DNA of 64,000 nucleotides from a virus, in UHGV virus genome UHGV-0033085. One strand, written 5' to 3'. The position numbers were made by a program, and so were the translations under genes. The notes below the pieces were generated by a model, which was not told where the DNA came from, did not search any database, and was given only the letters and a program-made list of their open reading frames with translations. Positions 1 to 64,000 of this stretch are shown here, piece by piece. Position 1 is the first letter of the stretch, and each line of letters begins with the position of its first letter.

Positions 1-861
1 AACCTGGCCTCCCGTAATGCAGGCTTTATCAACAAGCGTTTTGACGGCGTGCTGGCAAGCGAACTGGCTGACCCGCAACTGTACAAAACCTTTACTGATG
101 CCGCTGAAGTGATTGGCGAAGCATGGGAAAGCCGCGAATTTGGTAAAGCTATCCGTGAAATCATGGCATTGGCTGACCTGGCTAACCGCTATGTCGATGA
201 ACAGGCTCCGTGGGTGGTGGCGAAGCAGGAAGGACGCGATGCCGATCTGCAGGCGATTTGCTCTATGGGCATTAACCTGTTCCGCGTGCTGATGACGTAC
301 CTGAAGCCGGTACTGCCGAAACTGACTGAACGTGCAGAAGCATTCCTGAATACAGAACTGACCTGGGATGGTATCCAGCAACCGCTGCTGGGCCATAAAG
401 TGAATCCGTTCAAGGCACTGTATAACCGTATCGATATGAAACAGGTGGAAGCACTGGTGGAAGCATCCAAAGAAGAAGTGAAAGCCACAGCCGCACCGGT
501 AACTGGCCCACTGGCTGACGACCCGATTCAGGAAACCATCACCTTTGACGACTTCGCCAAAGTTGACCTGCGTGTGGCGCTGATTGAAAACGCGGAGTTT
601 GTTGAAGGCTCTGACAAACTGCTGCGTCTGACACTGGATCTCGGTGGTGAAAAGCGTAATGTCTTCTCAGGCATCCGTTCTGCTTATCCAGACCCACAGG
701 CACTGATTGGTCGTCATACCATTATGGTGGCTAACCTGGCTCCGCGTAAAATGCGCTTCGGTATCTCTGAAGGCATGGTGATGGCTGCTGGCCCCGGCGG
801 GAAAGATATCTTCCTGTTAAGCCCGGATGCTGGTGCTAAACCAGGCCACCAGGTTAAGTAA
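1..861 (+). CDS. metG: methionine--tRNA ligase MetG, C-terminal part (5-prime end outside window)
   Basis: Frame 1 open from base 1 to TAA 859-861; translation resembles the anticodon-binding and C-terminal tRNA-binding domains of enterobacterial MetRS. Confidence 0.9.
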
Positions 862-883
862 TTAAACAACCTCTCTTCGCAAT

Positions 884-908
884 GCCCGGCAACACGCTGG
901 GCATTTTC
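884..908 (+). terminator. intrinsic terminator of metG
   Basis: GCCCGGC-aacac-GCTGGGC hairpin followed by ATTTT, 23 nt after the metG stop. Confidence 0.6.
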
Positions 909-944
909 ATATAGACACAATCCCTTCTGATTTACACAGTACCT

Positions 945-1010
945 AAAACAATTTGTTTTCTGCCTTTTGTTGTTTGAGATAATAAGCCACATAAGAAAAC
1001 AACTTGTTTT
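945..1010 (+). promoter_or_regulatory. promoter-operator module: palindrome AAAACAattTGTTTT (945-959), -10 GATAAT (about 977-982), palindrome AAAACAactTGTTTT (996-1010)
   Basis: Two copies of a 15-bp palindrome 51 bp apart bracketing a sigma70-like -10 box; RBS and start codon follow within 15 nt. Confidence 0.5.
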
Positions 1011-1022
1011 GGAGTGGTTGAA

Positions 1023-1322
1023 ATGTTGAACATTACCCAAGCCTACCAGGTGGCATTGATCAGTTCATCTCATACATCAGAGGAAGATGCTCGCCGATTC
1101 ATGATCGCAAGCAATGAGCTGGATTGGGTTTCACAAATTGACGGCGGTTGTATTGTCCACGCTGGGTTACAGGATGATGTCTGGAAAGACGACTTGCGTC
1201 GATATGGTATATCCGAAGGCGCGATTGCTAACATTCAGAAAGTACTTGATGTAGGCTTTGACTCTGTACATTTTGATTGTGGTGCACCGGTCGTTGAAGG
1301 GCTTGAGTGCTGGCAATGGTAA
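1023..1322 (+). CDS. hypothetical small protein
   Basis: ORF track 1014..1322; ATG at 1023 directly after operator and GGAG. Confidence 0.5.
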   Translation: MLNITQAYQVALISSSHTSEEDARRFMIASNELDWVSQIDGGCIVHAGLQDDVWKDDLRRYGISEGAIANIQKVLDVGFDSVHFDCGAPVVEGLECWQW

Positions 1323-1358
1323 TCCGGCAATCGCTTCATACTAGATAACGGAGAATTT

Positions 1359-1544
1359 ATGCTTAAAGAAGACTCATATCTACTAAAGGCGCTTGAAATG
1401 CGTGGCGTTGAACCTACAGTGAAAAACGCTCACGATATCTACCTTCAGTTTTCGCCAGAGCTGAAACAGCTCATAAATAAATATGGAGTGAATGACTCCA
1501 GCGTCAAAGCCATGATAGATGATGAATTAGACCATCTCATCTAA
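1359..1544 (+). CDS. hypothetical small protein
   Basis: ORF with GGAG 7 nt upstream of ATG. Confidence 0.5.
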   Translation: MLKEDSYLLKALEMRGVEPTVKNAHDIYLQFSPELKQLINKYGVNDSSVKAMIDDELDHLI

Positions 1545-1656
1545 CCAAACCGTTGATAATGGCGGTCACAATTTGATTCTTTTCTATAAGAATCCGTTGA
1601 TCGCCACTACTCCCCTTCCATGCCTGCAATCACATCCTTAAATATCAATAGGTTAT

Positions 1657-1684
1657 AGTTGTTTATACCAATAAGAAAACAACT
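1657..1684 (+). promoter_or_regulatory. split operator-like inverted repeat AGTTGTTT-N12-AAACAACT
   Basis: Same half-sites as the AAAACA-N3-TGTTTT palindrome but in tail-to-tail arrangement, at the start of the CA-rich unit. Confidence 0.35.
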
Positions 1685-1689
1685 GAATA

Positions 1690-2512
1690 ACAGATCAACG
1701 AAACGTCAACGCTTTCACCCGATTTGGTCTAAAAAATTGACGTTTTCACACATCACTTCTTATACTCGTAATCCTACGCAGCAGACAGCTCCACAGCGTC
1801 CAATTTTCACTACAGACGACTCAACACACTACCAACAAAAACACACGCTCAAAATCGCTCCCGTTACGTTACACAACCATATAAACAACTTATTTTCAGG
1901 CATAACAAAACAACTAAATAACACATATGCCACTCCCCAAAACAACCAACCTCTTTATGGCAGGCTACCGAAAAGACCCACCTCTTCTTCCCAGGCTACC
2001 GGACAGCCAACCTAACTTTCACAGGCAATCCGAAAACATTCATACGCGCGATACCCACGACACGCCATTCCCCAAACAGCGAAGAAACACCAGAATCACT
2101 GAAAACCCAACGAAGCCTGTAACCGCAAGGATTCTCTCAATCCCAAAAGACACGAAACATAACAATCACGGGAAACGCCATTACCCAATACACGAATAAC
2201 TACAAAAGCCCTTCACGCACTCCAGACAAACAACTCAAACACAACAACGAAAGGAATCGCCCACCTGCCATTACTCCATACATGGAGAAGAACAATCACC
2301 AAAACGACGAGAACACCCCATAGAAGAACCACCGCAAAACGAACGAAACCACATACACCGACAGAGAAAACAACACACCCAATTCACCAACAGAAATAGT
2401 CGCCGTATAGAACATTCTGGAAGGAGTGAGCATTAACGCCTATAGAGAGGTTGAGACAGATAAAACACAACATGCATAGCGAAGAAGCCAGGTATGTATA
2501 AGTGGGGAGGGA
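1690..2512 (+). ncRNA. candidate non-coding CA-rich, G-depleted transcript unit
   Basis: About 0.8 kb where the + strand is almost only A and C; lies between an operator-bearing promoter region and a terminator; overlapping ORFs are low-complexity without RBS. Confidence 0.3.
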
Positions 2513-2536
2513 AGGAGGGGTGTCGCCTCCTTTTTC
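2513..2536 (+). terminator. intrinsic terminator
   Basis: AGGAGG-ggtgtcg-CCTCCT hairpin followed by TTTTT. Confidence 0.55.
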
Positions 2537-2596
2537 GTATTTATTCAACTCCTGATTTTGTCCCCCGTAACACCCCTACGGTCAGCCTTCGGTCCA

Positions 2597-2733
2597 TACA
2601 GGGAAAAGGCTGCATCCCGCTACAGAAACGGCTGGGTTGCCTTCGGGGAACGGCTGGAGGTTTTCAGGGAAACGGTCGAGTTGCCTGTGTGGATTTCGGG
2701 AAAAGGCTCGATGCCGGTTCAGGAACGGCGGCG
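2597..2733 (+). repeat. iteron-like direct repeat array (six copies, consensus TTCAGGGAAACGGCTG)
   Basis: Copies starting about 2599, 2623, 2645, 2665, 2695, 2719; spacing 21-30 bp. Confidence 0.6.
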
Positions 2734-3066
2734 TACCGGTATAGCGTGAGGGAGAGTTTCGGCTACCCACCTGCAATGTGCGGGAAGAAGAGAGGCGCTC
2801 ACGTGCAGGCGGACTAACTTACCGTTGGACTCCCTTTGAATGCCCAACTACAGCGTAATTGTGCCAGAGAGTCAGCGGGTCACAATCGATTTCAGTAGGT
2901 TTTCGGGGAGAGGATTATTCTGCCCACCAGCCACCTTCGGCCACTAAATCAGAATAATGTAAAAAGTGTACTCGGTACTGAACCTGAAAACTCACTGCCA
3001 AAACCACATTCACCGGAATAAAATCCTTTTTCACCTGTGCGTTATTACGATAATAACACCAACAAG

Positions 3067-3081
3067 AAAACATGTTGTTTA
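3067..3081 (+). promoter_or_regulatory. operator palindrome AAAACAtgtTGTTTA downstream of a GATAAT -10
   Basis: Member of the AAGAAAACA-N3-TGTTT family; overlaps the first ATG of the downstream ORF. Confidence 0.45.
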
Positions 3082-3422
3082 AGAATTGCTTTATGTTTGC
3101 AAATATCGACATCAACCAAATCAAGAAATTGACTCAAAAAGAGTTTGACCAGTTCTATGAGCTGGAAGGTTGGTCTTCCACTCTGATTAATTCAAGATGG
3201 GTGCTGGAGCTGATGACTCGTGATGATGCACCTGCTTTGATGATCAGCGACCTGGGTGAAGATGCTGACTTTATGGATATGAGCGAATTTTGTGTGGACA
3301 CATACAACCGCAGCCAGAAGTACTACTTCACATGCGATAGCGAGAACGACGTGATTTCTAAGGTCTATCTTCACCTTGTCCAGCATTGGGACGTTCAGGA
3401 GTTTCTTGAAGTATTCGAGTAA
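3072..3422 (+). CDS. hypothetical acidic protein
   Basis: ORF track; start uncertain (ATG 3072 or 3096). Confidence 0.45.
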   Translation: MLFKNCFMFANIDINQIKKLTQKEFDQFYELEGWSSTLINSRWVLELMTRDDAPALMISDLGEDADFMDMSEFCVDTYNRSQKYYFTCDSENDVISKVYLHLVQHWDVQEFLEVFE

Positions 3423-3551
3423 ACCCAACCAAAGCCAGCAATGCTGGCTTAACTTCATCTATAGCCGCAGGGAAGAACCTGCATATCGCTCATGCACCTG
3501 ATCAATATGCTTTGTAGCCGTTTTCTTACTGGTATTATTTACGCCATTGAG

Positions 3552-3566
3552 AAAACAAGTTGTTTA
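3552..3566 (+). promoter_or_regulatory. operator palindrome AAAACAagtTGTTTA
   Basis: Family member 13 nt after a TATTAT -10-like box; followed by GGAG and ATG 3577. Confidence 0.45.
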
Positions 3567-3576
3567 CGGAGTTGTG

Positions 3577-3888
3577 ATGAAAAAATCATTGGTTCTTGGT
3601 CTGGACAAAGACCAGAAGAGAAAAGAGAAGCCTGCACTGGTTGCTCAATTAACTTTGCTGGACATCGTTGCCAATGGGACCTCTATTCGTCTGTTCCGTG
3701 AAACAGCGGTGTCTTTCGATAAAAACACCTTTACTCGTTATGTAATGAATGTTCGTCGCCAGCGTGGAAAAGGCTGGGTGGCATTTCAAAGAATGTGGCC
3801 GGAACATCAGCTCGAACTGGCTTTGATGGAAGTTAACCGCGTGGCCCAGCAAGAGATTCAGAGAGCATCAGTGATGGCAATAGCCTGA
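3577..3888 (+). CDS. hypothetical basic protein
   Basis: ORF track 3547..3888; ATG 3577 preceded by ACGGAG. Confidence 0.5.
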   Translation: MKKSLVLGLDKDQKRKEKPALVAQLTLLDIVANGTSIRLFRETAVSFDKNTFTRYVMNVRRQRGKGWVAFQRMWPEHQLELALMEVNRVAQQEIQRASVMAIA

Positions 3889-3923
3889 TAATGTGCAAGT
3901 GGCAATTAGTCGACAGTACGACA

Positions 3924-3950
3924 GCCCCGCCATCCTTACGGGGCTTTTTT
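3924..3950 (+). terminator. intrinsic terminator
   Basis: GCCCCG-N9-CGGGGC hairpin plus T6. Confidence 0.65.
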
Positions 3951-3955
3951 GTATT

Positions 3956-3971
3956 GTAAGTACATACTTAC
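3956..3971 (+). promoter_or_regulatory. TAAGTA box (GTAAGTACATACTTAC)
   Basis: Member of the recurrent GATAAGTAAGTA / TAAGTA-N-TACTTA family, 44 nt upstream of ATG 4015. Confidence 0.4.
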
Positions 3972-4014
3972 GATCATAGAATAGAAAAATAACCAATACA
4001 CTACGGAGAGTGAA

Positions 4015-4410
4015 ATGACCGTTAAACGCGAAAAACTGACAGTTGATGTTTACTATGCCTCTGAAACCGCCGAAGGTAAGAATGTGGCAAAAATCACCGT
4101 TGTTACGTACAACACCGAAACTGGTGCCGAAGTCCAGGCCAGTACGATCGTGCGTAAAGGTGATGCCTCCGGCGGCGAGTACGCGACTCAATACCAGTCC
4201 ATTCTCGATGCAACTGACCCGCTGCTGCTGAAAATCGAGAACTACTTCCGCCAGGTTGATGAAGAGGTGTTTGAAACCATGATGAGTATGGTTAATTCCG
4301 TATTCACCTCCAGCCTGAACACCAGCACCACCTGGATTGGCCAGTACGGTCTGCGTATTACCTCCGGCATTCCTGCTGACACCTTAATCCCTGAAAGCGT
4401 ATTCGCTTAA
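4015..4410 (+). CDS. hypothetical protein
   Basis: ORF with ACGGAGAG RBS. Confidence 0.55.
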   Translation: MTVKREKLTVDVYYASETAEGKNVAKITVVTYNTETGAEVQASTIVRKGDASGGEYATQYQSILDATDPLLLKIENYFRQVDEEVFETMMSMVNSVFTSSLNTSTTWIGQYGLRITSGIPADTLIPESVFA

Positions 4411-4419
4411 TCCTCTTTA

Positions 4420-4446
4420 AATGGCGCGTAAACCGCGCCATTTTCT
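4420..4446 (+). terminator. intrinsic terminator
   Basis: AATGGCGCG-taaac-CGCGCCATT hairpin followed by TTTC. Confidence 0.6.
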
Positions 4447-4454
4447 TATGCCCG

Positions 4455-4520
4455 ATAACAATTTGTTTTCTGCCTTTATCTTACTGCGATAATTACAACA
4501 ACAAGAAAACAACGTGTTTA
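4455..4520 (+). promoter_or_regulatory. promoter-operator module: ATAACAattTGTTTT (4455-4469), -10 GATAAT (4488-4493), AAAACAacgTGTTTA (4506-4520)
   Basis: Near-duplicate of the 945-1010 module, including the shared TTTGTTTTCTGCC string. Confidence 0.5.
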
Positions 4521-4537
4521 TTAGGTGGTGAAATAAT

Positions 4538-4690
4538 ATGGAATACATTGTTACTGTCGCTTCGTCAGATCGGGAGTCGTTACTTGAGGCTATCAGAAGC
4601 ATGGAAAACATCATCATGTCAGAGCAGGAGCTTAATGGTTATCTTGAGATGGATGATTTTTCTATCAAAATGGAGGTGAAGAATGACTGA
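4538..4690 (+). CDS. hypothetical small protein (50 aa)
   Basis: Not in ORF track (under 60 aa); AGGTGG RBS; stop overlaps next start (ATGA). Confidence 0.35.
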   Translation: MEYIVTVASSDRESLLEAIRSMENIIMSEQELNGYLEMDDFSIKMEVKND

Positions 4691-4964
4691 CTTCACCATT
4701 ACCCCTAAAGCACAAAATGTATTTCTTGAATCATGGCTGGACTTGCCGGAAACAGAACAGCAAGAAATGGATCATGTGGAATATGACGAGCAGGTAAGCA
4801 CGCGATTCTTCCACTTTGAGGGCTGCGTTTACGACATTGCCGACTTCATGCGAGATGACCGCTTCCCTGAATGGCACGCCAGTTATCCACTAAACGCCTT
4901 CGCCATGCTGATGATCCGTGTGGATGATTCAGGGGATACCATCGACATCGGTCTGCTCCACTAA
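4683..4964 (+). CDS. hypothetical protein
   Basis: ORF track; start overlaps upstream small ORF. Confidence 0.5.
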   Translation: MTDFTITPKAQNVFLESWLDLPETEQQEMDHVEYDEQVSTRFFHFEGCVYDIADFMRDDRFPEWHASYPLNAFAMLMIRVDDSGDTIDIGLLH

Positions 4965-4969
4965 AGAGT

Positions 4970-4993
4970 AAGGCCACCAATGCTGGTGGCCTT
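4970..4993 (+). terminator. conserved GC-rich hairpin AAGGCCACCA-atgc-TGGTGGCCTT (terminator-like, no U-run)
   Basis: Perfect 10-bp stem right after the stop codon; near-identical copy at 6039-6062. Confidence 0.4.
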
Positions 4994-5064
4994 AAATGAC
5001 AACACTTTGCCTTACTTCCTGATAGTAGCCTTATAAATCTTCTTTTTAGCCTATTTCATTCAGC

Positions 5065-5086
5065 GATAATTATCACATCGAAAACA
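5065..5086 (+). promoter_or_regulatory. GATAAT -10 plus AAAACAA half-site
   Basis: Same GATAAT-N10-AAAACA spacing as the other modules but only one half-site. Confidence 0.35.
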
Positions 5087-5101
5087 AACGAGGAATTAAA
5101 A

Positions 5102-6034
5102 ATGAAACCAGTATTTTTGGGACAAATTGACATTAGTGAATTGTTTTCAGTTAAAGATGGGTCCCAATATGACTGTGATTGCCTTGAACTTAATGGTCTT
5201 GAATATGAATACAGATTGGCTATTGTGAATGATGGTAAGAAGACATTTTCTGTCGAATGTTTTAAAAATACTTACTTTAAGCATGTGTTGAGAATAAGAC
5301 AGCGTGTGGAGATGTCAATTCGGGAAAACATCAAAAATAAATGTGAGTTTCTTGCGATTAAAAATGAAATAGATGCAATAAACTTTGTTACGTTCACTGA
5401 TAGTGGTCGATTGGCTATGCTGGAGCTATTTCATCTGATCGTTTCTAATAACAGTATAACAGAAGCCTTGATCAGTCTTTCAACTATAGTATCAAAAGAA
5501 AGAGAACACACTGGCGCTTTAATTGTAGAGAAGCTAGGTGGAATACTCGAGAAGATCAAAAATAAAGAGTTGATTATAGAATATGGCAAGGAAAGTAGAA
5601 AAAATAATTTACATTCAGCTTTTCGTTCCCCATATGTTGAGCGTTTAAATGGTTCGGCATCTTTTGTTAATTTAGAGTTTAATAGATTCTTTAGTTCTCT
5701 TTTTACAGAGTATGGAATTGTTATTGTGGAGGTAAATAATGAGAATGATGTGCCAAAAATCATAGTGCATTCGATGCCGGATATCCCTTTCAATGAGATT
5801 GAGAACAAACTGGAGATTTTAGACGATATAAATACAAAAAGCATGGAAGAACTCATAGAGTATCTGGCCGTAGATGCGGTAGCTATGGCTGATAATGATG
5901 TGTTTGGGGTTGGTGCACTGCATGAAGGCTATCTTGACGCCCTTGAACTTTACGGGACTGCTCGCTGGTTTCTGTCAGGATTAGTGGATGATGCGCCTTT
6001 ACTCATCAATACAGATTATTCTTATTCCAGTTGA
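5102..6034 (+). CDS. hypothetical protein (310 aa), AT-rich gene
   Basis: Long ORF with GAGG RBS; base composition clearly more AT-rich than flanks. Confidence 0.55.
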   Translation: MKPVFLGQIDISELFSVKDGSQYDCDCLELNGLEYEYRLAIVNDGKKTFSVECFKNTYFKHVLRIRQRVEMSIRENIKNKCEFLAIKNEIDAINFVTFTDSGRLAMLELFHLIVSNNSITEALISLSTIVSKEREHTGALIVEKLGGILEKIKNKELIIEYGKESRKNNLHSAFRSPYVERLNGSASFVNLEFNRFFSSLFTEYGIVIVEVNNENDVPKIIVHSMPDIPFNEIENKLEILDDINTKSMEELIEYLAVDAVAMADNDVFGVGALHEGYLDALELYGTARWFLSGLVDDAPLLINTDYSYSS

Positions 6035-6038
6035 AAAC

Positions 6039-6062
6039 AAGGCCACCAGCAGTGGTGGCCTT
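6039..6062 (+). terminator. conserved GC-rich hairpin AAGGCCACCA-gcag-TGGTGGCCTT
   Basis: Second copy of the 4970-4993 hairpin with a different loop. Confidence 0.4.
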
Positions 6063-6203
6063 AAATGACCATCCTGTTTCCCGCAGGCTAAAAACACCAA
6101 CCTCTTACCTCCAGGCAACCGACAAACCCACCTGTTCCCGTCCGGCTACCGCAACTTTCCACTTTGACGCCTTATTCGTACAACGATAATTAACACAAAC
6201 AAG

Positions 6204-6218
6204 AAAACAATTTGTTAT
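6204..6218 (+). promoter_or_regulatory. operator palindrome AAAACAattTGTTAT downstream of GATAAT -10
   Basis: Family member; TTGACG -35-like and GATAAT upstream; GAGGA RBS downstream. Confidence 0.45.
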
Positions 6219-6237
6219 TTACGATGAGGAATTAATC

Positions 6238-6720
6238 ATGAACTTTATCGCTACTGTAAACGCACCCGCACATGGCAATATCGCTGTAACGTTCTCTGAC
6301 ATTGAAAAACGAGTACTTGGTGCATGGCGCGACAATGAGACGGTAGAACTGTCAGCACAAGAAAAATGCATTATTGCACGCGACATCATTGGCAATCGTC
6401 GTTACTCGCGGGTATTTGAGAAAGCGTATGTGGTAAATTCTGGATTCGGAACGTTCGTCTTTCCGGTGCGCTCCGGGCGATTCTGCCAGTCCAAGCTGAT
6501 TGAGTTCGCTACGCAGATTTCTGTCTGGATTAAAACTCAATCGTCGTTCAAATTTTCCGACGATGAAGCAGTATCGCAGGGGATGCGGATCGCCAACAAT
6601 GCGATTAAATGCAAAAACATTACGTATACCGCTGGCGTTGACACATGGAAACTGTTTTGCGCTAACTTTATGCTGAATGTATACGCAAGCAACCGCATCC
6701 ACATCCTTGATGGCGTGTAA
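6238..6720 (+). CDS. hypothetical protein
   Basis: ORF track with RBS. Confidence 0.55.
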   Translation: MNFIATVNAPAHGNIAVTFSDIEKRVLGAWRDNETVELSAQEKCIIARDIIGNRRYSRVFEKAYVVNSGFGTFVFPVRSGRFCQSKLIEFATQISVWIKTQSSFKFSDDEAVSQGMRIANNAIKCKNITYTAGVDTWKLFCANFMLNVYASNRIHILDGV

Positions 6721-6729
6721 CTGAGAAGA

Positions 6730-6750
6730 GGGCCAGAAACGGCCCTTTCT
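6730..6750 (+). terminator. intrinsic terminator
   Basis: GGGCC-agaaac-GGCCC hairpin plus TTTCT. Confidence 0.5.
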
Positions 6751-6769
6751 CTATAGCCACCAGCTGCCG

Positions 6770-6890
6770 CAGGGAAATTTTCAGAAACGGCGAGGAACGT
6801 ATTCATGAGCCGACGGGGAACGGCCAGGATTTTTTCGGGAAACGGCTGCATTCGCCTTTATGTAGAAAAACATCGGGAAGCTGGTGGAAT
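6770..6890 (+). repeat. second iteron-like array (CAGGGAAA / CAGAAACGGC / GGGGAACGGCC / GGGAAACGGCTG / GGGAAGCTGG)
   Basis: Same repeat family as 2597-2733. Confidence 0.5.
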
Positions 6891-6972
6891 CCAACCAGCG
6901 GTTGTCGGACAGGTGAGCGGGGAAAATCATGATGACTTTCGTCGCCTGAGACATCCAGATTTCTTTCGTAGC

Positions 6973-7017
6973 ATAATCACATACGTGATTAAGTGGTGTG
7001 ATTATGTGAAAAATCAC
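6973..7017. repeat. cluster of inverted GTGATT / AATCAC hexamers
   Basis: ATAATCACATACGTGATTAAGTGGTGTGATTATGTGAAAAATCAC; five hexamer copies in 45 bp. Confidence 0.4.
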
Positions 7018-7311
7018 GCGCACATAATACGCGAGCGGATACGGAACAAAACAAAATGCCGATCCGCGCCGACAAATAAACGCGGATCATAAAGCAAGAC
7101 TAAAAGCCAATGATTAACCATACTCTATAGCGCAATATAACGCGTTTTAAGCGCGTTAATATGTTAAGTAATGGGTATGTACTGGTAAGGATATAAAAGC
7201 GCGTCTATGGCGTTATTTTGGCGCTTATTTTTATGTTGTTGGAGTGAGTTAAAGACAATAAAAAACGCGCTAATGATGGCGCGTTATGGTGGGAGTATTG
7301 GAAACGAAAAA

Positions 7312-7330
7312 AGCGCCCATAGTGGGCGCT
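7312..7330 (-). terminator. terminator hairpin AGCGCCCA-tag-TGGGCGCT for the leftward operon
   Basis: Hairpin flanked by A-run and T-run just past the stop of 7336..7566; identical copy at 7820-7838. Confidence 0.55.
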
Positions 7331-7335
7331 CGATT

Positions 7336-7566
7336 TTATTTGTGTAAACTGATTTTAAATCCCATTTCTACAAACGCTTTTAACATTAAAAATATATCAG
7401 CGTCGTTCACGTCTGCTTTTTTTCGCTCCTGGTCGCTCAATAAGTCAATTTTGCGCGTCGTTTCATCTATAAGCTCGACTGCGCGCCCAGCGTAACCAGC
7501 GATCCCAGCGATGCGATTAACATAATATTCATTATGGACGTTAACGCCAGCGATAAGAACAAACAT
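7336..7566 (-). CDS. hypothetical protein
   Basis: ORF track; AAGGAG RBS. Confidence 0.5.
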   Translation of the reverse strand: MFVLIAGVNVHNEYYVNRIAGIAGYAGRAVELIDETTRKIDLLSDQERKKADVNDADIFLMLKAFVEMGFKISLHK

Positions 7567-7586
7567 GATTAAGCTCCTTAAAAAAA

Positions 7587-7802
7587 TTAAATAGAATTTT
7601 GAAGTTTTCCGATTAATGCGCTTAAACGTAAGTATTCACGTTTGCGCTTGCAATCTCGCTTGCTGTTAAGCAAATCAGAAAACGTAAAATTTAATTGGTC
7701 GCGTTGCGCGATCAAATCATCGATTAATTCCAGTTTATAAGCGCGATACTTTGCGCGATACTTTGCGCGATACTTTGCGCGGATCTTGTCATAGCTGACC
7801 AT
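7587..7802 (-). CDS. hypothetical basic protein with AKYR tandem repeat
   Basis: ORF track 7587..7847 shortened to the ATG at 7800-7802, which has an AAGGAG RBS; upstream codons would read through a terminator hairpin. Confidence 0.45.
   Translation of the reverse strand: MVSYDKIRAKYRAKYRAKYRAYKLELIDDLIAQRDQLNFTFSDLLNSKRDCKRKREYLRLSALIGKLQNSI
7741..7782 (-). repeat. 12-bp tandem repeat GCGCGATACTTT x3.5 inside CDS
   Basis: Encodes the AKYRAKYRAKYR segment. Confidence 0.6.
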
Positions 7803-7819
7803 TTTTAAAGCTCCTTTAA

Positions 7820-7838
7820 AGCGCCCATAGTGGGCGCT
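7820..7838 (-). terminator. second copy of hairpin AGCGCCCATAGTGGGCGCT
   Basis: Immediately past the stop of 7851..8501. Confidence 0.5.
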
Positions 7839-7850
7839 TGATTCCATTAA

Positions 7851-8501
7851 TTACGCTTTAAAAGCATCAGCTAAATAATTGTAGAAATCATTCTTGATAA
7901 AGCGATATTGCTGTGTACCAGCTTTGGCGCTTCCCATTCCTTTGACTTTCTCAACAAGTCCGAGACGTTCGCAAAGATTGATTAGCTGGTTAGCTTGAGT
8001 ATAGCCAGCGTCCAATTTAATTTCACACGCTTTTTTAGCTTCATTCATTAAATCGAAAACAGCGCCATTCGTGAACGTGTCGATCTCGTCGTTAATCATA
8101 TCGATTAAAGCGAATACACGAGATCCAGACATATCAGCGATGGAATAAACGCATTTACCAGATTTAATTGATTTAACCAGATAAACCAGTTTTTCCAGTG
8201 AATAACTATTAGTCATAGCATCACGAAAAAATACTTCTGGCGCTTGTTTGCTTGCTTTAATCGCATAGTAGAAAACAGAGCACAATTTTTCGTCTTCTAC
8301 AGCGTTTACAACGTTGTTGATGAAGTAAGCAAGTTTAGTGGTCGCAGCTTGCATATTTGCTTTGTCTGCTTTAGTGTGCGTACCATTTTTATAATGTTCG
8401 TTATATGTTTGAGTTGCTAGATCTGCTTTTTCGCGCAGCTCGTCGGATACAATAGATGCAGCTTCAATGATGGACTTTTTAGAAATGATAATGTTAGCCA
8501 T
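7851..8501 (-). CDS. hypothetical protein (216 aa)
   Basis: ORF track; AAGGAA RBS. Confidence 0.55.
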   Translation of the reverse strand: MANIIISKKSIIEAASIVSDELREKADLATQTYNEHYKNGTHTKADKANMQAATTKLAYFINNVVNAVEDEKLCSVFYYAIKASKQAPEVFFRDAMTNSYSLEKLVYLVKSIKSGKCVYSIADMSGSRVFALIDMINDEIDTFTNGAVFDLMNEAKKACEIKLDAGYTQANQLINLCERLGLVEKVKGMGSAKAGTQQYRFIKNDFYNYLADAFKA

Positions 8502-8763
8502 GATTTTATTCCTTAGTATAAATATTAAAATTTAACTCAAGAAAGAAAGTGTTTTGCACTCGTTCCTGATGCGTTCAATTATCGACACGCGAAAAAAGAT
8601 TGCAAGTATTTTTTTAAGTTTTTTGCAGGGATGAAAGTCCTAGAAATAAAAGCGAGATCGTCGAAGGTGTTCCCTAAATAAATAATAAATTCCGGCTTTT
8701 GACCTTATATATTTATACGGGGGAGAATTGAATGAGTGTTAAACGAATGGCATGTAAAATAAT

Positions 8764-8781
8764 AACCGGACTTAGCCGGTT
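8764..8781 (-). terminator. terminator hairpin AACCGG-acttag-CCGGTT
   Basis: Hairpin with T-run on the minus strand, just past the stop of 8798..9316. Confidence 0.5.
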
Positions 8782-8797
8782 ATTACCCTTATAGAAA

Positions 8798-9316
8798 TTA
8801 AAACGGAAGGATTCGTTCAACCCAATCGAAGAAAATAAGTATTTTTCTGCCGTCTTCCAACTTAAGTGTGACTAGACAGGCGTCAACGCCATCTGACGTT
8901 CCCTCAATTTCGCGACCGTCTGCCATGTAGACCCTTATAGATTTGCCGTTTTGGTAAGCCTGACGACATATCTTAAAAAAGTCACGACGTGATGGCTGAT
9001 TAACCATCTGTTCATTGTTTAGCGTTAGTCGACCTGTGAATGAAGTGTCAACCTCTTCTATGCCCGACTCAATTGTGCTAATGCGCTCAAGAGGGAGCCT
9101 TACACGATTTGTGTTGCTAAACGGATCTGGTGTGAGGTTCAGCTTATTTCTTGCGCTCAACAGCCCGTAGACATACATGCAAAACACTTGGCCGTCTTCG
9201 AGAGTGACTCTTACAGGAAATTGAGCACTCCGCCAGAAGAGCAAGGTGCGCTCAGCATGTTCGTAGTCTCGCGGCCAGACTTCAGCCGGTATGCCGTAGG
9301 TGATGTCTTTAACCAT
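8798..9316 (-). CDS. hypothetical protein
   Basis: ORF track. Confidence 0.5.
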   Translation of the reverse strand: MVKDITYGIPAEVWPRDYEHAERTLLFWRSAQFPVRVTLEDGQVFCMYVYGLLSARNKLNLTPDPFSNTNRVRLPLERISTIESGIEEVDTSFTGRLTLNNEQMVNQPSRRDFFKICRQAYQNGKSIRVYMADGREIEGTSDGVDACLVTLKLEDGRKILIFFDWVERILPF

Positions 9317-9418
9317 AGTCTACCTTTTTAAGTCTTTTTTGGTCATTATATACATCTCTATGATGCGTAGACAGACTAACCGTACATTCCACCAAAAATT
9401 GATTATGGAATAAGTTTC

Positions 9419-10219
9419 ATGAAGAATGGGGTGAATAAAAAATACTCATTAGCATTGTTAATAGCGGCTTTACTATTAACAGGTTGTGATTCTGATGAAG
9501 AGCGAGCCATAGATCTAGTTGAAAAGGATATTCGCTCTACACTGCCAGATCCTGATGCTGGTCGGTTCACGAATATGCGAGCTATTCAGTTAGGTGAAAA
9601 TAGCTATTCATATATGGTATGTGGAGAGGTGAATGGTAAAAACGTCTTGAACGCCTATACAGGTGCGACCGCATTCAATGCACACATCTTTGATGTTCGT
9701 GAACGTAACCCGATTGTATTCGTTGCAATGGATAAAAGTACCAACTCGGCAAGAGAACGATTACGTTTTGAACGCCAAAATCTAGCATGTAAAGAAAATG
9801 GTGTGAAACTTTATCTGGAAAACGAATCTAAAATCAGGAAGGAAAAAGAGAAAATAGATGATTTAAAAAAAACTCCATTAGGTCAGGCTGTGTTTGATGC
9901 TGCAAGTGATTCGACATATGTGAGTAGAGAGTTGGGCGAATCGAGAGGTGTTAGTGAAGTGTATGCAAGAGAAAATGATAAATATGCTCTTGTTAGCGTC
10001 ACCAATTATGACACTCCTGACTTTTACAAATTTAGGAAAAAAGACAACGGTGAACTAGAACCTGTTAGGGGACTGTCTTATACCGGCTATCCATTCGCGG
10101 TTACACTGTGCCATTCTGAACAAACAGATTATGACAAATGTATAACAGAAGAAGAAATCAAGTTGCTTCGAGACGAAAAGAATAAGCTCGATGATTTTGT
10201 CGTGCCACCAGAAGAATAA
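9419..10219 (+). CDS. putative lipoprotein
   Basis: N-terminal signal with lipobox LLTGC. Confidence 0.6.
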   Translation: MKNGVNKKYSLALLIAALLLTGCDSDEERAIDLVEKDIRSTLPDPDAGRFTNMRAIQLGENSYSYMVCGEVNGKNVLNAYTGATAFNAHIFDVRERNPIVFVAMDKSTNSARERLRFERQNLACKENGVKLYLENESKIRKEKEKIDDLKKTPLGQAVFDAASDSTYVSRELGESRGVSEVYARENDKYALVSVTNYDTPDFYKFRKKDNGELEPVRGLSYTGYPFAVTLCHSEQTDYDKCITEEEIKLLRDEKNKLDDFVVPPEE

Positions 10220-10280
10220 TATATACAAAATATTTAATTGCTGTTAATATTTAATTGTTCAGACATAGGGAAAGCCCGAA

Positions 10281-10312
10281 CCCTCGACAAATCTTTCTGA
10301 TATTGTCGAGGG
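10281..10312. terminator. bidirectional terminator hairpin between convergent genes
   Basis: CCCTCGACAA-N12-TTGTCGAGGG, perfect 10-bp stem. Confidence 0.55.
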
Positions 10313-10331
10313 TATGCTTCCAAGTGATGAG

Positions 10332-10706
10332 CTACTTATACCCTAATTCTTTACAGCTTTCTTCAAAAACCTCTTTAGGTAGGATATTTAGATCTACAAT
10401 AGTGTTGCTGTTCTTGGTTAACACGTCATTGTAAGGAATTTGTACCCATCTGTAACCTGTATACCCACCATATGAGTTAGTCGCATTTAGTTTGAAACAA
10501 TATGTATTGCTACCTTCAACGTGATCTGGGAATTTGTATTTAGCTGCATCCGGGGCCAGTAATTGTTTTTCTATAATATTTTTAATGTAATCTTGCTGAA
10601 CGGGCGTTAAAGGTTTGGCTACTGTATTTCCTATATAGAATGCCAAGAATGCCATAGAAAAAAATTGAATTTTTTTAGACTTCATCTTTTTAACCGTCTT
10701 TGACAA
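10332..10706 (-). CDS. secreted hypothetical protein
   Basis: Predicted N-terminal signal peptide; AT-rich. Confidence 0.5.
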   Translation of the reverse strand: MSKTVKKMKSKKIQFFSMAFLAFYIGNTVAKPLTPVQQDYIKNIIEKQLLAPDAAKYKFPDHVEGSNTYCFKLNATNSYGGYTGYRWVQIPYNDVLTKNSNTIVDLNILPKEVFEESCKELGYK

Positions 10707-10713
10707 TGAGAGT

Positions 10714-11289
10714 TTATGAGCGTTTGTTGAGCAGATCTACAATCAGCTTTTGAGGTGTATTTTCCTCTTTTGTCTTAGGTAATCCATTCTGAGGTAGCGT
10801 CGATAGTCTGTTCTTATCTCCTCTAGGTAACTCAAGCCTTTTCTTGATCTGCACAATAAGTTCCCATAGACTGTCTTCGTTCTCAACCTTTATAGAGTAG
10901 CCTACGCCACAATATGAATCACTTTTTAAGCGATTGTGAATTTTGAACGTATTGAAGTTTGAGCTTAACTGAATATATCCAGGGGTAATACCATCTATAT
11001 TTTCGATCACAGGGAGTATTTCTTTTATCTGGAAAGGGAAAATGACCAATGAATAATCATCTCGTCTTTCCTCATTGTCTGGTGAAATTAAATAAATGTA
11101 GTAAGGGTTGTTTTTTGAATAAGATTCTCGTAATGCTGAACTCTTTCCGAAGTAGAAACCTTTAGCGTGAATTTTATCTTTCGTTTCTTTCCCCCGTTGT
11201 ATCTGAATGTTACTTTCGCTAAGTGTCCCATTTGATACATATGAAGCTTTATCCAATATCGTGTGAAGTTGTGTATTTGAAAGAGCCAT
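10714..11289 (-). CDS. hypothetical protein
   Basis: ORF track; same leftward operon. Confidence 0.5.
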   Translation of the reverse strand: MALSNTQLHTILDKASYVSNGTLSESNIQIQRGKETKDKIHAKGFYFGKSSALRESYSKNNPYYIYLISPDNEERRDDYSLVIFPFQIKEILPVIENIDGITPGYIQLSSNFNTFKIHNRLKSDSYCGVGYSIKVENEDSLWELIVQIKKRLELPRGDKNRLSTLPQNGLPKTKEENTPQKLIVDLLNKRS

Positions 11290-11433
11290 TAGCTATCCCT
11301 TCGACCAAACTCAGCGATGAAGCCTACAAATATCATTCAGCCAATCAAGAATTTTTTTCAGCCGGAGGTGTGCACTTCAAAAAATGTGATGAATGTCACA
11401 TGCAGGTGCTCTCATACACCTGCATGTAGACTA

Positions 11434-12000
11434 TTAATCATTCAATAATCTATATTTTCTTTTGATTAAATCTTCACCTTTTTTGGTGAACACAAAACCA
11501 AATTGCGATTTTTTGTTCAGCCTAAGGACTCTGTTATCCAACGCATCGGTTGATGGAATCAATGTTTGATCATCTATCCAATTTAGTAGCGTAAGAAAGT
11601 TCAACAGCCTCAACGTTGTTGTGCGAAGCTCTTTCGATATATTTTCAATGCTGGCAATTCGTCTTTCTTTTTTCTCAGGTGGTACAGATAATTGTTCTTG
11701 AGGTTTCGTGGATAGATAATCAATTTCGTTTGCAGCATCGAATGATATGTGTGGCGTTATTTTGCTAAAAAAGCCTTTCGCTGACTCACTTGATAATAAA
11801 CCAGACCTATTCATATCGTTTGTTATTCTGTACAGGAGTGGACTGTGTTTCATTTCAGGATAACGTTGATAAAAGTTAAGCAATTCAAAAGCAGCATTAG
11901 CGCCAACAAGAAAATCAGAAGGATCGCTGACTTTCCAGAAAGAATGATTTTTCTTAGCGCCAGTGGTGTCAACAAATGATAATTCTTTTAACCAACTCAT
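11434..12000 (-). CDS. hypothetical protein
   Basis: ORF track 11434..12033; ATG at 12000 has an AAGGAG RBS. Confidence 0.5.
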   Translation of the reverse strand: MSWLKELSFVDTTGAKKNHSFWKVSDPSDFLVGANAAFELLNFYQRYPEMKHSPLLYRITNDMNRSGLLSSESAKGFFSKITPHISFDAANEIDYLSTKPQEQLSVPPEKKERRIASIENISKELRTTTLRLLNFLTLLNWIDDQTLIPSTDALDNRVLRLNKKSQFGFVFTKKGEDLIKRKYRLLND

Positions 12001-12065
12001 GATGTGCTCCTTTCTAACAAGTGAGCACATCATAGAATTAGTAGATAGGGGGTAAATATGAAATG

Positions 12066-12344
12066 TTACGGCAACCTGCTCAGTATTTCCTCTAAATCTT
12101 TTTTTGTCATATTGGAGTTTTCATAGATGCGCATGATTTTCTCACGCGTCTTAGCGGAAACCCCAACGGCAGATGTGACTTTGTCAAATTCAGCCATAGT
12201 CATCGTCTCCAGAATGGCATTGATAACTTCAGCCTTAGACATCTTGATTTTTTTCTCTTTGAGTTTTATTTGAAATTTTCCAAGTTTTTCATTGGCCTTA
12301 TCAGACAATGCCACTTGGCAATAAGTTGTTTTTTTTTCGCTCAT
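12066..12344 (-). CDS. hypothetical small lysine-rich protein
   Basis: ORF track; immediately downstream of the helicase gene. Confidence 0.45.
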   Translation of the reverse strand: MSEKKTTYCQVALSDKANEKLGKFQIKLKEKKIKMSKAEVINAILETMTMAEFDKVTSAVGVSAKTREKIMRIYENSNMTKKDLEEILSRLP

Positions 12345-12346
12345 AA

Positions 12347-13906
12347 CTAATCTCGTTTCAGAATTCCAAAATCGAATGCGCCATCAATAGGCAATACACC
12401 TTCCGCAAAGCCAGGTGTGGTGTCGATGATGTGTTTTCGCTCATAAGAGTGAGACAACAGGTATTTGTTGCTAGTGTCAATGAAATCAGTGATAAAACAC
12501 ACGTTTGCCTGATTCTTCTTGGCTCGTAAGCCACGACCGACACGCTGCCTCATTTCAACTTCTGCTTTCCCACCACCAGCAAGAATGACCGCACCAACGC
12601 TTGGCACATCAACACCGACATCCAGAATAGTCGAGCCTATTAAAACATCTATTTCTCCAGACGCTAAACTGTTCAGCTTTGCTTGCCTTGTCGCCTGGTT
12701 AGATTCCCCATAGATGAAATCAACTCTAAGACCTGACTCCTTCATCATCTCCATCAGGATTTGCCCGTGGCGTTTAAGACGAACCAGAGTCATGCAGTTG
12801 AGTGAATGTTGCTTATAAAGCAATGCCTCGCGCACTATGGCCTCGTTACGTCCCAAATTATACACGATCCCCAACTGATAAGCCTTTTGGTAGGCGGTGC
12901 TCATACCAACTCTAAAATTGAGGTGTTTGTTGGCAAGTTCGGCCTTGATTCTGGTCTCGTCTGGCTTGTAGGCAACTTTATGATAAAGGAAGTACGGCTT
13001 TGCCAGAATGCCTCGATCAATCAGGTACTTTTCTGTGACTTTAATTTCAATTCGACCGGCCACAGCCATCAGACGCATGTTGGCTTCTGTAGAATCCTTC
13101 ATGAACGGCGTGGCCGTAAGCGCCAGACGATAGTCTGCGTTCACACATAATCTGGCAATGTCATAGAAATTAGAGCCTGAAGACTCATGCGCTTCTTCCA
13201 GAATAAGTAGAGACACACTTGAAAGGAAGCGTTTCACTAGCTCCCGACGTTTGAGGTGGTAGCTCTTTTTATCTGGTGTTGCATCGCGTGGTGGTTCTTC
13301 AAGGAAACTTGCCAGAGTTTGAACTGTAGCGACGTTGATATGTCGTGATACCTGGAACTCACCCGAGCCAATGACTCCAACCTTTTGGTCCTTTAACCAC
13401 GGTTCGCCATTTTCGGCGCGGTAGTCGATGGATCTCTGGAAGTTTTCGGCCATTTGAAACATCAGAACAGAGCGGGTTGTTAAAAATAATGTCATTCGAC
13501 CGATACGTGCAGCTGCTTTGCAGGCAACGTTAGATTTCCCACCACCAGTAGCGATCTGCGCAATCATCATTCCCTCGCGAACTAGTGTTTCCACAGTCTG
13601 ATCCTGATACGCATAATCAGGATTGTATGGGAATGGGTTAACCGCCGGATTTGGCTTTCCAAGCGCCGGGGCTTTGTCTTTGCGGATATGAACACATTTG
13701 ATGCCCGCCTTGTTCAAGTTCGCCGCTACAGGCTTGGCAAATCCAGCAGGGAACGAGTTTTTACTCCAGTTGAACATCGTGCTTGTGCCCTTCCAGTCGC
13801 CAGTCTCGACTTCGTAGCTCAACATTTGCTGCACCAGTTGCTTTACCTTGTCATCTGCGCCAGAAATAAGCGCATTTACTGCGTTAGATACAATCCGAAC
13901 AGTCAT
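12347..13906 (-). CDS. superfamily 2 DEAD/DEAH-box helicase
   Basis: Motif I ATGGGKS, motif II LEEAHE, motif III TATP, motif VI QRVGRGLR. Confidence 0.8.
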   Translation of the reverse strand: MTVRIVSNAVNALISGADDKVKQLVQQMLSYEVETGDWKGTSTMFNWSKNSFPAGFAKPVAANLNKAGIKCVHIRKDKAPALGKPNPAVNPFPYNPDYAYQDQTVETLVREGMMIAQIATGGGKSNVACKAAARIGRMTLFLTTRSVLMFQMAENFQRSIDYRAENGEPWLKDQKVGVIGSGEFQVSRHINVATVQTLASFLEEPPRDATPDKKSYHLKRRELVKRFLSSVSLLILEEAHESSGSNFYDIARLCVNADYRLALTATPFMKDSTEANMRLMAVAGRIEIKVTEKYLIDRGILAKPYFLYHKVAYKPDETRIKAELANKHLNFRVGMSTAYQKAYQLGIVYNLGRNEAIVREALLYKQHSLNCMTLVRLKRHGQILMEMMKESGLRVDFIYGESNQATRQAKLNSLASGEIDVLIGSTILDVGVDVPSVGAVILAGGGKAEVEMRQRVGRGLRAKKNQANVCFITDFIDTSNKYLLSHSYERKHIIDTTPGFAEGVLPIDGAFDFGILKRD

Positions 13907-13949
13907 AAACCTCTTTCCTTAGTGCCTTTTGTATGTTATTTGGCTATTA

Positions 13950-13969
13950 TAATAAGTAAGTGATTACTT
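13950..13969. promoter_or_regulatory. TAAGTA box (AATAAGTAAGTGATTACTTA) in divergent promoter region
   Basis: Palindromic family member between the leftward helicase operon and the rightward ParB-like gene. Confidence 0.4.
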
Positions 13970-13970
13970 A

Positions 13971-14669
13971 GTGGATTGTAGCAATAAAATGGACGTAAAA
14001 ATCACGATTTTGCAGGTTGATGTTGCCAACCTTCGCCCGAATACCTGGAACACAAATTCGGTTGGTGCGCAGAATTTTGAAAAACTGAAAGGTTCTATCG
14101 AAAAATTGGGCTTTTTTAAGCCAATTTTGGCTCGTGAACTTGAAGATGGATTTTTTGAAATCCTCGGCGGCGAACATCGCTGGCGTGCTGCTATTGAGCA
14201 AGGAATTTCAACGGTTCCGGTACTTTCTGTGGGCAAAATTAGCGATGTCGTGGCAAAACAGATGTCACTGGTGGACAACGAGCGATACGGTGAAGACGAC
14301 CAAATCGCATTGCAACGCTTCATTGAAGAAATTCAGTCAGAACTTGACTATCAACTGTCTGAAATCGCCCCGTATGACGACGAAATCTCGATGGTTTTAG
14401 CAAAAGAGGCTGCAATCGACCTTGAAGTACTGGAGGCGTTGTCTCGTGGTAGTGATGAGCCTGTCGATACCGACAAACGAGAGAAAACCGAACGTGTGGG
14501 GGCGGAACATCAGACCATGCGCTTCAAAGTAACTTTCGATGCGTCAGATCGTGTTGCAGAAACCATAAAAAACATCATCAAAGAGCAGGCTATTAACACC
14601 GGTAATGAAATGGAGAACGCTGGTGAGGCTCTGGTGTGGCTGGTCGACTACTACAAGGAGCGTATGTAA
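13971..14669 (+). CDS. ParB/Srx N-terminal domain protein
   Basis: GGEHRWRAA motif; start may be ATG 13989. Confidence 0.65.
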   Translation: MDCSNKMDVKITILQVDVANLRPNTWNTNSVGAQNFEKLKGSIEKLGFFKPILARELEDGFFEILGGEHRWRAAIEQGISTVPVLSVGKISDVVAKQMSLVDNERYGEDDQIALQRFIEEIQSELDYQLSEIAPYDDEISMVLAKEAAIDLEVLEALSRGSDEPVDTDKREKTERVGAEHQTMRFKVTFDASDRVAETIKNIIKEQAINTGNEMENAGEALVWLVDYYKERM

Positions 14670-15337
14670 TGACCAAAAAGTTTGAAATCGTATATCGCGA
14701 CCCGGCAGATCTTATTCCCTATGAGATGAATGCCAAAAAGCATGATGAACAGCAGATCAGAGATCTGGCCGCAGCCATTAAAAAGCGTGGATTTGACCAG
14801 CCAATTACGGTCGATAAGAACGACGTAATTATTACTGGCCACGGCCGCCGTGAGGCTGCAATTTTTGCTGGACTTGAGCGCGTACCGGTTATTGTTCGCG
14901 ATGATCTCAGTGATGACGAGGTTCGTGCGAAGCGCCTTGAAGATAACCGACTTGCCAGCATTGATTACGATGCAATTAAGCTACAGAAAGAGCTTGAGTC
15001 GCTTGTTCTGGACGATATCGAGGTTTTCGGCTTTGAAGAGCGTGAGTTGAATGTTCTCGTTGGCAGTATGACAGAAGAAATGGACACCGACTCGCTAGTT
15101 ATCGATCTTGGCGAAGAAACTAAACGACAGAAGGATGAACACACCGAGATCAGTCGTGAAGTTGCAGCGGAAGAAGTACGTGTTGTCGACGTATTGGGCT
15201 TTAAAACGCTCCCTGCTGGCTCTGCCATTGTTGTTGGTGATTTGCTTGCCCACATGGAAGAAATGACAGGAGAAAGCGGGGTAGACGCATTTGTGGCATA
15301 TGCGGAGAAGATCTCTTCCGGGGAGATGGCTGCATGA
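14669..15337 (+). CDS. ParB/Srx N-terminal domain protein (second copy)
   Basis: GHGRREAA motif; ATG overlaps upstream stop. Confidence 0.65.
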   Translation: MTKKFEIVYRDPADLIPYEMNAKKHDEQQIRDLAAAIKKRGFDQPITVDKNDVIITGHGRREAAIFAGLERVPVIVRDDLSDDEVRAKRLEDNRLASIDYDAIKLQKELESLVLDDIEVFGFEERELNVLVGSMTEEMDTDSLVIDLGEETKRQKDEHTEISREVAAEEVRVVDVLGFKTLPAGSAIVVGDLLAHMEEMTGESGVDAFVAYAEKISSGEMAA

Positions 15338-15972
15338 GCAAATACATCATCAACGTATCGTTTCAGACACGCGTAAATAAAACCACGCGCACGTTGGAAA
15401 TCGCTGAGTCGTTCGGGCTTGGCCTGGACGAAAAAGAGTGGACGCTTTACGACAATCTGGAGCTGGAAGTGAAGCAGGGCGATGTGGTGTACATCACCGG
15501 CCAATCCGGTTCCGGCAAATCCGTTGTGCTGCGCGAGTTGCAACGACAGATGAAGGATGAAGGGCTGTCTGTAGCCTCCATCGATGATTTTACCTTCGAT
15601 AATGAGGTTAACGTCATCGATCAGTTGGGCAAAACGACCAGTGATGCGCTTGGGTTGTTATCTATGGCTGGTCTGAACGATGCATATCTGTTTGTTCGCA
15701 AGCCTTCTGAAATGTCAGACGGTCAGAAATATCGTCTCAAGATTGCCAAACTGATTGAGTCAGGCGCTAAAGTGTGGGCTGCTGACGAGTTCGGTGCTGT
15801 TCTAGACCGTGTAACCGCTCAGGTTGTGGCATCTAACCTCCAGCGTGCCGCTCGAAAGGTTGGTGCGACGGTAATGGTGGCGACGACTCACGAAGACCTG
15901 AAGAACGCGCTGCGCCCGGATATGCAGATCACCAAGCACTACAAAGAACGCGTGAAGGTGGAATATGCCTGA
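15334..15972 (+). CDS. ABC-type ATPase domain protein
   Basis: Walker A GQSGSGKS, signature-like MSDGQKYR, Walker B VWAADEFG, H-loop ATTHE. Confidence 0.65.
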   Translation: MSKYIINVSFQTRVNKTTRTLEIAESFGLGLDEKEWTLYDNLELEVKQGDVVYITGQSGSGKSVVLRELQRQMKDEGLSVASIDDFTFDNEVNVIDQLGKTTSDALGLLSMAGLNDAYLFVRKPSEMSDGQKYRLKIAKLIESGAKVWAADEFGAVLDRVTAQVVASNLQRAARKVGATVMVATTHEDLKNALRPDMQITKHYKERVKVEYA

Positions 15973-16219
15973 TTTGAAAATTGTAGAGCTGAAGCCATCG
16001 AAAGAGGATGACAATAACAATGTTGAGGTCATCCGCTTGCTGGAAGAAGCACTCCAGTACGCCAGAGAAGGCAAATCCCAGAGTCTGGCGCTGCTGATGA
16101 TCAATAGCGACGGCAGTGTTATGGATTGCTGGCATAACGGTGGGCGTCCATACGTCATGGTTGGGGCGATGGAATCGCTTCGCCTGGACTTCATCAATGC
16201 CAATATAGAGCGCAGGTGA
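15965..16219 (+). CDS. hypothetical protein
   Basis: ORF track; translationally coupled. Confidence 0.45.
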   Translation: MPDLKIVELKPSKEDDNNNVEVIRLLEEALQYAREGKSQSLALLMINSDGSVMDCWHNGGRPYVMVGAMESLRLDFINANIERR

Positions 16220-17115
16220 TCGACATGACAGACATCATCATCAAACGCTACCGCCCGGAAGAGTTCCCGCGTCATCTGGACTTTCTGGAGCGTATGACCG
16301 TTGCCAAAGGTACGGTTGAAGACTGGCACGCTCTTAAGTCTCTTCACTACAAAACAGACGGCAAACCTTTCGCACCAACTTATTATCGCTGCGAACTGGA
16401 TGGCCGTCTGGTGGGCGTCGTGGTAATGGCTTACCCGAAACTTTTGCTGGCACCTCGCCATCGCATGTTTCCTAAGTTGAAACCAACCACCAACACCACC
16501 GTGGCGAACCAGTACTGGGGGCGATACGTGAATAACAACTTCGCGGTGATCAGTCGATCAGTTGTGGATACCCAGTACCGTGGCGTAGGCGTCTCTTATC
16601 GAATGATTAACCTGGTTAGCAGGATGCATGACCGGCCAATCATTGAGATCCAGTCCTCGATGAGCAAATACAACCCCTTCGCCATGAAAGCAGGGTTCAG
16701 GTTCATCCGCCCTGAGCGACCGAAGAGCTATGAAAGTGCACTGCGTGTGTTCCAGCGCCATTTCCGCTCCGACCCGGGTGATAACGAAGCGATCGTCAAA
16801 GAGTTGTTCGCTATGAGCGATGCTCGTCGTCGCCGTGCACTGCGTGATCTGGTGGCGGACTACCACAAGAACAGTTCTCTGGCAAAAGCTGGGCGGAATC
16901 GTGGCACGACGATTCAGGACATTGCCGACAGTCTGGTGGACGAGGCCAGCATTGTGAAGCTGCTCAAGGACATTCACAACCTGAGCTTTACGTCTCCGTT
17001 GTATGGCGTGTACCGAAACCCTGACTTTGGTCGTCGACTGCCTGACACGCTGCCACTGCTGGCATTCGACAAACAACCTTTGGATAAACCGTTAGAAATT
17101 GCTTTACCGGCATAA
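16216..17115 (+). CDS. GNAT-like acetyltransferase-fold protein (tentative)
   Basis: QYRGVGVS and later KAGF motifs resemble GNAT motifs A and B. Confidence 0.45.
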   Translation: MIDMTDIIIKRYRPEEFPRHLDFLERMTVAKGTVEDWHALKSLHYKTDGKPFAPTYYRCELDGRLVGVVVMAYPKLLLAPRHRMFPKLKPTTNTTVANQYWGRYVNNNFAVISRSVVDTQYRGVGVSYRMINLVSRMHDRPIIEIQSSMSKYNPFAMKAGFRFIRPERPKSYESALRVFQRHFRSDPGDNEAIVKELFAMSDARRRRALRDLVADYHKNSSLAKAGRNRGTTIQDIADSLVDEASIVKLLKDIHNLSFTSPLYGVYRNPDFGRRLPDTLPLLAFDKQPLDKPLEIALPA

Positions 17116-17124
17116 GGATTTGCC

Positions 17125-17391
17125 ATGACGTTAACCGATAAACAAAAGGACATCATCAAAACGCTCAATCTCGGTTATGAGCGAGGTCATCTACTTGATC
17201 TGGACGAATTGCTTGAAGTTTTGCCGTACAAGACAACCAAGCAAAGTATCCAGTTCTCAATTCGTGCTCTGATAAAAAAGGGGCTGGTGGAGAAAGGGCA
17301 TACGCGCCAACGCAGTGACAATCGCTATCACCGCCGAACTCTTGGGTTAACCACTTTAGGTCGAGCCAAAGCGAAGTTACTGGTGATGTAA
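17125..17391 (+). CDS. hypothetical protein, possible winged-helix
   Basis: ORF track. Confidence 0.45.
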   Translation: MTLTDKQKDIIKTLNLGYERGHLLDLDELLEVLPYKTTKQSIQFSIRALIKKGLVEKGHTRQRSDNRYHRRTLGLTTLGRAKAKLLVM

Positions 17392-17415
17392 TCGGTCTGG
17401 GAGCTTATTTAAAGA

Positions 17416-17470
17416 CCTGCTTCTGTATATATAAATAATAAGTAATTTATTAAATATATACGGAAGCAGG
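17416..17470. repeat. 55-bp AT-rich palindromic element, copy 1
   Basis: CCTGCTTCTGTATATAT...ATATATACGGAAGCAGG; 54 of 55 identical to 49613-49667. Confidence 0.7.
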
Positions 17471-17508
17471 CTTAATAAGACATGCCCAGACCTAATTAAA
17501 CACCCCAG

Positions 17509-17548
17509 AAAACAAGTTGGTTAGCAGATGCAGTAAACAAGTTGTTTT
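17509..17548 (+). promoter_or_regulatory. two adjacent operator-like palindromes AAAACAagtTGGTTA and TAAACAagtTGTTTT
   Basis: AAAACA-N3-TGTTTT family, 40-80 nt upstream of the small terminase gene. Confidence 0.45.
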
Positions 17549-17587
17549 AGAGCGCATGGACGCGCTCTGTGTGTTTTAGAGGGATCT

Positions 17588-18220
17588 ATGACGGTCGAAA
17601 AAGACGAGGTAAAAACTCGCCTGACACCAGCGGAGTGGGCCGAAGCTGAAGCCAAATGGACGTCAGGCGAATATACACTCTCAAAGCTGGAGGAAGAGTA
17701 CGGCATTCGTCGTGAAACACTCTCCAGACATTTCAAAAAGCGAGGATTAGAGAAAGGCGCGGACTCTGTTGGGAAGATGGTTCGTGAGTCTCTTAAATCT
17801 GACGCAGAGCTTCGCGCTAAAGCCCGTGCGGAAAAGATAGAAGAACGTCGTACACGTTATGACGGCTGGGCGTATGCGTTGGGGCAGATGGTGATGGTCG
17901 AAGTCACTACGGCCAAACGTGATGGTAAGCCTTTAGGGGCGATTGAGGATTCTCTCAAGAGCTTACAGAGAGCCAGTAATACCCTTGCAAAATGCTTTGA
18001 AGTTTCGTCCAAAGCATTGGGCATGGATCATGCGGAAAATGACGAGGAAGAAATTCCGAACCTGGTATTTGGTGAGCTTACGCCTTCCCAGGTGGCGAAA
18101 TTACGTCAGGAAGACGACGAGCCTGAAATCATCGATGACGAATTGCTTGAGACGTTGGAAGAAGAAGCTCTAAGCGAATTTGATGCGACAGATGATGGAA
18201 GTGAAGGGGAGGACGAATAA
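17588..18220 (+). CDS. terminase small subunit (putative)
   Basis: HTH-like N-terminus, acidic C-terminus, directly upstream of the large terminase. Confidence 0.6.
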   Translation: MTVEKDEVKTRLTPAEWAEAEAKWTSGEYTLSKLEEEYGIRRETLSRHFKKRGLEKGADSVGKMVRESLKSDAELRAKARAEKIEERRTRYDGWAYALGQMVMVEVTTAKRDGKPLGAIEDSLKSLQRASNTLAKCFEVSSKALGMDHAENDEEEIPNLVFGELTPSQVAKLRQEDDEPEIIDDELLETLEEEALSEFDATDDGSEGEDE

Positions 18221-19476
18221 TGGCAATCCCGTCCTCGCTCAGTCTTGTGCAACTGCATTCTGGACAGATGAAAGTCTTCCAGTCTCCGCATCGATTTAAA
18301 GTTGTTTGTGCTGGTCGACGCTGGGGAAAATCCCGGTTGTCGATCTCCACTATTATTCGTGCGGCGGCAAAGGAAAAAAAGCAAAGGGTCTGGTATGTCG
18401 CTCCTACTTACCAGATGGCTCGCCAGATTTTGTGGGACGATCTACAGGAAGTTCTGCCTCGTAAGTGGGTTAGGAAAAAGAACGACACCACGATGACAAT
18501 CGTGTTGAAGAACGGTTCGGAGATCGCCCTCAAAGGTGCTGATAAGCCTGACACTCTGCGCGGCGTAGCGTTGCATTTTGTAGTGCTTGATGAATTTCAG
18601 GATATGAAGGCTGACACCTGGTACAAGGTGTTACGACCTACTCTTTCATCGACACGCGGCGGTGCACTGATCATTGGTACGCCAAAAGGCTTCTCGGAAT
18701 TTCACAAACTGTGGACTATAGGCCAGAACGTAGAGCTGCAAAGAAAGGGACAGTGGAAGAGCTGGCAGTTTGTAACTGCCGATTCTCCGTTTGTGCCTAC
18801 GGCGGAAATTGAAGCTGCTAAGAACGATATGGACCCGAAATCGTTCGCTCAGGAGTACCTGGCGAGCTTTGAGAACATGTCCGGGCGCGTTTACTACCCG
18901 TTCGATCGTAACGTGCATGTAAAACCGCTTCAGTTCAACCCTCGGTTGCCTATATGGGTAGGGCAGGACTTCAACATTGACCCGATGTCTTCAGTAATTT
19001 TGCAACCTCAGCCAAATGGTGAGCTATGGGCAATTGATGAATTGGTGCTCTTTTCCTCTAACACGGCAGAGGTTTGTGATGAGCTTGAGAGACGCTTCTG
19101 GCGCTGGAAATCACAGATAACGGTATTTCCAGATCCGGCAGGTGCTTATCGCCAACATGCTCGCGGGGAGTCTGACGTCGACATTTTCAAAGAGAAGGGA
19201 TTCTTACGTGTCGATTATTCGAAAAAGCACCCGCCAATTGCGGATCGTGTTAATGCTGTTAACCGAATGCTGATGACCGCATCTGGAGATATCCGGTTGT
19301 ATATCGATCCGAAGTGCAAGCATTTGATTGATTCACTGGAAAAAGTCATCTACAAGCCTGGAACACGAGATATGGATAAGACAGGTGGCATTGAGCATAG
19401 TGCAGACGCATTGGGCTATCCAGTACATCGTAGGTATCCAGTCAAAAACCGTGTTATTCTTGGTGGTTCTCGATAG
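18220..19476 (+). CDS. terminase large subunit
   Basis: Walker A-like VVCAGRRWGKSR, Walker B VVLDEF; position before portal. Confidence 0.85.
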   Translation: MAIPSSLSLVQLHSGQMKVFQSPHRFKVVCAGRRWGKSRLSISTIIRAAAKEKKQRVWYVAPTYQMARQILWDDLQEVLPRKWVRKKNDTTMTIVLKNGSEIALKGADKPDTLRGVALHFVVLDEFQDMKADTWYKVLRPTLSSTRGGALIIGTPKGFSEFHKLWTIGQNVELQRKGQWKSWQFVTADSPFVPTAEIEAAKNDMDPKSFAQEYLASFENMSGRVYYPFDRNVHVKPLQFNPRLPIWVGQDFNIDPMSSVILQPQPNGELWAIDELVLFSSNTAEVCDELERRFWRWKSQITVFPDPAGAYRQHARGESDVDIFKEKGFLRVDYSKKHPPIADRVNAVNRMLMTASGDIRLYIDPKCKHLIDSLEKVIYKPGTRDMDKTGGIEHSADALGYPVHRRYPVKNRVILGGSR

Positions 19477-19494
19477 GTAGGTAATTATCTAAGG
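19472..19494 (+). promoter_or_regulatory. TAAGTA box (GATAGGTAGGTAATTATCTAAGG)
   Basis: Family member 9 nt upstream of portal ATG. Confidence 0.4.
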
Positions 19495-19502
19495 TTATTC
19501 AA

Positions 19503-21077
19503 ATGGAATTGAACGATAAACAAATTAAGGATCTGGTGGCGCGACGCCACCCGGAATACGAAAAGAAAAAAGAACATTGGGACTTCCTCGCCAGCACTTA
19601 TGCTGGCGGGCGTGGTTGGTTTACAGACAATATCTTTCGTTACTTTAAAGAGGGAGATCAGGAGTTTAAGGAGCGAGTTGAGCGTGCTTATCGTTTCAAC
19701 CACACTCGTGAGGTGGTAAACCTCATCAACAAATATCTCTTTAAAGAAGACATTCATAGAAATATCGAAGAGGCACCAGAGCAGATCCGCAATTTCTGGA
19801 AACGTGCGACTCGCCAGAATGCCTCTATTGACTCATTTATGGCCGCTATTGATTTGCAGTCGTCTATTTACGGTCGCATATGGGTTGTTGTCGATAGCAC
19901 GATGAGTGGTGATGTTGAGTCAGTAGCTGACGAGAAAAAGAAAGATGCTCGCGCCTACGCCTACTGGATTTCACCTCAGCAAATGCTGGATGTGGCATGG
20001 GACGACGACGGGAATATGTTGTGGGCGTTAATTGTGGAAGTCGCTCGTGATGACGCAGATCCTTTTACTTCTACAGGTCAGGAATACCAACGTTATCGTC
20101 TGTGGACACAAAACGAGTGGTATCTGTTCCGTGAGGAAGTGAAGAAGGGCGCTGGTGGAGCAGGTCGCCGTCAGGCAAAAGTTATTTTAGAGGATAGCGG
20201 TGAGCATAATCTCGGCGTAGTTCCTGTGTTTCCTGTTGATTGTATTGGAGAAAGTGAATCACCGTATTTCAGCCCATCGTTGATCGATGATATCGCTTAT
20301 CTTGATCGTGCGGTTGCAAACTATCTGTCAAACCTTGATGCCATTATTCAGGATCAGACATTTAGCCAGTTGGCTATACCGGTACAGTCGCTTTTACCTG
20401 GTGATGAAAACCACACTAAAGTGCTTGAAATGGGCACAAAGCGAGTCTTCACCTACGATTCTGAAGGTGGAAACCAGCCGTTTTATCTGTCACCAGACCC
20501 GAAACAAGCTCAGATGATCATCACTACAATTAAGACGGTGATTAACGAAATCTACCATTCAGTTGGTGTAGCTGGTGAGCGAACGAAGCAGGACAACGCA
20601 CAGGGAATCGATAATTCATCTGGTGCCGCAAAAATGTATGACTTCCAGCGTGTAAATAGCTTGCTTGTCACAAAAGCAGAGCGTCTGGAAAGGGCTGAAC
20701 GCCAAATCATGCTACTGGTTGCGAAATGGATGGGGGTAGATCTGGACGAAGACCACTCTTTAATTGCGTATCCAGAAAGTTTCGATATTCGTGGCCTTAC
20801 TGATGAATTTTCTGTTGCCGAGAAACTGTCATTACTTCAGGCACCGGACTCTGTACGTCGTCACCAGATGGAAATGCTTATTGAGAAGATTTTCCCGAAC
20901 ATTACTGAGGCGATGAAAAAGGAATTTGATAAAGATCTCTTGAATTTTCCTCCAAAAAATGATCTAAATACCCTTGAAAATAAGTCAGTACTTACTTATG
21001 ATCGTGGTGCAGCCCAAGAAAGCGGGCAAGATCAACCCCGAGGGAATGGGGACTCATCTACTCAAGAGAACGAGTGA
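19503..21077 (+). CDS. portal protein
   Basis: 524-aa ORF between terminase and scaffold. Confidence 0.8.
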   Translation: MELNDKQIKDLVARRHPEYEKKKEHWDFLASTYAGGRGWFTDNIFRYFKEGDQEFKERVERAYRFNHTREVVNLINKYLFKEDIHRNIEEAPEQIRNFWKRATRQNASIDSFMAAIDLQSSIYGRIWVVVDSTMSGDVESVADEKKKDARAYAYWISPQQMLDVAWDDDGNMLWALIVEVARDDADPFTSTGQEYQRYRLWTQNEWYLFREEVKKGAGGAGRRQAKVILEDSGEHNLGVVPVFPVDCIGESESPYFSPSLIDDIAYLDRAVANYLSNLDAIIQDQTFSQLAIPVQSLLPGDENHTKVLEMGTKRVFTYDSEGGNQPFYLSPDPKQAQMIITTIKTVINEIYHSVGVAGERTKQDNAQGIDNSSGAAKMYDFQRVNSLLVTKAERLERAERQIMLLVAKWMGVDLDEDHSLIAYPESFDIRGLTDEFSVAEKLSLLQAPDSVRRHQMEMLIEKIFPNITEAMKKEFDKDLLNFPPKNDLNTLENKSVLTYDRGAAQESGQDQPRGNGDSSTQENE

Positions 21078-21087
21078 TAAGTAACAA
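21076..21087 (+). promoter_or_regulatory. TAAGTA box (GATAAGTAACAA)
   Basis: Family member 12 nt upstream of ATG 21099. Confidence 0.35.
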
Positions 21088-21098
21088 AAGGAATTTTT

Positions 21099-21986
21099 AT
21101 GAATCTGTGGCAAATGCTTTTGGCCCGTCGTGGTCTGATGGATGTCGCTGAAGCGCATGAGCGTGGAGGCGCTGGCGGTGTAGCTGCTGATGATGAGCAG
21201 AGTACACAAGATCCTGACAAACAGGGTGAACAAAAAGAGCAGCCGAAGGGCGATGACGAATACGCTGGCATGACTCAGGAAGAGTTACTGGCCGAACTTC
21301 GTAAAACCAAGAAAGCTGGTGCTGAACTGCTGAAGGAGAACATGAAGCGCAAAGAGAAAGAGCGCACATTGGCCGATCAGCTTGCTCAGTACGGTGAAAT
21401 CGACCCGGCGCGTGCTCGCCAGCTTTTAGAAGCTGAACAGGCCGCAGAAAACGCACGTCGTGAGGCGGAGCAAGCTGAACTGGAGCGTCGTGGTGAGTTC
21501 GATGCTGTTAAAAAACAGATGATCGAAGCACACCAGGCAGAGCTGGCACAGCGTGACGAACGTTATGCAGCACTGGAAAGTGAAAACGCATCACTGAAAT
21601 CTCAATTAGTCGAGATGACCGTGGGCGCTTCCTTCAGTAACTCTCTCTTCCTACGTGACAAAGTTCTGATGACTCCGGCAAAAGCCCGCGTGATCTACGG
21701 TTCTCATTTTGAAGTGGGTGAAGACGGTAGCGTAGTGGGTTATGACAAACCGGCAGGTCATAAAGAACGAGCTGTTCTGGTTGACGGTGAAGGTAAGCCG
21801 TTGCCGTTTGAATCCGCGATTGAACGCATTGTGCGGGCAGATCCGGAAGCTGACGCATTGATGCGTAGCGAAGCCAAGCAGGGTGTAGGCTCACATTCCA
21901 AATCGACCTACACAATATCCCGACCGAAGAACAAGTCGACTATGGATAAGTTGGCCTCCGGTCTGGGGAAAATTGGACTTAAGTAA
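21099..21986 (+). CDS. head scaffolding protein
   Basis: Charged coiled-coil-like protein between portal and capsid. Confidence 0.6.
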   Translation: MNLWQMLLARRGLMDVAEAHERGGAGGVAADDEQSTQDPDKQGEQKEQPKGDDEYAGMTQEELLAELRKTKKAGAELLKENMKRKEKERTLADQLAQYGEIDPARARQLLEAEQAAENARREAEQAELERRGEFDAVKKQMIEAHQAELAQRDERYAALESENASLKSQLVEMTVGASFSNSLFLRDKVLMTPAKARVIYGSHFEVGEDGSVVGYDKPAGHKERAVLVDGEGKPLPFESAIERIVRADPEADALMRSEAKQGVGSHSKSTYTISRPKNKSTMDKLASGLGKIGLK

Positions 21987-22011
21987 CATCTAAATCAAAG
22001 GGAATTGATAG

Positions 22012-22890
22012 ATGCCATTACTGCGTGAAGAAGCTGAAAAGCTGTCTAACAACGAACTCGAACAGGGTGTGATCGAAACCATCATTGATCGCGATGACCT
22101 GTTTGCCATCCTGCCTTTCATGAAGATCAATTCGAAGGCATATCTTTATAACCGCGAAAAAACCCTGAGCGAAGCTACTTTCATTGATGTGAACGACACC
22201 ATCACCGAAGGTGCAGCAACCTTCGAAGAGAAAGTTGCGAAGCTGCGCATTCTGGCTGGCGACGTTGACGTCGACAAATTCCTGGCTACCACTATGGCTG
22301 ATACCAACAACCAGCTGGCTATCCAGGTTCGTCAGAAAGTCAAAGGTCTGGCTCGTGCCTTCCGTCGCAATCTGATTGTTGGCGACTCCACCACTAACAA
22401 CAAAGCCTTCGACGGTATTCCGAAGCTGATGCATGACGATCAGAAGATCGACATCTCCGGCGCATCCATGACTTTCTCTATGTTCGACGAACTGGTCGAC
22501 GCAGTTAAAGATCTGGGCGCAGACTGCATCATGATGCGTTCTGAGCATCTTCGCGCATATCGTGCGCTGCTGCGAACTGTAAACGTAGGCCCGTCCGAAA
22601 TCATGATGGAAAACTTCGGTCGACCAATGCTGTGCCATAACGGCGTTCCGTTTATCGTAAACGACTTCATTCCGGTTGCGGACTCCACCAAAGCGGATAT
22701 CTACTGTCTGCACCTTTCTGAAGAAAACGGTGTAACTGGTCTGTACGGCGGCGAAAACGCCGGTATCGTTGTGGAAAACATCGGCACTGTTCAGAACAAA
22801 GACGCAGTACGTACTCGTGTGAAGTGGTACTGCTCTCTGGCCAATAAGCACGATAAGGCTATCGCTGCACTGACCAATGTAAAAATTTAA
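22012..22890 (+). CDS. major capsid protein
   Basis: 292-aa ORF after scaffold; strong GGAA RBS. Confidence 0.75.
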   Translation: MPLLREEAEKLSNNELEQGVIETIIDRDDLFAILPFMKINSKAYLYNREKTLSEATFIDVNDTITEGAATFEEKVAKLRILAGDVDVDKFLATTMADTNNQLAIQVRQKVKGLARAFRRNLIVGDSTTNNKAFDGIPKLMHDDQKIDISGASMTFSMFDELVDAVKDLGADCIMMRSEHLRAYRALLRTVNVGPSEIMMENFGRPMLCHNGVPFIVNDFIPVADSTKADIYCLHLSEENGVTGLYGGENAGIVVENIGTVQNKDAVRTRVKWYCSLANKHDKAIAALTNVKI

Positions 22891-22899
22891 TCAGTGCAG

Positions 22900-22917
22900 T
22901 AGATAAGTAATTATCTA
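22900..22917. promoter_or_regulatory. TAAGTA box, palindrome TAGATAAGTAATTATCTA
   Basis: Near-perfect 18-bp palindrome right after the capsid stop. Confidence 0.4.
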
Positions 22918-22924
22918 TGTTAAA

Positions 22925-22951
22925 GGGTGGGCTATACGCCCACCCTTTTTG
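22925..22951 (+). terminator. intrinsic terminator after capsid gene
   Basis: GGGTGGGC-tatac-GCCCACCC plus T5. Confidence 0.65.
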
Positions 22952-22963
22952 TAGGAGCGAGAA

Positions 22964-23884
22964 ATGCCAGAACAAAAGATGAAGATTACGGAAGAGGCAT
23001 TTTCGGATTTTACGGGGCATATGTGCCGTGCCGGATTTACCAATTCTATCTCCGATGAACCTTTAACCGAGCGACAACAAAGTCAGCTATCTGCTTGTTT
23101 GCAGGCGGTTCCCTTCTCCCAATCCGTAAACATAACCCCGGCTTCACCGTCAGTTTTGGTTGGGAAAACTGTTCAACTTAGTGCAGGTATTACTATGGGT
23201 AAGAGTGCCAGTTCATTCACCTGGAAGTCAGCCAATGATCAAATTGCAACCGTCAACGGCACTGGATTAGTAACTGGCGTAGCACCAGGCAAAGTGGAAA
23301 TTACCGCAACTGATCAGGAAACCCAGCTTTCCGCATCAGTGGAAGTCACCGTAAATCCGGTAGCCGTTCAATCCGTAACGGTAACGCCAGACTCAACCTC
23401 TGTTGAGAAAGGGAAATCAGTCAGTCTGAAAGCGAATGTTCAGCCGTCAAATGCGACGAATAAGGCAGTTACCTGGTCTTCCAAAAATGAAGACAAGGCA
23501 ACGGTAGACCAGAGCGGGAACGTTACTGGTGTAGAAGTTGGCACTGCGACGATTGAGATCGTTTCCCAAGATGGCAGCAAAAAGGCAACTGCAACGGTGG
23601 AAGTAACTGCGCCTGTTGTGGCTGTTACCGGCGTCGAAATCGACCCAAATAGCACAACCGTTGAGGCAAACAAAACTGTTCAGCTGACCGCAAATGTCGA
23701 GCCGGCAGGAGCCACAAATAAAACCGTTACTTGGGAATCCAAAAATACCGAGTTTGCAACGGTTGACAGCGAAACCGGTGTTGTAACTGGTGTTGCGGCT
23801 GGTACTGCCACAATCGAGGTTACTACCCAAGATGGTAGCCACAAAGCGACAGCAACTGTAGAAGTAACTGCCGCACAGGAATAA
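22964..23884 (+). CDS. Ig-like (Big_2-type) domain protein, likely head decoration
   Basis: Three tandem Ig-like repeats of about 85 aa. Confidence 0.65.
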   Translation: MPEQKMKITEEAFSDFTGHMCRAGFTNSISDEPLTERQQSQLSACLQAVPFSQSVNITPASPSVLVGKTVQLSAGITMGKSASSFTWKSANDQIATVNGTGLVTGVAPGKVEITATDQETQLSASVEVTVNPVAVQSVTVTPDSTSVEKGKSVSLKANVQPSNATNKAVTWSSKNEDKATVDQSGNVTGVEVGTATIEIVSQDGSKKATATVEVTAPVVAVTGVEIDPNSTTVEANKTVQLTANVEPAGATNKTVTWESKNTEFATVDSETGVVTGVAAGTATIEVTTQDGSHKATATVEVTAAQE

Positions 23885-23928
23885 CCGATATTGGGCGGCT
23901 TTCGCCGCCCAAGTGGAGAGAAAGCGTT

Positions 23929-24363
23929 ATGAAACCAGCAAAAATTGTTTTATTAGAACCGCAATTTTCCGGTTATTCGGGAATGTTGTGCGGCGTTCAG
24001 TTCGAGAACGGGGTGTCCGTAGCGGAGTTGCCTTTTATCGATCAGCAAAGGATTTGTGCCTCAATGCGAGCATCAACAGTCGAGGGCAAAAATGTTTCTC
24101 CGTCTGCCGCATACAGTGATCGTGGCGAGTTGACCGCAGACCTGATTACCGAGCCAGCAGCACCTAACATTGTACCAATGAAACGTGGGACACCAGATGA
24201 ACCGGCCAAACAGATCCAGACTTTCACACGAGAAGAGCTGGAGTCAATTGCAGACAACGAAGGTATTGCCGGTCTACGAGTTATTGGTAATCAGGTTGGT
24301 GTCAAAGCGAAAGGAATTGTCGAAATGATTGACGGCATCCTGAAAGCACAAGGCGGTGAGTAA
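23929..24363 (+). CDS. hypothetical head/neck protein
   Basis: ORF with RBS; synteny. Confidence 0.45.
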   Translation: MKPAKIVLLEPQFSGYSGMLCGVQFENGVSVAELPFIDQQRICASMRASTVEGKNVSPSAAYSDRGELTADLITEPAAPNIVPMKRGTPDEPAKQIQTFTREELESIADNEGIAGLRVIGNQVGVKAKGIVEMIDGILKAQGGE

Positions 24364-25196
24364 TGGCGCAGATCGACTCGTATCGTAGCGGTGAAGCTGT
24401 TTCCCTTTCATTTGCCTTCAACGTGCTGGATATCGAATCTGCTACCTACACAGTAAAGGACAGCACCGGGGCTATTCTCGTTGATGGCGAGCCGCTAGAA
24501 ATTACCAGCGGTCAAATGTCGATTCCGGTTGTCGTGTCGGCTGAATATAACCAGCTCTCTGAGAAAGAACGCGATCTGCGGTACGTCATTGTGAAGGCTG
24601 TTGCATCGGGTCTGACGCATGAAGAGCGGCAAATGTATGTTCTGCTGAATAGTTTTGAACTGTCGATACCAGAACAGTCGTTTGCAACTGTCGCTGATGC
24701 TCAAATGCAGGCGATCGATATGCTGAATGGGGACACTTTGCTGTCGGATGGTGAAGGCTTAATGCGCAAGCGTCTCATTGAGGCTACCAGACGAATTAAA
24801 ACTTTACCGTTCTCAATCCGCAAAATTCTACGTATCGACTTTGACCGATACGATCGCCCTCAAAATATGCTGAATGTGTATGACATTCCGTGGGGAGCAG
24901 ATGGAGCGTACCGGCATGATTTAGTCGATTGGGAAAAGATGACGCAGGAGAAGTTTGAAGAGTTCCCTGACTACTTCAAAGAAGCGTTGATGCTTGCCGT
25001 TGTCAACGAAGCGTGTGAGATCGCAAATGGCAATGATGTAGCCGCAGCACGAGAGGATGGCATTTTGTCAGAGTCCATCGGTGAAACAACCAACATGTAC
25101 CGTACCGGTAAAGCTGCAAACGTGCATGTGGCTCGTAGTACCTGGCGCTTGCTGGTCAGTTACATCAACAACCGTATGATTGTTCGCCGTGCGTAA
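24363..25196 (+). CDS. hypothetical head-tail joining protein
   Basis: ORF; start overlaps upstream stop. Confidence 0.45.
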   Translation: MAQIDSYRSGEAVSLSFAFNVLDIESATYTVKDSTGAILVDGEPLEITSGQMSIPVVVSAEYNQLSEKERDLRYVIVKAVASGLTHEERQMYVLLNSFELSIPEQSFATVADAQMQAIDMLNGDTLLSDGEGLMRKRLIEATRRIKTLPFSIRKILRIDFDRYDRPQNMLNVYDIPWGADGAYRHDLVDWEKMTQEKFEEFPDYFKEALMLAVVNEACEIANGNDVAAAREDGILSESIGETTNMYRTGKAANVHVARSTWRLLVSYINNRMIVRRA

Positions 25197-25275
25197 CGCC
25201 AGTCGCATTATTTACTTTTGGTCTAAAGGGTTTTTGGCCAGTAATGAGAGCGACCGACAACAACAGGGAGAGAGC

Positions 25276-25620
25276 ATGAATATTTCATGGCAAACAGAAA
25301 TTGCGATCTACCGCTTTGGCGCAAAGAATGTTTACGGCGAGGCGCAATTGCAATTCGTCAGGAAGACGAATGTCGGCGTGGTTAAGTTCGAACAGAGTAA
25401 TGAGAAATCGTCAGTTCGTGCTGATAGCTCTGGTAGTCGTGGTAAGGCGAGCCTGGAACTGTTTGATGCTGTGTTAGTTGTCCCTTTGGAAGCGGCTGTA
25501 CAACTTGATGATGTACTGATCCTTGAAGGTCAAAAATTAAAGGTGTCCAGTGTTCATCGCCGCTGGGGGCTACGAGGAAGACCAGGGCATCTTGAAGTGG
25601 GGGCGAATATATGGGTCTGA
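25276..25620 (+). CDS. hypothetical head-tail connector protein
   Basis: ORF track 25180..25620; internal ATG 25276 has a GGGAGAG RBS. Confidence 0.45.
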   Translation: MNISWQTEIAIYRFGAKNVYGEAQLQFVRKTNVGVVKFEQSNEKSSVRADSSGSRGKASLELFDAVLVVPLEAAVQLDDVLILEGQKLKVSSVHRRWGLRGRPGHLEVGANIWV

Positions 25621-26084
25621 AATACGATGCGCATCAGTTCAAACGTGCGGGGAATAGACTCAACAACAGCCAGAAAGCATTTAAGCGATATCTTATTCGG
25701 GACATGGAAAAGCTGGCGCGTTTGGTTGAGCGCCTCAGCCGTGCAATGGCCCCGCTGGAAACCGGATCTCTGGAGACAGCCATCTTTGCCAGGGTGATTA
25801 AAGAAGGTTATTCAGGGCTGCGCATTGAGCTTTCTGTGTCTGGAGCAAAACCACGTCAGGGGCATCCGGGCGTAGAAGTAGGTGACTATGCTAAGTACAT
25901 GGAGCTGGGTAAATACCGACTCGGTTATCTTTCTCGAATGAAGAACGTGACAAACCCACCAATTGCCGGTGTTAAACCTCGTGTTGGGCCGCACTTTCTG
26001 GAAAGAGCGGTGGAAATTAGCGAGAAGCAGTTCTCAGAAGCGATTCTTGAGGCTGCAAGAAAAGCCGGTTTTACGAGAGGTTAA
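25611..26084 (+). CDS. hypothetical tail completion protein
   Basis: ORF; overlapping start. Confidence 0.5.
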   Translation: MGLKYDAHQFKRAGNRLNNSQKAFKRYLIRDMEKLARLVERLSRAMAPLETGSLETAIFARVIKEGYSGLRIELSVSGAKPRQGHPGVEVGDYAKYMELGKYRLGYLSRMKNVTNPPIAGVKPRVGPHFLERAVEISEKQFSEAILEAARKAGFTRG

Positions 26085-26085
26085 T

Positions 26086-26469
26086 GTGTTTATTGAAGCG
26101 TTTGCAAGTTTGATGCAGAAGGCAAAGATTGGCACGGTCGGGACTGACATTTTCTGTCACTACTTGCCTGCCAATGTGAAATCTGGCGTCCTGCTTATTA
26201 ACCCAAATACCGGTATCAGCATCGATCATGAGCTACAGGGCTTTTACCACGAATCATTCACAATAATTGTGCGTGGTTCGTCAATTACTACGACGGTTGA
26301 GAAAGCCAATAAAATCATTGAGATGTTTCCAGTAGAGGAAACGGAATCTGGTGGTGTTTATTTTCGACTGGTACGACCGATTGCGATGCCAATCATTTAT
26401 CCCAAAAATGATGGAGCATTAATAGAAGCAGGCATTCCTGTTGAATTTGCTGGCTATTTATTGAATTAA
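26086..26469 (+). CDS. hypothetical tail terminator-like protein
   Basis: ORF track 25963..26469; GTG 26086 follows GAGAGG and the upstream stop. Confidence 0.45.
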   Translation: MFIEAFASLMQKAKIGTVGTDIFCHYLPANVKSGVLLINPNTGISIDHELQGFYHESFTIIVRGSSITTTVEKANKIIEMFPVEETESGGVYFRLVRPIAMPIIYPKNDGALIEAGIPVEFAGYLLN

Positions 26470-26476
26470 GTTAATT

Positions 26477-26494
26477 GGTAAGTATATACTTACT
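26477..26494. promoter_or_regulatory. TAAGTA box, palindrome GGTAAGTATATACTTACT
   Basis: Palindrome 50 nt upstream of the major tail gene. Confidence 0.4.
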
Positions 26495-26543
26495 ATTAGC
26501 GCAATGAATGCGTAGAATTAACGGAAAAAGGAGTTTTCCATCA

Positions 26544-27290
26544 ATGTCTAATACCCATGTAAAAAACATCAAACTTGGTGCCTGTAAGGTGTCGTTTGGT
26601 GGTGTGGATTTGGGTTACACCAAAGGTGGTGTTCAGGTTGAAGTAGCCACTGAAACGCTGAAAGTCACTGTCGACCAGCACGGCCAGACAATTATGTCCG
26701 AGCTGGTGCAGGGTCGTAACATTACCATTACTGCGCCGCTGGCCGAGTCTGTGTTGAAAAATATGGTTGATCTGATGCCGGGGTCTACTCTGAACGAAGA
26801 CGACAACGCTGTGACCATCACTTCCGCACAGGGTGTCAACCTGATCGACGTAGCCAAAGAGCTGGTTCTGACTCCGCAGGACACTACCGACTACGTTCTG
26901 ACCATCCCGAAAGCTGCGACCGCAGGTAACTTCACCATGACTTACCAGTCTGATGATGTTCGTGTGTTCTCTGTTCAGTTCAGTGCGTACCCTGATGACG
27001 AAGGCGTTCTGGGAAGAATGAGCGGCCCTAAACCGGTAAAAACCGTGTCGATCAAACCGGAATCTCCAACTGTAAAAGCAGGGGAGACTGTGCAACTGAC
27101 AGCAGAAATCACTCCAGATGATGCCGCAGATAAAACCGGTGTTTGGGAATCCGAAGACCAGGAAAAGGCCACGGTAGATCAAACGGGTCTGGTACGTGGT
27201 GTGGCGCAGGGTACTGCAAACATCTCCTTCACCAGCAATAGCGGCGCTAAGAAGGCAACTAAGTCAGTAACGATTAACTCCGCAGATTAA
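26544..27290 (+). CDS. major tail protein with C-terminal Ig-like domain
   Basis: ORF track 26508..27290; ATG 26544 with AAAGGAG RBS; C-terminal Big_2-like domain as in lambda gpV. Confidence 0.7.
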   Translation: MSNTHVKNIKLGACKVSFGGVDLGYTKGGVQVEVATETLKVTVDQHGQTIMSELVQGRNITITAPLAESVLKNMVDLMPGSTLNEDDNAVTITSAQGVNLIDVAKELVLTPQDTTDYVLTIPKAATAGNFTMTYQSDDVRVFSVQFSAYPDDEGVLGRMSGPKPVKTVSIKPESPTVKAGETVQLTAEITPDDAADKTGVWESEDQEKATVDQTGLVRGVAQGTANISFTSNSGAKKATKSVTINSAD

Positions 27291-27303
27291 TCAGTAACTA
27301 AGC

Positions 27304-27330
27304 AGAGGCTCAGGATGAGCCTCTCTTTTA
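27304..27330 (+). terminator. intrinsic terminator after major tail gene
   Basis: AGAGGCTC-agga-GAGCCTCT plus T4. Confidence 0.6.
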
Positions 27331-27345
27331 AAAGGATTTAAACCA

Positions 27346-27663
27346 ATGACCAAATTACTCGATCTCGACTCCATTCTGCCGCCGAAAAAAAGCATCAAAT
27401 TTGGCGGTCAGGAATATCCCATCGTTGAAATGACGGTAGGTTTGTTCGTTTCCATCAAGCAGATGGAAGGCAAAGATCTCATGAACATGTCTCCTGTTGA
27501 GCAAGTGACAGCTTATGCAGATCTGGTTCGTAAGGTTATCCCTTCAGTACCTGACGAAGTTCTTGAAAAACTGACTGTTCCGCAACTCCAGCAGATCTTC
27601 ACCTTCGCTATGGAAGTGATTGATGAAGAAAACGAAAAAGCGGCTGGCGAAGGGGCAAAGTAA
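27346..27663 (+). CDS. tail assembly chaperone (lambda G-like)
   Basis: Small acidic ORF between major tail and tape measure genes. Confidence 0.7.
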   Translation: MTKLLDLDSILPPKKSIKFGGQEYPIVEMTVGLFVSIKQMEGKDLMNMSPVEQVTAYADLVRKVIPSVPDEVLEKLTVPQLQQIFTFAMEVIDEENEKAAGEGAK

Positions 27664-28016
27664 TTTCCCGCGATGAATCCGGGACAAGGACCGTCTCAAT
27701 AGATCTCGGATTCTATTTCAGTCGTGTAGTTGCTCACTACGCCGTGTCGCCATTAGAGCTACTGAACGTTCCTCTCACGATGTTCTGGATGCTCAGTCGC
27801 AATATAGACCGTCTGCGTGCGGAAGAGGATGTCCGCAACTTACAAGTCGCTCGTGCGTCCCAGGCGGATGGCGAGGCTGTGAAGGCGTTCATGGAGGGTT
27901 TGCAACTCAGGATTGGAAGACCAGTCGTAACAGATAAAGTCTACGATCCAAGCCAGGATAAGGCAGACCCTGACGCCAAAGAGCAACTGATGCAAATATT
28001 TGGCAGAGGATGACAA
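27627..28016 (+). CDS. tail assembly chaperone extension (GT-like, via programmed -1 frameshift)
   Basis: -1 frame open from 27627 across the G stop; candidate slip site GAAAAAG at 27634-27640. Confidence 0.5.
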
Positions 28017-28020
28017 GGGA

Positions 28021-31000
28021 ATGTCACAAAACGTAGAGTTTATCCTGTCGCTGGAAGACAAACAGTTTACAGCGTCAATCGATCGTGCGGGGAAACTGCT
28101 TACTCGATTTGGTGAGCAGGTAACAAAGCCTGCTCAAAAAATCCAAACCTTTGAACGCTCTTTGGGTTCGGTCGCCCGTATCATTGGCGTTCTGGAAAGC
28201 AAGCTCGATTCTACGGCAGATAAACTACAGGATGTAGCTGCCGGTTTTGAGCTTGCTTCAGATGCTACGCGTAAAATGCGTGGCAACATCACCAGCCTCA
28301 ATTCTGGTCTTAAAGCCCTGATTGAGCGCGTCGATACGACAACTTCTTCAGTAGATAAACTCACCGCGTCATTACGTAAAGTGCAATCAGAGCTAAATGA
28401 TTTCTCTGATTGGGCGACCTATGCAAGCAAAAGCGCAAGCCGCTTTGGTACGGAGGTCAAAGAAGCCTCTGCGTCCGTGAGTGGCATGAATACGCGCCTT
28501 AATACCACGACGAAGCGACTCAGTAATTGGGGTGTCACAACGAGTCAGGCTGCCGAGGGACTGAAAAAGGTTCGTGAGCAGATGGACGAAGTTATCGGAC
28601 GTCAGCAACTGATTAGCAAGCCGGTACGCGTTCGTACATCTGGAAGTGGCGATGGTGGCAGCGGGCGGCGTAGCGGCTCTGGCCATAGCGGTAAAAGTAA
28701 CGAAGGAGGTATGTTCTCTGGCCTTCGTGGCAACATTTTCCTGCTTGGCGAGATCGGAGATGCAGCCAGAACGGTTACTGACATCATGTTTGGGTGGCAG
28801 AAGCCTATTGTTGAAGCTGCGGCCGAAATGGAACGTATGCGGGTGATGCTTCGAGGGTTGAATAAGGAGAAGTCCAACCCGGGCCAGGCTGCCGCTGATG
28901 ATATGAAGTACATCGTGGATATGGCTAAGAGCGCCCCATTTGCGATGAAAGCTCTAACCGATTCGTTCGTTAAATTCCGCTCAGCAGGATTAGATCCAAC
29001 AGATGGCTCTTTAAAGACTCTTGTCGATTCCGTTGCTCGTTTTGGTGGGGATAGCGAACTTCTGAAGCGTGCATCCATTGCTGTTCAGCAGATGTCTGGT
29101 AAGGGTGTTGTATCGATGGAAGAGCTTCGCCAGCAATTAGGTGAAGCCGTTCCTAACGCGATGCAGGCAATGGCAGACGCCGCAGGCATCACTATGGGGG
29201 AACTGACTAAAGCCGTTACCAGCGGTACGGTTGAGGCAAAACAGGCGTTGTCTCTGATGTTTGTTGGTCTGCGTGCGGAGAATGAGAACGCAGCGAAAGA
29301 CATGATGCAAACCTACACAGGTGCGCTGGCGCAACTTCAGACGTCATTCACGTTATTTGCTGATCGGGTTGGTCAGGCCGGATATCTGGATTCTCTATCG
29401 AAGGGGATGAAAGAACTGGCTTCAATCATGAATAGCGCCGAAGGGATTTCGTTTGCCAATTCTTTAGGTTCGGGGTTAACAACGGCAATCGATGGGTTGC
29501 GTCAGCTTGCTCAATGGTTAGCAAAGAACCAAGAGCTGGTAATTAATCTCGGTAAGGTCGTGGCCGCGATGGTTGCGTTCAAACTGATGCGAGCAGGGAT
29601 CATGGGGGTAGTTGGCGCTGGGAGCCAGATGGTTAGCACCTTTGCCACGATGGCGACCGCCATACAGACTCCATTTAACCTCGGCGCTACAGCAGTAACT
29701 CGATTCAATCGTGCGGCACGTATGGGGCTGGCTCCGATCCCCTCTCTTATTTTCGCCATCCGTGGGGCGATTACGGGGCTTAAAGGCGCTTTTGCTGGCC
29801 TGACTGCGTTTATTGCGGCGAATCCGATAGGTTTTGTTTTCACTGCTGCAATGACCGCTGTTGCTGGCTTAATCACGTATATGACCATGCTTCGTAGCGA
29901 AACTTCAAAGGTCGTTGACGAGATTAGGAAAATACCAGAAGCGATGACGGCGGCTAAACGTGCACAGATGGCCGAGTATAAAGCGCGTCTTGAGCAACAA
30001 ATCACGCAAAAGGAACAAGAGTTAAAATCTGGCGAAAAGGTGGTTTATGGGCCGGGTATGGCCGGAACTACAGTAAAGATTAATCAGGATGAACGTAAGC
30101 GTATAGAAAATGAGCTAAATGACCTTCGTAAGAAACGCGATAAAACTACTGGGGCAATTGAACGCGGAGACATTGCTGTAGCCAAACGTCTTGCAAAAGA
30201 TGCGGCAGAATCACAGATAGAGAAAATACTCGAAGAGAATAGAGACTTTGCGGCAACGTTCGTGAAAGCTCGTCAGGAGGCTCTGGAGAAAATCCAGAAA
30301 ATCAAGGATGACGGTTCACTTTCGGATGACGAAAAGAACAAGCTATTGGCACCGTTACGTGAAACGGTAAACAAAAGCTATCTGGAGCCTGCGCAAAAAC
30401 TGGTTGATTCACTTTCTTCTCGTAAGAATGCGACCGAGAAGCAAATCGCGACTCTTAATGATCAGCTTGAAAAAGCGAAAAAGGAAGGAAATACCGAGCA
30501 GATTCAGAAACTGCAAGGAAGTATTCGTGGCTATCAGGAGCATTTGGAAGTCGTTGCTCAGGAACTGACTCAGGCAGAGTTTAAGAGGGATAACGCGGCC
30601 AAAAGTGGTAATGGCTTAGTGTCAATCAATGGAGATGTTCTTGGGTTAGGTACAACTGATAAAGCTGCTCAGAAGGCGCTGGCGCAATATATGCGAAACC
30701 AGATGGATTCTGCGACTTATCAGCGTACTCTGCCTGACGGCACTCCGATGATGGACTTCGAAGGTAAGCCGATTATTGGGCCTAAACAACTCAAGACGCA
30801 GCTTAATTTGCAGAAAGCATCCAGCGCCAGCTCTCTGGAGAAAATGAGCGATGAAGAGCGTGCCGCAGCCATTGCTGCACTAACTAAAGCTCGTGAACAG
30901 GATGCAGCAGCTGCCGAGAAAGCAGCCCAACGATCAGCTAACGCCTCGCAGCGTGCGGCCAAGAAGGAACAGGCAGCGCAACAGAAACTGGCAGCCGGAT

Positions 31001-32577
31001 ACCAGAAGGCTCTGGACAAAGCCGATCAGCTTATGGGGCAAATGGGTGAAAGCTCTAAGGCTACGGTATCGTTTGATCAGTCTCTTCGCGATACAACGAA
31101 ATCGCTGTCAGATTTGGCTAATGCGGTTCCTAACGAGTTCATCACTCAAGAGATGATCGACAAGGCGAAAAAACGTCTTGAAGACCTCAAAAATGCGACA
31201 CCTGAATATCGCGAGATGTTTAATCGCCGCAATGTTGAGCAGATGATCTCCACTTGGGCACCGGAGGCGGATTCCATTATTAGTGCTGGCTATACGCCGT
31301 CTCGCGAAGAGAAAGTTGCTGATTTCGAAGACACCTACAACCGCAATCTCAAAGCGTTGATAGAACTTCGTGATAAGGCGTCTGATCCTAAAGTTGTGGC
31401 GCTTTATACAAAGAAAATCAATCAACTGATTGCTGCTGGCAATACCGCGCTCATTAAAGAGACGGGGACTGCGACGCAGAAGTTGGCACTGGAATACGAA
31501 AACTTGGCAGAGCAGATCGAAAGCACCTGGACTGATTTGTTTAGTGGCTTAACTGATGTCCTGACTGATTTCGTTATTAACGGGAAGATGAGCTTCTCCA
31601 GCCTATCTCAGTCCATTTTGAAAGATATCACCAATATGGTCGTGAAGTCGCAGATCACGCTGCCTCTAATGAACATGTTGGGGATGGGAACCACCGCAGC
31701 TGGTAGTTCACAGAGTGGTAATTTGCTGACCGGGGTTGCTTCCGCCGTTGCCAATCAAGGGGTACGAATGGGCAACACTGTTAACGGCGACAAGTCGGTA
31801 GGAGAAGCCACGAAGGAGACGTCCAGTTCGGTAACTGGATTGGGGCAAACAACACAGCAGACCACCAGCGCAATTGGCACTGCAACAAATGCGATTGGTA
31901 GCTGGGTATCAGGGCTATTTGATAGCACTGAAGCCAAAGATGCCGAGACAAAAGCCGTGAAGGACTCCATCTTTTCGATGCAGAACCTCAGCTCTGTTAC
32001 CGGCGCGTTGTCTGCCGCGTTTGCAATGCTTGGAGCTAATGCTTCTGGCTCTGGTAATAAGTGGTTGAGTTTTGGAGCAACGGTTGCATCTGGTCTTGTT
32101 TCAGCTTGGGCTGGCGGTGGTTTCGACAGCGTGACATCAAGCTCTGCTAAAACCGCAACCAGCAGTGTGGCTGACGGAACTAAAGGCATTCCTGCAATCC
32201 CGAAGTTTGCAAATGGAGGAATATTCGGAAAAGACGGCGTGATCCCACTCCGGGCATACCAGAAAGGCGGTATTGCTAACTCGCCTCAATTAGCGTTATT
32301 TGGGGAAGGTTCTATGAATGAGGCGTATGTTCCATTGCCTGATGGTCGAACAATCCCTGTAACGCTCAGTACCGATGGTATGAGTGGAGGAGGAAATGTT
32401 CTTTCTCCGGTATCAATTGAGATCAACGTCCATAGTGACGGTAGCACAACTGAATCCGGCGATACAGAAAGCATATGGAACAATGCCGCTCAACGGATGA
32501 AAGCAATCGTGCTTGAGACTATCGCTCAAGAAAAACGCCCTGGCGGATCACTCAACCCAAACACTCAACGTAACTAA
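28021..32577 (+). CDS. tail tape measure protein
   Basis: 1518-aa helical and Gly/Ala-rich protein; ATG 28021 with AAGGGA RBS. Confidence 0.85.
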   Translation: MSQNVEFILSLEDKQFTASIDRAGKLLTRFGEQVTKPAQKIQTFERSLGSVARIIGVLESKLDSTADKLQDVAAGFELASDATRKMRGNITSLNSGLKALIERVDTTTSSVDKLTASLRKVQSELNDFSDWATYASKSASRFGTEVKEASASVSGMNTRLNTTTKRLSNWGVTTSQAAEGLKKVREQMDEVIGRQQLISKPVRVRTSGSGDGGSGRRSGSGHSGKSNEGGMFSGLRGNIFLLGEIGDAARTVTDIMFGWQKPIVEAAAEMERMRVMLRGLNKEKSNPGQAAADDMKYIVDMAKSAPFAMKALTDSFVKFRSAGLDPTDGSLKTLVDSVARFGGDSELLKRASIAVQQMSGKGVVSMEELRQQLGEAVPNAMQAMADAAGITMGELTKAVTSGTVEAKQALSLMFVGLRAENENAAKDMMQTYTGALAQLQTSFTLFADRVGQAGYLDSLSKGMKELASIMNSAEGISFANSLGSGLTTAIDGLRQLAQWLAKNQELVINLGKVVAAMVAFKLMRAGIMGVVGAGSQMVSTFATMATAIQTPFNLGATAVTRFNRAARMGLAPIPSLIFAIRGAITGLKGAFAGLTAFIAANPIGFVFTAAMTAVAGLITYMTMLRSETSKVVDEIRKIPEAMTAAKRAQMAEYKARLEQQITQKEQELKSGEKVVYGPGMAGTTVKINQDERKRIENELNDLRKKRDKTTGAIERGDIAVAKRLAKDAAESQIEKILEENRDFAATFVKARQEALEKIQKIKDDGSLSDDEKNKLLAPLRETVNKSYLEPAQKLVDSLSSRKNATEKQIATLNDQLEKAKKEGNTEQIQKLQGSIRGYQEHLEVVAQELTQAEFKRDNAAKSGNGLVSINGDVLGLGTTDKAAQKALAQYMRNQMDSATYQRTLPDGTPMMDFEGKPIIGPKQLKTQLNLQKASSASSLEKMSDEERAAAIAALTKAREQDAAAAEKAAQRSANASQRAAKKEQAAQQKLAAGYQKALDKADQLMGQMGESSKATVSFDQSLRDTTKSLSDLANAVPNEFITQEMIDKAKKRLEDLKNATPEYREMFNRRNVEQMISTWAPEADSIISAGYTPSREEKVADFEDTYNRNLKALIELRDKASDPKVVALYTKKINQLIAAGNTALIKETGTATQKLALEYENLAEQIESTWTDLFSGLTDVLTDFVINGKMSFSSLSQSILKDITNMVVKSQITLPLMNMLGMGTTAAGSSQSGNLLTGVASAVANQGVRMGNTVNGDKSVGEATKETSSSVTGLGQTTQQTTSAIGTATNAIGSWVSGLFDSTEAKDAETKAVKDSIFSMQNLSSVTGALSAAFAMLGANASGSGNKWLSFGATVASGLVSAWAGGGFDSVTSSSAKTATSSVADGTKGIPAIPKFANGGIFGKDGVIPLRAYQKGGIANSPQLALFGEGSMNEAYVPLPDGRTIPVTLSTDGMSGGGNVLSPVSIEINVHSDGSTTESGDTESIWNNAAQRMKAIVLETIAQEKRPGGSLNPNTQRN

Positions 32578-32619
32578 CTATCGACTGCCCCGGTCGGGGC
32601 AGTCTCACAAGGATGTGAG

Positions 32620-32955
32620 ATGGAAAGACAAACGTTTAATTGGTATCCAGATTACGAATCTGAGAAAAGCGTAAAACCGAATGTAACGGTACTTAATTTT
32701 GGTGATGACTACGAGCAACGACAGGCTCAAGGTCTTAATCGTATTAAAGAAGAATGGTCGTTAACCTTTACCAGATCATACAACGAAATTAATGCAATCG
32801 ATGACTTCCTGACTGAGCGAGCAGGTGTTGAGTCGTTCTATTGGGTTAATCCAAGAGGAAAACGGATTGTAGTTGTATGCGACAGTCATACGGTCAAGCG
32901 ATATCAAGGGTACGCAGTATTAACCGCTCCATTCAGACAAGTATTTGAGGCTTAA
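32620..32955 (+). CDS. minor tail protein (lambda M-like)
   Basis: Size and position after tape measure. Confidence 0.7.
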   Translation: MERQTFNWYPDYESEKSVKPNVTVLNFGDDYEQRQAQGLNRIKEEWSLTFTRSYNEINAIDDFLTERAGVESFYWVNPRGKRIVVVCDSHTVKRYQGYAVLTAPFRQVFEA

Positions 32956-32962
32956 GCATCTG

Positions 32963-32974
32963 GATAAGTAAGTA
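32963..32974 (+). promoter_or_regulatory. TAAGTA box (GATAAGTAAGTA)
   Basis: Consensus copy followed by a GGCGCT...AGCGCC hairpin, RBS and ATG 33038. Confidence 0.4.
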
Positions 32975-33037
32975 CTAATTTACTATTATTGTGGCGCTGA
33001 CAGGATGTTAGCGCCTACTTATTTCAAGGATGAAACA

Positions 33038-33736
33038 ATGGGAATTAAAGCTGATATTCAGAGCTTATCTCCCTCTGCACTCATTGAGTTGTTCGTACTG
33101 GATATGTCGAACACAACTTCAGGGGGGAAGCTATTCTTCCACGCCGGAACAAACGAACTGATGCAACCGGTCGTCTGGCAAGGAGTGACATATGAGCCGT
33201 GGCCAATCAAAGCATCAGGTTTTGACAAAACGGGCCAGGGAACGTTGCCACGTCCAAAAATTCAGGTGTCGAACTTTGCCGGAACCGTCTCTGCGGAAGT
33301 TCAGGCAAACGACGATCTTGTTGGCTGCCGCATTATTCGCAAGATGACGCTGGCTCGCTTCCTCGATGCCGTTAATTTTAAAGACGGCAACCCAACAGCA
33401 GATCCAAACCAACATTTCCCGGATGAAATGTGGTTTATCGAACAGAAAACTCTCGAAACTCATCAGGTTGTCGAGTTTGAATTGTCTAGTGTGTTCGATT
33501 TGATGGGGGTGCAACTGCCGTATCGTCAGATCATTAAAAACACCTGCCCGTGGAAATACCGAGGGCCAGAATGCGGCTATACCGGTCCATATTTCGACAA
33601 AAATAACCAGCAGACGTCTATGTCTGGTGCGGATTACTGCACAAAACGTTATGACGCCTGTAATGCGCGTCGGAATTATTTTGCCGACGGTGTGATCCAT
33701 TTTGGCGGATTTATTGGAGCTACGCGGTATGGGTAA
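33038..33736 (+). CDS. minor tail protein (lambda L-like)
   Basis: Conserved CPWKYRGPECGY cysteine motif. Confidence 0.75.
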   Translation: MGIKADIQSLSPSALIELFVLDMSNTTSGGKLFFHAGTNELMQPVVWQGVTYEPWPIKASGFDKTGQGTLPRPKIQVSNFAGTVSAEVQANDDLVGCRIIRKMTLARFLDAVNFKDGNPTADPNQHFPDEMWFIEQKTLETHQVVEFELSSVFDLMGVQLPYRQIIKNTCPWKYRGPECGYTGPYFDKNNQQTSMSGADYCTKRYDACNARRNYFADGVIHFGGFIGATRYG

Positions 33737-34526
33737 TAAAGCAATCCCTGAGCTTGGCTCTGACGTTATGCAGCAAATCTATCTCTGCGCCATAAATCGC
33801 TACCCTAATGAAGCGTGTGGCTTTCTGGTGAGAACTAATGGCGACAAATATCGCTTTATGGAAGCGCGAAATGTTTCGGAGAACCCGCAGAGCACTTTTG
33901 TAATGCATGTTGACGACATTATGGCGGCAGAGGATGCAGGTGACGTAATCGCAATCTGGCATTCACATACTGATGAATCAGCAGAAGCATCTGATGCCGA
34001 TCGTGCAGGCTGTGAAGCGACGGAAGTTCCGTGGATGATTCTGGCTATTCGCAAGAATGTTGAGGGAGATGCCCCTTTCCATTTTAGCGAGATGAATGTG
34101 ATCACACCTGATGGTTTCGAAATGCCATACCTGGGCAGACCGTATGTATTTGGCGTATTCGATTGCTGGATGTTGTGTCGGGACTATTTGAAGCGTGAGT
34201 TTAACGTCGAACTAAACTCGAACGCACACCTGCATATTCCATCGTGGTACACCGGCGATAACGACATTCTCGATCAGAACTACCGTAACGAGGGATTGGT
34301 GCGTCTTGCGCCCGGAACAGAGCCTCAACGTGGGGACGTATTCTTTATCCAATACGGGAAAATGCCTGACCACTGCGCGGTTTATATCGGCGATGGAATG
34401 ATTCTTCATCACCAGATCGACCGCCTAAGTTGTCGTGCTTATTACGGCGGAATGTATCAGAAACATACGACGCATCACTTGCGTCACAGAGACTTGCTCA
34501 AGGGAGATGAGACGTGTCTGAGTTAG
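33729..34526 (+). CDS. tail assembly protein (lambda K-like, MPN/JAB plus NlpC/P60)
   Basis: JAMM-like HSHTDESAEASD and NlpC/P60-like Cys/His region. Confidence 0.75.
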   Translation: MGNKAIPELGSDVMQQIYLCAINRYPNEACGFLVRTNGDKYRFMEARNVSENPQSTFVMHVDDIMAAEDAGDVIAIWHSHTDESAEASDADRAGCEATEVPWMILAIRKNVEGDAPFHFSEMNVITPDGFEMPYLGRPYVFGVFDCWMLCRDYLKREFNVELNSNAHLHIPSWYTGDNDILDQNYRNEGLVRLAPGTEPQRGDVFFIQYGKMPDHCAVYIGDGMILHHQIDRLSCRAYYGGMYQKHTTHHLRHRDLLKGDETCLS

Positions 34527-35107
34527 TTCATGTGCAGCTTGGCGGCCCTATGGCTAAACATTTTGGCCGCCACTGGCATCTAAAGGTGCGCAATACAAAA
34601 CAGGCTCTGGATTTAATTGAGGCCAACAAGCCTGGGTTTAAAGCATGGATGAAGCGCAACATCAAAACCTATGACAGATACCACATCCAGATCACCAATA
34701 AACAGGGCCACAAGTGGTCTGTGGACGAGAGTGAATATCAGATGATGGGGCAGTCTGACAACATAGCCAAAATCCGCATTACCCCTGTTCCGCGAGGAAG
34801 CGGCGGTTCTGCTTTTGGGTGGTTTCAGACGGTAGTAGGAGCCGCTTTGTTGGTTGTATCGGCGGTAATGATGCCCGCTCTTGCGCCTCTCGGTTTGTCA
34901 CTGATGATGGGCGGTATAGCGCAAATCATATCTCCGCAAGCCACTAACGAAAGTGTGAGGCAGGCGGATAACTCGAACTCTTATTACTTTGATGGACCTC
35001 AAAACACAACAAACCAGGGGAACCCTGTACAGCTTATCTATGGCGAGGAAATTTTAGTTGGCTCACAGGTCGTGAGTTCTTCTATCACCATCGACCAGCT
35101 TATGTAA
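34514..35107 (+). CDS. tail assembly protein (lambda I-like)
   Basis: Hydrophobic Gly-rich segment; position between K-like and J-like genes. Confidence 0.65.
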   Translation: MSELVHVQLGGPMAKHFGRHWHLKVRNTKQALDLIEANKPGFKAWMKRNIKTYDRYHIQITNKQGHKWSVDESEYQMMGQSDNIAKIRITPVPRGSGGSAFGWFQTVVGAALLVVSAVMMPALAPLGLSLMMGGIAQIISPQATNESVRQADNSNSYYFDGPQNTTNQGNPVQLIYGEEILVGSQVVSSSITIDQLM

Positions 35108-35124
35108 TCAAGGATTTTTTGGAC

Positions 35125-38100
35125 ATGGAACAGTTCAAGAAGAAAAAATTACCGCTTCTTATTGCCGGTGCTGGTGGCAAGAAAAGTAAAAGCTCCAGCC
35201 GTACCCCGGTTGAAGCTGATGATACTGTCAATTCTCGTGCTATGGCAGCCATCCTCGACCTTCTTGGCGAGGGGGTTATCGGTGGCCTGGTAAATGGCGC
35301 AAAGTCGATCTTCATCGACGATTTACCGATCTTGAATGAAGATGGCTCTTCCAACTTCAGCGGTATTACATGGGATTTTCGTGACGGCTCACAAGACCAG
35401 ACGCCAATGGCTGGTTTTGATTTTGTTGAAACGCCTAAGTCCGTAAATATTCAGCTTAAAAAAACACACGACGTTACGGTTTCAATCGATAACGATGAAT
35501 CTGATCGCGTTCGTGTCATCATGAAATTCCCCTCTTTACGTAGCGTTGATAAAAGCTCTGGCGATACAAATGGCACTACGGTGAAGTACAAATTCCAGAT
35601 CGCCAACGGAGACGCAACATTTTCTGATGTGGTTGCAGAAGGTGAGAAAAGCGTTGATATCACGCTAACGGCAAAGAAAACAGGCGTGTATTACCGTAGC
35701 TATGAGCTGAAACTACCTAAGCCTGGTCGTGCATACAAGGTTAGGGTGATTCGCCTTACAGATGATAACAGTAGCCAGTACCTCTACAACGACACATGGG
35801 TTGATTCCATCGGTGAGATTGTCGACACGCCAATGAACTACCCTAACTCTGCTCTTGTTGGCTTGAAGGTCAATTCAGAGCAGTTTGGTAGCACAATGCC
35901 TTCCCGTTCGTATTTGGTGCGCGGTATCAAAATCCGAGTACCGTCAAACTACAACGAATACACCAATACTTATGTCGGCGTATGGGACGGTACTTTTAAG
36001 CTGTTGTCTTCTTCAAACCCTGCGTGGATTCTCTACGATTTGCTTACCAATACTCGGTATGGTCTTGGGCAATTTGTGTCGGAATCCATGATTGACCTCG
36101 GCCAGCTCTACCAGATTGGTCGATATTGTGACGAAGAGGTCGATGATGGCTTTGGGGGTAAAGAGAAACGCTTTGCAATCAATACGCAGATCACCAGTCG
36201 ACAAGACGCATACCGATTAATTCAGGATATTGCCGGTGCATTCCGCGGCATGGTGTTTTGGGCTGGTGGCATGGTTAACATCATGCAGGATAGCCCATCA
36301 GATCCGGTAATGATGTTTACCAACTCCAACGTCAAAGATGGACTGTTTACCTATAAAGGTTCTGCGCGTAAAGATCGCCCATCCGTTGCGCTCGTAACCT
36401 ACAACAACAAGGAGGACGGTTATAAGCAAAATATCGAGTACGTTGAAGATCAGGACGCAATGCGCCGTTATGGTGAGCGTAAAACAGAAGTCGTAGCATT
36501 TGGATGTACAAGCCGAGGCCAGGCTCACCGAGTTGGTTTGTGGCTTTTGTATACCGCCAGAATGGAGTCGGATGTAATTACATTTACTGCCGGCTTAGAC
36601 GCCTCATTTCTGATGCCCGGTGAAACCGTTCTGATTCAGAACAAATATCGTGCAGGTAAACGTAACTCCGGTCGAATTGTGGAGTTTACCAAAAACAGCA
36701 TCACTCTCGATGCGCCTGTGTCGTTAGCTAAAAGCGGCAGCTTTATTCGGATATTGAATCAGGAAGGCAAAATCGTTGAACGCGATGTTCTTGAAACTGG
36801 CGAAAACATAACAAAGGTTACGTTTTCAAAAGCCCTGTCGTCAGCGGAAACGCCTGTTTTGAACGGTGTCTGGACAATTACAGAACCAGATCTCGAACCT
36901 ATGCGCGTTCGCATCGTTAACATCGCGCAGGGGGAAACGCCGGGTAGCTTTGACATCACCGCTGTTGAGAACAATCCGTCTAAATATGAGGCAATCGACA
37001 ATGGTGCAACGCTGATCCCGCAGAATACGACGGTATTGGACCCAACTTACTCCAAGCCATCTAATCTGCAAATCACTGAAGGGACTTATCTCTCAAGCCC
37101 GGGCAACCTGTCAGTAAAACTGACTGCAACATGGGAAGGAAAATCTCCAGAGTATTGGATCAGTTGGCGACGTTCTGATGAAAACAATGTATCGAACTGG
37201 CAATCGGCGCGTGTAACCGAAGAGCAATACGAAATCGTTAATGTCGCGGAGAATGGACGCTACGACTTCCAGCTGTATGCGGTTTCATTCAACGGTAAAA
37301 AAACAGAGATTATCAGTACCGTTTATCAGGTGTTGGGCACAATGACACCGCCGGATGCCCCAACGTCATTAACGGCCGTTGGAGACTATCGTAATGTGAT
37401 ACTGAATTGGGTTAATCCAGATTCGGTAGACCTTGATCACATTAATGTTTACGCATCCCAGACCAACAATCTGGATACGGCGAAACTGATCGCAGAGTCT
37501 GCAAGCACCACCTTTACACATGCTGGTCTTGGGGATAGCGAAACGTGGTATTACTGGGTTCGAGCATCGAACAAGCGAGGTATGTTAAGCCCTCCGAACT
37601 CAAACTTGGGTACAGAGGCGACAACTCGCGATGTACTGTCGTTCCTGGCTGGCAAAATTACATCTTCCGAGCTTGGTCAGGCTCTGCTTGAGGACATCAA
37701 CAGTAAAGCCTCTCAAGAAGCAGTTGACGAGTTAAATGAGCATATCAACCAGAGCGTCGAATCTTTGGAGGGGTCGGTAAACGACGTTAAGGAAGATATA
37801 GCTGAATTAGATAAGCAGTTCAGCGATAACCTCGCGAATTTTGAAATAAAATTCAACGAGCGTAGCGATGCTTTGGAGAACGCACAAACCGAGCTTAAAG
37901 GTGAGGTTTCGGCAACGATCGACAAGGTCAATGAAGCGTTTGAAAAAATTGATGCTACTGATGCTGCAATTGTTGAAATCGAAAACACCGTATCTGAACA
38001 CGATAAAGCTCTCGCTAATACAGTCGAGGCAATAAAGGCTGCAAGAGATGAAGCGGCGGCTCTTATTGCTAAGGAAAGCGAGGCTCGTGTAGAAGGTGAT

Positions 38101-39849
38101 GCCGCAAACGCTAAACAACTGGAAGTGTTGCAGTCGACGGTAGAGGAAAGTTCCGCAGCTGTTGAAGAAATGAAAAAGACGGTTGCAGAGGTCGATCGTG
38201 CCAGTGCAGAACTGACTACGAACATTGAGGCGTTAGCCAAAACAAATATTGACCTGGCTCTTCGTCAAGATGAAGACCAGCACAAGCAGATGGTCAATAA
38301 CGCGAAGATCGCAACAACACAGAAAACCTTTGCTGATGATATGTCTGCAATGGCCACGAAGGTTGAGGAAATTCGCGTAGAAATTGGCGAAGACATTAAG
38401 GCCAGTATTCTGGAAGAGTCCACCGCTCGTGCCGATGGCGATGAAGCGTTGGCAAAGCGTGTCACTCAGCTGCAATCTAAGTTTGAAGGAGATATCAGCG
38501 CGGCGATTAGTACAGAACAGGAGGCTCGTACATCTGCCGATGAAGCTTTGACGAAACAAATAACTCAGCTTGAGTCGAAAGTAAGCAACGATATTGTCGC
38601 AGCCATTAAGGAAGAGCAAGAAGCCCGAGCAACGGAAGATTCGGCTCTGGCAAGCCAGATCACCCAACTTCAGGCAAAAGTTGATGATGATATTTCTGCT
38701 GCAATACGCAGTGAGCAGGAGGCGCGTGCGAGCGGAGACTCTGCGTTAGCTAAACAAATAAACCAGCTTCAAGCAAAAGTTGACGGTGATATATCCGCCG
38801 CCATCACTCAGGAGCAGGAGGCCAGAGCAAGTGCTGACGAGGCGCTCTCACGAGAAATTAACAGCCTGCGAGCACAGACCGGAACTGATATTGCCGCAGC
38901 GGTTGCTGTAGAGACAAAGGCAAGGACTGATGCCGATAGTGCATTGTCCACTCAGATTACGTCTCTTACAGCAAAAGCTAATGATCTCGAGGCATCTCTT
39001 GCCAGAGAAACAACGGCTCGTGCTGATGGTGATACCGCTTTAACAAAAGAGGTTTCAAGTTTAAAAGCACAGACTGCGAAAGATATTAGTGCGGCCGTTG
39101 CAGTTGAAACGCAGGCTCGAACTGATGCTGACTCGGCGTTATCATCTCAGATCACCAAACTGACCTCTCAATACAAAGAGGATATTAAAGCGGCTGTAGC
39201 AACCGAAACGAAAACGCGTACAGAGCAAGATGCGGCACTGGCGACTCAAATCACAAACTTAGAGTCTCAAACAGCAGCCAACATTTCTGCGGCGGTCACA
39301 ACTGAAACGACAGCGAGAACGCAGGCAGATAATGCTCTAAGTGGGCGAATCGACACTCTGAAAGCAGAGGTGGATGGAAATACCGCGACAATTCAACAGC
39401 AGGCAACAGCTATTGCTGATACCAACAAAAAAGTGTCAACCGCGTGGACGTTGAAAATGGAGACTTCAACGAGCGGAGGGCAGAAGTATGTTGCTGGTAT
39501 TGCGCTTGGTATCGACACCACTGGCCTTTCTCAGTTTTTGGTGCAGGCTGACAGGTTTGGTTTGGTCAACTCTGTTAACGGGAAGATCACCACGCCATTT
39601 GTTATCGAAAACAGTATCGCCTATATGAATGGTGCGTATATCAAGGATGGCACAATCACCAATGCAAAAGTAGGCGATCTGCAATCTACCAATTTTGTTA
39701 GCGGTAGATCTGGATGGCGGTTCGGCAAAAATGGAACGCTTGAGATCAACGGTAATAGCGGGGGTAATGGGCGACTGGTCATAAATGGTCAGCGGATTGA
39801 CGTTTATGACGATAACAACGTCCTACGAGTAAGAATTGGCCTTCTGTAA
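35125..39849 (+). CDS. tail tip / host specificity protein (lambda J-like) with C-terminal coiled-coil repeats
   Basis: 1575-aa ORF after the I-like gene; degenerate 27-aa repeats in the C-terminal half. Confidence 0.8.
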   Translation: MEQFKKKKLPLLIAGAGGKKSKSSSRTPVEADDTVNSRAMAAILDLLGEGVIGGLVNGAKSIFIDDLPILNEDGSSNFSGITWDFRDGSQDQTPMAGFDFVETPKSVNIQLKKTHDVTVSIDNDESDRVRVIMKFPSLRSVDKSSGDTNGTTVKYKFQIANGDATFSDVVAEGEKSVDITLTAKKTGVYYRSYELKLPKPGRAYKVRVIRLTDDNSSQYLYNDTWVDSIGEIVDTPMNYPNSALVGLKVNSEQFGSTMPSRSYLVRGIKIRVPSNYNEYTNTYVGVWDGTFKLLSSSNPAWILYDLLTNTRYGLGQFVSESMIDLGQLYQIGRYCDEEVDDGFGGKEKRFAINTQITSRQDAYRLIQDIAGAFRGMVFWAGGMVNIMQDSPSDPVMMFTNSNVKDGLFTYKGSARKDRPSVALVTYNNKEDGYKQNIEYVEDQDAMRRYGERKTEVVAFGCTSRGQAHRVGLWLLYTARMESDVITFTAGLDASFLMPGETVLIQNKYRAGKRNSGRIVEFTKNSITLDAPVSLAKSGSFIRILNQEGKIVERDVLETGENITKVTFSKALSSAETPVLNGVWTITEPDLEPMRVRIVNIAQGETPGSFDITAVENNPSKYEAIDNGATLIPQNTTVLDPTYSKPSNLQITEGTYLSSPGNLSVKLTATWEGKSPEYWISWRRSDENNVSNWQSARVTEEQYEIVNVAENGRYDFQLYAVSFNGKKTEIISTVYQVLGTMTPPDAPTSLTAVGDYRNVILNWVNPDSVDLDHINVYASQTNNLDTAKLIAESASTTFTHAGLGDSETWYYWVRASNKRGMLSPPNSNLGTEATTRDVLSFLAGKITSSELGQALLEDINSKASQEAVDELNEHINQSVESLEGSVNDVKEDIAELDKQFSDNLANFEIKFNERSDALENAQTELKGEVSATIDKVNEAFEKIDATDAAIVEIENTVSEHDKALANTVEAIKAARDEAAALIAKESEARVEGDAANAKQLEVLQSTVEESSAAVEEMKKTVAEVDRASAELTTNIEALAKTNIDLALRQDEDQHKQMVNNAKIATTQKTFADDMSAMATKVEEIRVEIGEDIKASILEESTARADGDEALAKRVTQLQSKFEGDISAAISTEQEARTSADEALTKQITQLESKVSNDIVAAIKEEQEARATEDSALASQITQLQAKVDDDISAAIRSEQEARASGDSALAKQINQLQAKVDGDISAAITQEQEARASADEALSREINSLRAQTGTDIAAAVAVETKARTDADSALSTQITSLTAKANDLEASLARETTARADGDTALTKEVSSLKAQTAKDISAAVAVETQARTDADSALSSQITKLTSQYKEDIKAAVATETKTRTEQDAALATQITNLESQTAANISAAVTTETTARTQADNALSGRIDTLKAEVDGNTATIQQQATAIADTNKKVSTAWTLKMETSTSGGQKYVAGIALGIDTTGLSQFLVQADRFGLVNSVNGKITTPFVIENSIAYMNGAYIKDGTITNAKVGDLQSTNFVSGRSGWRFGKNGTLEINGNSGGNGRLVINGQRIDVYDDNNVLRVRIGLL
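38410..39380 (+). repeat. degenerate tandem 81-bp (27-aa) repeats inside the J-like gene
   Basis: About 12 repeats of the pattern ...TEQEARASADEAL..QI.QLQAKV..DISAAI... Confidence 0.6.
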
Positions 39850-39879
39850 TGTAGAAAAAAATATTTATATCGGTAAAAA

Positions 39880-39897
39880 TAAGTAGGTACATACTTA
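39880..39897. promoter_or_regulatory. TAAGTA box (TAAGTAGGTACATACTTA)
   Basis: Palindromic family member, then GGTGGGC...GCCCACC hairpin, AAGGAG and fibre ATG. Confidence 0.4.
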
Positions 39898-39941
39898 ATG
39901 GTGGGCAAGGATAGCCCACCAAATCAAGGAGCATATTCAAC

Positions 39942-42900
39942 ATGTGGTACAGGGAAGGTACTATCACATTTACACAGGGCAGCAATACTCTGGTTGGGGC
40001 AGGGACAGCCTGGAACGTAACAGCTAATGGTGTGTTGCCGGGGATGATCGTCATTGGCCCCGACAACAAGCTGTATGAGATCAAGCGCGTAACCAGTGAT
40101 ACGAACATTGTTCTCTCAGAACCTTATACCGGCGAAACTCAGTCTGAAGTTCCGTGCCGAATCATTACGACCTATGAAGGCGACTTAACACAGTTTAGCG
40201 CGCGCTTTACTGCACTAATGTCGCGTATGTCGGCTGATTCAAAGTCCATGCGCAGTTGGTTGACTGCTCTGGATGAGGTGACAATCGAGCGTGAAGACGG
40301 TACAGAAGTGACCGTTAAGCCGCTAATGCAGATCGTCAACGAGCACAACGAAAACGTTGAGTGGTATAAAAATAACACTGACGCGATTAATGCTGCTGGC
40401 GACAAAGCTCGTGAGGCGGCGGCCAGTGCTGCCGCAGCAGCCGAAAGCGCCAATACCGCTGGAGAAAAAGCCTCTCAAGCGTCTCAAAGTGCATCCGCTG
40501 CGGCATCTTCACAAAGTGCTGCAAGTGCGAGTGCAACTGCTGCGAAAAAATCTGAAACGAACGCAGAATCAGCACATCTAGCGGCAGCAGAATCAGCGTC
40601 TGTAGCGTCGACCAAAGCATCGGAGGCAGCAACATCTGCGTCCAGTGCCTCTGCATCTAAGGATGCAGCCAAAGCATCAGAGACTAACGCTTCATCGAGT
40701 GCAAACGCGGCTGCATCATTTGCAACAGAAGCTGAAAATTCGTCTAAGGCAGCAAAAGCGTCAGAGACAAACGCAAAAGCATCTGAAACGGCAGCCGGGC
40801 AGAGTGCATCGTCTGCAAACAGTTCGAAATCTGCGGCAGAAGCGTCAGCAAGCGCAGCCTCAGCAAGTGCGGATAGTGCTTCATCAAGTGCAACTGCGGC
40901 AGGAAAATCTGCGGATAGTGCATCGTCATCAGCGACAATAGCTACCACAAAAGCGACAGAGGCGACAAGTCAGGCTACAGCTGCTAAAAATTCAGCATCG
41001 GCAGCAAAAACCTCTGAAACAAATGCAAAGGTCTCAGAAGACAATGCGGCTTCCTCTAAGGCGGCAGCTGCTGAATCTGCAAGTTCTGCGTCTGCATCAG
41101 CCACCTCAGCATCCGCTTCAAAAGATGAGGCGACCAAGCAGGCATCAGCAGCGAAGGGTAGTGCTTCAACGGCATCCACGAAAGCAACAGAGGCGGCAGG
41201 TAGTGCGACGGCTGCATCTCAGAGCAAAGCTGCTGCTGAATCCGCTGCGACCCGTGCAGAAGCTGCCGCTGATCGTGCTGAAGAGATCGCCGGTGCAGTT
41301 GCGATGGAAGACGCAAGCCTTACCACCAAAGGTGTTGTGAAACTTAGCAGTGCTGTCGATAGCACCAGTGAATCGCTGGCCGCAACGCCAAAGGCAGTTA
41401 AAGCAGTCAATGACAATGCGAACAGCAGGGTGCCATCTAACCGAAAAATTAACGGGAAAGCACTGACTGCGGATATCACATTAACGCCGAAAGATATTGG
41501 TACTTTAAATTCAATAACGATGTCTTTCTCTGGCGGGGCCGGGTGGTTCAAACTGGCTACTGTTACAATGCCACAAGCGAGTTCCATCGTTTACATCGCA
41601 TTGATTGGTGGCGCTGGTTACAACGTCGGCTCCCCACATCAGGCAGGCATTTCAGAACTGGTTCTACGAGCAGGCAATGGAAACCCCAAAGGGATTACAG
41701 GTGCTTTGTGGAAGCGTACAGCTGTCGGATTAACGAATTTCGCCTGGATCAACACATCCGGCGATACATATGATATTTACGTTGAAATTGGCAATTATGC
41801 GACGAGTGTAAATATCCATTGGGATTGTACTGCAGATGCGTCAGTTTCTATTTATACATCGCCAACATATTCAGCGAGTAAGCCTTCCAGCGTTACCGAT
41901 GGTGTTGTTTATACGATGTATAGCACACATCAGAAACCTACACCATCAGATATTGGAGCACTGCCAACAACCGGAGGAACAGTTTCAGGTCCGTTGTCTG
42001 TTACAGGTGGATTAACTGGTTCATTGAATGGTAATGCAAGTACAGCCACGAAATTGCAGACGGCAAGATCTATCGGTGGAGTTGTTTTCGACGGTTCTGC
42101 AAATATTAACCTTCCAGGTGTAAACACTACGGGTAATCAGAACACTACTGGTAATGCTGCAACTGCTACAAAACTTCAGACTGCAAGAAAAATATCCGGT
42201 GTTCCATTTGATGGTTCTACTGATATCACTTTAACCGCTGCGCATGTTGCCGCTTTCGCAAGAAGGGCAACAGGGTCATATGCGGATGCTGATGGTGGCG
42301 TTCCCTGGAATGCCGAATCAGGCGCTTACAATGTCACCAGCTCTGGCGAAAGCTATATTCTGGTTAACTTCTATACCGGAGTCGGAAGTTGCCGCACCCT
42401 GCAGATGAAGGCACATTACAGAAATAGAGGTCTGTTCTACCGTTCTTCAAGAGACGGTTATGGTTTTGAAAGTGGTTGGGAGCAGGTTTACACGACTGGA
42501 TTTATGCCTCAGCCGGCTGATATAAACGCACCAACCGCTGCCGCTGGATGGTTAAATAGTGGTAACGGAACGGCATTTACGACTGCTCAATTTATAACTT
42601 GGCTAAATAATCAGGGGGCATTTACAAACAAACATTGGATCGCACGGTGCTCATGGACTTACGCCAACAATAATTATATAGACGACACTGGTTGCGGTAG
42701 GATCGATCTATCTGGTTCCGTGATTGAGGTGTTTAGTAATAAGGCAACAAGCCACTACACTATTCGTGTTACAACGACAACAACATCAGGTCATGGTGGT
42801 GTTAATAATGCGGAATTTATTTATGTGTACAATGGGAGTGATTATGCGCCAGGCTGGCGTCGTTCTTATAACACTAGAAACAAACCAACAGCTTCTGATG

Positions 42901-43841
42901 TAGGAGCATTACCGCTTTCAGGTGGCACATTATCTGGAGGGTTGACGTCTTCTGGTGAGATCGTTTCAAAATATGCAAATGGTTTCCGCATTGCTTACGG
43001 TAACTATGGGTTCTTTATCCGTAATGACGGCGGAAGCACATATTTCATGCTAACAGCATCAGGAGACACATTAGGTTCATGGAACGGTTTGCGACCTATT
43101 ACAATTAATAATACCAGCGGTGCTGTATCAATTGGTAATGGACTAAATGTTACTGGTGGCGTAAATGGTAGTTTGAACGGTAATGCTTCAACAGCCACAA
43201 AATTGCAGACAGCAAGGAAAATTGCTGGTGTGGCGTTTGATGGCTCTGCCGATATTACTTTGACTGCGGCTAACCTTAATGCTTATACGAAAACAGAGGT
43301 AACAAACCTTCTAAGTTCCTATGCAAGCAGATCATCACTGACAGGCTATAGTGGCAACCTGGATATTATTGCTGAAACACTGGTTGTCAAATCAGGCGGT
43401 AGTGGAGGGTTTGCTATATGGGATATTGGCACAACTACTAGCGGTGCCAATATGTACATTGATCCAAACCCAGGTATCAATACAGTTTGGCGTTCAACAT
43501 CTTCAAGGCGCTATAAAAAGGAAATTGAAACATTACAAGATCGATATGCTGATGAACTTTTGTCATTAAGACCTGTTTGGTATCGTTCAATTTGTCGAGG
43601 TGACCGAAAGGATTGGGGGTATTACGGCCTTATTGCTGAAGAGGTTGGTGAGATTGCCCCGCAATATGTCCATTGGCGTGAACCAACAAATAATGATTCT
43701 CCAGAAGATATTTCCTCAAATGGTATGGTCGCTGAAGGGGTGATGTATGAGCGTTTGGTTGTACCACTCATTCATCATATTCAGCAATTGACCAAAAGGG
43801 TTGAGGAGCTTGAAACGAAGTTAAATTCACCTAAAGAATAA
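39942..43841 (+). CDS. tail fibre protein with Ala/Ser-rich repeats and C-terminal intramolecular chaperone (peptidase S74-like)
   Basis: Low-complexity A/S/E/T/K repeat region; C-terminal ...YGLIAEEV... block typical of self-cleaving chaperone domains. Confidence 0.8.
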   Translation: MWYREGTITFTQGSNTLVGAGTAWNVTANGVLPGMIVIGPDNKLYEIKRVTSDTNIVLSEPYTGETQSEVPCRIITTYEGDLTQFSARFTALMSRMSADSKSMRSWLTALDEVTIEREDGTEVTVKPLMQIVNEHNENVEWYKNNTDAINAAGDKAREAAASAAAAAESANTAGEKASQASQSASAAASSQSAASASATAAKKSETNAESAHLAAAESASVASTKASEAATSASSASASKDAAKASETNASSSANAAASFATEAENSSKAAKASETNAKASETAAGQSASSANSSKSAAEASASAASASADSASSSATAAGKSADSASSSATIATTKATEATSQATAAKNSASAAKTSETNAKVSEDNAASSKAAAAESASSASASATSASASKDEATKQASAAKGSASTASTKATEAAGSATAASQSKAAAESAATRAEAAADRAEEIAGAVAMEDASLTTKGVVKLSSAVDSTSESLAATPKAVKAVNDNANSRVPSNRKINGKALTADITLTPKDIGTLNSITMSFSGGAGWFKLATVTMPQASSIVYIALIGGAGYNVGSPHQAGISELVLRAGNGNPKGITGALWKRTAVGLTNFAWINTSGDTYDIYVEIGNYATSVNIHWDCTADASVSIYTSPTYSASKPSSVTDGVVYTMYSTHQKPTPSDIGALPTTGGTVSGPLSVTGGLTGSLNGNASTATKLQTARSIGGVVFDGSANINLPGVNTTGNQNTTGNAATATKLQTARKISGVPFDGSTDITLTAAHVAAFARRATGSYADADGGVPWNAESGAYNVTSSGESYILVNFYTGVGSCRTLQMKAHYRNRGLFYRSSRDGYGFESGWEQVYTTGFMPQPADINAPTAAAGWLNSGNGTAFTTAQFITWLNNQGAFTNKHWIARCSWTYANNNYIDDTGCGRIDLSGSVIEVFSNKATSHYTIRVTTTTTSGHGGVNNAEFIYVYNGSDYAPGWRRSYNTRNKPTASDVGALPLSGGTLSGGLTSSGEIVSKYANGFRIAYGNYGFFIRNDGGSTYFMLTASGDTLGSWNGLRPITINNTSGAVSIGNGLNVTGGVNGSLNGNASTATKLQTARKIAGVAFDGSADITLTAANLNAYTKTEVTNLLSSYASRSSLTGYSGNLDIIAETLVVKSGGSGGFAIWDIGTTTSGANMYIDPNPGINTVWRSTSSRRYKKEIETLQDRYADELLSLRPVWYRSICRGDRKDWGYYGLIAEEVGEIAPQYVHWREPTNNDSPEDISSNGMVAEGVMYERLVVPLIHHIQQLTKRVEELETKLNSPKE
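40390..41300 (+). repeat. low-complexity Ala/Ser-rich coding repeats in tail fibre gene
   Basis: Reiterated SETNAKASE-like units; source of many spurious overlapping ORFs. Confidence 0.6.
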
Positions 43842-43853
43842 ACAACTTCAATC

Positions 43854-43881
43854 GGGGCTGGAACTAAACCAGCCCCTGCTT
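43854..43881 (+). terminator. hairpin after tail fibre gene (weak terminator)
   Basis: GGGGCTGG-N7-CCAGCCCC followed by TGCTT. Confidence 0.4.
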
Positions 43882-43901
43882 AAAAGTATAAGGATATATT
43901 T

Positions 43902-44156
43902 ATGAGCTATGGTGCACAGGTATGGTCGCCATCAAGACAGGAGATGGTCGATGCGTTGGCCCCTGTTTATTACCTCGATTATTTTACTCCCTCTGGTTCT
44001 GGAAGTAGAACATATGAGGTTGAGGCGGGATTGGGAATCGACTATTACATAATGGACGTAACCAATGGGAAATACACAAGTCTTACGGTTTCTGGAAATA
44101 CCATTTCATGGTCTGGAGCTAGTGGCAATTTAAACATATTGGTTTTTCAAAAATAA
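43902..44156 (+). CDS. hypothetical small protein
   Basis: ORF with AAGGA RBS; first of three coupled small genes after the fibre. Confidence 0.4.
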   Translation: MSYGAQVWSPSRQEMVDALAPVYYLDYFTPSGSGSRTYEVEAGLGIDYYIMDVTNGKYTSLTVSGNTISWSGASGNLNILVFQK

Positions 44157-44458
44157 TGTACGGAAGCAAGATATATCGATCTGACGGGAAGGTCTGGATG
44201 TCTCCTTCTTTGTCTCCTATCGTTTTTCAGAGAAAGCAGGTTGTTTCTTTGTCTGGCGGGACAGAGTTTAACACCCAAATATCTCCAGATCGTTCACCGA
44301 TGATTTTTGTTGCCTATTCGAAAGCTGTTTCATTAATAGCCAACAGAATAGTGCGTAACAACCAGGTGATTTACAGTTTCGGAGGTCAGGGTAGCGACTC
44401 TAGTGCCACGATATACGTATTTTCGAAAGGTATAGCCAAAAAGAAACTTGGGGCATGA
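44156..44458 (+). CDS. hypothetical small protein
   Basis: ORF; start overlaps upstream stop. Confidence 0.4.
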   Translation: MYGSKIYRSDGKVWMSPSLSPIVFQRKQVVSLSGGTEFNTQISPDRSPMIFVAYSKAVSLIANRIVRNNQVIYSFGGQGSDSSATIYVFSKGIAKKKLGA

Positions 44459-44763
44459 GTTTTTTCAATGCGCGAGGAGAGGAGATCTATAATACGGCAA
44501 ATATCCCACTTTCATTTACCTTTCTTAATAATACGGAGTGGAACAGTTCTGGAGGGCATGTTTTTGATTACCCGCCAGCGATAATCCCAACATATGCAAA
44601 TGTGTTCGCGGTTCCAGTACCGGGCGGGGCCATGACAATGGTTTATGGATATGCGGCATATGGAAATACTGTTAGTTCCATATTCGTAAACCAACTTAAT
44701 GGCGGCCATAGTTTTAGCGTAAATGGCAGAGTACCGGTAATAAATAGAAATCTGTATAACTGA
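44455..44763 (+). CDS. hypothetical small protein
   Basis: ORF; ATGA overlap with upstream gene. Confidence 0.4.
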   Translation: MSFFNARGEEIYNTANIPLSFTFLNNTEWNSSGGHVFDYPPAIIPTYANVFAVPVPGGAMTMVYGYAAYGNTVSSIFVNQLNGGHSFSVNGRVPVINRNLYN

Positions 44764-44773
44764 TGAGTAAACG

Positions 44774-45004
44774 ATGAAAAGATTATTTCTAACAATAGCT
44801 GTTGTTCTCTCTCTTACTGGCTGTCAGAAATTGCCGACACCCATATGTTATGGTGAGGCTATCATTGGTGGACAGGAGACAGTCATACCTATATATGCTG
44901 TTAAAAAGGTTAACGGCTATACCTTATACAAAGCGGGTAGCATCTATAACTGGCGATGGGTTGGAGTAGGTGCTTTCTCATCAGTGCGTTGCAATGCTGA
45001 ATGA
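44774..45004 (+). CDS. small lipoprotein
   Basis: Signal peptide with lipobox LSLTGC; 76 aa. Confidence 0.55.
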   Translation: MKRLFLTIAVVLSLTGCQKLPTPICYGEAIIGGQETVIPIYAVKKVNGYTLYKAGSIYNWRWVGVGAFSSVRCNAE

Positions 45005-45014
45005 TAAGTAAGTA
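45003..45014 (+). promoter_or_regulatory. TAAGTA box (GATAAGTAAGTA)
   Basis: Consensus copy overlapping the lipoprotein stop, 70 nt upstream of the lysis cluster. Confidence 0.4.
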
Positions 45015-45085
45015 CACACCTACAACAAAAGGGTGAAATGTGATATAAATCCGCCATCCCGATTTGACTTTTCATGGAGGAAAAC

Positions 45086-45409
45086 ATGTCGAACGAGATG
45101 GCGGGCGTTACAACAGAGCAAGTTGAGCGTATTGCCGCGATCGTTGCTCGGGAGGTTGTTGGCAAATTAGGTAAAGAGCTACGTGAAGAAATTGGCCAGG
45201 AGGTCAACGACCAGCTCAAAACCTACTTTGGCGATATGACGCCTTCGCAACACAGCATTCAGCACTCCAACCTGGACAAACTACTTAATCGGCTAGACGC
45301 CATCTCCAGCGGGTTCTTTGGCGGCATTATCTCAAAGATAACGTCGTTCCTGATTACCGCGCTGCTGCTGGGTCTGGCCGCTTATGGCGTGAAGAATGGA
45401 CTGCAATAA
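45086..45409 (+). CDS. tail-anchored membrane protein, possible holin
   Basis: ORF track 45074..45409; ATG 45086 with GGAGGA RBS; single C-terminal TM helix. Confidence 0.35.
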   Translation: MSNEMAGVTTEQVERIAAIVAREVVGKLGKELREEIGQEVNDQLKTYFGDMTPSQHSIQHSNLDKLLNRLDAISSGFFGGIISKITSFLITALLLGLAAYGVKNGLQ

Positions 45410-45422
45410 CAGGAGATCAAGG

Positions 45423-46115
45423 ATGAAAACTCCGAGAGGCATTCGTAATAACAACCCTGGCAACCTCGACAAAGGTTCGCCGTGGCAGGGGCTAATCGAC
45501 AACCCTGCCGAACCGCGCTTTTGCACGTTTAAAGACCCTGTTTGGGGGATTCGTGCGCTGGCGGTGACTCTAATTACCTACCACGATAAACGTCGCGCAA
45601 AAGACGGCACAAGTATCGATACCATTCGTGAAGTTATTGAACGCTGGGCACCGCCGAATGAAAACAATACTGACGCCTACATTAATGAGGTGTCTAAAGC
45701 CGTTGGTGTAACCGCAGACATGATCATCGATCTGCATGATTACGACATCCTTCGACCTTTGGTTGAGGCAATCATTCGCCACGAGAATGGCCGAGGCCCG
45801 CTAAAAACGCTGAACACCTGGTATGCGGCAGAAGTTATTGAGGAAGGTCTGCGTCGAGCTGGCGTTGTTAAGCCGGTGAAAACCGTGAAGGCTGTTCCTG
45901 TAACTAAAGAAACCGCAGGCGCAACTGTTACAGCAGGTATTGGTCTGGCGCAGCTGGCCGATGTTATGCCGCAGGTTTCCGCTGCTATGGATAAAGCACA
46001 AGGTCATATCTCTAGCGGGGATACAGTACGCATCATCTTCGGTATTGCCACTATTGTTGTGGCAGGATTCATTGCCTGGTCGCAGGTAAGAAAACACCAG
46101 AAAGGGATGGTCTAA
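45423..46115 (+). CDS. membrane-anchored protein, possible endolysin
   Basis: ORF track 45396..46115; ATG 45423 with AGGAG RBS; C-terminal TM helix; role inferred from position only. Confidence 0.35.
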   Translation: MKTPRGIRNNNPGNLDKGSPWQGLIDNPAEPRFCTFKDPVWGIRALAVTLITYHDKRRAKDGTSIDTIREVIERWAPPNENNTDAYINEVSKAVGVTADMIIDLHDYDILRPLVEAIIRHENGRGPLKTLNTWYAAEVIEEGLRRAGVVKPVKTVKAVPVTKETAGATVTAGIGLAQLADVMPQVSAAMDKAQGHISSGDTVRIIFGIATIVVAGFIAWSQVRKHQKGMV

Positions 46116-46116
46116 T

Positions 46117-46368
46117 ATGCTAGGCAGCCTGATGACAAAGCTAAAAGTTGCTTTGATTACGCTGGCTGCCGTTCTTTTCGTTCTTGTCGGCGCTTACACG
46201 ATGGGCGGGAATGCGGCGCGACGAGCAATGGAAGAGAAGGCAAAACAGGAAGACAGAAAACGACTTCAAAGCACAGTGGAAGTGGTGAATGAGACGAGCA
46301 ATAAAATACGTCAGAAAGATGCTTCTGCCGTTCATCGTGAGTTGTATGATAAGTGGGTGCGTCATTAA
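46117..46368 (+). CDS. i-spanin-like protein (Rz-like)
   Basis: N-terminal TM helix then charged helical region. Confidence 0.45.
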   Translation: MLGSLMTKLKVALITLAAVLFVLVGAYTMGGNAARRAMEEKAKQEDRKRLQSTVEVVNETSNKIRQKDASAVHRELYDKWVRH

Positions 46369-46504
46369 ACCACAAACAGCCAGCGTGTTGTTCTGCGATG
46401 GGGCTGAGCCTATCTATATCAGCAATAATGATGTAATGACTGAAGAAACCGAACGCCAAATCCTTTTTCACAATACGATGGGAGAGAGGGTTTGTGGTTG
46501 GTGA
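46289..46504 (+). CDS. o-spanin-like lipoprotein (Rz1-like), out of frame with upstream gene
   Basis: Lipobox MISGC; overlaps the 3-prime end of the Rz-like gene; true start may be ATG 46319. Confidence 0.45.
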   Translation: MRRAIKYVRKMLLPFIVSCMISGCVIKPQTASVLFCDGAEPIYISNNDVMTEETERQILFHNTMGERVCGW

Positions 46505-46536
46505 TGTCGAAGTTCCCCTCAAATGAGGGGAACACA

Positions 46537-47058
46537 TTATTCTTCGAACAATTTTTCGATAGATTTTGTAGGATAGAACAAAGAACGCTCGTTGTTACCA
46601 ACCAGCTGGATAAAGTCTAAACTTTTATAAAACGCCTTGGCTTTGTCATTTAACGCCTCAACGAAAAGTCCATGAATGCCTACAGCAAGAGATGCATTGT
46701 ACACAACGCGCATTGCATGTGTTACAAGCATTGAGCCAAATCCTTGACCTTGAAGGGACTTGTCCAAAGCCAGCCTACCCAAAGTAACACTTGGAACATT
46801 CCGATAAGGTACCTTCTTTTGCTGGCTTCTTGAAGGTAAGGACTCCTTTTCAAAGCAGCTACCTGACAAAGTGTAATACCCTAACACTTTTGGTCTGCCT
46901 TCTTTCGTGCAGAGCACATAAGCGCGAAGAATTTTTCCCTCATGCTGCCTTTTTAAGTGGTTGGTTAAAAAGGCATTTAGTGATTCTTCACCGCAATCAA
47001 AACCATTCAAATCATAATCTTTCTCTCCAGAGAAAATTTCTATCTTTATATTATCCAC
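46537..47058 (-). CDS. GNAT-family toxin (TacT-like)
   Basis: GNAT motifs; paired with DUF1778-like antitoxin. Confidence 0.8.
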   Translation of the reverse strand: MDNIKIEIFSGEKDYDLNGFDCGEESLNAFLTNHLKRQHEGKILRAYVLCTKEGRPKVLGYYTLSGSCFEKESLPSRSQQKKVPYRNVPSVTLGRLALDKSLQGQGFGSMLVTHAMRVVYNASLAVGIHGLFVEALNDKAKAFYKSLDFIQLVGNNERSLFYPTKSIEKLFEE

Positions 47059-47065
47059 GAGTAAA

Positions 47066-47335
47066 CTACTCCATGCTTTTCAGACGATCAGCAGCTCGTT
47101 TCAGCTTGTCGTTCGGTGCCGGAGGATTGCTTATAGCGTCCATAACCAGATTCCAGGATTCTTCATTCAGAACTAGTCTACGGTGTTGCTCTATAACTTT
47201 CACGGCACGTTCAGATGCACTGCTAACCATAAACTGAGTAATGCTCTGGTTAGACATTGCGGCAGCTTCCTCGATGATGCTTTTATCGTCATCGGTTAAT
47301 CTCAAATCGATGCGCTGCTTTTTTAGTGCTGACAT
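47066..47335 (-). CDS. DUF1778-type antitoxin (TacA-like)
   Basis: N-terminal RIDLRLTDDDK...SITQFMVSSA motif; ORF track 47066..47374, ATG 47335 has AGGAGG RBS. Confidence 0.8.
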   Translation of the reverse strand: MSALKKQRIDLRLTDDDKSIIEEAAAMSNQSITQFMVSSASERAVKVIEQHRRLVLNEESWNLVMDAISNPPAPNDKLKRAADRLKSME

Positions 47336-47604
47336 GTATTCCTCCTGATGGCCGTGATGTAGGAAGGCCATCAATCTCCTCTGTTCAAACTGAGTTTTCG
47401 ACTCAAAAATTACTTTAAAAGGCTATAGCCCATTACGTGTGCATTATCAAATTGTGTACGGCATATCACCGTACTTGTAATATAGAGGTCATTGTTACTT
47501 TTTTCAACAGACAAATACAAGCTATGTTTGCCAATTGTTAATCACAACCTACCATTTAACCTTTACACCGCAGCCGTAGGCATTTAGGCTATATCACATA
47601 TAAG

Positions 47605-47619
47605 AAAACAAATTGTTTC
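47605..47619 (+). promoter_or_regulatory. operator palindrome AAAACAaatTGTTTC upstream of parA
   Basis: AAAACA-N3-TGTTTT family; GATAAT 5 nt downstream. Confidence 0.45.
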
Positions 47620-47653
47620 AGACGATAATTATATACGCAAAGGGAACTCTCCA

Positions 47654-48322
47654 ATGACCAAGATCTTTGTGGTTGGCGGCACAAAGGGCGGGCCTGGCAA
47701 ATCCACCGTTGCCCAGCAAATTGCCGTTTGCCTGAAAGTCAAAAAGAAGAAGAAGGTTTATATCACTGATATAGATATTCAGCGCACGACAACGAGCTGG
47801 TGTGAAGACCGTCGACAGAACGAATACCTTGAGCTGATTCCTTTTGCATACGTTCAGGATGACATCATTAAGCACCTAAAATCGCTTCAGGGTAGAGCTG
47901 AGTTTGTAGTGGTAGATGCTGGTGGCTTCGACTCCGAAATTCAGCGACAAGCGATGCTGATGGCCGACGTTATCATTATCCCGCTTCGTCCTAAGCGTCG
48001 TGATTTGAAATCTCTGCGTGACATCGATCCTATTATCGACAATGTTCGCAATGTAAACGATAAAGTGAAGGTCCGCGCGGTCATGAACCAGTGCCCGGCT
48101 TTGCCATCACAAGTGTCTCGCATTCTGGCGGCTAAAGAGATTGTTGAGACGTTTGGAATCGAGTCTGCGCCAGTCAATCTATATAACCGCAACGTCTATG
48201 ATGATGCGGAAGAGTCTGGTCGTTCTATCTTTGAAATGACCGGTAGCGAGCGCGACAAAAAGGCGGAAGCCGAGTTTGAAGAATTTGTAGATTATCTGTT
48301 GAGTCTGGAGGAAGAAGAATAA
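47654..48322 (+). CDS. parA: ParA-family partition ATPase
   Basis: Deviant Walker A GGTKGGPGKST; small type Ib-like ParA. Confidence 0.85.
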   Translation: MTKIFVVGGTKGGPGKSTVAQQIAVCLKVKKKKKVYITDIDIQRTTTSWCEDRRQNEYLELIPFAYVQDDIIKHLKSLQGRAEFVVVDAGGFDSEIQRQAMLMADVIIIPLRPKRRDLKSLRDIDPIIDNVRNVNDKVKVRAVMNQCPALPSQVSRILAAKEIVETFGIESAPVNLYNRNVYDDAEESGRSIFEMTGSERDKKAEAEFEEFVDYLLSLEEEE

Positions 48323-48681
48323 TGTCCATGAAAATGGGTGACCTAGCAAAGCGCAAAGAGCCTGATGCACCGGCTAAGAACACAACTCCTTTGCGCCAAC
48401 CAGTCAGACCACAGGGACGCCCGACTCGTGGCAAAGAGAAAATTAAAAGCCGCACAATGTCACTGGAGGACGAATACTTCGAACTGCTGGAGATGATGAA
48501 GTTCATCCCTCGCTTCGAGAAGTTCACTCGTTCTGACGTGATTCGAGCAGCCATTTTCCATCTGGCAGAGAAGTCACCGCAGGAAATCGAGGACATCGTG
48601 AAATTGAATGAGGCGATCACCGCTGCCGATGTCACGATGCGTACCGATGAAATCAAACGAGAGTTGATGAAGAAAGGTTAA
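48322..48681 (+). CDS. ParG-like partition partner (putative)
   Basis: Small basic protein coupled to parA. Confidence 0.45.
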   Translation: MSMKMGDLAKRKEPDAPAKNTTPLRQPVRPQGRPTRGKEKIKSRTMSLEDEYFELLEMMKFIPRFEKFTRSDVIRAAIFHLAEKSPQEIEDIVKLNEAITAADVTMRTDEIKRELMKKG

Positions 48682-48733
48682 AAATTATGCATTGGCGCAA
48701 TGTACGCGCCAATGCATAACTACAGTGTCAGCT

Positions 48734-49501
48734 TTATGCCGCGCTAACACTATGTTCAGTCCTAACCACCCCAACCTTCACAAAAGGGCTACCGTAGCTT
48801 GGTGGCTTCTTGATTAATTTGCCTACATACAGTTTTCTAATATGCTCATCGGCTATTCTGCCAACAAATTCATAACGTTTTGTGTCGGGGCCAAGAGCTA
48901 TATCCCTTGTAAAGTACTGCTGAGAACCGGCTTTGACCCAGCATTCAATCTGATAAACTTCCATTATCAGCCCACCATATGTAGCGTAGGCATATTTGAG
49001 ATTCTCGTCTCTTGGAACCTTTGCCCATACGCCACGCGTAGCTTCATATAATGCCAGAGCGGACATTCCTGACTTGTAGGTGCTGTTTAGCAGGAAGGCA
49101 AGACCGGCGTGCTCAGGAGCAATTTCAGTTTCCTCTTGCAGCACTAAGTGATGGTAGGCGTCCAGTGATATTCTGCCCATCATGGAACCACTTCCTCGTA
49201 CCTTATTCGTAAGCTCTCCGACCCCCATAAGGTCGATGCATGTCGCCTCAACAAGTTTGGCTGTGGTTTCATCCATACCATGACGAAGTATATCTATGCC
49301 TAATTTTTTATTAGCCAAAAGTTCTTTGATCCGCATGGATTTGGGAGAGTCATCGGGATACTTGATGTGATCGAGACAACGAGTCGATTTGCCTTTTCCT
49401 ATGTAAAACGGTCTTTTCATCTTGTCTTCTGTATCATAGAGACAGTAAACATAGTATTTAGCCTTATCCAATGATCTCGCGTATACCGATAAATCGTCCA
49501 T
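48734..49501 (-). CDS. GIY-YIG nuclease domain protein
   Basis: N-terminal YYVYCLYD...PFYIGKGK motif. Confidence 0.6.
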   Translation of the reverse strand: MDDLSVYARSLDKAKYYVYCLYDTEDKMKRPFYIGKGKSTRCLDHIKYPDDSPKSMRIKELLANKKLGIDILRHGMDETTAKLVEATCIDLMGVGELTNKVRGSGSMMGRISLDAYHHLVLQEETEIAPEHAGLAFLLNSTYKSGMSALALYEATRGVWAKVPRDENLKYAYATYGGLIMEVYQIECWVKAGSQQYFTRDIALGPDTKRYEFVGRIADEHIRKLYVGKLIKKPPSYGSPFVKVGVVRTEHSVSAA

Positions 49502-49612
49502 TATTGCATCTCTTAGCTACTGACTAATGCGTTCTATTTTACACATAAGTTTTTAATCAATTTAACAGGCTCAAAGTGTAGAGCTTCTGGGCGTCTAAGA
49601 CGACAAGTTATG

Positions 49613-49667
49613 CCTGCTTCTGTATATATAAATAATAAGTAACTTATTAAATATATACGGAAGCAGG
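49613..49667. repeat. 55-bp AT-rich palindromic element, copy 2
   Basis: One mismatch to 17416-17470; followed by TCTTTT; in a divergent intergenic region. Confidence 0.7.
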
Positions 49668-49750
49668 TCTTTTAAAAGACACCACCAGAACAACTCCCTT
49701 CCGTTTCCACTTCCAAAAACTGCCACCAGTCGCTATCATCCGCTCATTGT

Positions 49751-49762
49751 GATAAGTAAGTA
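49751..49762 (+). promoter_or_regulatory. TAAGTA box (GATAAGTAAGTA)
   Basis: Consensus copy 22 nt upstream of ATG 49784. Confidence 0.4.
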
Positions 49763-49783
49763 ACTACCTACTAGGTGAGCCAC

Positions 49784-50524
49784 ATGAGCCAAATCTTTTT
49801 CGATACCATCGACAACGACCAGTACGACTTCATGACAGAGTGGAATACCGCTGTTATGGACAAGTGGGTCGCTGAAAACATTGGTTTGTCGCGCTGTAAA
49901 GACGAGGCTGAACTCTTCGAGACGAAGTGGTTTGATTACCGCGACATGCATCCTCTCATGGCCACCTGTCTTTTTACGGAGGCATACAAACGTCAGTACT
50001 CAAATATCATGCTGACGCACGGTCGCGAACACTTTGAAACAGCTCCGTTCACCACCGGGTTAAAACGCCTGCCTTATCAGGAGTTGTCGACTGCCAATAA
50101 AACGTCGCTATGGAAAGCACGCCAGTTTGCGGATCGCTATTGCTGCTCATACGACTACTTTATCTCCACCGTTCTTTCCGCAGCTGCACGACGGCTGTGG
50201 GACAAGCTGCCGCGCCCACAGCATTTGTGGCAGCCAGAACTGATTGAGATATTTGAAGAGAAATTAGCCAGACGCGCAACAACCCGTCTGGATGACTCTC
50301 TTGTTAGCTTTAAGCATATGGGAGACATGCAGTTCAACCCGATTCAGGAAAGCTATTTTGAGTGGATTCTGGAGCGTTTGCGCACCATCCCTCGCAGCAA
50401 GCGCATACGCGCAATTTTCTCCGCTATCTGGCTAATGGAAATCGTTCCAGAGCGCCTTATTTCCGCCCACTTTCCAGAAGAACTGGAAGAAGCACGGCGG
50501 TTTATTGATCCCCTATCTAATTAA
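49784..50524 (+). CDS. hypothetical protein, first gene of replication module
   Basis: ORF track 49775..50524; ATG 49784 after AGGTGA. Confidence 0.5.
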   Translation: MSQIFFDTIDNDQYDFMTEWNTAVMDKWVAENIGLSRCKDEAELFETKWFDYRDMHPLMATCLFTEAYKRQYSNIMLTHGREHFETAPFTTGLKRLPYQELSTANKTSLWKARQFADRYCCSYDYFISTVLSAAARRLWDKLPRPQHLWQPELIEIFEEKLARRATTRLDDSLVSFKHMGDMQFNPIQESYFEWILERLRTIPRSKRIRAIFSAIWLMEIVPERLISAHFPEELEEARRFIDPLSN

Positions 50525-50534
50525 CTAATACTAG

Positions 50535-50549
50535 AAAACAATTTGTTTA
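50535..50549 (+). promoter_or_regulatory. operator palindrome AAAACAattTGTTTA upstream of helicase gene
   Basis: Family member followed by AAGGAAA RBS. Confidence 0.45.
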
Positions 50550-50567
50550 AAAAACAAAGGAAAGCAC

Positions 50568-51908
50568 ATGACCGAACTTTGCCATACAGGACGCGGGCTG
50601 TCCGAAGAGTTTGATGAAGATTTCCAGAACAGACTGACGGCATATTTTTGTCGTGATCACGAGTTTCTTACTCGTGCGGGAGATCTGGTTGTGCCTAGCC
50701 AATTTGCCAATGCGGCCAATGCCATATTGGTTAATATGGTTTCGGGCTATTACCGTATGTACAAGAGCGCGCCCTCTTCATCTGCAATTCTTGATATGCT
50801 TAAGCGTGCGAAACGCGATAAGACTATCCGTGAGGAACTATTCGCCGATGTTGTTGCTGCGTTTAAGCGCATTCTTGCAGAAAAATTGTCCGATACCTCG
50901 TACATGGTTGACCAGGTATCAACCTTCGCAAAAAGTGTAGCGTTTGATGATGCTCTGATTAAGGCTGCTGAACTGAAAGAGAAAGGCGACTTTCAGGGGG
51001 CGATGGCAATCATGGCCAAGGTTCAGCAGATTGGATCGAACGAAGCGACCGGAATCTATGACTACTACACCTCCGCAAGTGAGCGATTGAAAGCGCGTGA
51101 ATATGAGGCTTCAGAGGAGTATGTGCCAAACAGCATTACAACTGGACTCCCTCTGCTCGATAGGTTGCTGTACCAAAAAGGCTGGGCGAAGCGTGAAATG
51201 GTGCTCTTCATGGGGTTCGCTAAATCCGGTAAATCGACTGCAATGGGTGAATTTTCCATAAACGCAACGCTTGCTGGCTACAATGTTCTGTATCTCTCGC
51301 TGGAGGTTCACACCACCATTTTATCCGACCGTTTTGATGCAAGATTGTCGGAGACAGAAATGTCCAAGCTGGTGGAACGGCGCGATGAGGTTCATCGTAA
51401 GTTGGCAGAGTTGGGAGCCACGAAGGGGATTGGTAGTTTGTGGGTGGTTGAGCGTCCGTCAGGAAGTATGTCACCGGCAGATCTGGACCGTATGCTTAAC
51501 AGCATGAAAGCCAACGGCATGGTGCCTGACATGGTTGTTGTCGACTACGCAGATTTGATGCGTGCCAGTTATGACCTTCGTGATGATCGCGCCAACATTC
51601 GTAGTATCTACACCGATTTACGTGCTCTTTATGACAAGCATAACGTTGCTGGGATCACGGCATCGCAGACAAACCGTGAAGGTGGCGCGTCAGAAGTTGC
51701 CACAATGATGCACGCCGCCGACAACATCGAAAAAGTACGTATTGCTGACCTGGTAATAACGATCAACAAAACCGAAGAAGAAGAAGCGAAAGGAGAGGCT
51801 CGTCTCTACTTTGCCGGTTCACGTAACCAGCAGGGAGGGATCAGCATTCGCGTTAAACAAAACCTCGAACAAATGCGCTTCATTGAGCGAATCTTAGACG
51901 TTACCTAA
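50568..51908 (+). CDS. DnaB-like helicase (RecA-fold ATPase)
   Basis: Walker A GFAKSGKST, Walker B VVVDYADLM; upstream of primase. Confidence 0.7.
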   Translation: MTELCHTGRGLSEEFDEDFQNRLTAYFCRDHEFLTRAGDLVVPSQFANAANAILVNMVSGYYRMYKSAPSSSAILDMLKRAKRDKTIREELFADVVAAFKRILAEKLSDTSYMVDQVSTFAKSVAFDDALIKAAELKEKGDFQGAMAIMAKVQQIGSNEATGIYDYYTSASERLKAREYEASEEYVPNSITTGLPLLDRLLYQKGWAKREMVLFMGFAKSGKSTAMGEFSINATLAGYNVLYLSLEVHTTILSDRFDARLSETEMSKLVERRDEVHRKLAELGATKGIGSLWVVERPSGSMSPADLDRMLNSMKANGMVPDMVVVDYADLMRASYDLRDDRANIRSIYTDLRALYDKHNVAGITASQTNREGGASEVATMMHAADNIEKVRIADLVITINKTEEEEAKGEARLYFAGSRNQQGGISIRVKQNLEQMRFIERILDVT

Positions 51909-51914
51909 AAAATA

Positions 51915-51937
51915 AGCGTGGAGAACACCTCCACGCT
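51915..51937 (+). terminator. hairpin AGCGTGGAG-aacac-CTCCACGCT (attenuator or terminator)
   Basis: Perfect 9-bp stem after helicase stop, weak U-run. Confidence 0.4.
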
Positions 51938-51989
51938 TGATTCATTGGTGAAACAACTTTTCTTTTGCCAAACCACAAAAGAAAAACAC

Positions 51990-53171
51990 ATGAGCCTTTA
52001 TGTTATATCAACATTTAGGTTGGTCACAATATTGCCTGTTAAAAGTGGAATTATCGTGAGCGAGCTGAAAGAGCTAATTACCGAATTAGATTTTGAACAA
52101 TGGTTGGATACTGAAGGTATCGTTTATCGACGTGGAGGCGTGAGTACTCGCGGTCGTGAAGTGAATATCAAGGAGTGTCCGGTATGCGGCAGCTCCAACT
52201 GGAAGGTATATTTCAATCTGACCAGTGGCGTCGGTAAATGCTTCGCTGGTGATCATCCCGAAGAGATTCAGTTCAATAAGCTGGTCTTCCTCAAGCACTA
52301 CAGCGGCAAATCACGACGACAGTTCGAGGAATATGTGCAGAACGCCCTTCTTTCCCAGGGGTGGGCACCAAAGAAAGAAGAGCTAGTGCTTGCAAGCACA
52401 GTCGAGTTAGAGGGGCCAGTTGCACTCCCTCGTCATTACGAGCTTCCTATAGATGGCCGTCTTCCAGACTATCTGGTTGAACGAAACATATCGCCTGAAA
52501 TGGCAAAGTATTTTGACCTACGATACTGCGTCGAAGGCAAGCACGCCTATGTAGATCCGTATACAGATCAGGTTAAAGGACAGATATTCGATATGCGAAT
52601 ACTGATACCGGTTTACGATCTGGATGGGGTAATGAAGACATTTCAGGGACGAGACATTACCGGTACAGCTGAACGTCGCTACCTCTTTCCTATGCAGCTT
52701 CCAGCTTCAGGTAAGTTTCTCTACAACGGCCATAATGCGGTCGGCAAACAGACTGTAGTTGTCTGTGAGGGGGCGTTCGATGTTATGGGGGTTAAACGAG
52801 CTATTTTTGATGAAGAAACATTACGTGATTACGTGGAACCGATAGGAACGTTCGGGATGCATCTATCTGGTAACACCACTCAGGATGCAGAAGATCAGTT
52901 AGGCGCGTTCCTGACGCTCAAGGCGCGTGGGTTACGTAATGTGATCATGATGTGGGATAGTGAAAAGCAAGCTATACGCAACACTATGGCCGCAGCCAGG
53001 CGACTGACCAGTATCGGTCTTAATGTCAAAGTTGCGTGTTTGGGGGAGGAAGGACTCGACCCGGGCGGTGCAACGCCAGAACAAATTATCAAAGCCTATT
53101 ATCGGGCAAAACCGTATACCAAACAGTTGGAGTTGCAAAGCAAGGTTTTGGGCATTAAGGCTATATCGTAA
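51990..53171 (+). CDS. DNA primase (zinc-ribbon plus TOPRIM)
   Basis: CPVCGSSNW...C zinc ribbon and VVVCEGAFDVMGV motif; ORF track start 51918 lies inside the hairpin, so ATG 51990 is preferred. Confidence 0.7.
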   Translation: MSLYVISTFRLVTILPVKSGIIVSELKELITELDFEQWLDTEGIVYRRGGVSTRGREVNIKECPVCGSSNWKVYFNLTSGVGKCFAGDHPEEIQFNKLVFLKHYSGKSRRQFEEYVQNALLSQGWAPKKEELVLASTVELEGPVALPRHYELPIDGRLPDYLVERNISPEMAKYFDLRYCVEGKHAYVDPYTDQVKGQIFDMRILIPVYDLDGVMKTFQGRDITGTAERRYLFPMQLPASGKFLYNGHNAVGKQTVVVCEGAFDVMGVKRAIFDEETLRDYVEPIGTFGMHLSGNTTQDAEDQLGAFLTLKARGLRNVIMMWDSEKQAIRNTMAAARRLTSIGLNVKVACLGEEGLDPGGATPEQIIKAYYRAKPYTKQLELQSKVLGIKAIS

Positions 53172-53185
53172 CAAGTGCCGCCAAA

Positions 53186-53206
53186 ATAAGTAGATGATTA
53201 CTTATC
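53186..53206. promoter_or_regulatory. TAAGTA box, palindrome ATAAGTAGATGATTACTTATC
   Basis: Palindromic family member 40 nt upstream of ATG 53247. Confidence 0.4.
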
Positions 53207-53246
53207 TTTCTGTAAGAATACTTTCATCTGTTAGCTAGGAGTTGGT

Positions 53247-54023
53247 ATGAAAGACGAAATTCACAAATTAGCCTGCGACATCATTGATAAAACTGGTTTA
53301 GAAATCAGCGAGAGCAATCGACTAGACATCATTGAAAAAGCGGTAAAAACAGCAATGGATCATATCGCCACTCGTTTGGTTGAGATCCCGCTACCAGGGC
53401 TACCTTATCTGAAAGTTGAGTTACACGTATGGGGTGAACCTTCTTGTGCACGACGTTCTGCATTAGTTGTTTTTATTAGCAAAGAAAACCCGCTCAGTCT
53501 TAAAGTGCAGGTTGGAGCATGGCTTGATGGCAGAGTGATCTACACAAATACCGTTTTTTGTCTTTCAAACGACGAAACTATTGAAGCGGCCATTCAAGAA
53601 GCAGTTCTAGCAATGCGCAGCAGCGGTTTGATGAAGAATAACTACGAAGAGTACTTGCGTTCGATAAGTGGTGAAAAGACATTATCTCTGAAAGCAGATT
53701 TCGTTACCCCGAAAAATCTGTTGGAAGTCTTGCTTAATAAAGGGGCTAATGATGCCGTAAATGTAATCAGAGAGAGTGAGTATGCGTCTCTTTGCGACAT
53801 GTGCAAAAGCCAGTTGGATCTGGTGCATATCGTTATTGATGCTGGGAAGGCATGTGATGGCGTAATGGCGGAATTTGCTTGGAAGGTGGTCAGGATTGCT
53901 AACGAATTACCGATGATAGAGCAAGAGGCTAAATCATACGCCACCAATCATATCACAGAGCTTCTTGCCCCCTATCGCTTAGAAAGCAATCAGCGCAAGA
54001 TGATTAGCTGGGGAAGTTGGTAA
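53247..54023 (+). CDS. hypothetical protein
   Basis: ORF with GGAG RBS. Confidence 0.5.
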   Translation: MKDEIHKLACDIIDKTGLEISESNRLDIIEKAVKTAMDHIATRLVEIPLPGLPYLKVELHVWGEPSCARRSALVVFISKENPLSLKVQVGAWLDGRVIYTNTVFCLSNDETIEAAIQEAVLAMRSSGLMKNNYEEYLRSISGEKTLSLKADFVTPKNLLEVLLNKGANDAVNVIRESEYASLCDMCKSQLDLVHIVIDAGKACDGVMAEFAWKVVRIANELPMIEQEAKSYATNHITELLAPYRLESNQRKMISWGSW

Positions 54024-54055
54024 TCTCTCCGCGCGTCGTTTTTTACGCAAATAAC

Positions 54056-54067
54056 GATAGGTAAGTA
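54056..54067 (+). promoter_or_regulatory. TAAGTA box (GATAGGTAAGTA)
   Basis: Family member 12 nt upstream of ATG 54079. Confidence 0.4.
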
Positions 54068-54078
54068 CAAGATTATTT

Positions 54079-54561
54079 ATGGCGGTAGTTGTGAAAGCTG
54101 ATTTGTCAAAAATCCCCTCTATTTCAGGAAATAATGGTTATTCACTTCGTTGTGAGGAAGTAAAGATAAACGGTGAGTCGGCATATTGCAGCTACTCCGT
54201 TTGCCAGCACACCATTCTTGCCTTCAAAGAAAACCGTCTTCCTCGAACTTCATTCCAGTCGTGCGCAACCGCTATCAAAGCAGGCAAATGCAAGGCGTTA
54301 AAAATGATGGTTGAAGAGATTCGTAAAGGAGAATCTCTGTATTTCGAAGATATGACCGCGCTCATTAAGGAGGTTGAAGAACAGAATAAACAAGCCAGAA
54401 CTTTAAAACGAAAACGTGACAGTGTAACGATTAATAGCATGGTTAAGAAGAGCACCACATCACAAACAGCGATCACTGACGTGTATGCGGCGTTGCTTGA
54501 AGAAACAACAAAAGAAACACATGAGCAAATCGATCAACATATGGAGGTAAAACAACAATGA
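54079..54561 (+). CDS. hypothetical protein
   Basis: ORF track. Confidence 0.5.
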   Translation: MAVVVKADLSKIPSISGNNGYSLRCEEVKINGESAYCSYSVCQHTILAFKENRLPRTSFQSCATAIKAGKCKALKMMVEEIRKGESLYFEDMTALIKEVEEQNKQARTLKRKRDSVTINSMVKKSTTSQTAITDVYAALLEETTKETHEQIDQHMEVKQQ

Positions 54562-55880
54562 AAAAGTTGATCGCACTTAAGCATAAGCTGGACGAAATGA
54601 AAGCTATGGGCACCAATGCAAAAAAAGAGGCATTGGCCAACATGGATGACTTTGAACAAAGCATGGTTTCATTGATGCTCAACCCTTTCATCCGTTTTGG
54701 GGTAAAGAAATACAAAGTGGCAGAGCCGCTTAGTGAGTCCATCCCAAGTGACGAAAAAGCCATTGATGTACTGAATAAGCTGGCCTCTCGCGAGCTAACG
54801 GGGAACGCAGCAATAGCAGCTGTTGAGTCTATCGTGGCGTCAATGTGCGCCGATGGGCAGGACGTGTTCCGTCGTTTCCTCTTAAAAGACCCGAAAGCTG
54901 GCGTTGGGATTAGCCTATGCAACAAGGTTTTTGAAAATCCCATTCCGAAATTCGAGGTGCAGCTGGCGTCACCGTATAAAGAAAAAGGCGACAAATACCC
55001 CTTCAAGCCAAATCCTAAAGCAAAATGGCCGATGATTGGCAGTCTTAAGCTCGATGGTTTGCGAGTAATTTGCGAGGTTATTGTTGACGAGGAAGAGGTT
55101 AACTTCCTTTCTCGTACTGGTAATCCAATCACGTCTCTCGATCACCTAAAGCCAGCCATGCTCGAATTAGGCAAACTTTCAGGCCACAAACACATCTTCT
55201 TCGATGGTGAAGGAACTGCCGGTTCATTTAACCAGTCCGTATCTGCATTGCGCAAAAAGAACGTGCAGGCAATTGGCGCTATTTATCATGTTTTCGACTT
55301 CTTCCTACCGGAATGGCGAGCACAGGCTAAATCCAAAGAGTATGCAAAGACAGGTATGAAGCTGAAAGAGCGCCTGGCTATGCTGGTGGCGTTGTTCAAA
55401 AACGATCGCAGTGAAGGCTACACACAAGACATTCACCTGCATCCGTTCTATATCATCCATAGCCACGAAGACTTCATCGAACGCTTCATGAAACGCCTGG
55501 ACGATAACGAAGAAGGGGAGATGGGCAAAGATCCGAACTCTGTTTACGAGTTTAAACGTACCCGCAGCTGGTGGAAGTTAAAAGACGAAGATTCAGAAGA
55601 TGGTGAAATTATCGACTTTGAGCCGGGCGACCCGGACTCTGGTTTTGCCAACACACTTGGAAAAATTGTTATTCGTCTTGAAAACGGCGTCATCGTTCGT
55701 GCGAGCGGCATTAAGCATAAATATCTGGATGAGATCTGGAACAACAAAGAGAAGTACCGTGGTCGTATTGTCGAGGTTCATTGTCACGAGAAAACACCGG
55801 ACGGCAGCTTACGCCACCCACGACTGAAATGGCCGCGTTGCTTACGCGATACAGAAGATCGAATCGGAGATAAAGAATGA
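54558..55880 (+). CDS. ATP-dependent DNA ligase
   Basis: Adenylation motif I KLDGLR in GSLKLDGLRVICEV. Confidence 0.8.
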   Translation: MKKLIALKHKLDEMKAMGTNAKKEALANMDDFEQSMVSLMLNPFIRFGVKKYKVAEPLSESIPSDEKAIDVLNKLASRELTGNAAIAAVESIVASMCADGQDVFRRFLLKDPKAGVGISLCNKVFENPIPKFEVQLASPYKEKGDKYPFKPNPKAKWPMIGSLKLDGLRVICEVIVDEEEVNFLSRTGNPITSLDHLKPAMLELGKLSGHKHIFFDGEGTAGSFNQSVSALRKKNVQAIGAIYHVFDFFLPEWRAQAKSKEYAKTGMKLKERLAMLVALFKNDRSEGYTQDIHLHPFYIIHSHEDFIERFMKRLDDNEEGEMGKDPNSVYEFKRTRSWWKLKDEDSEDGEIIDFEPGDPDSGFANTLGKIVIRLENGVIVRASGIKHKYLDEIWNNKEKYRGRIVEVHCHEKTPDGSLRHPRLKWPRCLRDTEDRIGDKE

Positions 55881-56056
55881 TGCTCGGCTGGATGATTGCA
55901 TTTTTAGCAGTTGGTTTTTTCATAGGTATTGTGGTGATGTCCAGTTGCATCAATGACTACATTAAAAGCGGTGTTATAGAAAGACGCGGTCGTATTTATC
56001 GCATTGTAGAAATAACCAACACCCTGAAGGAGATTAAGGATGATCGTATTAAGTAA
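55877..56056 (+). CDS. small single-TM membrane protein (59 aa)
   Basis: Not in ORF track; ATGA overlap with ligase stop; paralogous to 56252..56404. Confidence 0.4.
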   Translation: MMLGWMIAFLAVGFFIGIVVMSSCINDYIKSGVIERRGRIYRIVEITNTLKEIKDDRIK

Positions 56057-56255
56057 ACGGGAGAAGGAAACGCTTCATGAAATCAGTAAGTGGCCGGAGT
56101 TCCCTGAGTACTGGAAGCCTAAAACGCGAGCTAAGTTAGAGCGTTTAGGGTTGGTTGCAAACGTTTCTGAAACGTGGTGTTCGGCCAACTACCAGTTAAC
56201 TGATAAAGGGAAAGTATTGCTACAGCAATTAGTAGAATCAGGAGCGTTAAAATGA
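56040..56255 (+). CDS. hypothetical small protein
   Basis: ORF track; GGAG RBS; translationally coupled. Confidence 0.45.
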   Translation: MIVLSKREKETLHEISKWPEFPEYWKPKTRAKLERLGLVANVSETWCSANYQLTDKGKVLLQQLVESGALK

Positions 56256-56404
56256 TTCCATACATCTCATTAGCTTTTATGGGTGGCTTCCTTATCGGCT
56301 TCGGCATCTGTCGTGATTTAATTAAGCAGGAACTTAAAACCAAAACACTGTGCATCGGAAAGCGTGTGTATCGGGTAGTTCATGAAACAAAGGTGAAAAA
56401 ATGA
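56252..56404 (+). CDS. small single-TM membrane protein (50 aa)
   Basis: Not in ORF track; ATGA overlaps at both ends; shares the G(K/R)R(I/V)YR(I/V)V motif with 55877..56056. Confidence 0.4.
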   Translation: MIPYISLAFMGGFLIGFGICRDLIKQELKTKTLCIGKRVYRVVHETKVKK

Positions 56405-56691
56405 GCAATTTAACTTCTTGGGAATGGTGGTTGGCCACCTATTTCTTAGCGGCCGGAGTCGCATTCGCCTTTTACGTAGGTCAGTTAGTCGTAAAACTGT
56501 TGCTGATTAAATTTGCTAGTCATAAACGTATCGATGATGGTCTGTGGCGTCTTGGCACCCTGGTGGAAACTCGCTACGGGCAACTTAAGGAGAACGAAAC
56601 CATTACTATCCAAGCGAAACGATTCACTGCCACCATTACAAGAACACCTAGTCGTAGAGTGGCCTTGATCAAAAAAGTCACAACCGAATAA
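56401..56691 (+). CDS. membrane protein (N-terminal TM helix)
   Basis: ORF track; ATGA-coupled. Confidence 0.45.
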   Translation: MSNLTSWEWWLATYFLAAGVAFAFYVGQLVVKLLLIKFASHKRIDDGLWRLGTLVETRYGQLKENETITIQAKRFTATITRTPSRRVALIKKVTTE

Positions 56692-56700
56692 AAACATATT

Positions 56701-56722
56701 GATAAGTATTTACTTACTTATC
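56701..56722. promoter_or_regulatory. TAAGTA box, palindrome GATAAGTA-tttact-TACTTATC
   Basis: Perfect 8-bp arms at the start of the non-coding tRNA region. Confidence 0.4.
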
Positions 56723-56896
56723 TTTTGTGTATAAGATGACTTTGTTTTCGTTGAGACGCGACTGTTTGAACTTAAATACAAGTGCAAACGAAGAAGTCTA
56801 TCTGGCAGTAGCCTAATAAGCCAAACACCAGCGAGGTCAGTTTCCAGCCTCGTTACCGAAATGGGACACACTGAGCGAGTGTGATTGCAGAACGCA

Positions 56897-56920
56897 GGAG
56901 GGAACATTCATGTTCCCTCC
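56897..56920. repeat. perfect 24-bp palindrome GGAGGGAACATtcATGTTCCCTCC
   Basis: 11-bp perfect arms; contains SD-like AGGAGG plus ATG in both orientations. Confidence 0.7.
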
Positions 56921-57081
56921 GATGAAGTAACAGAATGGGCGGTTGGTATATTTTCAACTCCATATGACTCCCGGATTCTTAGCCACTGACCGCCCATCCT
57001 GTTACGTCATTTTGTTCAATTATGTCGTTTATACTGGGTTAAAAAGCGGCGACGTAGCCCGGCTGGTATGGTTAGCCAGCA

Positions 57082-57203
57082 CACAACGTTGAGGCCATTA
57101 CATTTTTATCAATTCTAAGGTTCTATTCACAGAGATACCGGCGAGCGTTGATATGTAACATGTTGGGCAAACATTCAATCGGAGTAGTGGCCTCAACGTT
57201 GTG
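57082..57203 (+). repeat. long stem-loop element A (CACAACGTTGAGGCC ... GGCCTCAACGTTGTG)
   Basis: 15-bp perfect inverted repeat around about 92 nt, upstream of tRNA-Asn. Confidence 0.6.
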
Positions 57204-57469
57204 AAGACAGGATTGTTGTGTAGGTTTAACCACTGTTGCCATTGGTGCCTGTTTTCACAACAAATGATTCCATACATCACATTGTATAAATTACAAAGTA
57301 GGTGCTGTCCTCAGAAACATCATCTACTTAAAGATTTTGCCTTCTACTATTGAGCGAAGTCGAAAGCGTCTGGCACTAACGAAAAGTGCAAGTAGCGGTG
57401 CGTTTCCTGGCAGAAACTAAACCGTCGCGATTGGCACTGTTGAGTAATAAATACTGGCAGTGCTGAATT

Positions 57470-57544
57470 GATGGTGTAGCTCAGCGGTAGAGCAGTTGGC
57501 TGTTAACCAACTGGTCGGTGGTTCGAATCCACCCACCATCGCCA
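57470..57544 (+). tRNA. tRNA-Asn (anticodon GTT)
   Basis: Cloverleaf folded by hand: 7-bp acceptor, GCTC/GAGC D-stem, GTTGG/CCAAC anticodon stem, loop CTGTTAA, TTCGAAT T-loop, encoded CCA. Confidence 0.85.
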
Positions 57545-57549
57545 ATTTA

Positions 57550-57636
57550 GGGGAGTTAGTCCGTAGAGGTAGCGGTGTAGACTGTAAATCTACTGTCATG
57601 GCGACTCGGGTGGTTCGACTCCATCACTCCCCACCA
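57550..57636 (+). tRNA. tRNA-Tyr (anticodon GTA), type II
   Basis: Acceptor GGGGAGT/ACTCCCC, anticodon stem GTAGA/TCTAC with loop CTGTAAA, long variable arm, TTCGACT T-loop, encoded CCA. Confidence 0.8.
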
Positions 57637-57640
57637 AATT

Positions 57641-57716
57641 GCCGGTTTAGCTCAGTTGGTAGAGCGCCTGCCTTGTAAGCAGGATGTCAGCGGTTCGAGT
57701 CCGTTAACCGGCACCA
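57641..57716 (+). tRNA. tRNA-Thr (anticodon TGT)
   Basis: Acceptor GCCGGTT/AACCGGC, GCTC/GAGC D-stem, anticodon stem CCTGC/GCAGG with loop CTTGTAA, TTCGAGT T-loop, CCA. Confidence 0.85.
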
Positions 57717-57717
57717 A

Positions 57718-57806
57718 CACAACAGGTAAGTGCATTGGGCGAATCGGCGATACTGACCCACAAGCCCGTAAATCGATAGAGTCAGACCAGTGCTCTTACC
57801 GTTGTG
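57718..57806 (+). repeat. long stem-loop element C (CACAACAGGTAAG ... CTTACCGTTGTG)
   Basis: 12-bp arms around about 64 nt, immediately after tRNA-Thr. Confidence 0.55.
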
Positions 57807-57857
57807 AGGAAGTGCAGCTCTTTGAGGCAACCAGAAGATAAGCATCTGGCTTCACAA

Positions 57858-57936
57858 CACAACGATAAGATCATTACGGTTAATCGTCGTTCATGTGCAC
57901 AATGACTGGTCGAAAGGTAGTGATCTTACCGTTGTG
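57858..57936 (+). repeat. long stem-loop element D (CACAACGATAAGA ... TCTTACCGTTGTG)
   Basis: 13-bp arms with one mismatch around about 53 nt. Confidence 0.55.
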
Positions 57937-58080
57937 GTGGATTCGCAGACTGATGCGATAGCTTTCTTGGATGTTAGGGAAATGCGGCCGCAAATCTTCC
58001 CTTTCGCGAGCGGTGATCGTCCGTAGTCCTAATTGGCTGCACCGTATGCCGGAGATTCAGTACCGGCCACCACAACGGCC

Positions 58081-58167
58081 GGAGAGTAGGGAGCATGGTG
58101 CTCAAGCGGTCTTGAAAACCGTCCCATTGCGCAAGCGATGATGGTTCGATTCCATTACTCTCCGCCA
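58081..58167 (+). tRNA. tRNA-Ser (anticodon TGA), type II
   Basis: Acceptor GGAGAGT/ACTCTCC, anticodon stem GCGGT/ACCGT with loop CTTGAAA, 17-nt variable arm, TTCGATT T-loop, discriminator G, CCA. Confidence 0.8.
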
Positions 58168-58169
58168 GA

Positions 58170-58247
58170 CACAGCGTTGAGCGGTTTGGCCTTTTAATCA
58201 CCCAGATTAAGACTCCGCTAACATAAACCAGACCGCTCAACGCTGTG
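58170..58247 (+). repeat. long stem-loop element B (CACAGCGTTGAGCGGT ... ACCGCTCAACGCTGTG)
   Basis: 16-bp perfect arms around a 46-nt loop, directly after tRNA-Ser. Confidence 0.6.
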
Positions 58248-58389
58248 ATAGACAATTACGGCAGACGTTCTTAACCATAGCTTGCTAACATCCTAGCAAC
58301 ACTTTTTTTCAGCGCAAAATTCAAAGGGGCTTCGGCCACTTTTTTTGCAACTGAAAGAGTCAAGTCTACGAACTTTGTAGGAAGAAATA

Positions 58390-58740
58390 ATGACCAGCAA
58401 AGAGAACACACCACTAAAAGTCACCCCTGAACACATTGAACAACTCATTCAAAGTGAACATTATTTCACTGCATATGATGCCAGCCACGGGGATAACTTC
58501 ATCTCTGTTTACAATTCAAAAACAGATATCGACAAAGGTCATGAGTCGTTAAAACTCTTAACGTTCTGCGTTATGGTTCTCAAAAATGGATATACCGTAA
58601 CGGGAAAATCTGCGTGCGTAAGACCAGAAATCTTCAATTTTGATGTTGGTCGCGAGTACGCTCGAAAAGATGCTATCGATCAAATCTGGCCCCTGGAAGG
58701 CTATCTCCTGAAGCAAAAGTGGCATGAGGCAAAGCAATGA
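58390..58740 (+). CDS. hypothetical phage protein (N4 gp49-like, tentative)
   Basis: ORF with GGAAG RBS; C-terminal ...IWPLEGYLLKQ block. Confidence 0.45.
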   Translation: MTSKENTPLKVTPEHIEQLIQSEHYFTAYDASHGDNFISVYNSKTDIDKGHESLKLLTFCVMVLKNGYTVTGKSACVRPEIFNFDVGREYARKDAIDQIWPLEGYLLKQKWHEAKQ

Positions 58741-58982
58741 CGATCACTATCTACGGATGAGATAACTGCTCATACTGCAAACGTGCGGTCGAGCTGGCGA
58801 AGCAACTAAAGGGACATGGCTACGGTGATTATGAGTACATCGACATCACCACTGCCGGTATCAACAAGGAAAAACTAAGTGAAATTGTTGGTAAACCGGT
58901 AGAGACTATCCCCCAAGTGCTGATCGATGGCCAACCGATTGGCGGATACACAGAACTGGCTGCATACGTCAGCACCCTCTGA
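58737..58982 (+). pseudogene. Grx1-like glutaredoxin interrupted by in-frame TGA at codon 8 (58758-58760)
   Basis: Translation MTITIYG*DNCSYCKRAVELAKQL...GKPVETIPQVLIDGQPIGGYTELAAYV has the glutaredoxin fold signature; the stop sits where Grx1 has the Arg of GRSGCPYC. Confidence 0.6.
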
Positions 58983-59061
58983 TTTTAACGGCTCACAGGA
59001 GCCGTTTTTATTCCCACCAAACTCACTCCCGTTTCCCTTAAAATTCAAAAAACAACGTCAA

Positions 59062-59094
59062 AATGATTCCATACCTACTATGTATGGAATCATT
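59062..59094. repeat. inverted repeat AATGATTCCATAC-ctactat-GTATGGAATCATT upstream of integrase
   Basis: Perfect 13-bp arms; left arm is one of three direct copies of ATGATTCCATAC (56252, 57264, 59063). Confidence 0.6.
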
Positions 59095-59192
59095 ACTGAA
59101 AATGAGTTACTTTTACTCTTGATCCTATAAGAATCTATGCCTAATATACTGTTTACTTATACAGTGCATCGGCGTAACTCGGTGATTGTCAT

Positions 59193-60296
59193 ATGAAAAA
59201 TAGCTTTGACAGAGCACGCGCTGCGGAGAACACCTCAAAAGAGGCGATTGAGTATCTCGAAAGAGCATCTCAAATGCAGGCCGTTATGATCTCCCAGGTC
59301 AGCAATGACATGAGATTCTCGGACGCATTCATGTTATTCACTCGCTTATCTCTGCTGATAACAAGACGTCGGCCAGAGATCGCTGTTCATTGTATTTTGA
59401 TACATGTTTTGCCGCACATTGCCGATGTAAAAGTAAGTGACATTAATAGGTTCATGGTGAACCAACTGGTCAACCCACTAATACTGGATGGCAAAATTGT
59501 TATGGGCCGCCGCGTTTTCTCTCTGATGAAGCAGTTCCTTAGCTGGTGCGCCTTCCAGGGGATGATAGACGTGTCACCGTTAAACGATATGTCACTTAAC
59601 AAAGTTGCCGGTGGCGCAAAGCCCACACCTCGCGAGCGGAAGCTGACCGACGCAGAGGTATGGGTGTTCTGGAATATATGGGACTACTTCAATGTGTGCG
59701 CTGGTACAAAATGGGCGGCCAGGCTGTGTCTTGTATCCGCAAGACGACCTGACGAAGTACTGCGTGCTAAAAAAAGTGAGTTCAATCTTAAGCGTGGGGT
59801 TTGGAATCAAGGCAAGAGGAACAAATCTGCCCGTGAGCATTCGCTGCCTTTAAGCACATTAATGCGCACATGTATTGAAGAGTTGTTCGAATACGGTAAA
59901 GGCAGCCAGTGGCTCGTGCCTTCGAATAAAAAAATCGGGAAAGACCTTCCTATGTCTAAAGTGGCAATAGCCCAGGCATTACGTCGTATTCTGGAACGAC
60001 CAGAACTGATGGAGCTTGAGCCATTTACACCCCGAGACTTGCGCCGTACTGCGCGTAGTTACTTCCCAGCATTAGACATAAGCCAGGAGGTATCACGCAA
60101 AATCATGAACCACAGTCTTGAGGGGATAGATCGAGTCTACGACCGGCACGATTATATGGACGAGATGCGAGACGCCTTAGAAAGTTTCTCGACGTACATC
60201 GCATCAATCGTAGAGCAACCGGATTTAGACGAAATTGACCACAAATTCAAGGGAGATCGTCTATCAACAGAGCTTATTCGTGTAAATTTTTCATAG
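59193..60296 (+). CDS. tyrosine recombinase / phage integrase
   Basis: Conserved LVSARRPDEV, TPRDLRRTA and VYDRHDYMDE blocks consistent with the R..H-x-x-R..Y catalytic signature. Confidence 0.8.
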   Translation: MKNSFDRARAAENTSKEAIEYLERASQMQAVMISQVSNDMRFSDAFMLFTRLSLLITRRRPEIAVHCILIHVLPHIADVKVSDINRFMVNQLVNPLILDGKIVMGRRVFSLMKQFLSWCAFQGMIDVSPLNDMSLNKVAGGAKPTPRERKLTDAEVWVFWNIWDYFNVCAGTKWAARLCLVSARRPDEVLRAKKSEFNLKRGVWNQGKRNKSAREHSLPLSTLMRTCIEELFEYGKGSQWLVPSNKKIGKDLPMSKVAIAQALRRILERPELMELEPFTPRDLRRTARSYFPALDISQEVSRKIMNHSLEGIDRVYDRHDYMDEMRDALESFSTYIASIVEQPDLDEIDHKFKGDRLSTELIRVNFS

Positions 60297-60677
60297 AGAC
60301 TTTATGGCCTCAACAACCTTTTGTGATGCGCCTTTCTCTTTACCGAATCGCTCGTTATATGCAGCAAGAACCTGTTTTTCGTCCTCGTTAAGAGGAGCGG
60401 TGCCTTCTTTGTATAAAAATGCTGCGAGTTCAGGTTGGCGTTCTTCCAGCACCATCATCATAAGACGACTTGGCTCAATACCCAGCGCCAGCGCCAACGG
60501 ACGAACCTTATCGATAGGCAAAGGAATTTTGCCACTTTTAATTAAAGAAAGGTTGTTGGCATTTTTATAACCAATAAGTCTGGCTATTTGGGCCTGACTC
60601 ATAGGTGAGGATTCAATCAGCCCTGCGATAAAAGCAGCATAGCGACTTTCTATAAATTCAATCTTGTTGTCAGACAT
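60291..60677 (-). CDS. XRE-family helix-turn-helix regulator
   Basis: HTH segment MSQAQIARLIGYKNANNLSLIKSGK; convergent with integrase. Confidence 0.7.
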   Translation of the reverse strand: MSDNKIEFIESRYAAFIAGLIESSPMSQAQIARLIGYKNANNLSLIKSGKIPLPIDKVRPLALALGIEPSRLMMMVLEERQPELAAFLYKEGTAPLNEDEKQVLAAYNERFGKEKGASQKVVEAIKSL

Positions 60678-60708
60678 TGTTACAACCTTTGCGCGTTCAA
60701 TTCTCTCT

Positions 60709-60722
60709 GGTAAGTGCTTACC
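60709..60722. promoter_or_regulatory. palindrome GGTAAGtgCTTACC upstream of the XRE regulator gene
   Basis: Perfect 6-bp arms 32 nt upstream of the regulator start; further GGTAAG / CTTACC copies follow in the AT-rich divergent region. Confidence 0.4.
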
Positions 60723-60927
60723 GATATTACATCAAAGGTTAGGGTTGTAAAGCTATTATCATTTTTTCGATAGGCACTTAAAAGACCGGTTAAAGGCCAT
60801 TGCACGGAGAAAAATTAGCCCAAAACAGGTAAGAAAATTAACTTGCATATGATATGAATGTATTCAGTATTGATATAAATTTTAGTAGTATTCCTTACCA
60901 TAGTATAAGTTAGAATGGATTGATTGA

Positions 60928-61140
60928 ATGAACACCACTATTTCCAGCCTAATCGCTCTTGAGATCGGACACGTACAGAAATTAGCTGATGAGTGTGTAG
61001 CTGACATCCTCACCGATCTACCGAATGAGCAGATTCAGGTTGGTGTGAATGACACAACTGGCTTTATATTCGAACTTAACAACAAACGCTTCACGCTTCT
61101 CAATATCGGCTCCGGGTCTTTAGCCGTCAGAATCTGTTAA
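60928..61140 (+). CDS. hypothetical small protein
   Basis: ORF track; no clear RBS. Confidence 0.3.
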   Translation: MNTTISSLIALEIGHVQKLADECVADILTDLPNEQIQVGVNDTTGFIFELNNKRFTLLNIGSGSLAVRIC

Positions 61141-61152
61141 CCCCTCTTCTCC

Positions 61153-61185
61153 CTGCGCGAATGGCTTAGTTCCCTGTTCGCGCAG
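61153..61185 (+). terminator. hairpin CTGCGCGAA-N15-TTCGCGCAG (possible terminator)
   Basis: 9-bp perfect stem, no U-run. Confidence 0.35.
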
Positions 61186-61206
61186 TGCTACATTAAACAC
61201 AGTAGT

Positions 61207-61221
61207 AAATAATTTGTTTTC
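61207..61221 (+). promoter_or_regulatory. degenerate operator AAATAAtttGTTTTC upstream of vWA gene
   Basis: Right half-site matches the AAAACA-N3-TGTTTT family; followed by AAGGA RBS. Confidence 0.3.
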
Positions 61222-61238
61222 ATAACAAAGGATTAGCC

Positions 61239-63347
61239 ATGTCTAAAAAACGTTCCATCAAAGAGGTTCAGGACTTCCGTGACAGTGTAAAACGAGTAGT
61301 CGCTCTCCTTTCAGGTAAAAACATCCCTGTTGCAGAACGAGGGGACGACGCTTATGTACGCTATAACGATGATGGAGAGCCAATTCTCGTAAACATCCCA
61401 TCAATCCCGGATAACGCAACACCGGCATTGATGAATGCTGTGCGCGGATTTCTCGATCATGAGGTTGCTCACATTTTGTTTACCGATATTCGTGTGTCCA
61501 ACAAAATGAGAGAAAAAGGACGCGTTCCTTCCTGGTCGCTATGGAATGCCTTAGAAGACGTGTTCATCGAGCGAAAAATGGGTCAGGTCTTTAACGGAAC
61601 AAGACGTAATCTGATGGCAACTCAGCGCCTTATAATCGAAAAAGTCTTTAAACCAAAGGCTTCAGAGGCTATTGCTTATTGTGGCAAAGATCAGCGCGCG
61701 CTTTTTCTAAACTTCTTTCTCTGTCCGGTTGTAAGAGCCTGGGATGGCCAAGCACCGTTCGTAGATTTCATGGATGAACATTGGCCTGTCATTGAGAAAC
61801 CAATTTCATTATTAAAAGAACATGGTATCGATGTGGCCGTGCGTAACATGTCTTGCACCGAGGATTGTGTAAAGGTGGCTGCGACCATAGCTAAGATCCT
61901 CAAAGACACTGAAAGTGAAAGCAAAGGTAAGGAGTCAGCTCCGGGAAAAACTTCCGATCCTTCAGACGCTGACCAGACGGATGCCTCTGGAGAAAACAAT
62001 GAAGACAACGAAGATCATGAGACACCCTCAGCGTTAGATAATCACAAATCTATCAAATCAGAATCACATAGTAAGTACAAACATGATAATAACGACAGTG
62101 ATGATTCAGATAATTCTGAATCATCAGAAACAATATTCGATGATACAGAAAATGATAAAGAGGTATCAGATTCTGATGCTTCTGATAACGCGGCGTCAGA
62201 ATCATTAACCGCTGACCACGAAAAAAGAAAAACGACAGAAGACGGCTCTTCAGATATCCCAACTCCGTCAAAAATGAGTCTGGAAGAGGCTTTAGAGGAG
62301 TTGGATAGCATGGAAGATGAAGTCGGAGGCATGACAGAAGATGCGCTATCCGAAACGATTAAAAGCGAGTTAACAGAAAGCTCGAAAAGCGAATACAGGC
62401 CATACAATCGCTCATACGACTTCATCGGCTCGATTGATCAGGCAGAAGCCCATATCAAACGGCTTATTAAAACATTCTCCGATATTGATTTGGGAGGATA
62501 TCCAATCAGCCGCTATCGCATCGTTCCTGAAGGCAACCAGCTCTTCGACAAATATATTGAAAAGCATCTTTCGTCAGGTGTTTCGTCGACGCTGGCAAAA
62601 GACCTGGAGCGAGCAATAGCAAGCAGAAACAGAGTTCAGTTTATACCGGGCCAGCGTCGGGGGCGCATTCATGGTTCTAGTATCTACAGATTAGCAATGA
62701 ATGATGCTCGCGTGTTTCGTAAAAAAGAAGAATCTAAAGCCGTTAACGCCTGTGTTCAACAAGTGATTGATTTATCAGGTTCAATGAGTGGTATAACGAT
62801 TAAACTGGCTCTTGCAAGTGCATATACCATCGCCGATGCCCTTGATCGAATAAATGTTCCCAACATTATCACCGGCTTCACTACATTTGGTAGTCATATG
62901 GCGGCAGGAGAACTTAAGGCTGTCAAGTATGAGTTCTCTCGCTTTGAATCTTTAATGCTACCTATCATCAAAAATTGGAATGAAAAGGTAAATTCTCGCG
63001 AAGTTCGCTCACGTATGGGGTGCGTAGGCTACACATTCCCACTTCTTAATAACGTGGATGGTGAAAGCATAGCCAGCCTTGCATCGTTATTTTCCGGTCG
63101 CTTGGAGGACAGGAAGATCATGCTTGTTCTGAGTGATGGCGCGCCGTGGGCTGTTGGGAGAGGTTTTGACGCTCATTTGCGTTCAGTTGCGAAGCAAATT
63201 GAAACGCAGACTGATATTGATTTGATGGCAATTGGCATCATGACTGACGCACCGGAGAGATTTTACTCAAATCATGCCCTGGTAACGAGCGTTGATAGTC
63301 TTGGTTCATCTGTAGTTACTGAACTATCTCGTATCATTTTAAAGTGA
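61239..63347 (+). CDS. von Willebrand factor A domain protein with acidic linker (CobT-like)
   Basis: MIDAS-like DLSGSMSG motif; long D/E/S-rich acidic segment. Confidence 0.7.
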   Translation: MSKKRSIKEVQDFRDSVKRVVALLSGKNIPVAERGDDAYVRYNDDGEPILVNIPSIPDNATPALMNAVRGFLDHEVAHILFTDIRVSNKMREKGRVPSWSLWNALEDVFIERKMGQVFNGTRRNLMATQRLIIEKVFKPKASEAIAYCGKDQRALFLNFFLCPVVRAWDGQAPFVDFMDEHWPVIEKPISLLKEHGIDVAVRNMSCTEDCVKVAATIAKILKDTESESKGKESAPGKTSDPSDADQTDASGENNEDNEDHETPSALDNHKSIKSESHSKYKHDNNDSDDSDNSESSETIFDDTENDKEVSDSDASDNAASESLTADHEKRKTTEDGSSDIPTPSKMSLEEALEELDSMEDEVGGMTEDALSETIKSELTESSKSEYRPYNRSYDFIGSIDQAEAHIKRLIKTFSDIDLGGYPISRYRIVPEGNQLFDKYIEKHLSSGVSSTLAKDLERAIASRNRVQFIPGQRRGRIHGSSIYRLAMNDARVFRKKEESKAVNACVQQVIDLSGSMSGITIKLALASAYTIADALDRINVPNIITGFTTFGSHMAAGELKAVKYEFSRFESLMLPIIKNWNEKVNSREVRSRMGCVGYTFPLLNNVDGESIASLASLFSGRLEDRKIMLVLSDGAPWAVGRGFDAHLRSVAKQIETQTDIDLMAIGIMTDAPERFYSNHALVTSVDSLGSSVVTELSRIILK

Positions 63348-63363
63348 ACAAAACAGCCTTAAC

Positions 63364-63380
63364 GATAAGTAACCACTTAC
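63364..63380 (+). promoter_or_regulatory. TAAGTA box (GATAAGTAACCACTTAC)
   Basis: Family member 60 nt upstream of ATG 63443. Confidence 0.35.
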
Positions 63381-63442
63381 GATATATAATGATATATTTA
63401 TATAAGAAGTTGAACGCTCATTAGAGAACAAAGGAAAAACGC

Positions 63443-64000
63443 ATGACGACTACTGCACTGCAAAATGAAAAAAATCCTTCTGATTACCTTGTTTGCAAGT
63501 GGTGCGGCAAATCATTTCACTATTTTAAGTCCCATGTAGCCAATGGTAATTGCGAGGGCATTCCTGAGTCAGTAAAAGATGCCGATCCTGACACCGTACT
63601 GAAAATGTACACAACGCAGTTTCCAGATGAACCAACGCTATCGAAAAAGGCACTTGATGCAATTCAAGCTAAACGTGCCGAGCAAAAAAGCGAAATGGCC
63701 AAATCTTCTGGCTTGACCAGTAGCCCTGGCTACACAGGCACAGTTGAGTACAAGACAGATCTGGTCGCAGCTCACGAACTGCTAAACGTAACAGTGGAAG
63801 AACTCGGAACAAAACGTGGGACGCCGCTCATGGTTAGCGTCAACGTCAATACGCCGTATCCAGAGTTCGTTCCCGAAGTGAAGAAAGGCTACGTATATGG
63901 CGACTTCGAACTGATCAAAGATATTTTCATGATGCTTGAACTTGGCATACCTGGCTATTTGTGGGGTCATGCAGGAACAGGCAAATCGTCATTGCCTACA
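63443..64000 (+). CDS. AAA+ ATPase, MoxR/CobS-like (3-prime end outside window)
   Basis: Open to window end; N-terminal CxxC...C motif then Walker A GHAGTGKS; absent from ORF track because no stop in window. Confidence 0.7.
   Translation, partial: MTTTALQNEKNPSDYLVCKWCGKSFHYFKSHVANGNCEGIPESVKDADPDTVLKMYTTQFPDEPTLSKKALDAIQAKRAEQKSEMAKSSGLTSSPGYTGTVEYKTDLVAAHELLNVTVEELGTKRGTPLMVSVNVNTPYPEFVPEVKKGYVYGDFELIKDIFMMLELGIPGYLWGHAGTGKSSLPT

Follow-up and report, generated by a model that had tools for sequence, protein, structure and literature searches.

A probable lox-like recombination site and conserved solitary half-sites around the integrase gene of an SSU5-type phage-plasmid

The DNA that we analyzed (the window; 64,000 nucleotides of virus genome UHGV-0033085) comes from a phage-plasmid of the SSU5/Cyrano type, which is maintained as a plasmid. 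It is 98% identical to phage Cyrano, whose complete genome is 108,379 bp. SSU5-type phage-plasmids are common in Enterobacterales, and the family takes in pHCM2 of Salmonella (S. Typhi) and pMT1 of Yersinia pestis. At the locus, a tyrosine recombinase ("integrase") gene is preceded by a perfect inverted repeat (IR), a segment with tRNAs and other cargo, and two solitary copies of the IR arm, here called half-sites A and B (table). The integrase module is present in 840 plasmid records and in 252 of the 5,426 complete E. coli genomes searched (~5%), where it sits at 255 places. All 255 are plasmid-borne, and a chromosomal form with attL and attR was found at none of them.

Features of the locus, with positions in the window
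Feature	Position	Strand	Remarks
Half-site A (copy 1)	56252..56266	+	ATGATTCCATAC plus conserved extension ATC; exact match; start codon of 50-aa membrane ORF (MIPYI...)
50-aa hydrophobic ORF	56252-56404
Half-site B (copy 2)	57264..57278	+	ATGATTCCATACATC; non-coding, exact match
Variable cargo slot	57279..59038	+	4 tRNAs, hairpin units, Gp49-family gene, glutaredoxin gene, terminator
tRNAs	57470-58167		between copy 2 and IR
Gp49-family gene	58390-58740		between copy 2 and IR, as is the glutaredoxin gene
Terminator	58987-59006		in cargo slot
A/T-rich element adjoining left arm	59039..59062	.	TAAAATTCAAAAAACAACGTCAAA; semi-conserved pattern, even with otherwise unrelated flanks
Inverted repeat	59062-59094		AATGATTCCATAC-CTACTAT-GTATGGAATCATT; perfect, 13-7-13; last two copies of the 12-mer
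Left arm of IR	59063..59074	+	probable recombinase-binding element; exact match, conserved in relatives
Spacer CTACTAT	59075..59081	.	7 bp, asymmetric; probable crossover region; variants in relatives
Right arm of IR	59082..59093	-	probable recombinase-binding element; exact match, conserved in relatives
Putative integrase promoter with overlapping LexA box	59119..59166	+	read from sequence
Putative -35, TTGATC	59119-59124	+	17-nt spacer to -10; promoter-scan score under tool threshold
Putative -10, TAATAT	59142-59147	+
LexA box	59147-59166	+	TACTGTTTACTTATACAGTG; overlaps putative integrase promoter
Tyrosine recombinase ("integrase")	59193..60296	+	367 aa; Pfam PF00589, E 4.9e-9
Decayed internal half-site	59799..59810	-	TTGATTCCAAAC; 2 mismatches; inside integrase gene; degenerate form only here

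The 12-mer ATGATTCCATAC occurs exactly four times in the window, at 56252-56263 (+), 57264-57275 (+), 59063-59074 (+) and 59082-59093 (-), while none of 100 dinucleotide-preserving shuffles contained a match. Allowing two mismatches gave seven further matches in the window against 5.5 expected, which is chance level. The complete Cyrano genome has only five copies of the 11-mer core, and a 9.2-kb stretch that surrounds the integrase contains them all. The fifth is inverted and lies within the DNA polymerase III alpha gene, ~6 kb past the IR; the equivalent position in our element is just beyond the window end. These searches confirmed the copies at 56252, 57264 and 59063 and the reverse complement described in the original prediction, and showed that the 12-mer is not frequent elsewhere. 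Copy 1 is, as had been proposed, the ATG of a small membrane-protein gene. The AAA said to precede each copy is replaced by CAA before copy 2.

The IR ends 98 nt before the integrase ATG at 59193, close to the ~100 bp predicted. Its perfect 13-bp arms (59062-59074 and 59082-59094) and asymmetric 7-bp spacer match the anatomy of a recombinase core site, with two inverted arms of ~11-14 bp around an asymmetric center of 6-8 bp. The AlphaFold model of the integrase (pLDDT 86) has an all-helical N-terminal half (residues 1-125), and its best fold matches are lambda Int 75-356, Tn1549 Int, Xer, IntI, and Cre. R185, K211, R284, H307, and Y316 are invariant or nearly so in 45 homologues and, judged by motif position, are probably the catalytic residues; with the Pfam match and the fold, they suggest that the site has a cognate tyrosine recombinase whose active site is intact. 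The protein is a derivative of the P4-type integrases. Neither a Pfam search nor the AlphaFold model revealed an arm-binding domain (PF13356 or other), while relatives at 26-34% identity do carry PF13356. Because this domain is lacking and the element was never chromosomal, we read the IR as a lox/dif-like core site.

The LexA box at the integrase promoter is the only TACTGT-N8-ACAG in the window (0.05 expected); the Cyrano genome has just one strong LexA box besides it. CTGT-N8-ACAG is kept at this position in most SSU5-type lineages and is absent at the integrase in the 44-52% and 60% clades (clades are designated by integrase identity).

Comparison of relatives revealed that the IR and the integrase gene occur together. 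Every intact close homologue examined has an IR with 12-bp arms and a 7-bp spacer 40-105 bp upstream, with one exception that carries an intervening insertion. The IR is present, 83-100 bp before the ATG, in all 15 loci reached via integrase or DNA homology; at one of them, ~1.9 kb of inserted DNA separates it from the gene. Retrieval by integrase protein alone gave 71 loci, 68 with the exact IR; the remaining three are a symmetric variant, a truncated gene, and an unrelated 27% match. In each of the 114 viral contigs that contain the IR pattern, there is one IR, and an integrase gene adjoins it in all cases in which the stored DNA extends far enough. One IR of the second arm class has no integrase gene within 10.9 kb.

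The arms also vary with the integrase. They are ATGATTCCATAC in the 79-100% clade, GTGATTCCATAC/GTATGGAATCAC in the 57-59% clade (the host genus Klebsiella is common to this and the 82% clade), TTGATTCCATAC/GTATGGAATCAA in one 56% member, and RTGACTCCAGAC/GTCTGGAGTCAY in the 44-52% clade. Each arm change is symmetric, and a 7-bp spacer was present throughout the ~200 loci, across all four arm classes. Thus, the arm classes follow the integrase clades, as for a site specificity that co-evolves with its recombinase. Between constant arms, the spacer has at least 15 variants, which include four reverse-complement pairs. Such flips are no proof of recombinase activity, since template switching at palindromes can yield them. 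To the left of the IR, position frequencies from 50 left-flank classes gave the pattern cAGAwTTyAAAAAA..cGcCyyTwA at -24 to -1, which may be an accessory or bending element.

The IR and integrase were also found together on a 106-kb non-phage plasmid of Erwinia and a 437-kb contig of Pantoea, with no HTH repressor, cobT, or dnaE neighbors beside them. Since the IR accompanies the integrase on plasmids without a phage repressor (loci L136 and L137), it is unlikely to be an operator of the adjacent HTH phage repressor. The intergenic region of that repressor contains another palindrome, GGTAAGTGCTTACC, and no 12-mer, and the IR lies upstream of the predicted -35. The original prediction had offered repeated binding sites as one explanation of the copies. 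Core-site anatomy, co-occurrence with the integrase, and co-variation of the arms fit this idea. Of its specific versions, an arm-type site does not hold for an integrase without an arm-binding domain, and a phage-repressor operator is unlikely for an IR that occurs on repressor-free plasmids.

The solitary half-sites are conserved in place. Copies 1 and 2 share the longer match AATGATTCCATACATCnCATT, and the extended consensus of solitary half-sites across the family is RTGATTCCATACATC. In relatives found independently of the motif, the core of half-site A is exact in 31 of the 33 loci located via the upstream 71-aa gene, whose TGA it overlaps here, and the core of half-site B in 37 of the 38 located via tRNA-Asn. 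The two A exceptions belong to a 55-57% group in which the peptide IPY is kept and the DNA changed synonymously. Because MIPY is kept while the DNA of this group changes, part of the conservation of A may act on the protein. Half-site B comes immediately after a hairpin that ends in CACAAC. It lies 206 bp before tRNA-Asn in the window and always 168-207 bp before it in relatives; its flanks differ between lineages, and the flanks of both A and B are conserved within lineages. In the polymerase gene, TGT ATG GAA TCA TT is without synonymous change in 32 of 36 loci, likewise found without use of the motif, while neighboring codons vary. Since the same positions are kept across lineages with diverged flanks, we conclude that A and B are under selection and not decaying. 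At the internal position in the integrase gene, most relatives outside the E. coli type have GATGTATGGAATCA(A/G).

In sequence, the solitary copies equal the core arms, and their distances from the IR are 1.8 kb, 2.8 kb, and ~6 kb. In the 58% clade, the solitary copy begins with G, as do the IR arms of that clade. As the integrase has no arm-binding domain and the copies match the core arms at distances of 1.8-6 kb, the IR is a core-type rather than an arm-type site. All point towards the IR: two rightward, then the IR, then one or two leftward. The 44-52% clade has no solitary half-sites within 8 kb on either side. Because this clade lacks both half-sites and LexA box, and the 60% clade lacks the LexA box, neither feature is intrinsic to the system.

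The prediction that the copies bracket a variable segment was borne out. The distance from B to the IR ranges from 1,192 to 6,253 bp in 27 non-redundant loci, and from 1,753 to 5,001 bp even among integrases at least 99% identical, while copies 1 and 2 are 992-1,039 bp apart in 24 of the 27. Slot content differs between relatives at 98-99%, and the glutaredoxin gene in the window carries an internal stop. This variability, together with the homology of distant relatives, which begins at the left edge of the IR, could suggest that the copies are scars of modular insertions, left by short-homology recombination, as the original prediction held, or by cassettes that entered at the IR and left hybrid half-sites in integron fashion. 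Successive IR insertions with one-armed partner sites would leave the arrangement seen, and the integrase is LexA-controlled, like integron integrases. However, A and B keep their positions across lineages with diverged flanks, and the copy to the right of the IR is within the reading frame of the polymerase. Where close relatives differ by indels, the boundaries are at tRNA/hairpin units, the Gp49 gene, and the 3' end of the glutaredoxin gene, not on A or B, and we found no extra half-sites or other repeated site flanking individual cargo genes. We therefore consider insertion scars very unlikely and reject neutral ones for A and B.

Action at the RNA level seems to us very improbable. In this reading, the small-ORF mRNA and the leader of the tRNA operon, both containing AAUGAUUCCAUACAUC, would base-pair with polymerase transcripts at GAUGUAUGGAAUCAUU, and in other lineages with the integrase mRNA, and thereby regulate them. 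On the transcript sense strands, A/B and the polymerase-gene copy are indeed 16-nt perfect complements, and B lies within the structured non-coding leader of the tRNA operon. RNA reads cover the tRNA region in a lysogen, in which CYRAN_40, overlapping the tRNAs, has RNA 15x above background (PMC9928086). Yet pairing does not account for the recurrence of this sequence as the two arms of an IR that accompanies the integrase even on unrelated plasmids, the pairing site would be deep within a coding region, and no Rfam family or other sRNA evidence was found.

More serious, but in our view still unlikely, is that the IR and solitary copies are purely regulatory operators with no strand exchange at the IR. 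The regulator would be the integrase, acting as a transcription factor, or another element-encoded protein, with the integrase gene, tRNA operon, and replication genes as targets. Single sites that are dispersed and oriented are more in keeping with a regulator than with a recombination site, the spacing between half-site B and tRNA-Asn is fixed, and an autoregulatory operator bound by an integrase dimer would give the same constant arms, free spacer, and co-variation. About 25 bp separate the IR from the putative -35 downstream of it; in the 60% clade, the IR is just 44 bp from the integrase ATG and therefore must overlap the promoter, whereas in the E. coli type it overlaps neither the predicted -35 nor the -10. 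Recombinase-fold phage repressors that bind dispersed repeated sites exist, such as SPbeta MrpR/YopR and phi3T SroF, and SroF is among the fold matches of the integrase. The integrase resembles them in its tyrosine-recombinase fold and in a motif repeated in the phage genome, but there are only three to four solitary sites, all near the gene. Moreover, the catalytic-type residues that it keeps, unlike these repressors, are retained across the 45 homologues, which argues for an active enzyme that would need a site. Arms of 12 bp around a 7-bp spacer are canonical core-site geometry, no other candidate recombination site was seen beside the gene, and the 44-52% clade, non-phage plasmids included, has the IR only, with no dispersed sites. 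As the integrase gene is LexA-repressed, the protein is not a lysogeny-maintenance repressor.

Several characterized systems come close to the module. Cre/loxP-type sites have two inverted ~13-bp arms around a short asymmetric spacer, which in loxP is 8 bp. Like Cre/loxP of P1 and Dre/rox of D6, the module pairs a plasmid-prophage tyrosine recombinase with a simple nearby site, with one site per replicon and no arm-binding domain. It differs from Cre/loxP in its 7-bp spacer, P4-type integrase derivative, LexA-controlled promoter, and conserved distant half-sites. The integrase has no detectable sequence relationship to Cre and no PDB sequence match, and Cre is only ~38th among the fold matches. 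In P1, the role of Cre/loxP is multimer resolution (PMC7969092). The Xer/dif systems (XerCD/dif, cer; XerH/difH) share ~11-bp inverted arms, a 6-8-bp center, and a place for Xer among the fold matches, and their function, dimer resolution of circular replicons, is the one that we propose for the IR. Unlike in Xer/dif, the recombinase is encoded by the element itself, right beside the site, and the perfectly symmetric arms imply a single protein. No sign of an FtsK or PepA/ArgR-type control mechanism was seen at the IR.

Lambda Int 75-356 is the best structural match for the core-binding and catalytic parts (TM 0.57-0.75), and lambda attP also has a 7-bp overlap and repeats that point in opposite directions on the two sides of the core. 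Unlike lambda Int, the integrase has no N-terminal arm-binding domain, and no integrated form was found in the E. coli set. Lambda-type arm sites were rejected, as the solitary copies do not differ from the core arms in sequence and are kilobases away, not within ~150-250 bp of the core. Integron integrase promoters carry a LexA box, and integron IntI/attI likewise combines an integrase without an arm-binding domain, variable cargo abutting the site, and extra direct-repeat integrase sites near the IntI core. Here, however, the cargo precedes the integrase gene and has its orientation, the extra sites lie at kilobase distances, and IntI is only a mid-ranking fold match. We rejected an integron platform, as there are no attC-bounded cassettes and the locus shares with it only the LexA box and cargo beside the site. 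In the shufflon of R64, the tyrosine recombinase Rci acts on sfx sites, each with a 7-bp spacer and a single conserved arm of 12 bp that the solitary copies resemble. Unlike at sfx, the 7 bp beside the solitary arms do not match the IR spacer, and in ~200 loci the intervening segments were never seen inverted.

Together, these data indicate that the IR is most likely the integrase's own lox-like recombination site and that copies 1 and 2 are conserved single half-sites, not insertion scars. Most likely, the module adds one more case to a known kind of system and has a few unusual features besides. We infer that the integrase binds the IR and the half-sites and exchanges strands at the IR: one monomer would occupy each 12-13-bp arm, and the strands would be exchanged over the asymmetric spacer of 7 bp, in the manner of loxP, FRT, or dif. 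Since there is one site per replicon and the element was never found integrated, the most likely purpose is conversion of plasmid multimers to monomers; circularization of incoming phage DNA may be a further job. The LexA box would tie integrase expression to the SOS response; a housekeeping resolution system would not be expected to be under LexA repression. The solitary copies at 56252 and 57264 and the inverted polymerase-gene copy could be further integrase-binding sites, maintained by selection in the SSU5 lineage for a regulatory or looping role. Taken as a whole, this explanation (a lox-like core site, multimer resolution, and half-sites that bind the integrase) seems to us reasonably likely.

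A dual-function integrase is possible, if rather doubtful. At the IR, the protein would be an active recombinase of lox-like type; after release from LexA repression, it would also serve as a site-specific DNA-binding regulator or architectural protein on the conserved half-sites, coupling the SOS response to phage-plasmid replication or gene expression. The half-sites concerned lie at the start of the membrane-protein gene, before the tRNA operon, inside the polymerase gene, and, in other lineages, in the integrase gene itself. We know of no role for single half-sites kilobases away in simple tyrosine-recombinase systems.

In the literature searched, no site is assigned to an SSU5-type tyrosine recombinase, and the motif is absent. 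If the IR is the integrase site, it explains the monomeric state of these large, low-copy replicons and marks the fixed right edge of a cargo hotspot with toxin-antitoxin, immunity, and defence-like genes. A compact site of 31 bp would then be available in two or more natural specificities (arms ATGATTCCATAC and GTGACTCCAGAC) and with many naturally occurring spacers, and these arm classes could be orthogonal tools alongside Cre/lox. To our knowledge, neither the LexA box nor the selected half-sites inside coding genes have a precedent in simple recombinase systems; they may point to a regulatory link between DNA damage, recombination, and phage-plasmid replication.

The 12-mer repeats and the inverted repeat (IR) beside the integrase, a tyrosine recombinase gene, proved real, with exact copies at the positions tabulated here. 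The 12-mer had zero matches in 100 dinucleotide-preserving shuffles of the window, and allowing up to two mismatches added seven matches, which is chance level (5.5 expected). An exact-match search of the whole Cyrano genome revealed that the core is not scattered across this complete replicon, as there are only five exact copies, all inside 9.2 kb. The shuffles, together with confinement to 9.2 kb of the 108-kb genome, rule out a chance origin. The sole slip in the original prediction was that AAA precedes each copy, since copy 2 has CAA instead. The copies do bracket the tRNAs, stem-loops, and gp49-like and glutaredoxin genes, as predicted: four tRNAs, long hairpin units, a Gp49-family gene (Pfam E 3e-29), and a glutaredoxin gene lie between copy 2 and the IR.

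Features of the repeat region and its surroundings (window coordinates)
Feature	Position	Strand	Sequence or remark
Copy 1 (half-site A)	56252	+	ATGATTCCATAC; start codon of a 50-aa hydrophobic ORF, overlaps stop of upstream 71-aa ORF
Hairpin units	56922-57010, 57082-57203, 57198-57261, 57726-57806, 57855-57939, 58170-58247		14-23-bp stems, typically ending CACAACG...CGTTGTG
Copy 2 (half-site B)	57264	+	ATGATTCCATAC; non-coding
tRNA	58080-58167		Ser(TGA) by ARAGORN
Glutaredoxin gene	58737-58982		in-frame TGA at codon 8 (58758-58760)
IR	59062-59094		AATGATTCCATAC-CTACTAT-GTATGGAATCATT; copies 3 and 4
Copy 3	59063	+	ATGATTCCATAC
Copy 4	59082	-	ATGATTCCATAC
Putative integrase promoter	59119-59124, 59142-59147		TTGATC, 17-nt spacer, TAATAT; between IR and ATG
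LexA box	59147-59166		TACTGTTTACTTATACAGTG; overlaps putative -10
Integrase gene	59193-60296	+	start 98 nt downstream of IR
Integrase-internal copy	59799-59810		decayed, two mismatches
Repressor intergenic region	60678-60927		no 12-mer
Palindrome and two half-motifs	60709-60722, 60828-60833, 60894-60899		GGTAAGTGCTTACC; GGTAAG/CTTACC
Repressor promoter	60751-60724	-	sigma-70-like match

The region shares 98% identity with Escherichia phage Cyrano (OV696614) and 'phage CMS-2020a' plasmids and, over part of its length, ~77% with Salmonella phage SSU5. Cyrano is an SSU5-like phage-plasmid of E. coli LF82, where each cell has ~5.5 copies and ciprofloxacin induces it 39-fold (PMC9928086). Plasmid records with DNA similar to 59000-60300 (IR plus integrase) number 840 and come from Klebsiella, Escherichia, Enterobacter, Yersinia (pMT1 type), Salmonella (pHCM2 type), and other genera, and large contigs with close integrase homologues showed the same plasmid neighbourhood. 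Of 5,426 complete E. coli genomes, 252 have the module, and its 255 places are all on plasmids, none being chromosomal. The absence of chromosomal copies rules out, for E. coli, that the IR is an attP for chromosomal integration.

The IR is tightly paired with the integrase. At 15 loci found through integrase or DNA homology, covering E. coli, Yersinia, Kluyvera, Buttiauxella, Salmonella, Enterobacter, and Klebsiella, it has 12-bp arms and a 7-bp spacer and lies 83-100 bp 5′ of the integrase ATG; at one of them, a ~1.9-kb insertion parts the two. This insert, on K. pneumoniae plasmid NZ_CP131909.1 (locus L014, 964-3002), lies between the integrase and both the IR and the first part of the promoter region; it has no listed gene and is possibly an insertion sequence. 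Scanning viral contigs for the pattern gave 114 with an IR, exactly one each; this design fixes the arms by construction and makes arm invariance in this set circular. An integrase homologue adjoins the IR wherever the stored DNA extends far enough. Because of this circularity, checks were repeated with loci retrieved by protein or neighbouring gene. The exact IR was present in 68 of 71 loci retrieved by protein alone, the exceptions being a symmetric variant (56% integrase identity; TTGATTCCATAC-TTATATA-GTATGGAATCAA), a truncated gene, and an unrelated 27% match.

We considered whether the IR could be an operator of the adjacent HTH repressor. An Erwinia 106-kb plasmid and a Pantoea 437-kb contig, from the clade with 44-52% integrase identity, are not phage-plasmids; metabolic or H-NS genes surround their IR and integrase, and no HTH repressor, cobT, or polymerase gene lies near the IR. 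Since these elements keep the IR and integrase without the repressor, the IR travels with the recombinase gene and not with the phage immunity region, ruling out the operator reading. The repressor's own control region also has a different palindrome. The HTH repressor gene and the rightward operon flank this divergent control region, and the palindrome and two further half-motifs in it are likely the repressor's operators.

The IR arms co-vary with integrase clade, always symmetrically. Left and right arms are ATGATTCCATAC and GTATGGAATCAT at 79-100% integrase identity, GTGATTCCATAC and GTATGGAATCAC at 57-59%, TTGATTCCATAC and GTATGGAATCAA in the one member at 56%, and RTGACTCCAGAC and GTCTGGAGTCAY at 44-52%. 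In the last clade (Xenorhabdus, Providencia, Erwinia, Pantoea, and eight viral contigs), each arm has changes at two positions and the 7-bp spacer length persists. Plasmids of K. oxytoca and K. quasipneumoniae make up the 57-59% clade, which has its host genus in common with the 82% clade (K. pneumoniae). That arms differ between two elements of one genus argues against a host factor and for an element-encoded arm-binding protein. A host-factor site was also rejected on comparison with the consensus sequences for IHF, CRP, ArgR, and XerCD, which gave no convincing match. Locus L216 has an orphan IR of the second arm class at 5270-5300, GTGACTCCAGAC-CTCGTGA-GTCTGGAGTCAC, and its 10.9 kb of stored DNA contain no integrase homologue; a second site, a target site, and a remnant are all conceivable.

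At least 15 forms of the 7-bp spacer occur between the constant arms. The ATGATTCCATAC family and its close variants have CTACTAT, CTATTAA, TTGGTAG, TTGTAAG, TCTTTAG, TCCTTAG, TTCTTAG, CTATAAA, TATGTAA, CTATAGA, and TTATATA, and the second arm class has further forms. Four pairs are reverse complements relative to the integrase gene: CTATTAA/TTAATAG (in both arm classes), CTATAGA/TCTATAG, TTATATA/TATATAA, and TAATTAC/GTAATTA. As the arms are symmetric, site direction is set by the spacer alone. Spacer orientation would be neutral for dimer resolution, which fits the survival of both orientations. Spacer flips could also arise by template switching at palindromes and are no proof of recombinase action.

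The integrase has the features of a simple recombinase. Pfam searches detected the catalytic domain PF00589, a weak central-domain match, and no arm-binding domain; homologues at 26-34% identity are P4-type integrases with PF13356. In an alignment of 45 homologues, R185, R284, and Y316 were invariant and K211 and H307 nearly so, positions that would correspond to the R-K-R-H-Y catalytic set. In the AlphaFold model (mean pLDDT 86, pTM 0.77), the N-terminal half consists of helices only, and a beta-sheet arm-binding module is lacking. PDB searches gave no sequence match; the best fold matches were lambda Int residues 75-356 on a core site, Tn1549 Int, Xer proteins, and IntI, with Cre lower, and the recombinase-fold repressor SroF of phage phi3T was also among the matches. 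The earlier suggestion that the repeats are binding sites stood in that the sites are linked to the integrase, and fell in that they are neither arm-type sites nor the repressor's operator.

The best-supported explanation is that the IR is a lox/dif-like site at which the integrase would resolve plasmid multimers. We infer binding and recombination from the core-site geometry and the apparently active, simple two-domain recombinase, from the single site per replicon and the co-variation of site and enzyme, and from the occurrence on differing plasmid kinds together with the complete absence of integrated forms. The proposed role is that of Cre, which resolves P1 multimers (PMC7969092). Tyrosine recombinases have been described as persistent genes in the SSU5 supergroup (PMC7969092). 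The papers found on Cyrano and phage-plasmids mention the integrase or these recombinases and name no recombination site, and a full-text search with the 11-mer and its complement yielded nothing but unrelated primers. On balance, we favor the view that the IR and integrase are a previously uncharacterised member of the simple tyrosine-recombinase-plus-core-site kind.

Both left-hand solitary copies recur across relatives while their flanks have diverged, with the extended consensus RTGATTCCATACATC. With retrieval independent of the motif, the core was found 3′ of the 71-aa gene in 31 of 33 loci and 168-207 bp 5′ of tRNA-Asn in 37 of 38. The two exceptions at the 71-aa gene, from the 55-57% group, have TTGATCCCATATC, in which the changes are synonymous and the peptide IPY is kept; half-site A may owe its conservation in part to the encoded peptide. 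A third solitary copy is inverted and falls within the DNA polymerase III alpha gene, at a distance of 6.05-6.34 kb downstream from the IR. Its Cyrano core is at 47010-47020, corresponding to ~65.1 kb in window coordinates, just past the window end. This copy reads TGT ATG GAA TCA TT (C-M-E-S-L) in 32 of 36 protein-located loci, with zero synonymous change while the surrounding codons vary freely; it is missing in the most distant groups. In Cyrano, this fifth copy spans 47006-47021 as GATGTATGGAATCATT (codons R-C-M-E-S-L). Many non-E. coli lineages have a further inverted copy within the integrase gene, GATGTATGGAATCA followed by A or G.

Every solitary copy in Cyrano is directed towards the IR, and across ~200 loci, left-hand copies are all + and right-hand copies all - relative to the integrase, with no inversions between the IR and half-sites. 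No second arm was found beside the solitary copies at 7-8-bp spacing beyond chance. In the 58% clade, the solitary copy starts with G, as do that clade's IR arms. In the 44-52% clade, the 8 kb to the left and to the right of the IR contain no solitary copies, so these copies were added in the SSU5 lineage. Most economically, they would be bound by the protein that binds the IR arms, and they might serve in regulation, as roadblocks, or in looping to an IR-bound dimer.

The LexA box is the window's only TACTGT-N8-ACAG (0.05 expected). The E. coli, Klebsiella, Enterobacter, and Salmonella/Yersinia types and the 58% clade retain CTGT-N8-ACAG here, and the 60% and 44-52% clades lack it. Cyrano has only one other strong LexA box, 5′ of an S24-peptidase-like gene (Cyrano 89275). 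A sigma-70 scan did not call the integrase promoter, which rests on a weaker 8-of-12 match and the LexA box; the repressor promoter was the sole match in 55800-61300 (8.4 expected from shuffles). From these motifs, DNA damage, a signal that also induces Cyrano (PMC9928086), is predicted to derepress the integrase of SSU5-type elements. LexA control is unexpected for a housekeeping resolvase, which is our main reason for keeping open a broader role for the integrase. We know of no precedent for this control or for selected distant half-sites, some in coding genes.

The copies bracket a segment that varies among relatives. In 27 non-redundant loci, copy 2 and the IR are 1,192-6,253 bp apart (1,753-5,001 bp even where integrases are at least 99% identical), and copies 1 and 2 are separated by 992-1,039 bp in 24 of the 27. 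Cyrano is without 57546-58081 and has an 885-bp insert with CYRAN_43 between 58954 and 59044. CP053388 is without one hairpin unit (57731-57854), has an AT-rich reverse-strand gene in place of the Gp49 gene, and has a YafO toxin module before the IR. None of these indel boundaries is at copy 1 or 2. As the copies are conserved at syntenic positions while flanks diverge, the proposal that they are recombination scars did not hold. At the right edge, alignments of distant relatives begin at 59061-59063, and 91 distinct IR neighbourhoods have 50 left-flank classes (<80% identity) with the same IR throughout. Even unrelated left flanks have in common a weak A/T-rich pattern from -24 to -1; therefore, the fixed unit begins ~25 bp left of the arm. 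The segment resembles an ordinary cargo hotspot with conserved functional DNA at its borders, not a cassette array.

CYRAN_43 (4419-4973 of Cyrano locus L001) is directly left of the Cyrano IR on the opposite strand, in a slot that has no gene in the window. In the lysogen, it is reported to exceed every other Cyrano gene in expression, at 723x background (PMC9928086). The hairpin units, interspersed among the tRNA genes, differ in presence between 98-99% identical relatives, and the deletions end at the CACAAC motif. The units have no Rfam match and may be stable RNAs or tRNA-operon processing elements. As an explanation of the repeats, a known RNA family was rejected, since Rfam yielded only tRNAs and a sub-threshold tmRNA-like match. 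The serine tRNA scored 46.6 bits with the Rfam tRNA-Sec model (threshold 47), which probably reflects only its long variable arm, the anticodon being that of a serine tRNA. The in-frame TGA of the glutaredoxin gene is CGA (Arg) in Cyrano and CP053388, making the window's gene either a pseudogene or the product of a sequencing error.

Follow-up and report, generated by a model that had tools for sequence, protein, structure and literature searches.

The early transcript of phage T7 contains the RNase III sites R1-R5, and phage lambda has an RNase III site in its N leader. In both cases the host enzyme cuts ~20-bp hairpins that punctuate a polycistronic early phage RNA; these sites separate mRNAs and usually contain internal loops leading to single cuts. 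Phage T4 produces species 1 and 2, structured non-tRNA RNAs of about 120-140 nt, which are co-transcribed with the T4 tRNAs, freed by tRNA-type processing, and accumulate as stable RNAs. In E. coli, RNase III cleavage in the metY-nusA-infB transcript reportedly releases a tRNA, as Regnier and Grunberg-Manago are said to have found in 1989. [quoted passage not shown] The cleft of the enzyme holds about 22 bp, and its preference in vivo is for two G-C/C-G pairs flanked by A-U/U-A pairs, WSSW (PMC6212723).

The locus studied here lies in a 64-kb stretch of viral DNA, which was analysed as a whole and is called the window below. Its hairpins, named X, are a known kind of element whose family was previously undescribed, and we consider it reasonably probable that they punctuate a largely non-coding early transcript for processing by RNase III. 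The region from 56.7 to 58.35 kb, itself largely non-coding, shares its strand with the replication genes on either side. All its ORFs are short and overlap tRNAs or hairpins, in line with the initial annotation, which saw no credible coding sequence there. ARAGORN found four tRNAs in total in the window, each with cloverleaf and anticodon, exactly where they had been placed from the letters (Table 1). The Rfam tRNA model (RF00005, threshold 29 bits) passed tRNA-Asn, tRNA-Tyr, and tRNA-Thr; for tRNA-Ser, the top match in the tRNA clan was the tRNA-Sec model with 46.6 bits, slightly below its threshold of 47. A tRNA-scanner check, which the initial annotation had called for, keeps 4/4 with ARAGORN and passes three with Rfam. 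As also announced there, none of the four (0/4) is a suppressor.

Table 1. Features of the region, with their positions in the window and the evidence for each.
Feature	Position	Strand	Evidence and remarks
Palindromic box GATAAGTATTTACTTACTTATC	56701-56722	.	opens the non-coding region
tmRNA-like module	56740-56898	+	conserved block; sub-threshold Rfam tmRNA; relaxed ARAGORN
Short hairpin GGAGGGAACAU-UC-AUGUUCCCUCC	56897-56920	+	inverted repeat; compensatory changes in relatives
Long hairpin E	56922-57010	+	stem of ~25 bp, no CACAAC motif
tRNA-5'-half-like string and overlapping minihelix	57049-57081	+	conserved in relatives
X hairpin A	57082-57203	+	20-bp stem, 82-nt interior; inverted repeat; fold -46.7 kcal/mol, z = -6.7; arm matrices 42 bits; module map
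Y0	57198-57261	+	inverted repeat; module map; fold -23.7 kcal/mol
tRNA-Asn (GTT)	57470-57544	+	ARAGORN; Rfam 75.5 bits
tRNA-Tyr (GTA)	57550-57636	+	ARAGORN; Rfam 41.6 bits
tRNA-Thr (TGT)	57641-57716	+	ARAGORN; Rfam 74.9 bits
X hairpin C	57718-57806	+	fold -31.8 kcal/mol, z = -4.2; covariance model 54.5 bits, E = 1.5e-13; arm matrices 55 bits
Y1	57801-57858	+	short unit closed by GUUGUG.../...CACAAC, 9 bp; module map
X hairpin D	57858-57936	+	fold -30.2 kcal/mol, z = -5.0; covariance model 38.1 bits, E = 1.1e-8; arm matrices 43 bits
Y2	57929-58078	+	tRNA-shaped; inverted repeat; module map
tRNA-Ser (TGA)	58081-58167	+	ARAGORN; tRNA annotation in phages D6 and Cyrano
X hairpin B	58170-58247	+	fold -40.1 kcal/mol, z = -9.7; arm matrices 26 bits
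Two terminator-like hairpins	58282-58309, 58326-58346 (span 58282-58346)	+	each followed by a U-run; read from sequence

Several smaller elements frame the tRNAs. The box that opens the region is unique in the window, even when 3 mismatches are allowed, and a consensus scan called no sigma-70 promoter on it. Hairpin E folds with -34.6 kcal/mol (z = -5.1), and its relatives keep the stem and vary the loop. A string resembling a tRNA 5' half, noticed near 57040 in the initial annotation, was located as GCGACGTAGCCCGGCTGGTA at 57049-57068; the minihelix GCUGG-UAUGGUUAG-CCAGC-A (57062-57081) abuts hairpin A. At the other end, the array of RNA elements is closed by the terminator-like hairpins, and the next ORF follows at 58390. 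Relatives have at the second of these sites a perfect GGGGC-UUCG-GCCCC hairpin followed by a U-run; a simple terminator scan called neither site in the window.

Each of the X hairpins A, C, D, and B folds as one long hairpin (z-scores in Table 1 against dinucleotide shuffles), with stems of 19-22 pairs. Hairpin C begins 1 nt 3' of the tRNA-Thr CCA and hairpin B 2 nt 3' of the tRNA-Ser CCA, and the pair formed by tRNA-Ser and hairpin B recurs in dozens of viral contigs. When the whole window was scanned blindly for stems of at least 15 pairs, A, D, and B were recovered together with one more long hairpin (56927-57005), and these long stems cluster in 56.9-58.25 kb. Hairpin C was missed because of its bulge: like the usual lambdoid form, it has a bulged A at position 7. 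We also scored both arms with position matrices built from 103 relatives: on the + strand the four elements reach 26-55 bits, and the next-best match elsewhere in the window is 9.6 bits on the + strand and 10.4 bits on the - strand. The four CACARC...GYTGTG hairpins had thus been correctly placed beforehand, and both the folding z-scores and the arm-matrix scan put them far above chance. Searches of A, C, D, and B against tRNA, tmRNA, and other Rfam models gave nothing but noise up to E = 10, and ARAGORN made no call. Scans of the window and 15 related loci with Rfam gathering thresholds and E-values returned tRNAs only, with no match to DicF (RF00039); therefore, the hairpins correspond to no curated family, ribozyme, GOLLD/ROOL, C4, or DicF.

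Relatives of X were found in SSU5-like phage-plasmids, in P1, P7, and D6, in N4-like phages, and in many lambdoid prophages of Enterobacterales. X is a large and widespread unannotated family with its own consensus, across hundreds of phages. Pairing was counted on the folds of 103 distinct elements oriented by their context. Their total length ranges from 48 to 144 nt, and the stem is 19-20 bp irrespective of the size of the loop: at positions 1-8 and 10-19, at least 88% of the elements form a pair, at position 9 about one third have a mismatch, and pairing drops to 65% at position 20 and to ~53-60% at positions 21-23. In a subfamily of 42 sequences aligned without gaps, 94% of the cells are paired and nine of the 19 pairs have changed on both sides; none of 500 shuffles matched the observed covariation values, and slid registers were only 34-64% paired. 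The conservation and covariation of the arms in relatives, on which the initial annotation had made its hairpins depend, were therefore found. As for the methods, a MAFFT alignment of all X arms mis-registers the bulged subfamily, and the fold-based counts and the ungapped subfamily alignment were used instead. Run with its default filters, a covariance model (R1) picks up C, D, and the P1/P7/D6 copies and misses A, B, and the Qin copy described below. With its filters off it does worse, probably as long loops exceed the model window, and the arm matrices were used instead; the membership of A, B, and the Qin copy rests on these matrices and on inspection.

The elements behave as RNA of a defined strand. 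The sense (tRNA) strand is the more stable one in 97 of the 103 elements, and G·U pairs are a feature of this strand only: we counted 164 of them, compared with 18 A·C oppositions. Pair 17 is U·G in 63% of elements. In SSU5-likes, P1, P7, and D6, the start of X is placed -2 to +2 nt relative to the CCA that ends a run of tRNAs; X may also stand directly 5' of a tRNA. X elements are usually preceded by a helix followed by A, as in ...GGCA or ...CCAGCA. The stem base CACAAC/GUUGUG is conserved past the needs of a general double-stranded RNA nuclease, and the loops are not conserved even between orthologous copies. The compensatory changes indicate selection on pairing and therefore argue against X being a MITE, an identity that we had considered and for which target-site duplications are also lacking. 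They bear likewise on the idea that the hairpins are nothing more than relics of decayed tRNA genes. The hairpins are tRNA-sized, they stand among tRNAs, and a tRNA-5'-half-like string lies 5' of hairpin A; yet none of them has a cloverleaf or matches a tRNA model, and the family has its own consensus with compensatory changes across hundreds of phages. For X, the covariation counts contradict this idea, which we find barely credible; for the Y units, to which we now turn, decay from tRNA is possible.

Each X shares its GUUGUG with the next tRNA-shaped unit, called Y, so that this motif has two alternative pairing partners, the X arm or the closing helix of Y. Y units have an acceptor-like closing helix, which covaries in the family, as well as D-arm-like and T-arm-like hairpins, and real tRNAs can substitute for them. 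In Y0, the closing helix of 14 bp (GUUGUGAAGACAGG/CCUGUUUUCACAAC) reuses the GUUGUG of hairpin A. Y1 has a T-arm-like hairpin, CCAGA-AGAUAAGCA-UCUGG, at 57831-57849, and this same unit stands 5' of tRNA-Ser in Klebsiella relatives. Y2 is closed by 57929-57940/58067-58078 (12/12 complementary), with the D-arm-like hairpin UCGCA-GACUGA-UGCGA at 57943-57958, a variable middle, and the T-arm-like hairpin GCCGG-AGAUUCAGUA-CCGGC at 58048-58067. Relatives differ by whole X+Y units. The initial annotation had overlooked that its hairpins are half of an X-Y module common to unrelated phage families, as well as the double pairing potential of GUUGUG. Bacterial Y RNA (YrlA) was considered as an identity and rejected, with no TROVE domain in ten neighbouring proteins and no Rfam match.

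The E. coli K-12 Qin prophage carries an X homologue (L222 19174-19257), which scores 25 bits with the arm matrices, the top value in 23 kb against a shuffle maximum of 16.2. This hairpin stands 5' of dicF in the dicBF operon and is homologous to the hairpins of the window in both sequence and structure. Its ends are CAUAAC...GUUGUG, its stem has ~20 bp with U·G at pair 17, and a Y-type closure comes next. Qin releases the small RNA DicF, whereas the window array is proposed to release tRNAs. The DicF papers (PMC5069750, PMC10448788) treat the hairpin neither as a member of a family nor as linked to phage tRNA regions. If the 190-nt species shares the DicF 3' end, its 5' end would fall at 19246, in the X 3' arm, 12 nt from the base of the stem; this placement inside X comes from the RNA sizes (190 and 72 nt) rather than from a printed sequence position. 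On the same size-based placement, the 3' end that RNase III gives to the 72-nt DicF would fall in the ~24-bp closing helix of a Y-type unit. For the Qin 813/814 cut, we predict a position within GACCGUGCG|CUUCCGGUUGUGG.

Altogether, we propose the following course of events. The region would be part of an early polycistronic transcript, read as a single RNA and organised as an array of interchangeable modules (tRNAs, tRNA-shaped Y units, and the tmRNA-like module) separated by X hairpins. Host RNase III would cut the ~20-bp helices of A, C, D, and B, a mid-stem cut removing the X loop. The upstream tRNA would then be detached with a trailer of ~10-12 nt, to be trimmed to the CCA by exonucleases, and the freed GUUGUG strand would let the downstream Y close its acceptor-like helix. 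An RNase III substrate is a continuous helix of about two turns (20-22 bp), and the 103 members have 19-20 pairs. Pairs 13-16 read A/U-G-C-A in hairpin C and in the lambdoid consensus, whose AGCA fits WSSW; A, B, and D fit it only loosely. The conservation of CACAAC/GUUGUG is left unaccounted for by RNase III, because this enzyme needs little sequence. The T7 and lambda sites lack such a base. The metY-nusA-infB transcript has a tRNA at its head, reportedly freed by RNase III at a hairpin just 3' of it, as proposed for the window; nevertheless, it is a host operon without the repeated X-Y architecture, and the likeness is drawn from layout, not from sequence. The initial annotation had left three options for the hairpins: RNase processing, small RNAs, or decayed tRNA genes. 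Processing is the one favoured here, by the uniform stems of 19-20 bp, their covariation, their tRNA strand, their start 0-2 nt after the CCA, and a Qin homologue at an RNase III-dependent site; decay has been set aside for the hairpins and kept in part for Y.

The small-RNA option, which would make X and/or Y stable RNAs acting in their own right, be it as decoys, as regulators, or as tRNA-shaped scaffolds with a hypervariable 'cargo', and processing only their route of release, seems unlikely to us. It would fit the scaffold hairpins of Y, conserved around a hypervariable middle of 20-110 nt, the occurrence of Y units in array slots otherwise held by tRNAs or DicF, and the X stem base, conserved more than a double-stranded RNA nuclease requires. 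The T4 species 1 and 2 are likewise structured non-tRNA RNAs of a phage tRNA cluster, with a likeness to X and Y by description, not by sequence. However, X loops and Y middles differ even between orthologous copies, and a sequence-specific role in trans of those parts is therefore disfavoured; moreover, near-perfect hairpins of 20 bp are expected in E. coli to be RNase III substrates, not stable species.

The sequence of the X 3' arm brings in another reading, in which the X-Y junction is a nut-like/boxA antitermination or anti-Rho device carrying transcription across 1.5 kb of RNA that is not translated. The most frequent 3' arm is CAGUGCUCUUUCCGUUGUG; the arm contains a boxA-like GCUCUUA/GCUCUUU, with a boxB-like 5-bp hairpin 12-13 nt further on. 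We judged this resemblance and the nut layout against the lambda, P22, and rrn boxA sequences. The lambdoid X-Y also lies in a leader just 3' of a CI-like repressor and a PL-type promoter, the location of nutL/putL, and is followed by an intrinsic terminator. Yet the boxA-like string is held within the 20-bp stem and covaries away in A (GGCCUCAACG) and B (CCGCUCAACG), and the first downstream ORFs showed no N-like protein family. There is no likeness to putL/putR of HK022 either: a BLAST comparison with the immunity region of that phage, at word size 7, gave chance matches only. We regard an antitermination role as distinctly unlikely.

The same modules could also be shuffled between phages as DNA, X being a recombination site (attC-like or other site-specific) whose hairpin would form in single-stranded DNA, or a microhomology hot spot for tRNA and RNA-gene cassettes. 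X+Y units are exactly present or absent, bounded by the 9-nt direct repeat CAACACAAC; the modules recur in unrelated phage families; and in one relative a single base change is repeated at all three partner sites (CAUAAU, AUUGUG, CACAAU). X resembles integron attC sites (57-141 bp) in being an imperfect palindrome, 71-144 nt long, that bounds exchangeable units and is conserved only at its AAC...GTT ends. Nevertheless, the X ends are ACACAAC and GTTGTGR, of which only AAC/GTT agree with RYYYAAC/GTTRRRY of attC, and the stems pair almost perfectly, with no more than a single bulged A, lacking the core consensus, the unpaired spacer, and the extrahelical bases of attC, as well as an IntI integrase and ORF cassettes. 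The sole recombinase nearby (ORF 59193-60296) matches the generic Phage_integrase family only, and the P1 and lambdoid contexts have no integrase close by. The G·U bias on the transcribed strand and the fixed orientation to the tRNAs fit an RNA better, and short direct repeats alone can account for the indels. Recombination sites are thus, in our view, very improbable, and RNase III punctuation is the reading that we keep.

The upstream part of the region, regarded as non-coding in the initial annotation, contains a tag frame that had been overlooked. It lies at 56784-56819 (GCA AAC GAA GAA GUC UAU CUG GCA GUA GCC UAA UAA) and reads ANEEVYLAVA followed by two stops; its last codons and both stops lie inside a helix (56802-56805/56828-56831), and hairpins follow at 56831-56853 and 56867-56883. 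The frame has a resume context and no start codon; upstream indels break the frame with any ATG. The tag frame was found in 773 phage records. The module is almost invariant across SSU5-like phages of E. coli, Salmonella, and Klebsiella and, alone among the modules of the region, reaches further, to Felixounavirus and Ackermannviridae phages. Ten-codon tags of the form AN[DE]...L[AM][VA]A, with synonymous changes, occur in at least eight phage lineages including unrelated families; the tag is ANDDVVLMAA in N4-like and ANDNVFLAVA in Felix O1-like phages. As in tmRNA, U at -5 and A at -4 make up a resume context in the module, and like E. coli tmRNA (ANDENYALAA and two stops) it has a ten-codon AN[DE]xxx-L-x-x-A tag with double stops in a helix; in its flanks there is a partial resemblance to the tmRNA segments UUCG..GAyUUUGCG and AAUUCGGcGC. 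It differs from tmRNA in being only ~160 nt long, without pseudoknots, acceptor stem, T arm, or ACCA, and in starting at its own promoter in some phages. ARAGORN reported the resume consensus and the tag under relaxed settings and no tmRNA at default settings. With Rfam, the window module reached 14.9 bits for tmRNA_permuted (threshold 47) and 14.4 bits for beta_tmRNA (17.3 in a wider scan; threshold 84), and its best relative 33.7 bits. Neither inspection by eye nor relaxed ARAGORN, RNAalifold, or Rfam detected a tRNA-like domain (acceptor stem with G3·U70, T arm, ACCA). There is no conserved 5' acceptor strand, because the sequence 5' of GUUUUCG differs in each lineage and is in some a promoter; at its 3' end, the module finishes with a hairpin and then A. 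The tag frame is unannotated in every record inspected, and we found no earlier description in a literature search on phage tmRNA-like elements, P1 tRNA-region RNAs, and RNase III supplement tables.

Taken together, these observations lead us to a wider, rather speculative proposal, which as a whole we hold to be doubtful. The 1.6-kb stretch may be a mobile 'RNA-gene cassette array' of unrelated Enterobacterales phages (SSU5-like, P1-like, lambdoid, and N4-like), whose helices would be both RNase III punctuation and swap joints for tRNAs, tRNA-shaped scaffolds with hypervariable inserts, DicF-like small RNAs, and a miniature tmRNA-derived tag template; this template, without a tRNA-like domain, might add AN[DE]xxxL[AM][VA]A tags in infected cells or interfere with host trans-translation. 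The RNase III reading itself, if correct, would explain how enterobacterial phages, temperate ones and some virulent ones, keep tRNAs and small RNAs in long untranslated stretches of their early operons and set them free. It would tie 35-year-old observations on DicF processing to a conserved element in the model phages P1, P7, D6, and N4-like phages, point to genes that are probably mis-annotated, among them P1 plp/upl and 'hypothetical proteins' that coincide with these RNAs, and supply a family absent from Rfam. Finally, the tag frame, present in hundreds of phage genomes, raises the question of whether phages reprogram or block ribosome rescue.

The region at 56701-58247 had been described as non-coding, with four tRNAs interleaved with four long inverted repeats (here X hairpins, ends CACARC...GYTGTG). 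ARAGORN called exactly these four tRNAs at the same coordinates. With Rfam, three were confirmed outright and tRNA-Ser was best matched by the tRNA-Sec model, just below threshold; in relatives, this fourth tRNA is annotated as tRNA-Ser. The four inverted repeats were also found to be real, with arms of 20-23 nt that are 87-95% complementary and folding z-scores of -4.2 to -9.7. A blind scan of the whole window returned X hairpins A, D and B and a further hairpin, all within 56.9-58.25 kb, where long hairpins are concentrated. All ORFs of the region were short and overlapped RNA features, and a consensus scan of the region called no promoter. Genes for a DnaB-like helicase, a primase and an ATP-dependent DNA ligase lie upstream on the + strand, and those for an N4 gp49-like protein, a generic phage integrase and CobT lie downstream on the same strand. 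The region is therefore surrounded by same-strand replication genes, which we take to be an early operon. Hairpin E lacks the CACAAC motif; its stem of ~25 bp is conserved and its loop variable in all SSU5-like relatives, and it too might be a site of double-stranded RNA processing. A whole-window stem scan also showed two near-identical hairpin elements of ~61 nt, 32 kb apart (CCTGCTTCTGTATATATAAATA...ATTAAATATATACGGAAGCAGG).

Positions of the features discussed in the text
Feature	Sequence	Position
61-nt hairpin element, first copy	window	17413-17473
61-nt hairpin element, second copy	window	49610-49670
Tag module	window	56740-56898
Tag frame	window	56784-56819
Hairpin E	window	56922-57010
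Further hairpin of the blind scan	window	56927-57005
X hairpin A	window	57082-57203
Y0	window	57198-57261
Relative of the leader piece	window	57366-57440
tRNA-Asn	window	57470-57544
tRNA-Tyr	window	57550-57636
tRNA-Thr	window	57641-57716
X hairpin C	window	57718-57806
Y1	window	57801-57858
X hairpin D	window	57858-57936
Y2	window	57929-58078
tRNA-Ser	window	58081-58167
X hairpin B	window	58170-58247
plp and upl	phage P1 (L004, NC_005856)	2575-3144
X hairpins under plp/upl	phage P1 (L004)	2606-2692, 2832-2925, 3108-3186
Leader piece	phage P1 (L004)	4112-4170
Leader piece	E. coli prophage (L101)	3268-3325
48-nt X-like element	phage D6 (L002)	4402-4449
Qin X homologue	K-12 Qin prophage (L222)	19174-19257
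190-nt DicF 5' end, predicted	K-12 Qin prophage (L222)	19246
72-nt DicF end, predicted	K-12 Qin prophage (L222)	19454
Stretch without annotated genes	N4-like phage EC1-UPM (L334)	862-2825
Spacer hairpin	Felixounavirus fjerdesal (L335)	1627-1661

Over 1.65 kb around the finding, identity is 98.8% with Escherichia phage CMS-2020a and 98% with phage Cyrano, both SSU5-like phage-plasmids of ~108 kb. SSU5-like phages of Klebsiella and Salmonella gave partial matches, as did, more surprisingly, P1, P7 and D6 in their tRNA region. In every relative, an X-type hairpin starts within 2 nt on either side (-2 to +2) of the CCA that ends a tRNA run. The last tRNA of the run is tRNA-Thr in P1, P7 and D6, tRNA-Asn in Klebsiella phages, with its CCA overlapping the first CA of CACAAC, and tRNA-Ser everywhere. 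A degenerate pattern scan of IMG/VR gave 90 loci, many of them SSU5-like with matching tRNA-hairpin pairs and others on ~40 kb contigs with no tRNA nearby; a second scan, targeting the 3' hairpin junction, gave at least 120. From both scans, 103 distinct X copies were gathered and oriented by context (flanking tRNA or downstream hairpin), not by energy. In these copies, pairing is 88% or higher at stem positions 1-8 and 10-19, with a mismatch at position 9 in about one third. Despite total lengths of 48-144 nt, pairing drops to 65% at position 20 and to ~53-60% at positions 21-23. Several pair types occur at positions 8, 10, 13-17 and 19. Covariation against relatives, suggested as a check by the initial annotation, was observed: in an ungapped subfamily of 42 sequences, 94% of cells are paired and compensatory double changes affect 9 of 19 pairs (raw counts, kinship ignored). 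None of 500 shuffles, which also ignore kinship, matched the pairing measures of this subfamily, and slid registers were only 34-64% paired. The sense strand is the more stable one in 97 of the 103 copies, the family has 164 G·U pairs vs 18 A·C oppositions, and pair 17 is a U·G in 63% of the family, all four window copies included. Pairing, covariation, sense-strand stability and G·U excess thus point to an RNA structure on the tRNA strand. That the X hairpins are plain decayed tRNAs, one of the options first proposed, is scarcely credible. In phage D6, downstream of a tRNA-Met/Ile gene, an almost loopless X-like element of 48 nt scored 46.3 bits with the covariance model.

Directly 3' of X lies a second unit, Y, composed in order of RUG-AAU, a small covarying hairpin (GCGCA-GGCUGA-UGCGC), a hypervariable middle of 20-110 nt, a second hairpin (GCCGG-AGAUCAGCA-CCGGC) and CAY-CACAAC. 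Its 3' end complements GUUGUG-RUG, a string made up of the final six bases of X and the initial three of Y. Window positions 57929-57940 and 58067-58078 pair perfectly, and the closure reaches at least 8 bp in 154 of 162 distinct units. With the Y end placed by motif alone, closure pair 7 covaries (G-C 59, G·U 9, A-U 13, A·C 1; Fisher p = 1.4e-8). GUUGUG can thus pair in either of two ways, in the X stem or in the Y closure, and selection appears to act on both helices. The Y layout resembles that of a tRNA, with an acceptor-like helix, a D-arm-like hairpin, a variable "anticodon" region and a T-arm-like hairpin, and real tRNAs can occupy the Y slot, for example at loci L046, L022 and L193. 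X and Y might be stable small RNAs or scaffolds carrying cargo, which we judge rather unlikely. The common X 3' arm includes UGCUCUUU and is followed by a boxB-like hairpin, as would suit a nut- or boxA-like or anti-Rho signal; however, UGCUCUUU is base-paired and is absent from A and B, and an N-like protein was looked for in the first downstream ORFs and not found, making such a signal quite unlikely.

The modules are arranged differently among relatives. The window reads (minihelix)-X_A-Y0 ... Asn-Tyr-Thr-X_C-Y1-X_D-Y2-Ser-X_B-terminators; CMS-2020a lacks X_C-Y1, Cyrano lacks Tyr and X_C through Y2 entirely, and P1, P7 and D6 have their own X-Y series 3' of tRNA-Thr. A 9-nt direct repeat, CAACACAAC, bounds the indels. 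Such exact modular indels, together with the spread across phage families, would fit X hairpins acting as DNA-level recombination joints, but the strand bias favours RNA and the elements fall outside the attC definition, so that we consider this very unlikely. In P1, plp and upl are annotated on the opposite strand, over the tRNA-Thr 3' end and a three-X array with Y units; P7 has no genes annotated at this position, and the two ORFs may be spurious.

The X-Y junction was found in 472 of 5,426 complete E. coli genomes and in many Enterobacterales genera, including Serratia, Citrobacter, Erwinia, Klebsiella, Pantoea, Rahnella, Rouxiella, Kluyvera, Buttiauxella and Kosakonia. Exact matches in metagenome-assembled genomes labelled Planctomycetaceae, Chloroflexia, Acidobacteriota and similar (L296, L300, L302, L307, L310 and others) are most likely mis-binned enterobacterial phage contigs. 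The ~40 kb contigs and E. coli prophages carry X-Y in sense orientation within an ORF-poor leader, just downstream of a CI-like repressor and its PL-type promoter, with an intrinsic terminator after it. This leader also occurs, without RNA annotation, in phages mEp460, cdtI and Ayreon and in Stx2c phages. In the K-12 Qin prophage, the dicBF operon is organized likewise, in the order X, Y closure, dicF, a second Y-type unit (closing helix ~24 bp) and dicB. Its X homologue has CAUAAC...GUUGUG ends, a stem of ~20 bp and U·G at pair 17. With arm matrices it scored 25 bits, close to window hairpin B (26 bits) and higher than anything else in the 23-kb prophage; 30 shuffles reached at most 16.2 bits. 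A conserved leader piece, UUGGUUGUAACACGGCGUCUGGCACAUGCGUCGUUAGCGGUCUGGUGACGUUAAAGG, which includes UCUGGUGACGUU, similar to the DicF 5' part, is found in P1, 3' of trnI and upstream of ban, and at the start of the PL leader in an E. coli prophage; the window holds a weaker relative (GCGUCUGGCAC...GUAGCGGU).

A 190-nt DicF species, its 5' end mapped by primer extension, is lost without RNase III (PMC10448788), and the 3' end of 72-nt DicF is made by RNase III (PMC5069750, citing Faubladier 1990). The RNase III requirement is the result of these papers; we placed the ends in helices from RNA sizes. Assuming that the 190-nt species runs to the DicF terminator, its 5' end would fall within the X 3' arm, 12 nt from the stem base, and the 72-nt DicF end would fall within the long Y-type closing helix. 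In E. coli metY-nusA-infB, RNase III releases a tRNA from the operon transcript, according to a reference title in PMC5371410. The X hairpins of the window are probably RNase III processing sites in the tRNA-array transcript, the RNase-processing option of the initial annotation. Transcription would run on the same strand through the whole array, X would fold co-transcriptionally and both its strands would be cut mid-stem by RNase III, whose cleft accommodates ~22 bp (PMC6212723). The upstream tRNA would be left with a short trailer removable by exonucleases, and the freed GUUGUG strand would close the Y helix or expose the 5' side of the next tRNA. Strict conservation of the six base pairs CACAAC/GUUGUG is unexplained by RNase III cutting; plausibly, it arises because GUUGUG is used twice, in the X stem and in the Y closure. 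The processing, small-RNA, nut-like, recombination and decayed-tRNA readings are not mutually exclusive. By our reading, the window hairpins would belong to an already known class, RNase III processing helices in phage and prophage polycistronic RNA; for the X-Y modular family, we found no description in the literature and no curated family.

Finally, a tag module upstream of the array is nearly invariant in SSU5-like phages from three host genera. Its frame, GCA AAC GAA GAA GUC UAU CUG GCA GUA GCC UAA UAA, encodes ANEEVYLAVA followed by two stops; the E. coli ssrA tag is ANDENYALAA, also followed by two stops. Just before the tag, indels of 0, +1 or +2 nt break the frame with any ATG. Sub-threshold Rfam tmRNA matches fall exactly on the module (best relative 33.7 bits vs a threshold of 47), and ARAGORN at a relaxed threshold reported the resume consensus and the tag. 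BLAST with the lambdoid tag module gave 773 phage records from many families (SSU5-like, lambdoid-like, N4-like, Felixounavirus, Kuttervirus, Kolesnikvirus), with no RNA annotation over it among the matches listed (25 of 773). The tag always has ten codons and the pattern AN[DE]xxxL[AM][VA]A: ANDDVVLMAA in N4-like phages, ANDSEVLMAA and ANDNTFLAVA in Kuttervirus, ANDAQFLAVA in Erwinia Kolesnikvirus, ANEEMYLAVA in lambdoid-like contigs and Aeromonas phage pIS4-A, and ANDNVFLAVA in Felixounavirus, where the module lies within the tRNA array and follows a promoter of its own (TTGACA-17-TATAGT). Synonymous changes are frequent at the conserved residues (GCA/GCT, AAC/AAT, CTG/TTG, GTA/GTG, GCC/GCT/GCG). 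Most lineages keep the U(-5) A(-4) resume context; in the window, A(-4) is kept and position -5 is C. Judged from its sequence, this pattern is the signature of a translated, tmRNA-derived tag template. An acceptor stem, a T arm and an ACCA end were looked for in the module and not found, the sequence 5' of a conserved GUUUUCG differs in every lineage, and we found no paper describing the module. In phage EC1-UPM, ~2 kb without annotated genes contain the tag module, an X hairpin (CACAACAGGUAAGGGCAUUG...CAGUGCUCUUUCCAUUGUG) and several T-arm-like GGUUCGA remnants, which suggests a decayed or unannotated tRNA/RNA array. In fjerdesal, a different 9-bp spacer hairpin (AUCUUUAAG...CUUUAAAGAU) lies 3' of the tag module and just upstream of tRNA-Arg; spacer hairpins beside tRNAs may be wider than the CACAAC family. 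The tmRNA-like tag module adds interest to the region beyond the original hairpin finding.

Follow-up and report, generated by a model that had tools for sequence, protein, structure and literature searches.

The locus described here raises a single question: why does a phage-borne glutaredoxin gene carry an in-frame TGA at its eighth codon, just ahead of the codons for its active site? The gene (grx) lies in a 64,000-nt stretch of viral DNA (UHGV virus genome UHGV-0033085), referred to in full length as the window. A first-pass annotation made from the letters alone had offered three readings of it, namely a recent pseudogene, a sequencing error, or UGA read-through or recoding, and had proposed comparison with orthologous genes and a search for further in-frame TGA codons as means of choosing among them. 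We compared the locus with related plasmids, phages and metagenome contigs, and we consider it very probable that a dispensable accessory gene has recently acquired a heritable nonsense mutation and is now an ordinary young pseudogene.

Genomic context of the interrupted gene

On sequence similarity, the window is assigned to the SSU5/pLF82 ("Cyrano")-like phage-plasmids of E. coli. Identity over the region is 97% with Escherichia phage Cyrano (OV696614) and pLF82 as well as with many non-mobilizable E. coli plasmids of ~100-125 kb, and phage Cyrano has been placed among the SSU5-like phage-plasmids (PMC9928086). Over 25 kb, the nearest relative with a complete sequence is NZ_CP023851.1 (97.3% identity), and the matches to the window in complete E. 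coli genomes are all plasmid-borne, with none on a chromosome. The conserved gene order in NZ_CP023851.1 runs through DNA ligase, small ORFs, tRNAs, gp49, GrxA, integrase, a repressor and a CobT-like protein, and its annotation places nrdB, thymidylate synthase and dihydrofolate reductase elsewhere on the same replicon.

The gene upstream of grx on the + strand (58390..58740) encodes a gp49-family protein of 116 aa, recognized by a profile match to Phage_gp49_66 (PF13876, E = 3e-29) and 100% identical to WP_000200984.1 of NZ_CP023851.1. Its TGA stop is overlapped by the grx ATG as ATGA, a junction that implies, as far as its sequence can indicate, translational coupling from the gp49-family gene to grx. 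Directly 3' of the grx stop, a consensus scan picked out an intrinsic-terminator-like hairpin and T-run on the + strand (58987..59014), in which an 8-bp stem with 5 GC pairs (58987-59006) is followed by TTTATT, the whole being a pattern match only. With such a hairpin behind it, grx probably closes its transcription unit, in which case a premature stop within it should exert no polar effect.

The tRNA genes preceding the gp49-family gene differ among relatives. An additional tRNA-Tyr (anticodon GTA, 57550-57636) lies between tRNA-Asn and tRNA-Thr in the window lineage; it is also found in two contigs of the same clone (L027 and L029) and is absent from Cyrano and NZ_CP083502.1, so that tRNA content varies within the SSU5/pLF82-like phage-plasmid family. 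The 364-nt spacer between tRNA-Thr and tRNA-Ser (57717-58080) yielded no tRNA call and no Rfam match at E <= 1; the corresponding spacer is 8 nt long in Cyrano and similar to that of the window in NZ_CP083502.1.

Several further features were recorded along the element. Positions 1-858 of the window hold the 3' part of metG (methionyl-tRNA synthetase), the protein being 100% identical to residues 392-677 of the NZ_CP023851.1 copy. Among the large genes, the one that diverges most from its NZ_CP023851.1 counterpart is the tail-fibre gene at 39942-43838, with 77% aa identity and 73 gaps over most of its length and 95% identity in its C-terminal part, a pattern that suggests, at the sequence level, the swap of a host-range module. 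Beside the tail-fibre genes, a run of five A residues in the window faces six in NZ_CP023851.1 at 44437, and by this difference the 188-aa CDS homologous to CRT34_RS27375 (44156-44763) is broken into a pair of ORFs, 100 and 102 aa long, that overlap. The difference may be genuine, as a frameshift or through phase variation, or one of the two records may contain a homopolymer error. Contig L026, which is identical to positions 60449-64000 and runs beyond the window end, contains a DNA polymerase III alpha gene (dnaE-like, 4411-8723 of the contig) that is split into ORFs of 787 and 389 aa by a 244-aa HNH_3/NUMOD3 homing-endonuclease ORF, whereas dnaE of NZ_CP023851.1 is unsplit (1172 aa). The split may reflect a mobile intron or the insertion of a free-standing endonuclease.

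Reading frame and family assignment

The grx gene occupies 58737..58982 on the + strand (81 codons plus stop) and is broken at codon 8. Translated in frame from ATG 58737, it reads MTITIYG, a stop, DNCSYCKRAVELAKQLKGHGYGDYEYIDITTAGINKEKLSEIVGKPVETIPQVLIDGQPIGGYTELAAYVSTL and a second stop; the residues that follow the TGA begin with DNCSYCKRAVELAKQLKGH and run to LAAYVSTL, and the closing TGA stop lies at 58980-58982. The premature TGA is at 58758..58760, and the CSYC active-site codons (codons 11-14, 58767..58778) begin two codons beyond it, paired in alignment with CPYC of E. coli Grx1. In the frame after the TGA the first ATG, GTG or TTG is a GTG at codon 61, and the sole near-cognate start before that is a CTG at codon 20, which is 3' of CSYC. 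As no start falls between the TGA and CSYC, reinitiation would be unable to rescue the active site. Re-translation thus bore out the earlier description of the frame, of its ATGA overlap and of a TGA at codon 8 ahead of CSYC, along with the statement that no downstream start restores the fold.

For the family profile searches the window protein was used with codon 8 filled, i.e., with Arg restored. The repaired protein matched the Pfam Glutaredoxin profile PF00462 (E = 7.9e-11, 42.4 bits against a cut-off of 22.9) and the NCBIfam model NF008401, 'GrxA family glutaredoxin' (107.7 bits, with a cut-off of 84); its score on the narrower TIGR02183 model, 86.1, fell short of the 106.5 set there as cut-off. 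The alignment to E. coli Grx1 (1EGO; E = 3.6e-21) covers the whole length of the protein. In this alignment YGRDNCSYC of the window pairs with FGRSGCPYC of 1EGO, so that the TGA position corresponds to Arg8 of Grx1. Both the CxxC motif (CSYC) and the glutathione-site motifs are present, ETIPQV and IGGYTE of the window aligning with ETVPQI and IGGYTD of 1EGO. The earlier reading of the gene as a Grx1-like glutaredoxin with an Arg expected where the TGA stands is therefore upheld by the 1EGO alignment and by NF008401. What the window copy lacks, owing to the TGA at codon 8, is a full-length open frame for the thioredoxin fold; judged from its sequence, it belongs by ancestry to the GrxA family and to the large group of orthologs found in SSU5/pLF82-like phage-plasmids, and its expression is not predicted.

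Codon 8 in relatives

Codon 8 was read in 22 relatives outside the TGA lineage, comprising 21 fetched loci (Cyrano, CMS-2020a, NZ_CP083502.1 and 18 IMG/VR contigs) and a Klebsiella homolog (L002), and it was CGA (Arg) in all 22. The 21 fetched loci without exception have GGA CGA at the position of the TGA, and every full-length copy of grx among the relatives translates as an intact 81-aa ORF. Arg8 and the segment around it, YGRDNCS[YF]CKRAVELAKQL, are invariant down to the Klebsiella homolog, which is 75% identical. Cyrano has CGA at the site and is otherwise near-identical to the window in the 5' half of grx, and NZ_CP083502.1, a single nucleotide apart from the window over 611 nt, encodes a protein 100% identical to the repaired window protein. 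A gp49 protein of exactly the window sequence occurs in 2,772 blocks of an assembly collection; 10 further contigs were sampled through this identical protein and judged by their gene calls, and an 81-aa glutaredoxin gene was called adjacent in 10 of 10.

Since CGA is ancestral in all 22 relatives read, one C-to-T transition accounts for the TGA, which is accordingly a nonsense mutation specific to the window lineage. The first-pass annotation had pointed out that CGA and TGA are a single transition apart, and the comparison of orthologs that it proposed found grx intact in every relative examined outside the clone.

Carriers of the TGA allele

The allele was absent from the isolate-derived collections searched. 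An 81-nt probe centred on the TGA matched 202 complete E. coli plasmids and 318 plasmids of PLSDB, none of them exactly (best match 98.8%, one mismatch), a 38-mer containing the TGA, ATCACTATCTACGGATGAGATAACTGCTCATACTGCAA, had none in JGI metagenome contigs or GTDB representative genomes, and a degenerate codon-level TGA pattern had no match in IMG/VR. Carriers were found by looking up contigs that encode exactly the integrase of the window. All four ENA metagenome contigs with this integrase have TGA at codon 8 and an identical downstream frame; a contig found via the CobT-like protein was too short to span grx. The four contigs come from two Hadza gut samples, MERR22-1 and ERZ27286953, and represent at least three ENA assemblies or sample sets and different assemblers, their names following three styles (NODE_ with coverage, scaffold_ and k141_). 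In none of the four was a gene called between gp49 and the integrase.

Over 3.5-5 kb, three of these contigs match the window at 100% identity, as does a fifth contig from further downstream, and the fourth departs from the window sequence by a single SNP at 58258, outside grx, and by scaffold Ns. Across the 3.5-6.2 kb that were compared for each contig, the carriers thus show no more than 1 SNP. The TGA allele is real and inherited, and it belongs to one very young clone, the near-identity of its carriers being what marks it as young. That same want of divergence makes the intact downstream ORF uninformative as to whether grx is a neutral pseudogene or a maintained gene.

Sequencing error, recoding and read-through

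A true C at 58758, with grx intact, was suggested by the presence of CGA in all database relatives, and a difference of one base, missing from every isolate-derived collection searched, is what such an error would look like. Yet the TGA is common to four independent ENA contigs from at least three sample sets with three naming styles, and gene callers independently left the interval between gp49 and the integrase uncalled, so that an error is ruled out as a candidate and we regard it as highly improbable. Programmed recoding, whether by insertion of selenocysteine, by a tRNA that decodes UGA or by a reassigned code, is given next to no probability. What speaks for it is the closeness of the TGA to a redox-active CxxC motif and the tRNA-Ser gene at 58081-58167, which reaches 46.6 bits on the Rfam tRNA-Sec model, nearly the gathering score of 47 and above its score on the general tRNA model. 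The anticodon of this tRNA is UGA and not UCA, however, as given by the tRNA call and by the anticodon loop in the Rfam alignment (CUUGAAA vs CUUCAAA in the tRNA-Sec model), which rules out a tRNA-Sec identity and agrees with the earlier statement that the tRNA reads UCN codons and not UGA; the match most likely reflects the long variable arm. None of the four tRNAs in the window (Asn-GTT, Tyr-GTA, Thr-TGT and Ser-TGA) has anticodon UCA or would otherwise read a stop. Moreover, the UGA aligns with Arg8, for which homologs have CGA, and not with a catalytic Cys or Sec. Folding of the 65 nt that start at the TGA gave -13.3 kcal/mol, where shuffled sequences averaged -13.7 (z = 0.17), with no sign of a SECIS or stimulatory structure, and an Rfam scan found no relevant element at E <= 1 downstream of the TGA. 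A small hairpin 10 nt past the TGA was rejected as a SECIS candidate, as it shows no stability beyond that of shuffled sequence and is also present in CGA-bearing relatives, in which the sequence 3' of codon 8 is the same. Nor is UGA reassigned elsewhere in the window: when the 125 annotated CDS of NZ_CP023851.1, with the IS3 transposase entry left out, were mapped to it, 67 mapped, and grx alone contained an in-frame stop (0 of the 66 others). Only annotated CDS entered this count; with ORFs taken from all six frames of a relative, many spurious stops turn up in frames that are non-coding. Stop usage in the 60 mapped genes with aligned ends was TAA 41, TGA 14 and TAG 5, and the upstream neighbour of grx, which finishes 18 nt before the premature stop, likewise ends in TGA. 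The search for other genes with in-frame TGA, on which the recoding option had been made to depend, thus came back empty among the 66 other conserved genes mapped.

A third alternative is that the TGA is a leaky stop kept by selection, at which tRNA-Trp would permit a low or condition-dependent read-through that is useful in tuning glutaredoxin dosage; this we consider unlikely. In E. coli K-12 no stop is leakier than UGA, a G in the position next to it is reported to lower termination accuracy, and read-through of UGA inserts Trp and, less often, Cys (PMC11126739). The context of the premature stop is TGA-G, and beyond it the ORF is intact in each of the five copies. A trace of full-length product with Trp (or Cys) at position 8 is possible on these sequence grounds, at most. 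Against selection for such a product stands the confinement of the TGA to one near-identical clone, in which intactness carries no information, and the absence of a stop at codon 8 from every other homolog examined, diverged ones included. Trp or Cys would replace an Arg that is invariant from the phage-plasmids to E. coli Grx1 and lies beside the active site, which argues against a maintained expression strategy, and the z-score given above leaves no stimulatory structure downstream. The more particular proposal that basal or stress-enhanced read-through (at low temperature, in starvation or at low pH) supplies a small dose of a Trp8 glutaredoxin under selection is, in our estimation, very unlikely; if true, it would tie expression of a phage-plasmid redox gene to the translational fidelity of the host. 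Of the three options first put forward for this locus, then, the recent pseudogene stands, supported by the one C-to-T difference from CGA-bearing relatives, while sequencing error falls to the four TGA contigs and recoding to the intact orthologs and the lack of other in-frame stops.

Discussion

The reading that we prefer, a young nonsense allele, corresponds to a unitary pseudogene: a single disabling change separates grx from the intact copy in NZ_CP083502.1, and the same allele recurs in four independent contigs. Apart from the TGA the ORF is undamaged, as expected for a very young allele. The relatives' gene encodes an 81-aa dithiol glutaredoxin, apparently coupled to the gp49-family gene and followed by a putative terminator. 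Most plausibly, by analogy with known glutaredoxins, its normal role is that of a glutathione-dependent electron donor, the likeliest recipient being the class Ia ribonucleotide reductase carried by such elements. In the window lineage, a C-to-T transition turned Arg codon 8 (CGA) into TGA; ribosomes would then stop after the heptapeptide MTITIYG, leaving the CSYC site and the thioredoxin fold unmade, and we infer from the sequence that the window copy is functionally null. The loss would be tolerated because Grx1 and thioredoxin are available from the E. coli host.

Nonsense pseudogenes of recent origin are familiar among the accessory genes of mobile elements, and the TGA matters little for biology. 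It does indicate that an SSU5/pLF82-like glutaredoxin can be lost without halting the circulation of the element in human gut communities, and this continued circulation fits the view of grx as accessory and dispensable. The codon-8 TGA also provides a clean single-nucleotide marker for one phage-plasmid clone in several gut metagenomes, and the locus should be of use as a negative control when phages are scanned for stop-codon recoding.

Phage T4 NrdC is a phage-encoded glutaredoxin/thioredoxin that reduces the phage ribonucleotide reductase. The window gene resembles it as a phage-borne small thiol-disulfide reductant that, to judge by the nrdB gene of a relative, probably shares its genome with nrd genes located outside the window; the likeness is one of functional analogy only. 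The resemblance to E. coli Grx1 (GrxA; PDB 1EGO/1GRX) extends to length class (81 vs 85 aa), the dithiol CxxC site, the Arg8 position and the conserved motifs, which are TVPQ and IGGYT in Grx1 and TIPQ and IGGYT in the window gene; unlike Grx1, with its CPYC site, the window gene has CSYC, a phage-plasmid location and the TGA at codon 8. Closest of all are the intact glutaredoxins of SSU5/pLF82-like elements (WP_024219260.1 in NZ_CP083502.1 and CYRAN_42 of Cyrano), which share the gp49-grx-integrase order and the ATGA overlap, are 91-100% identical in amino acid sequence to the window gene, and have CGA at codon 8 and an intact annotation.
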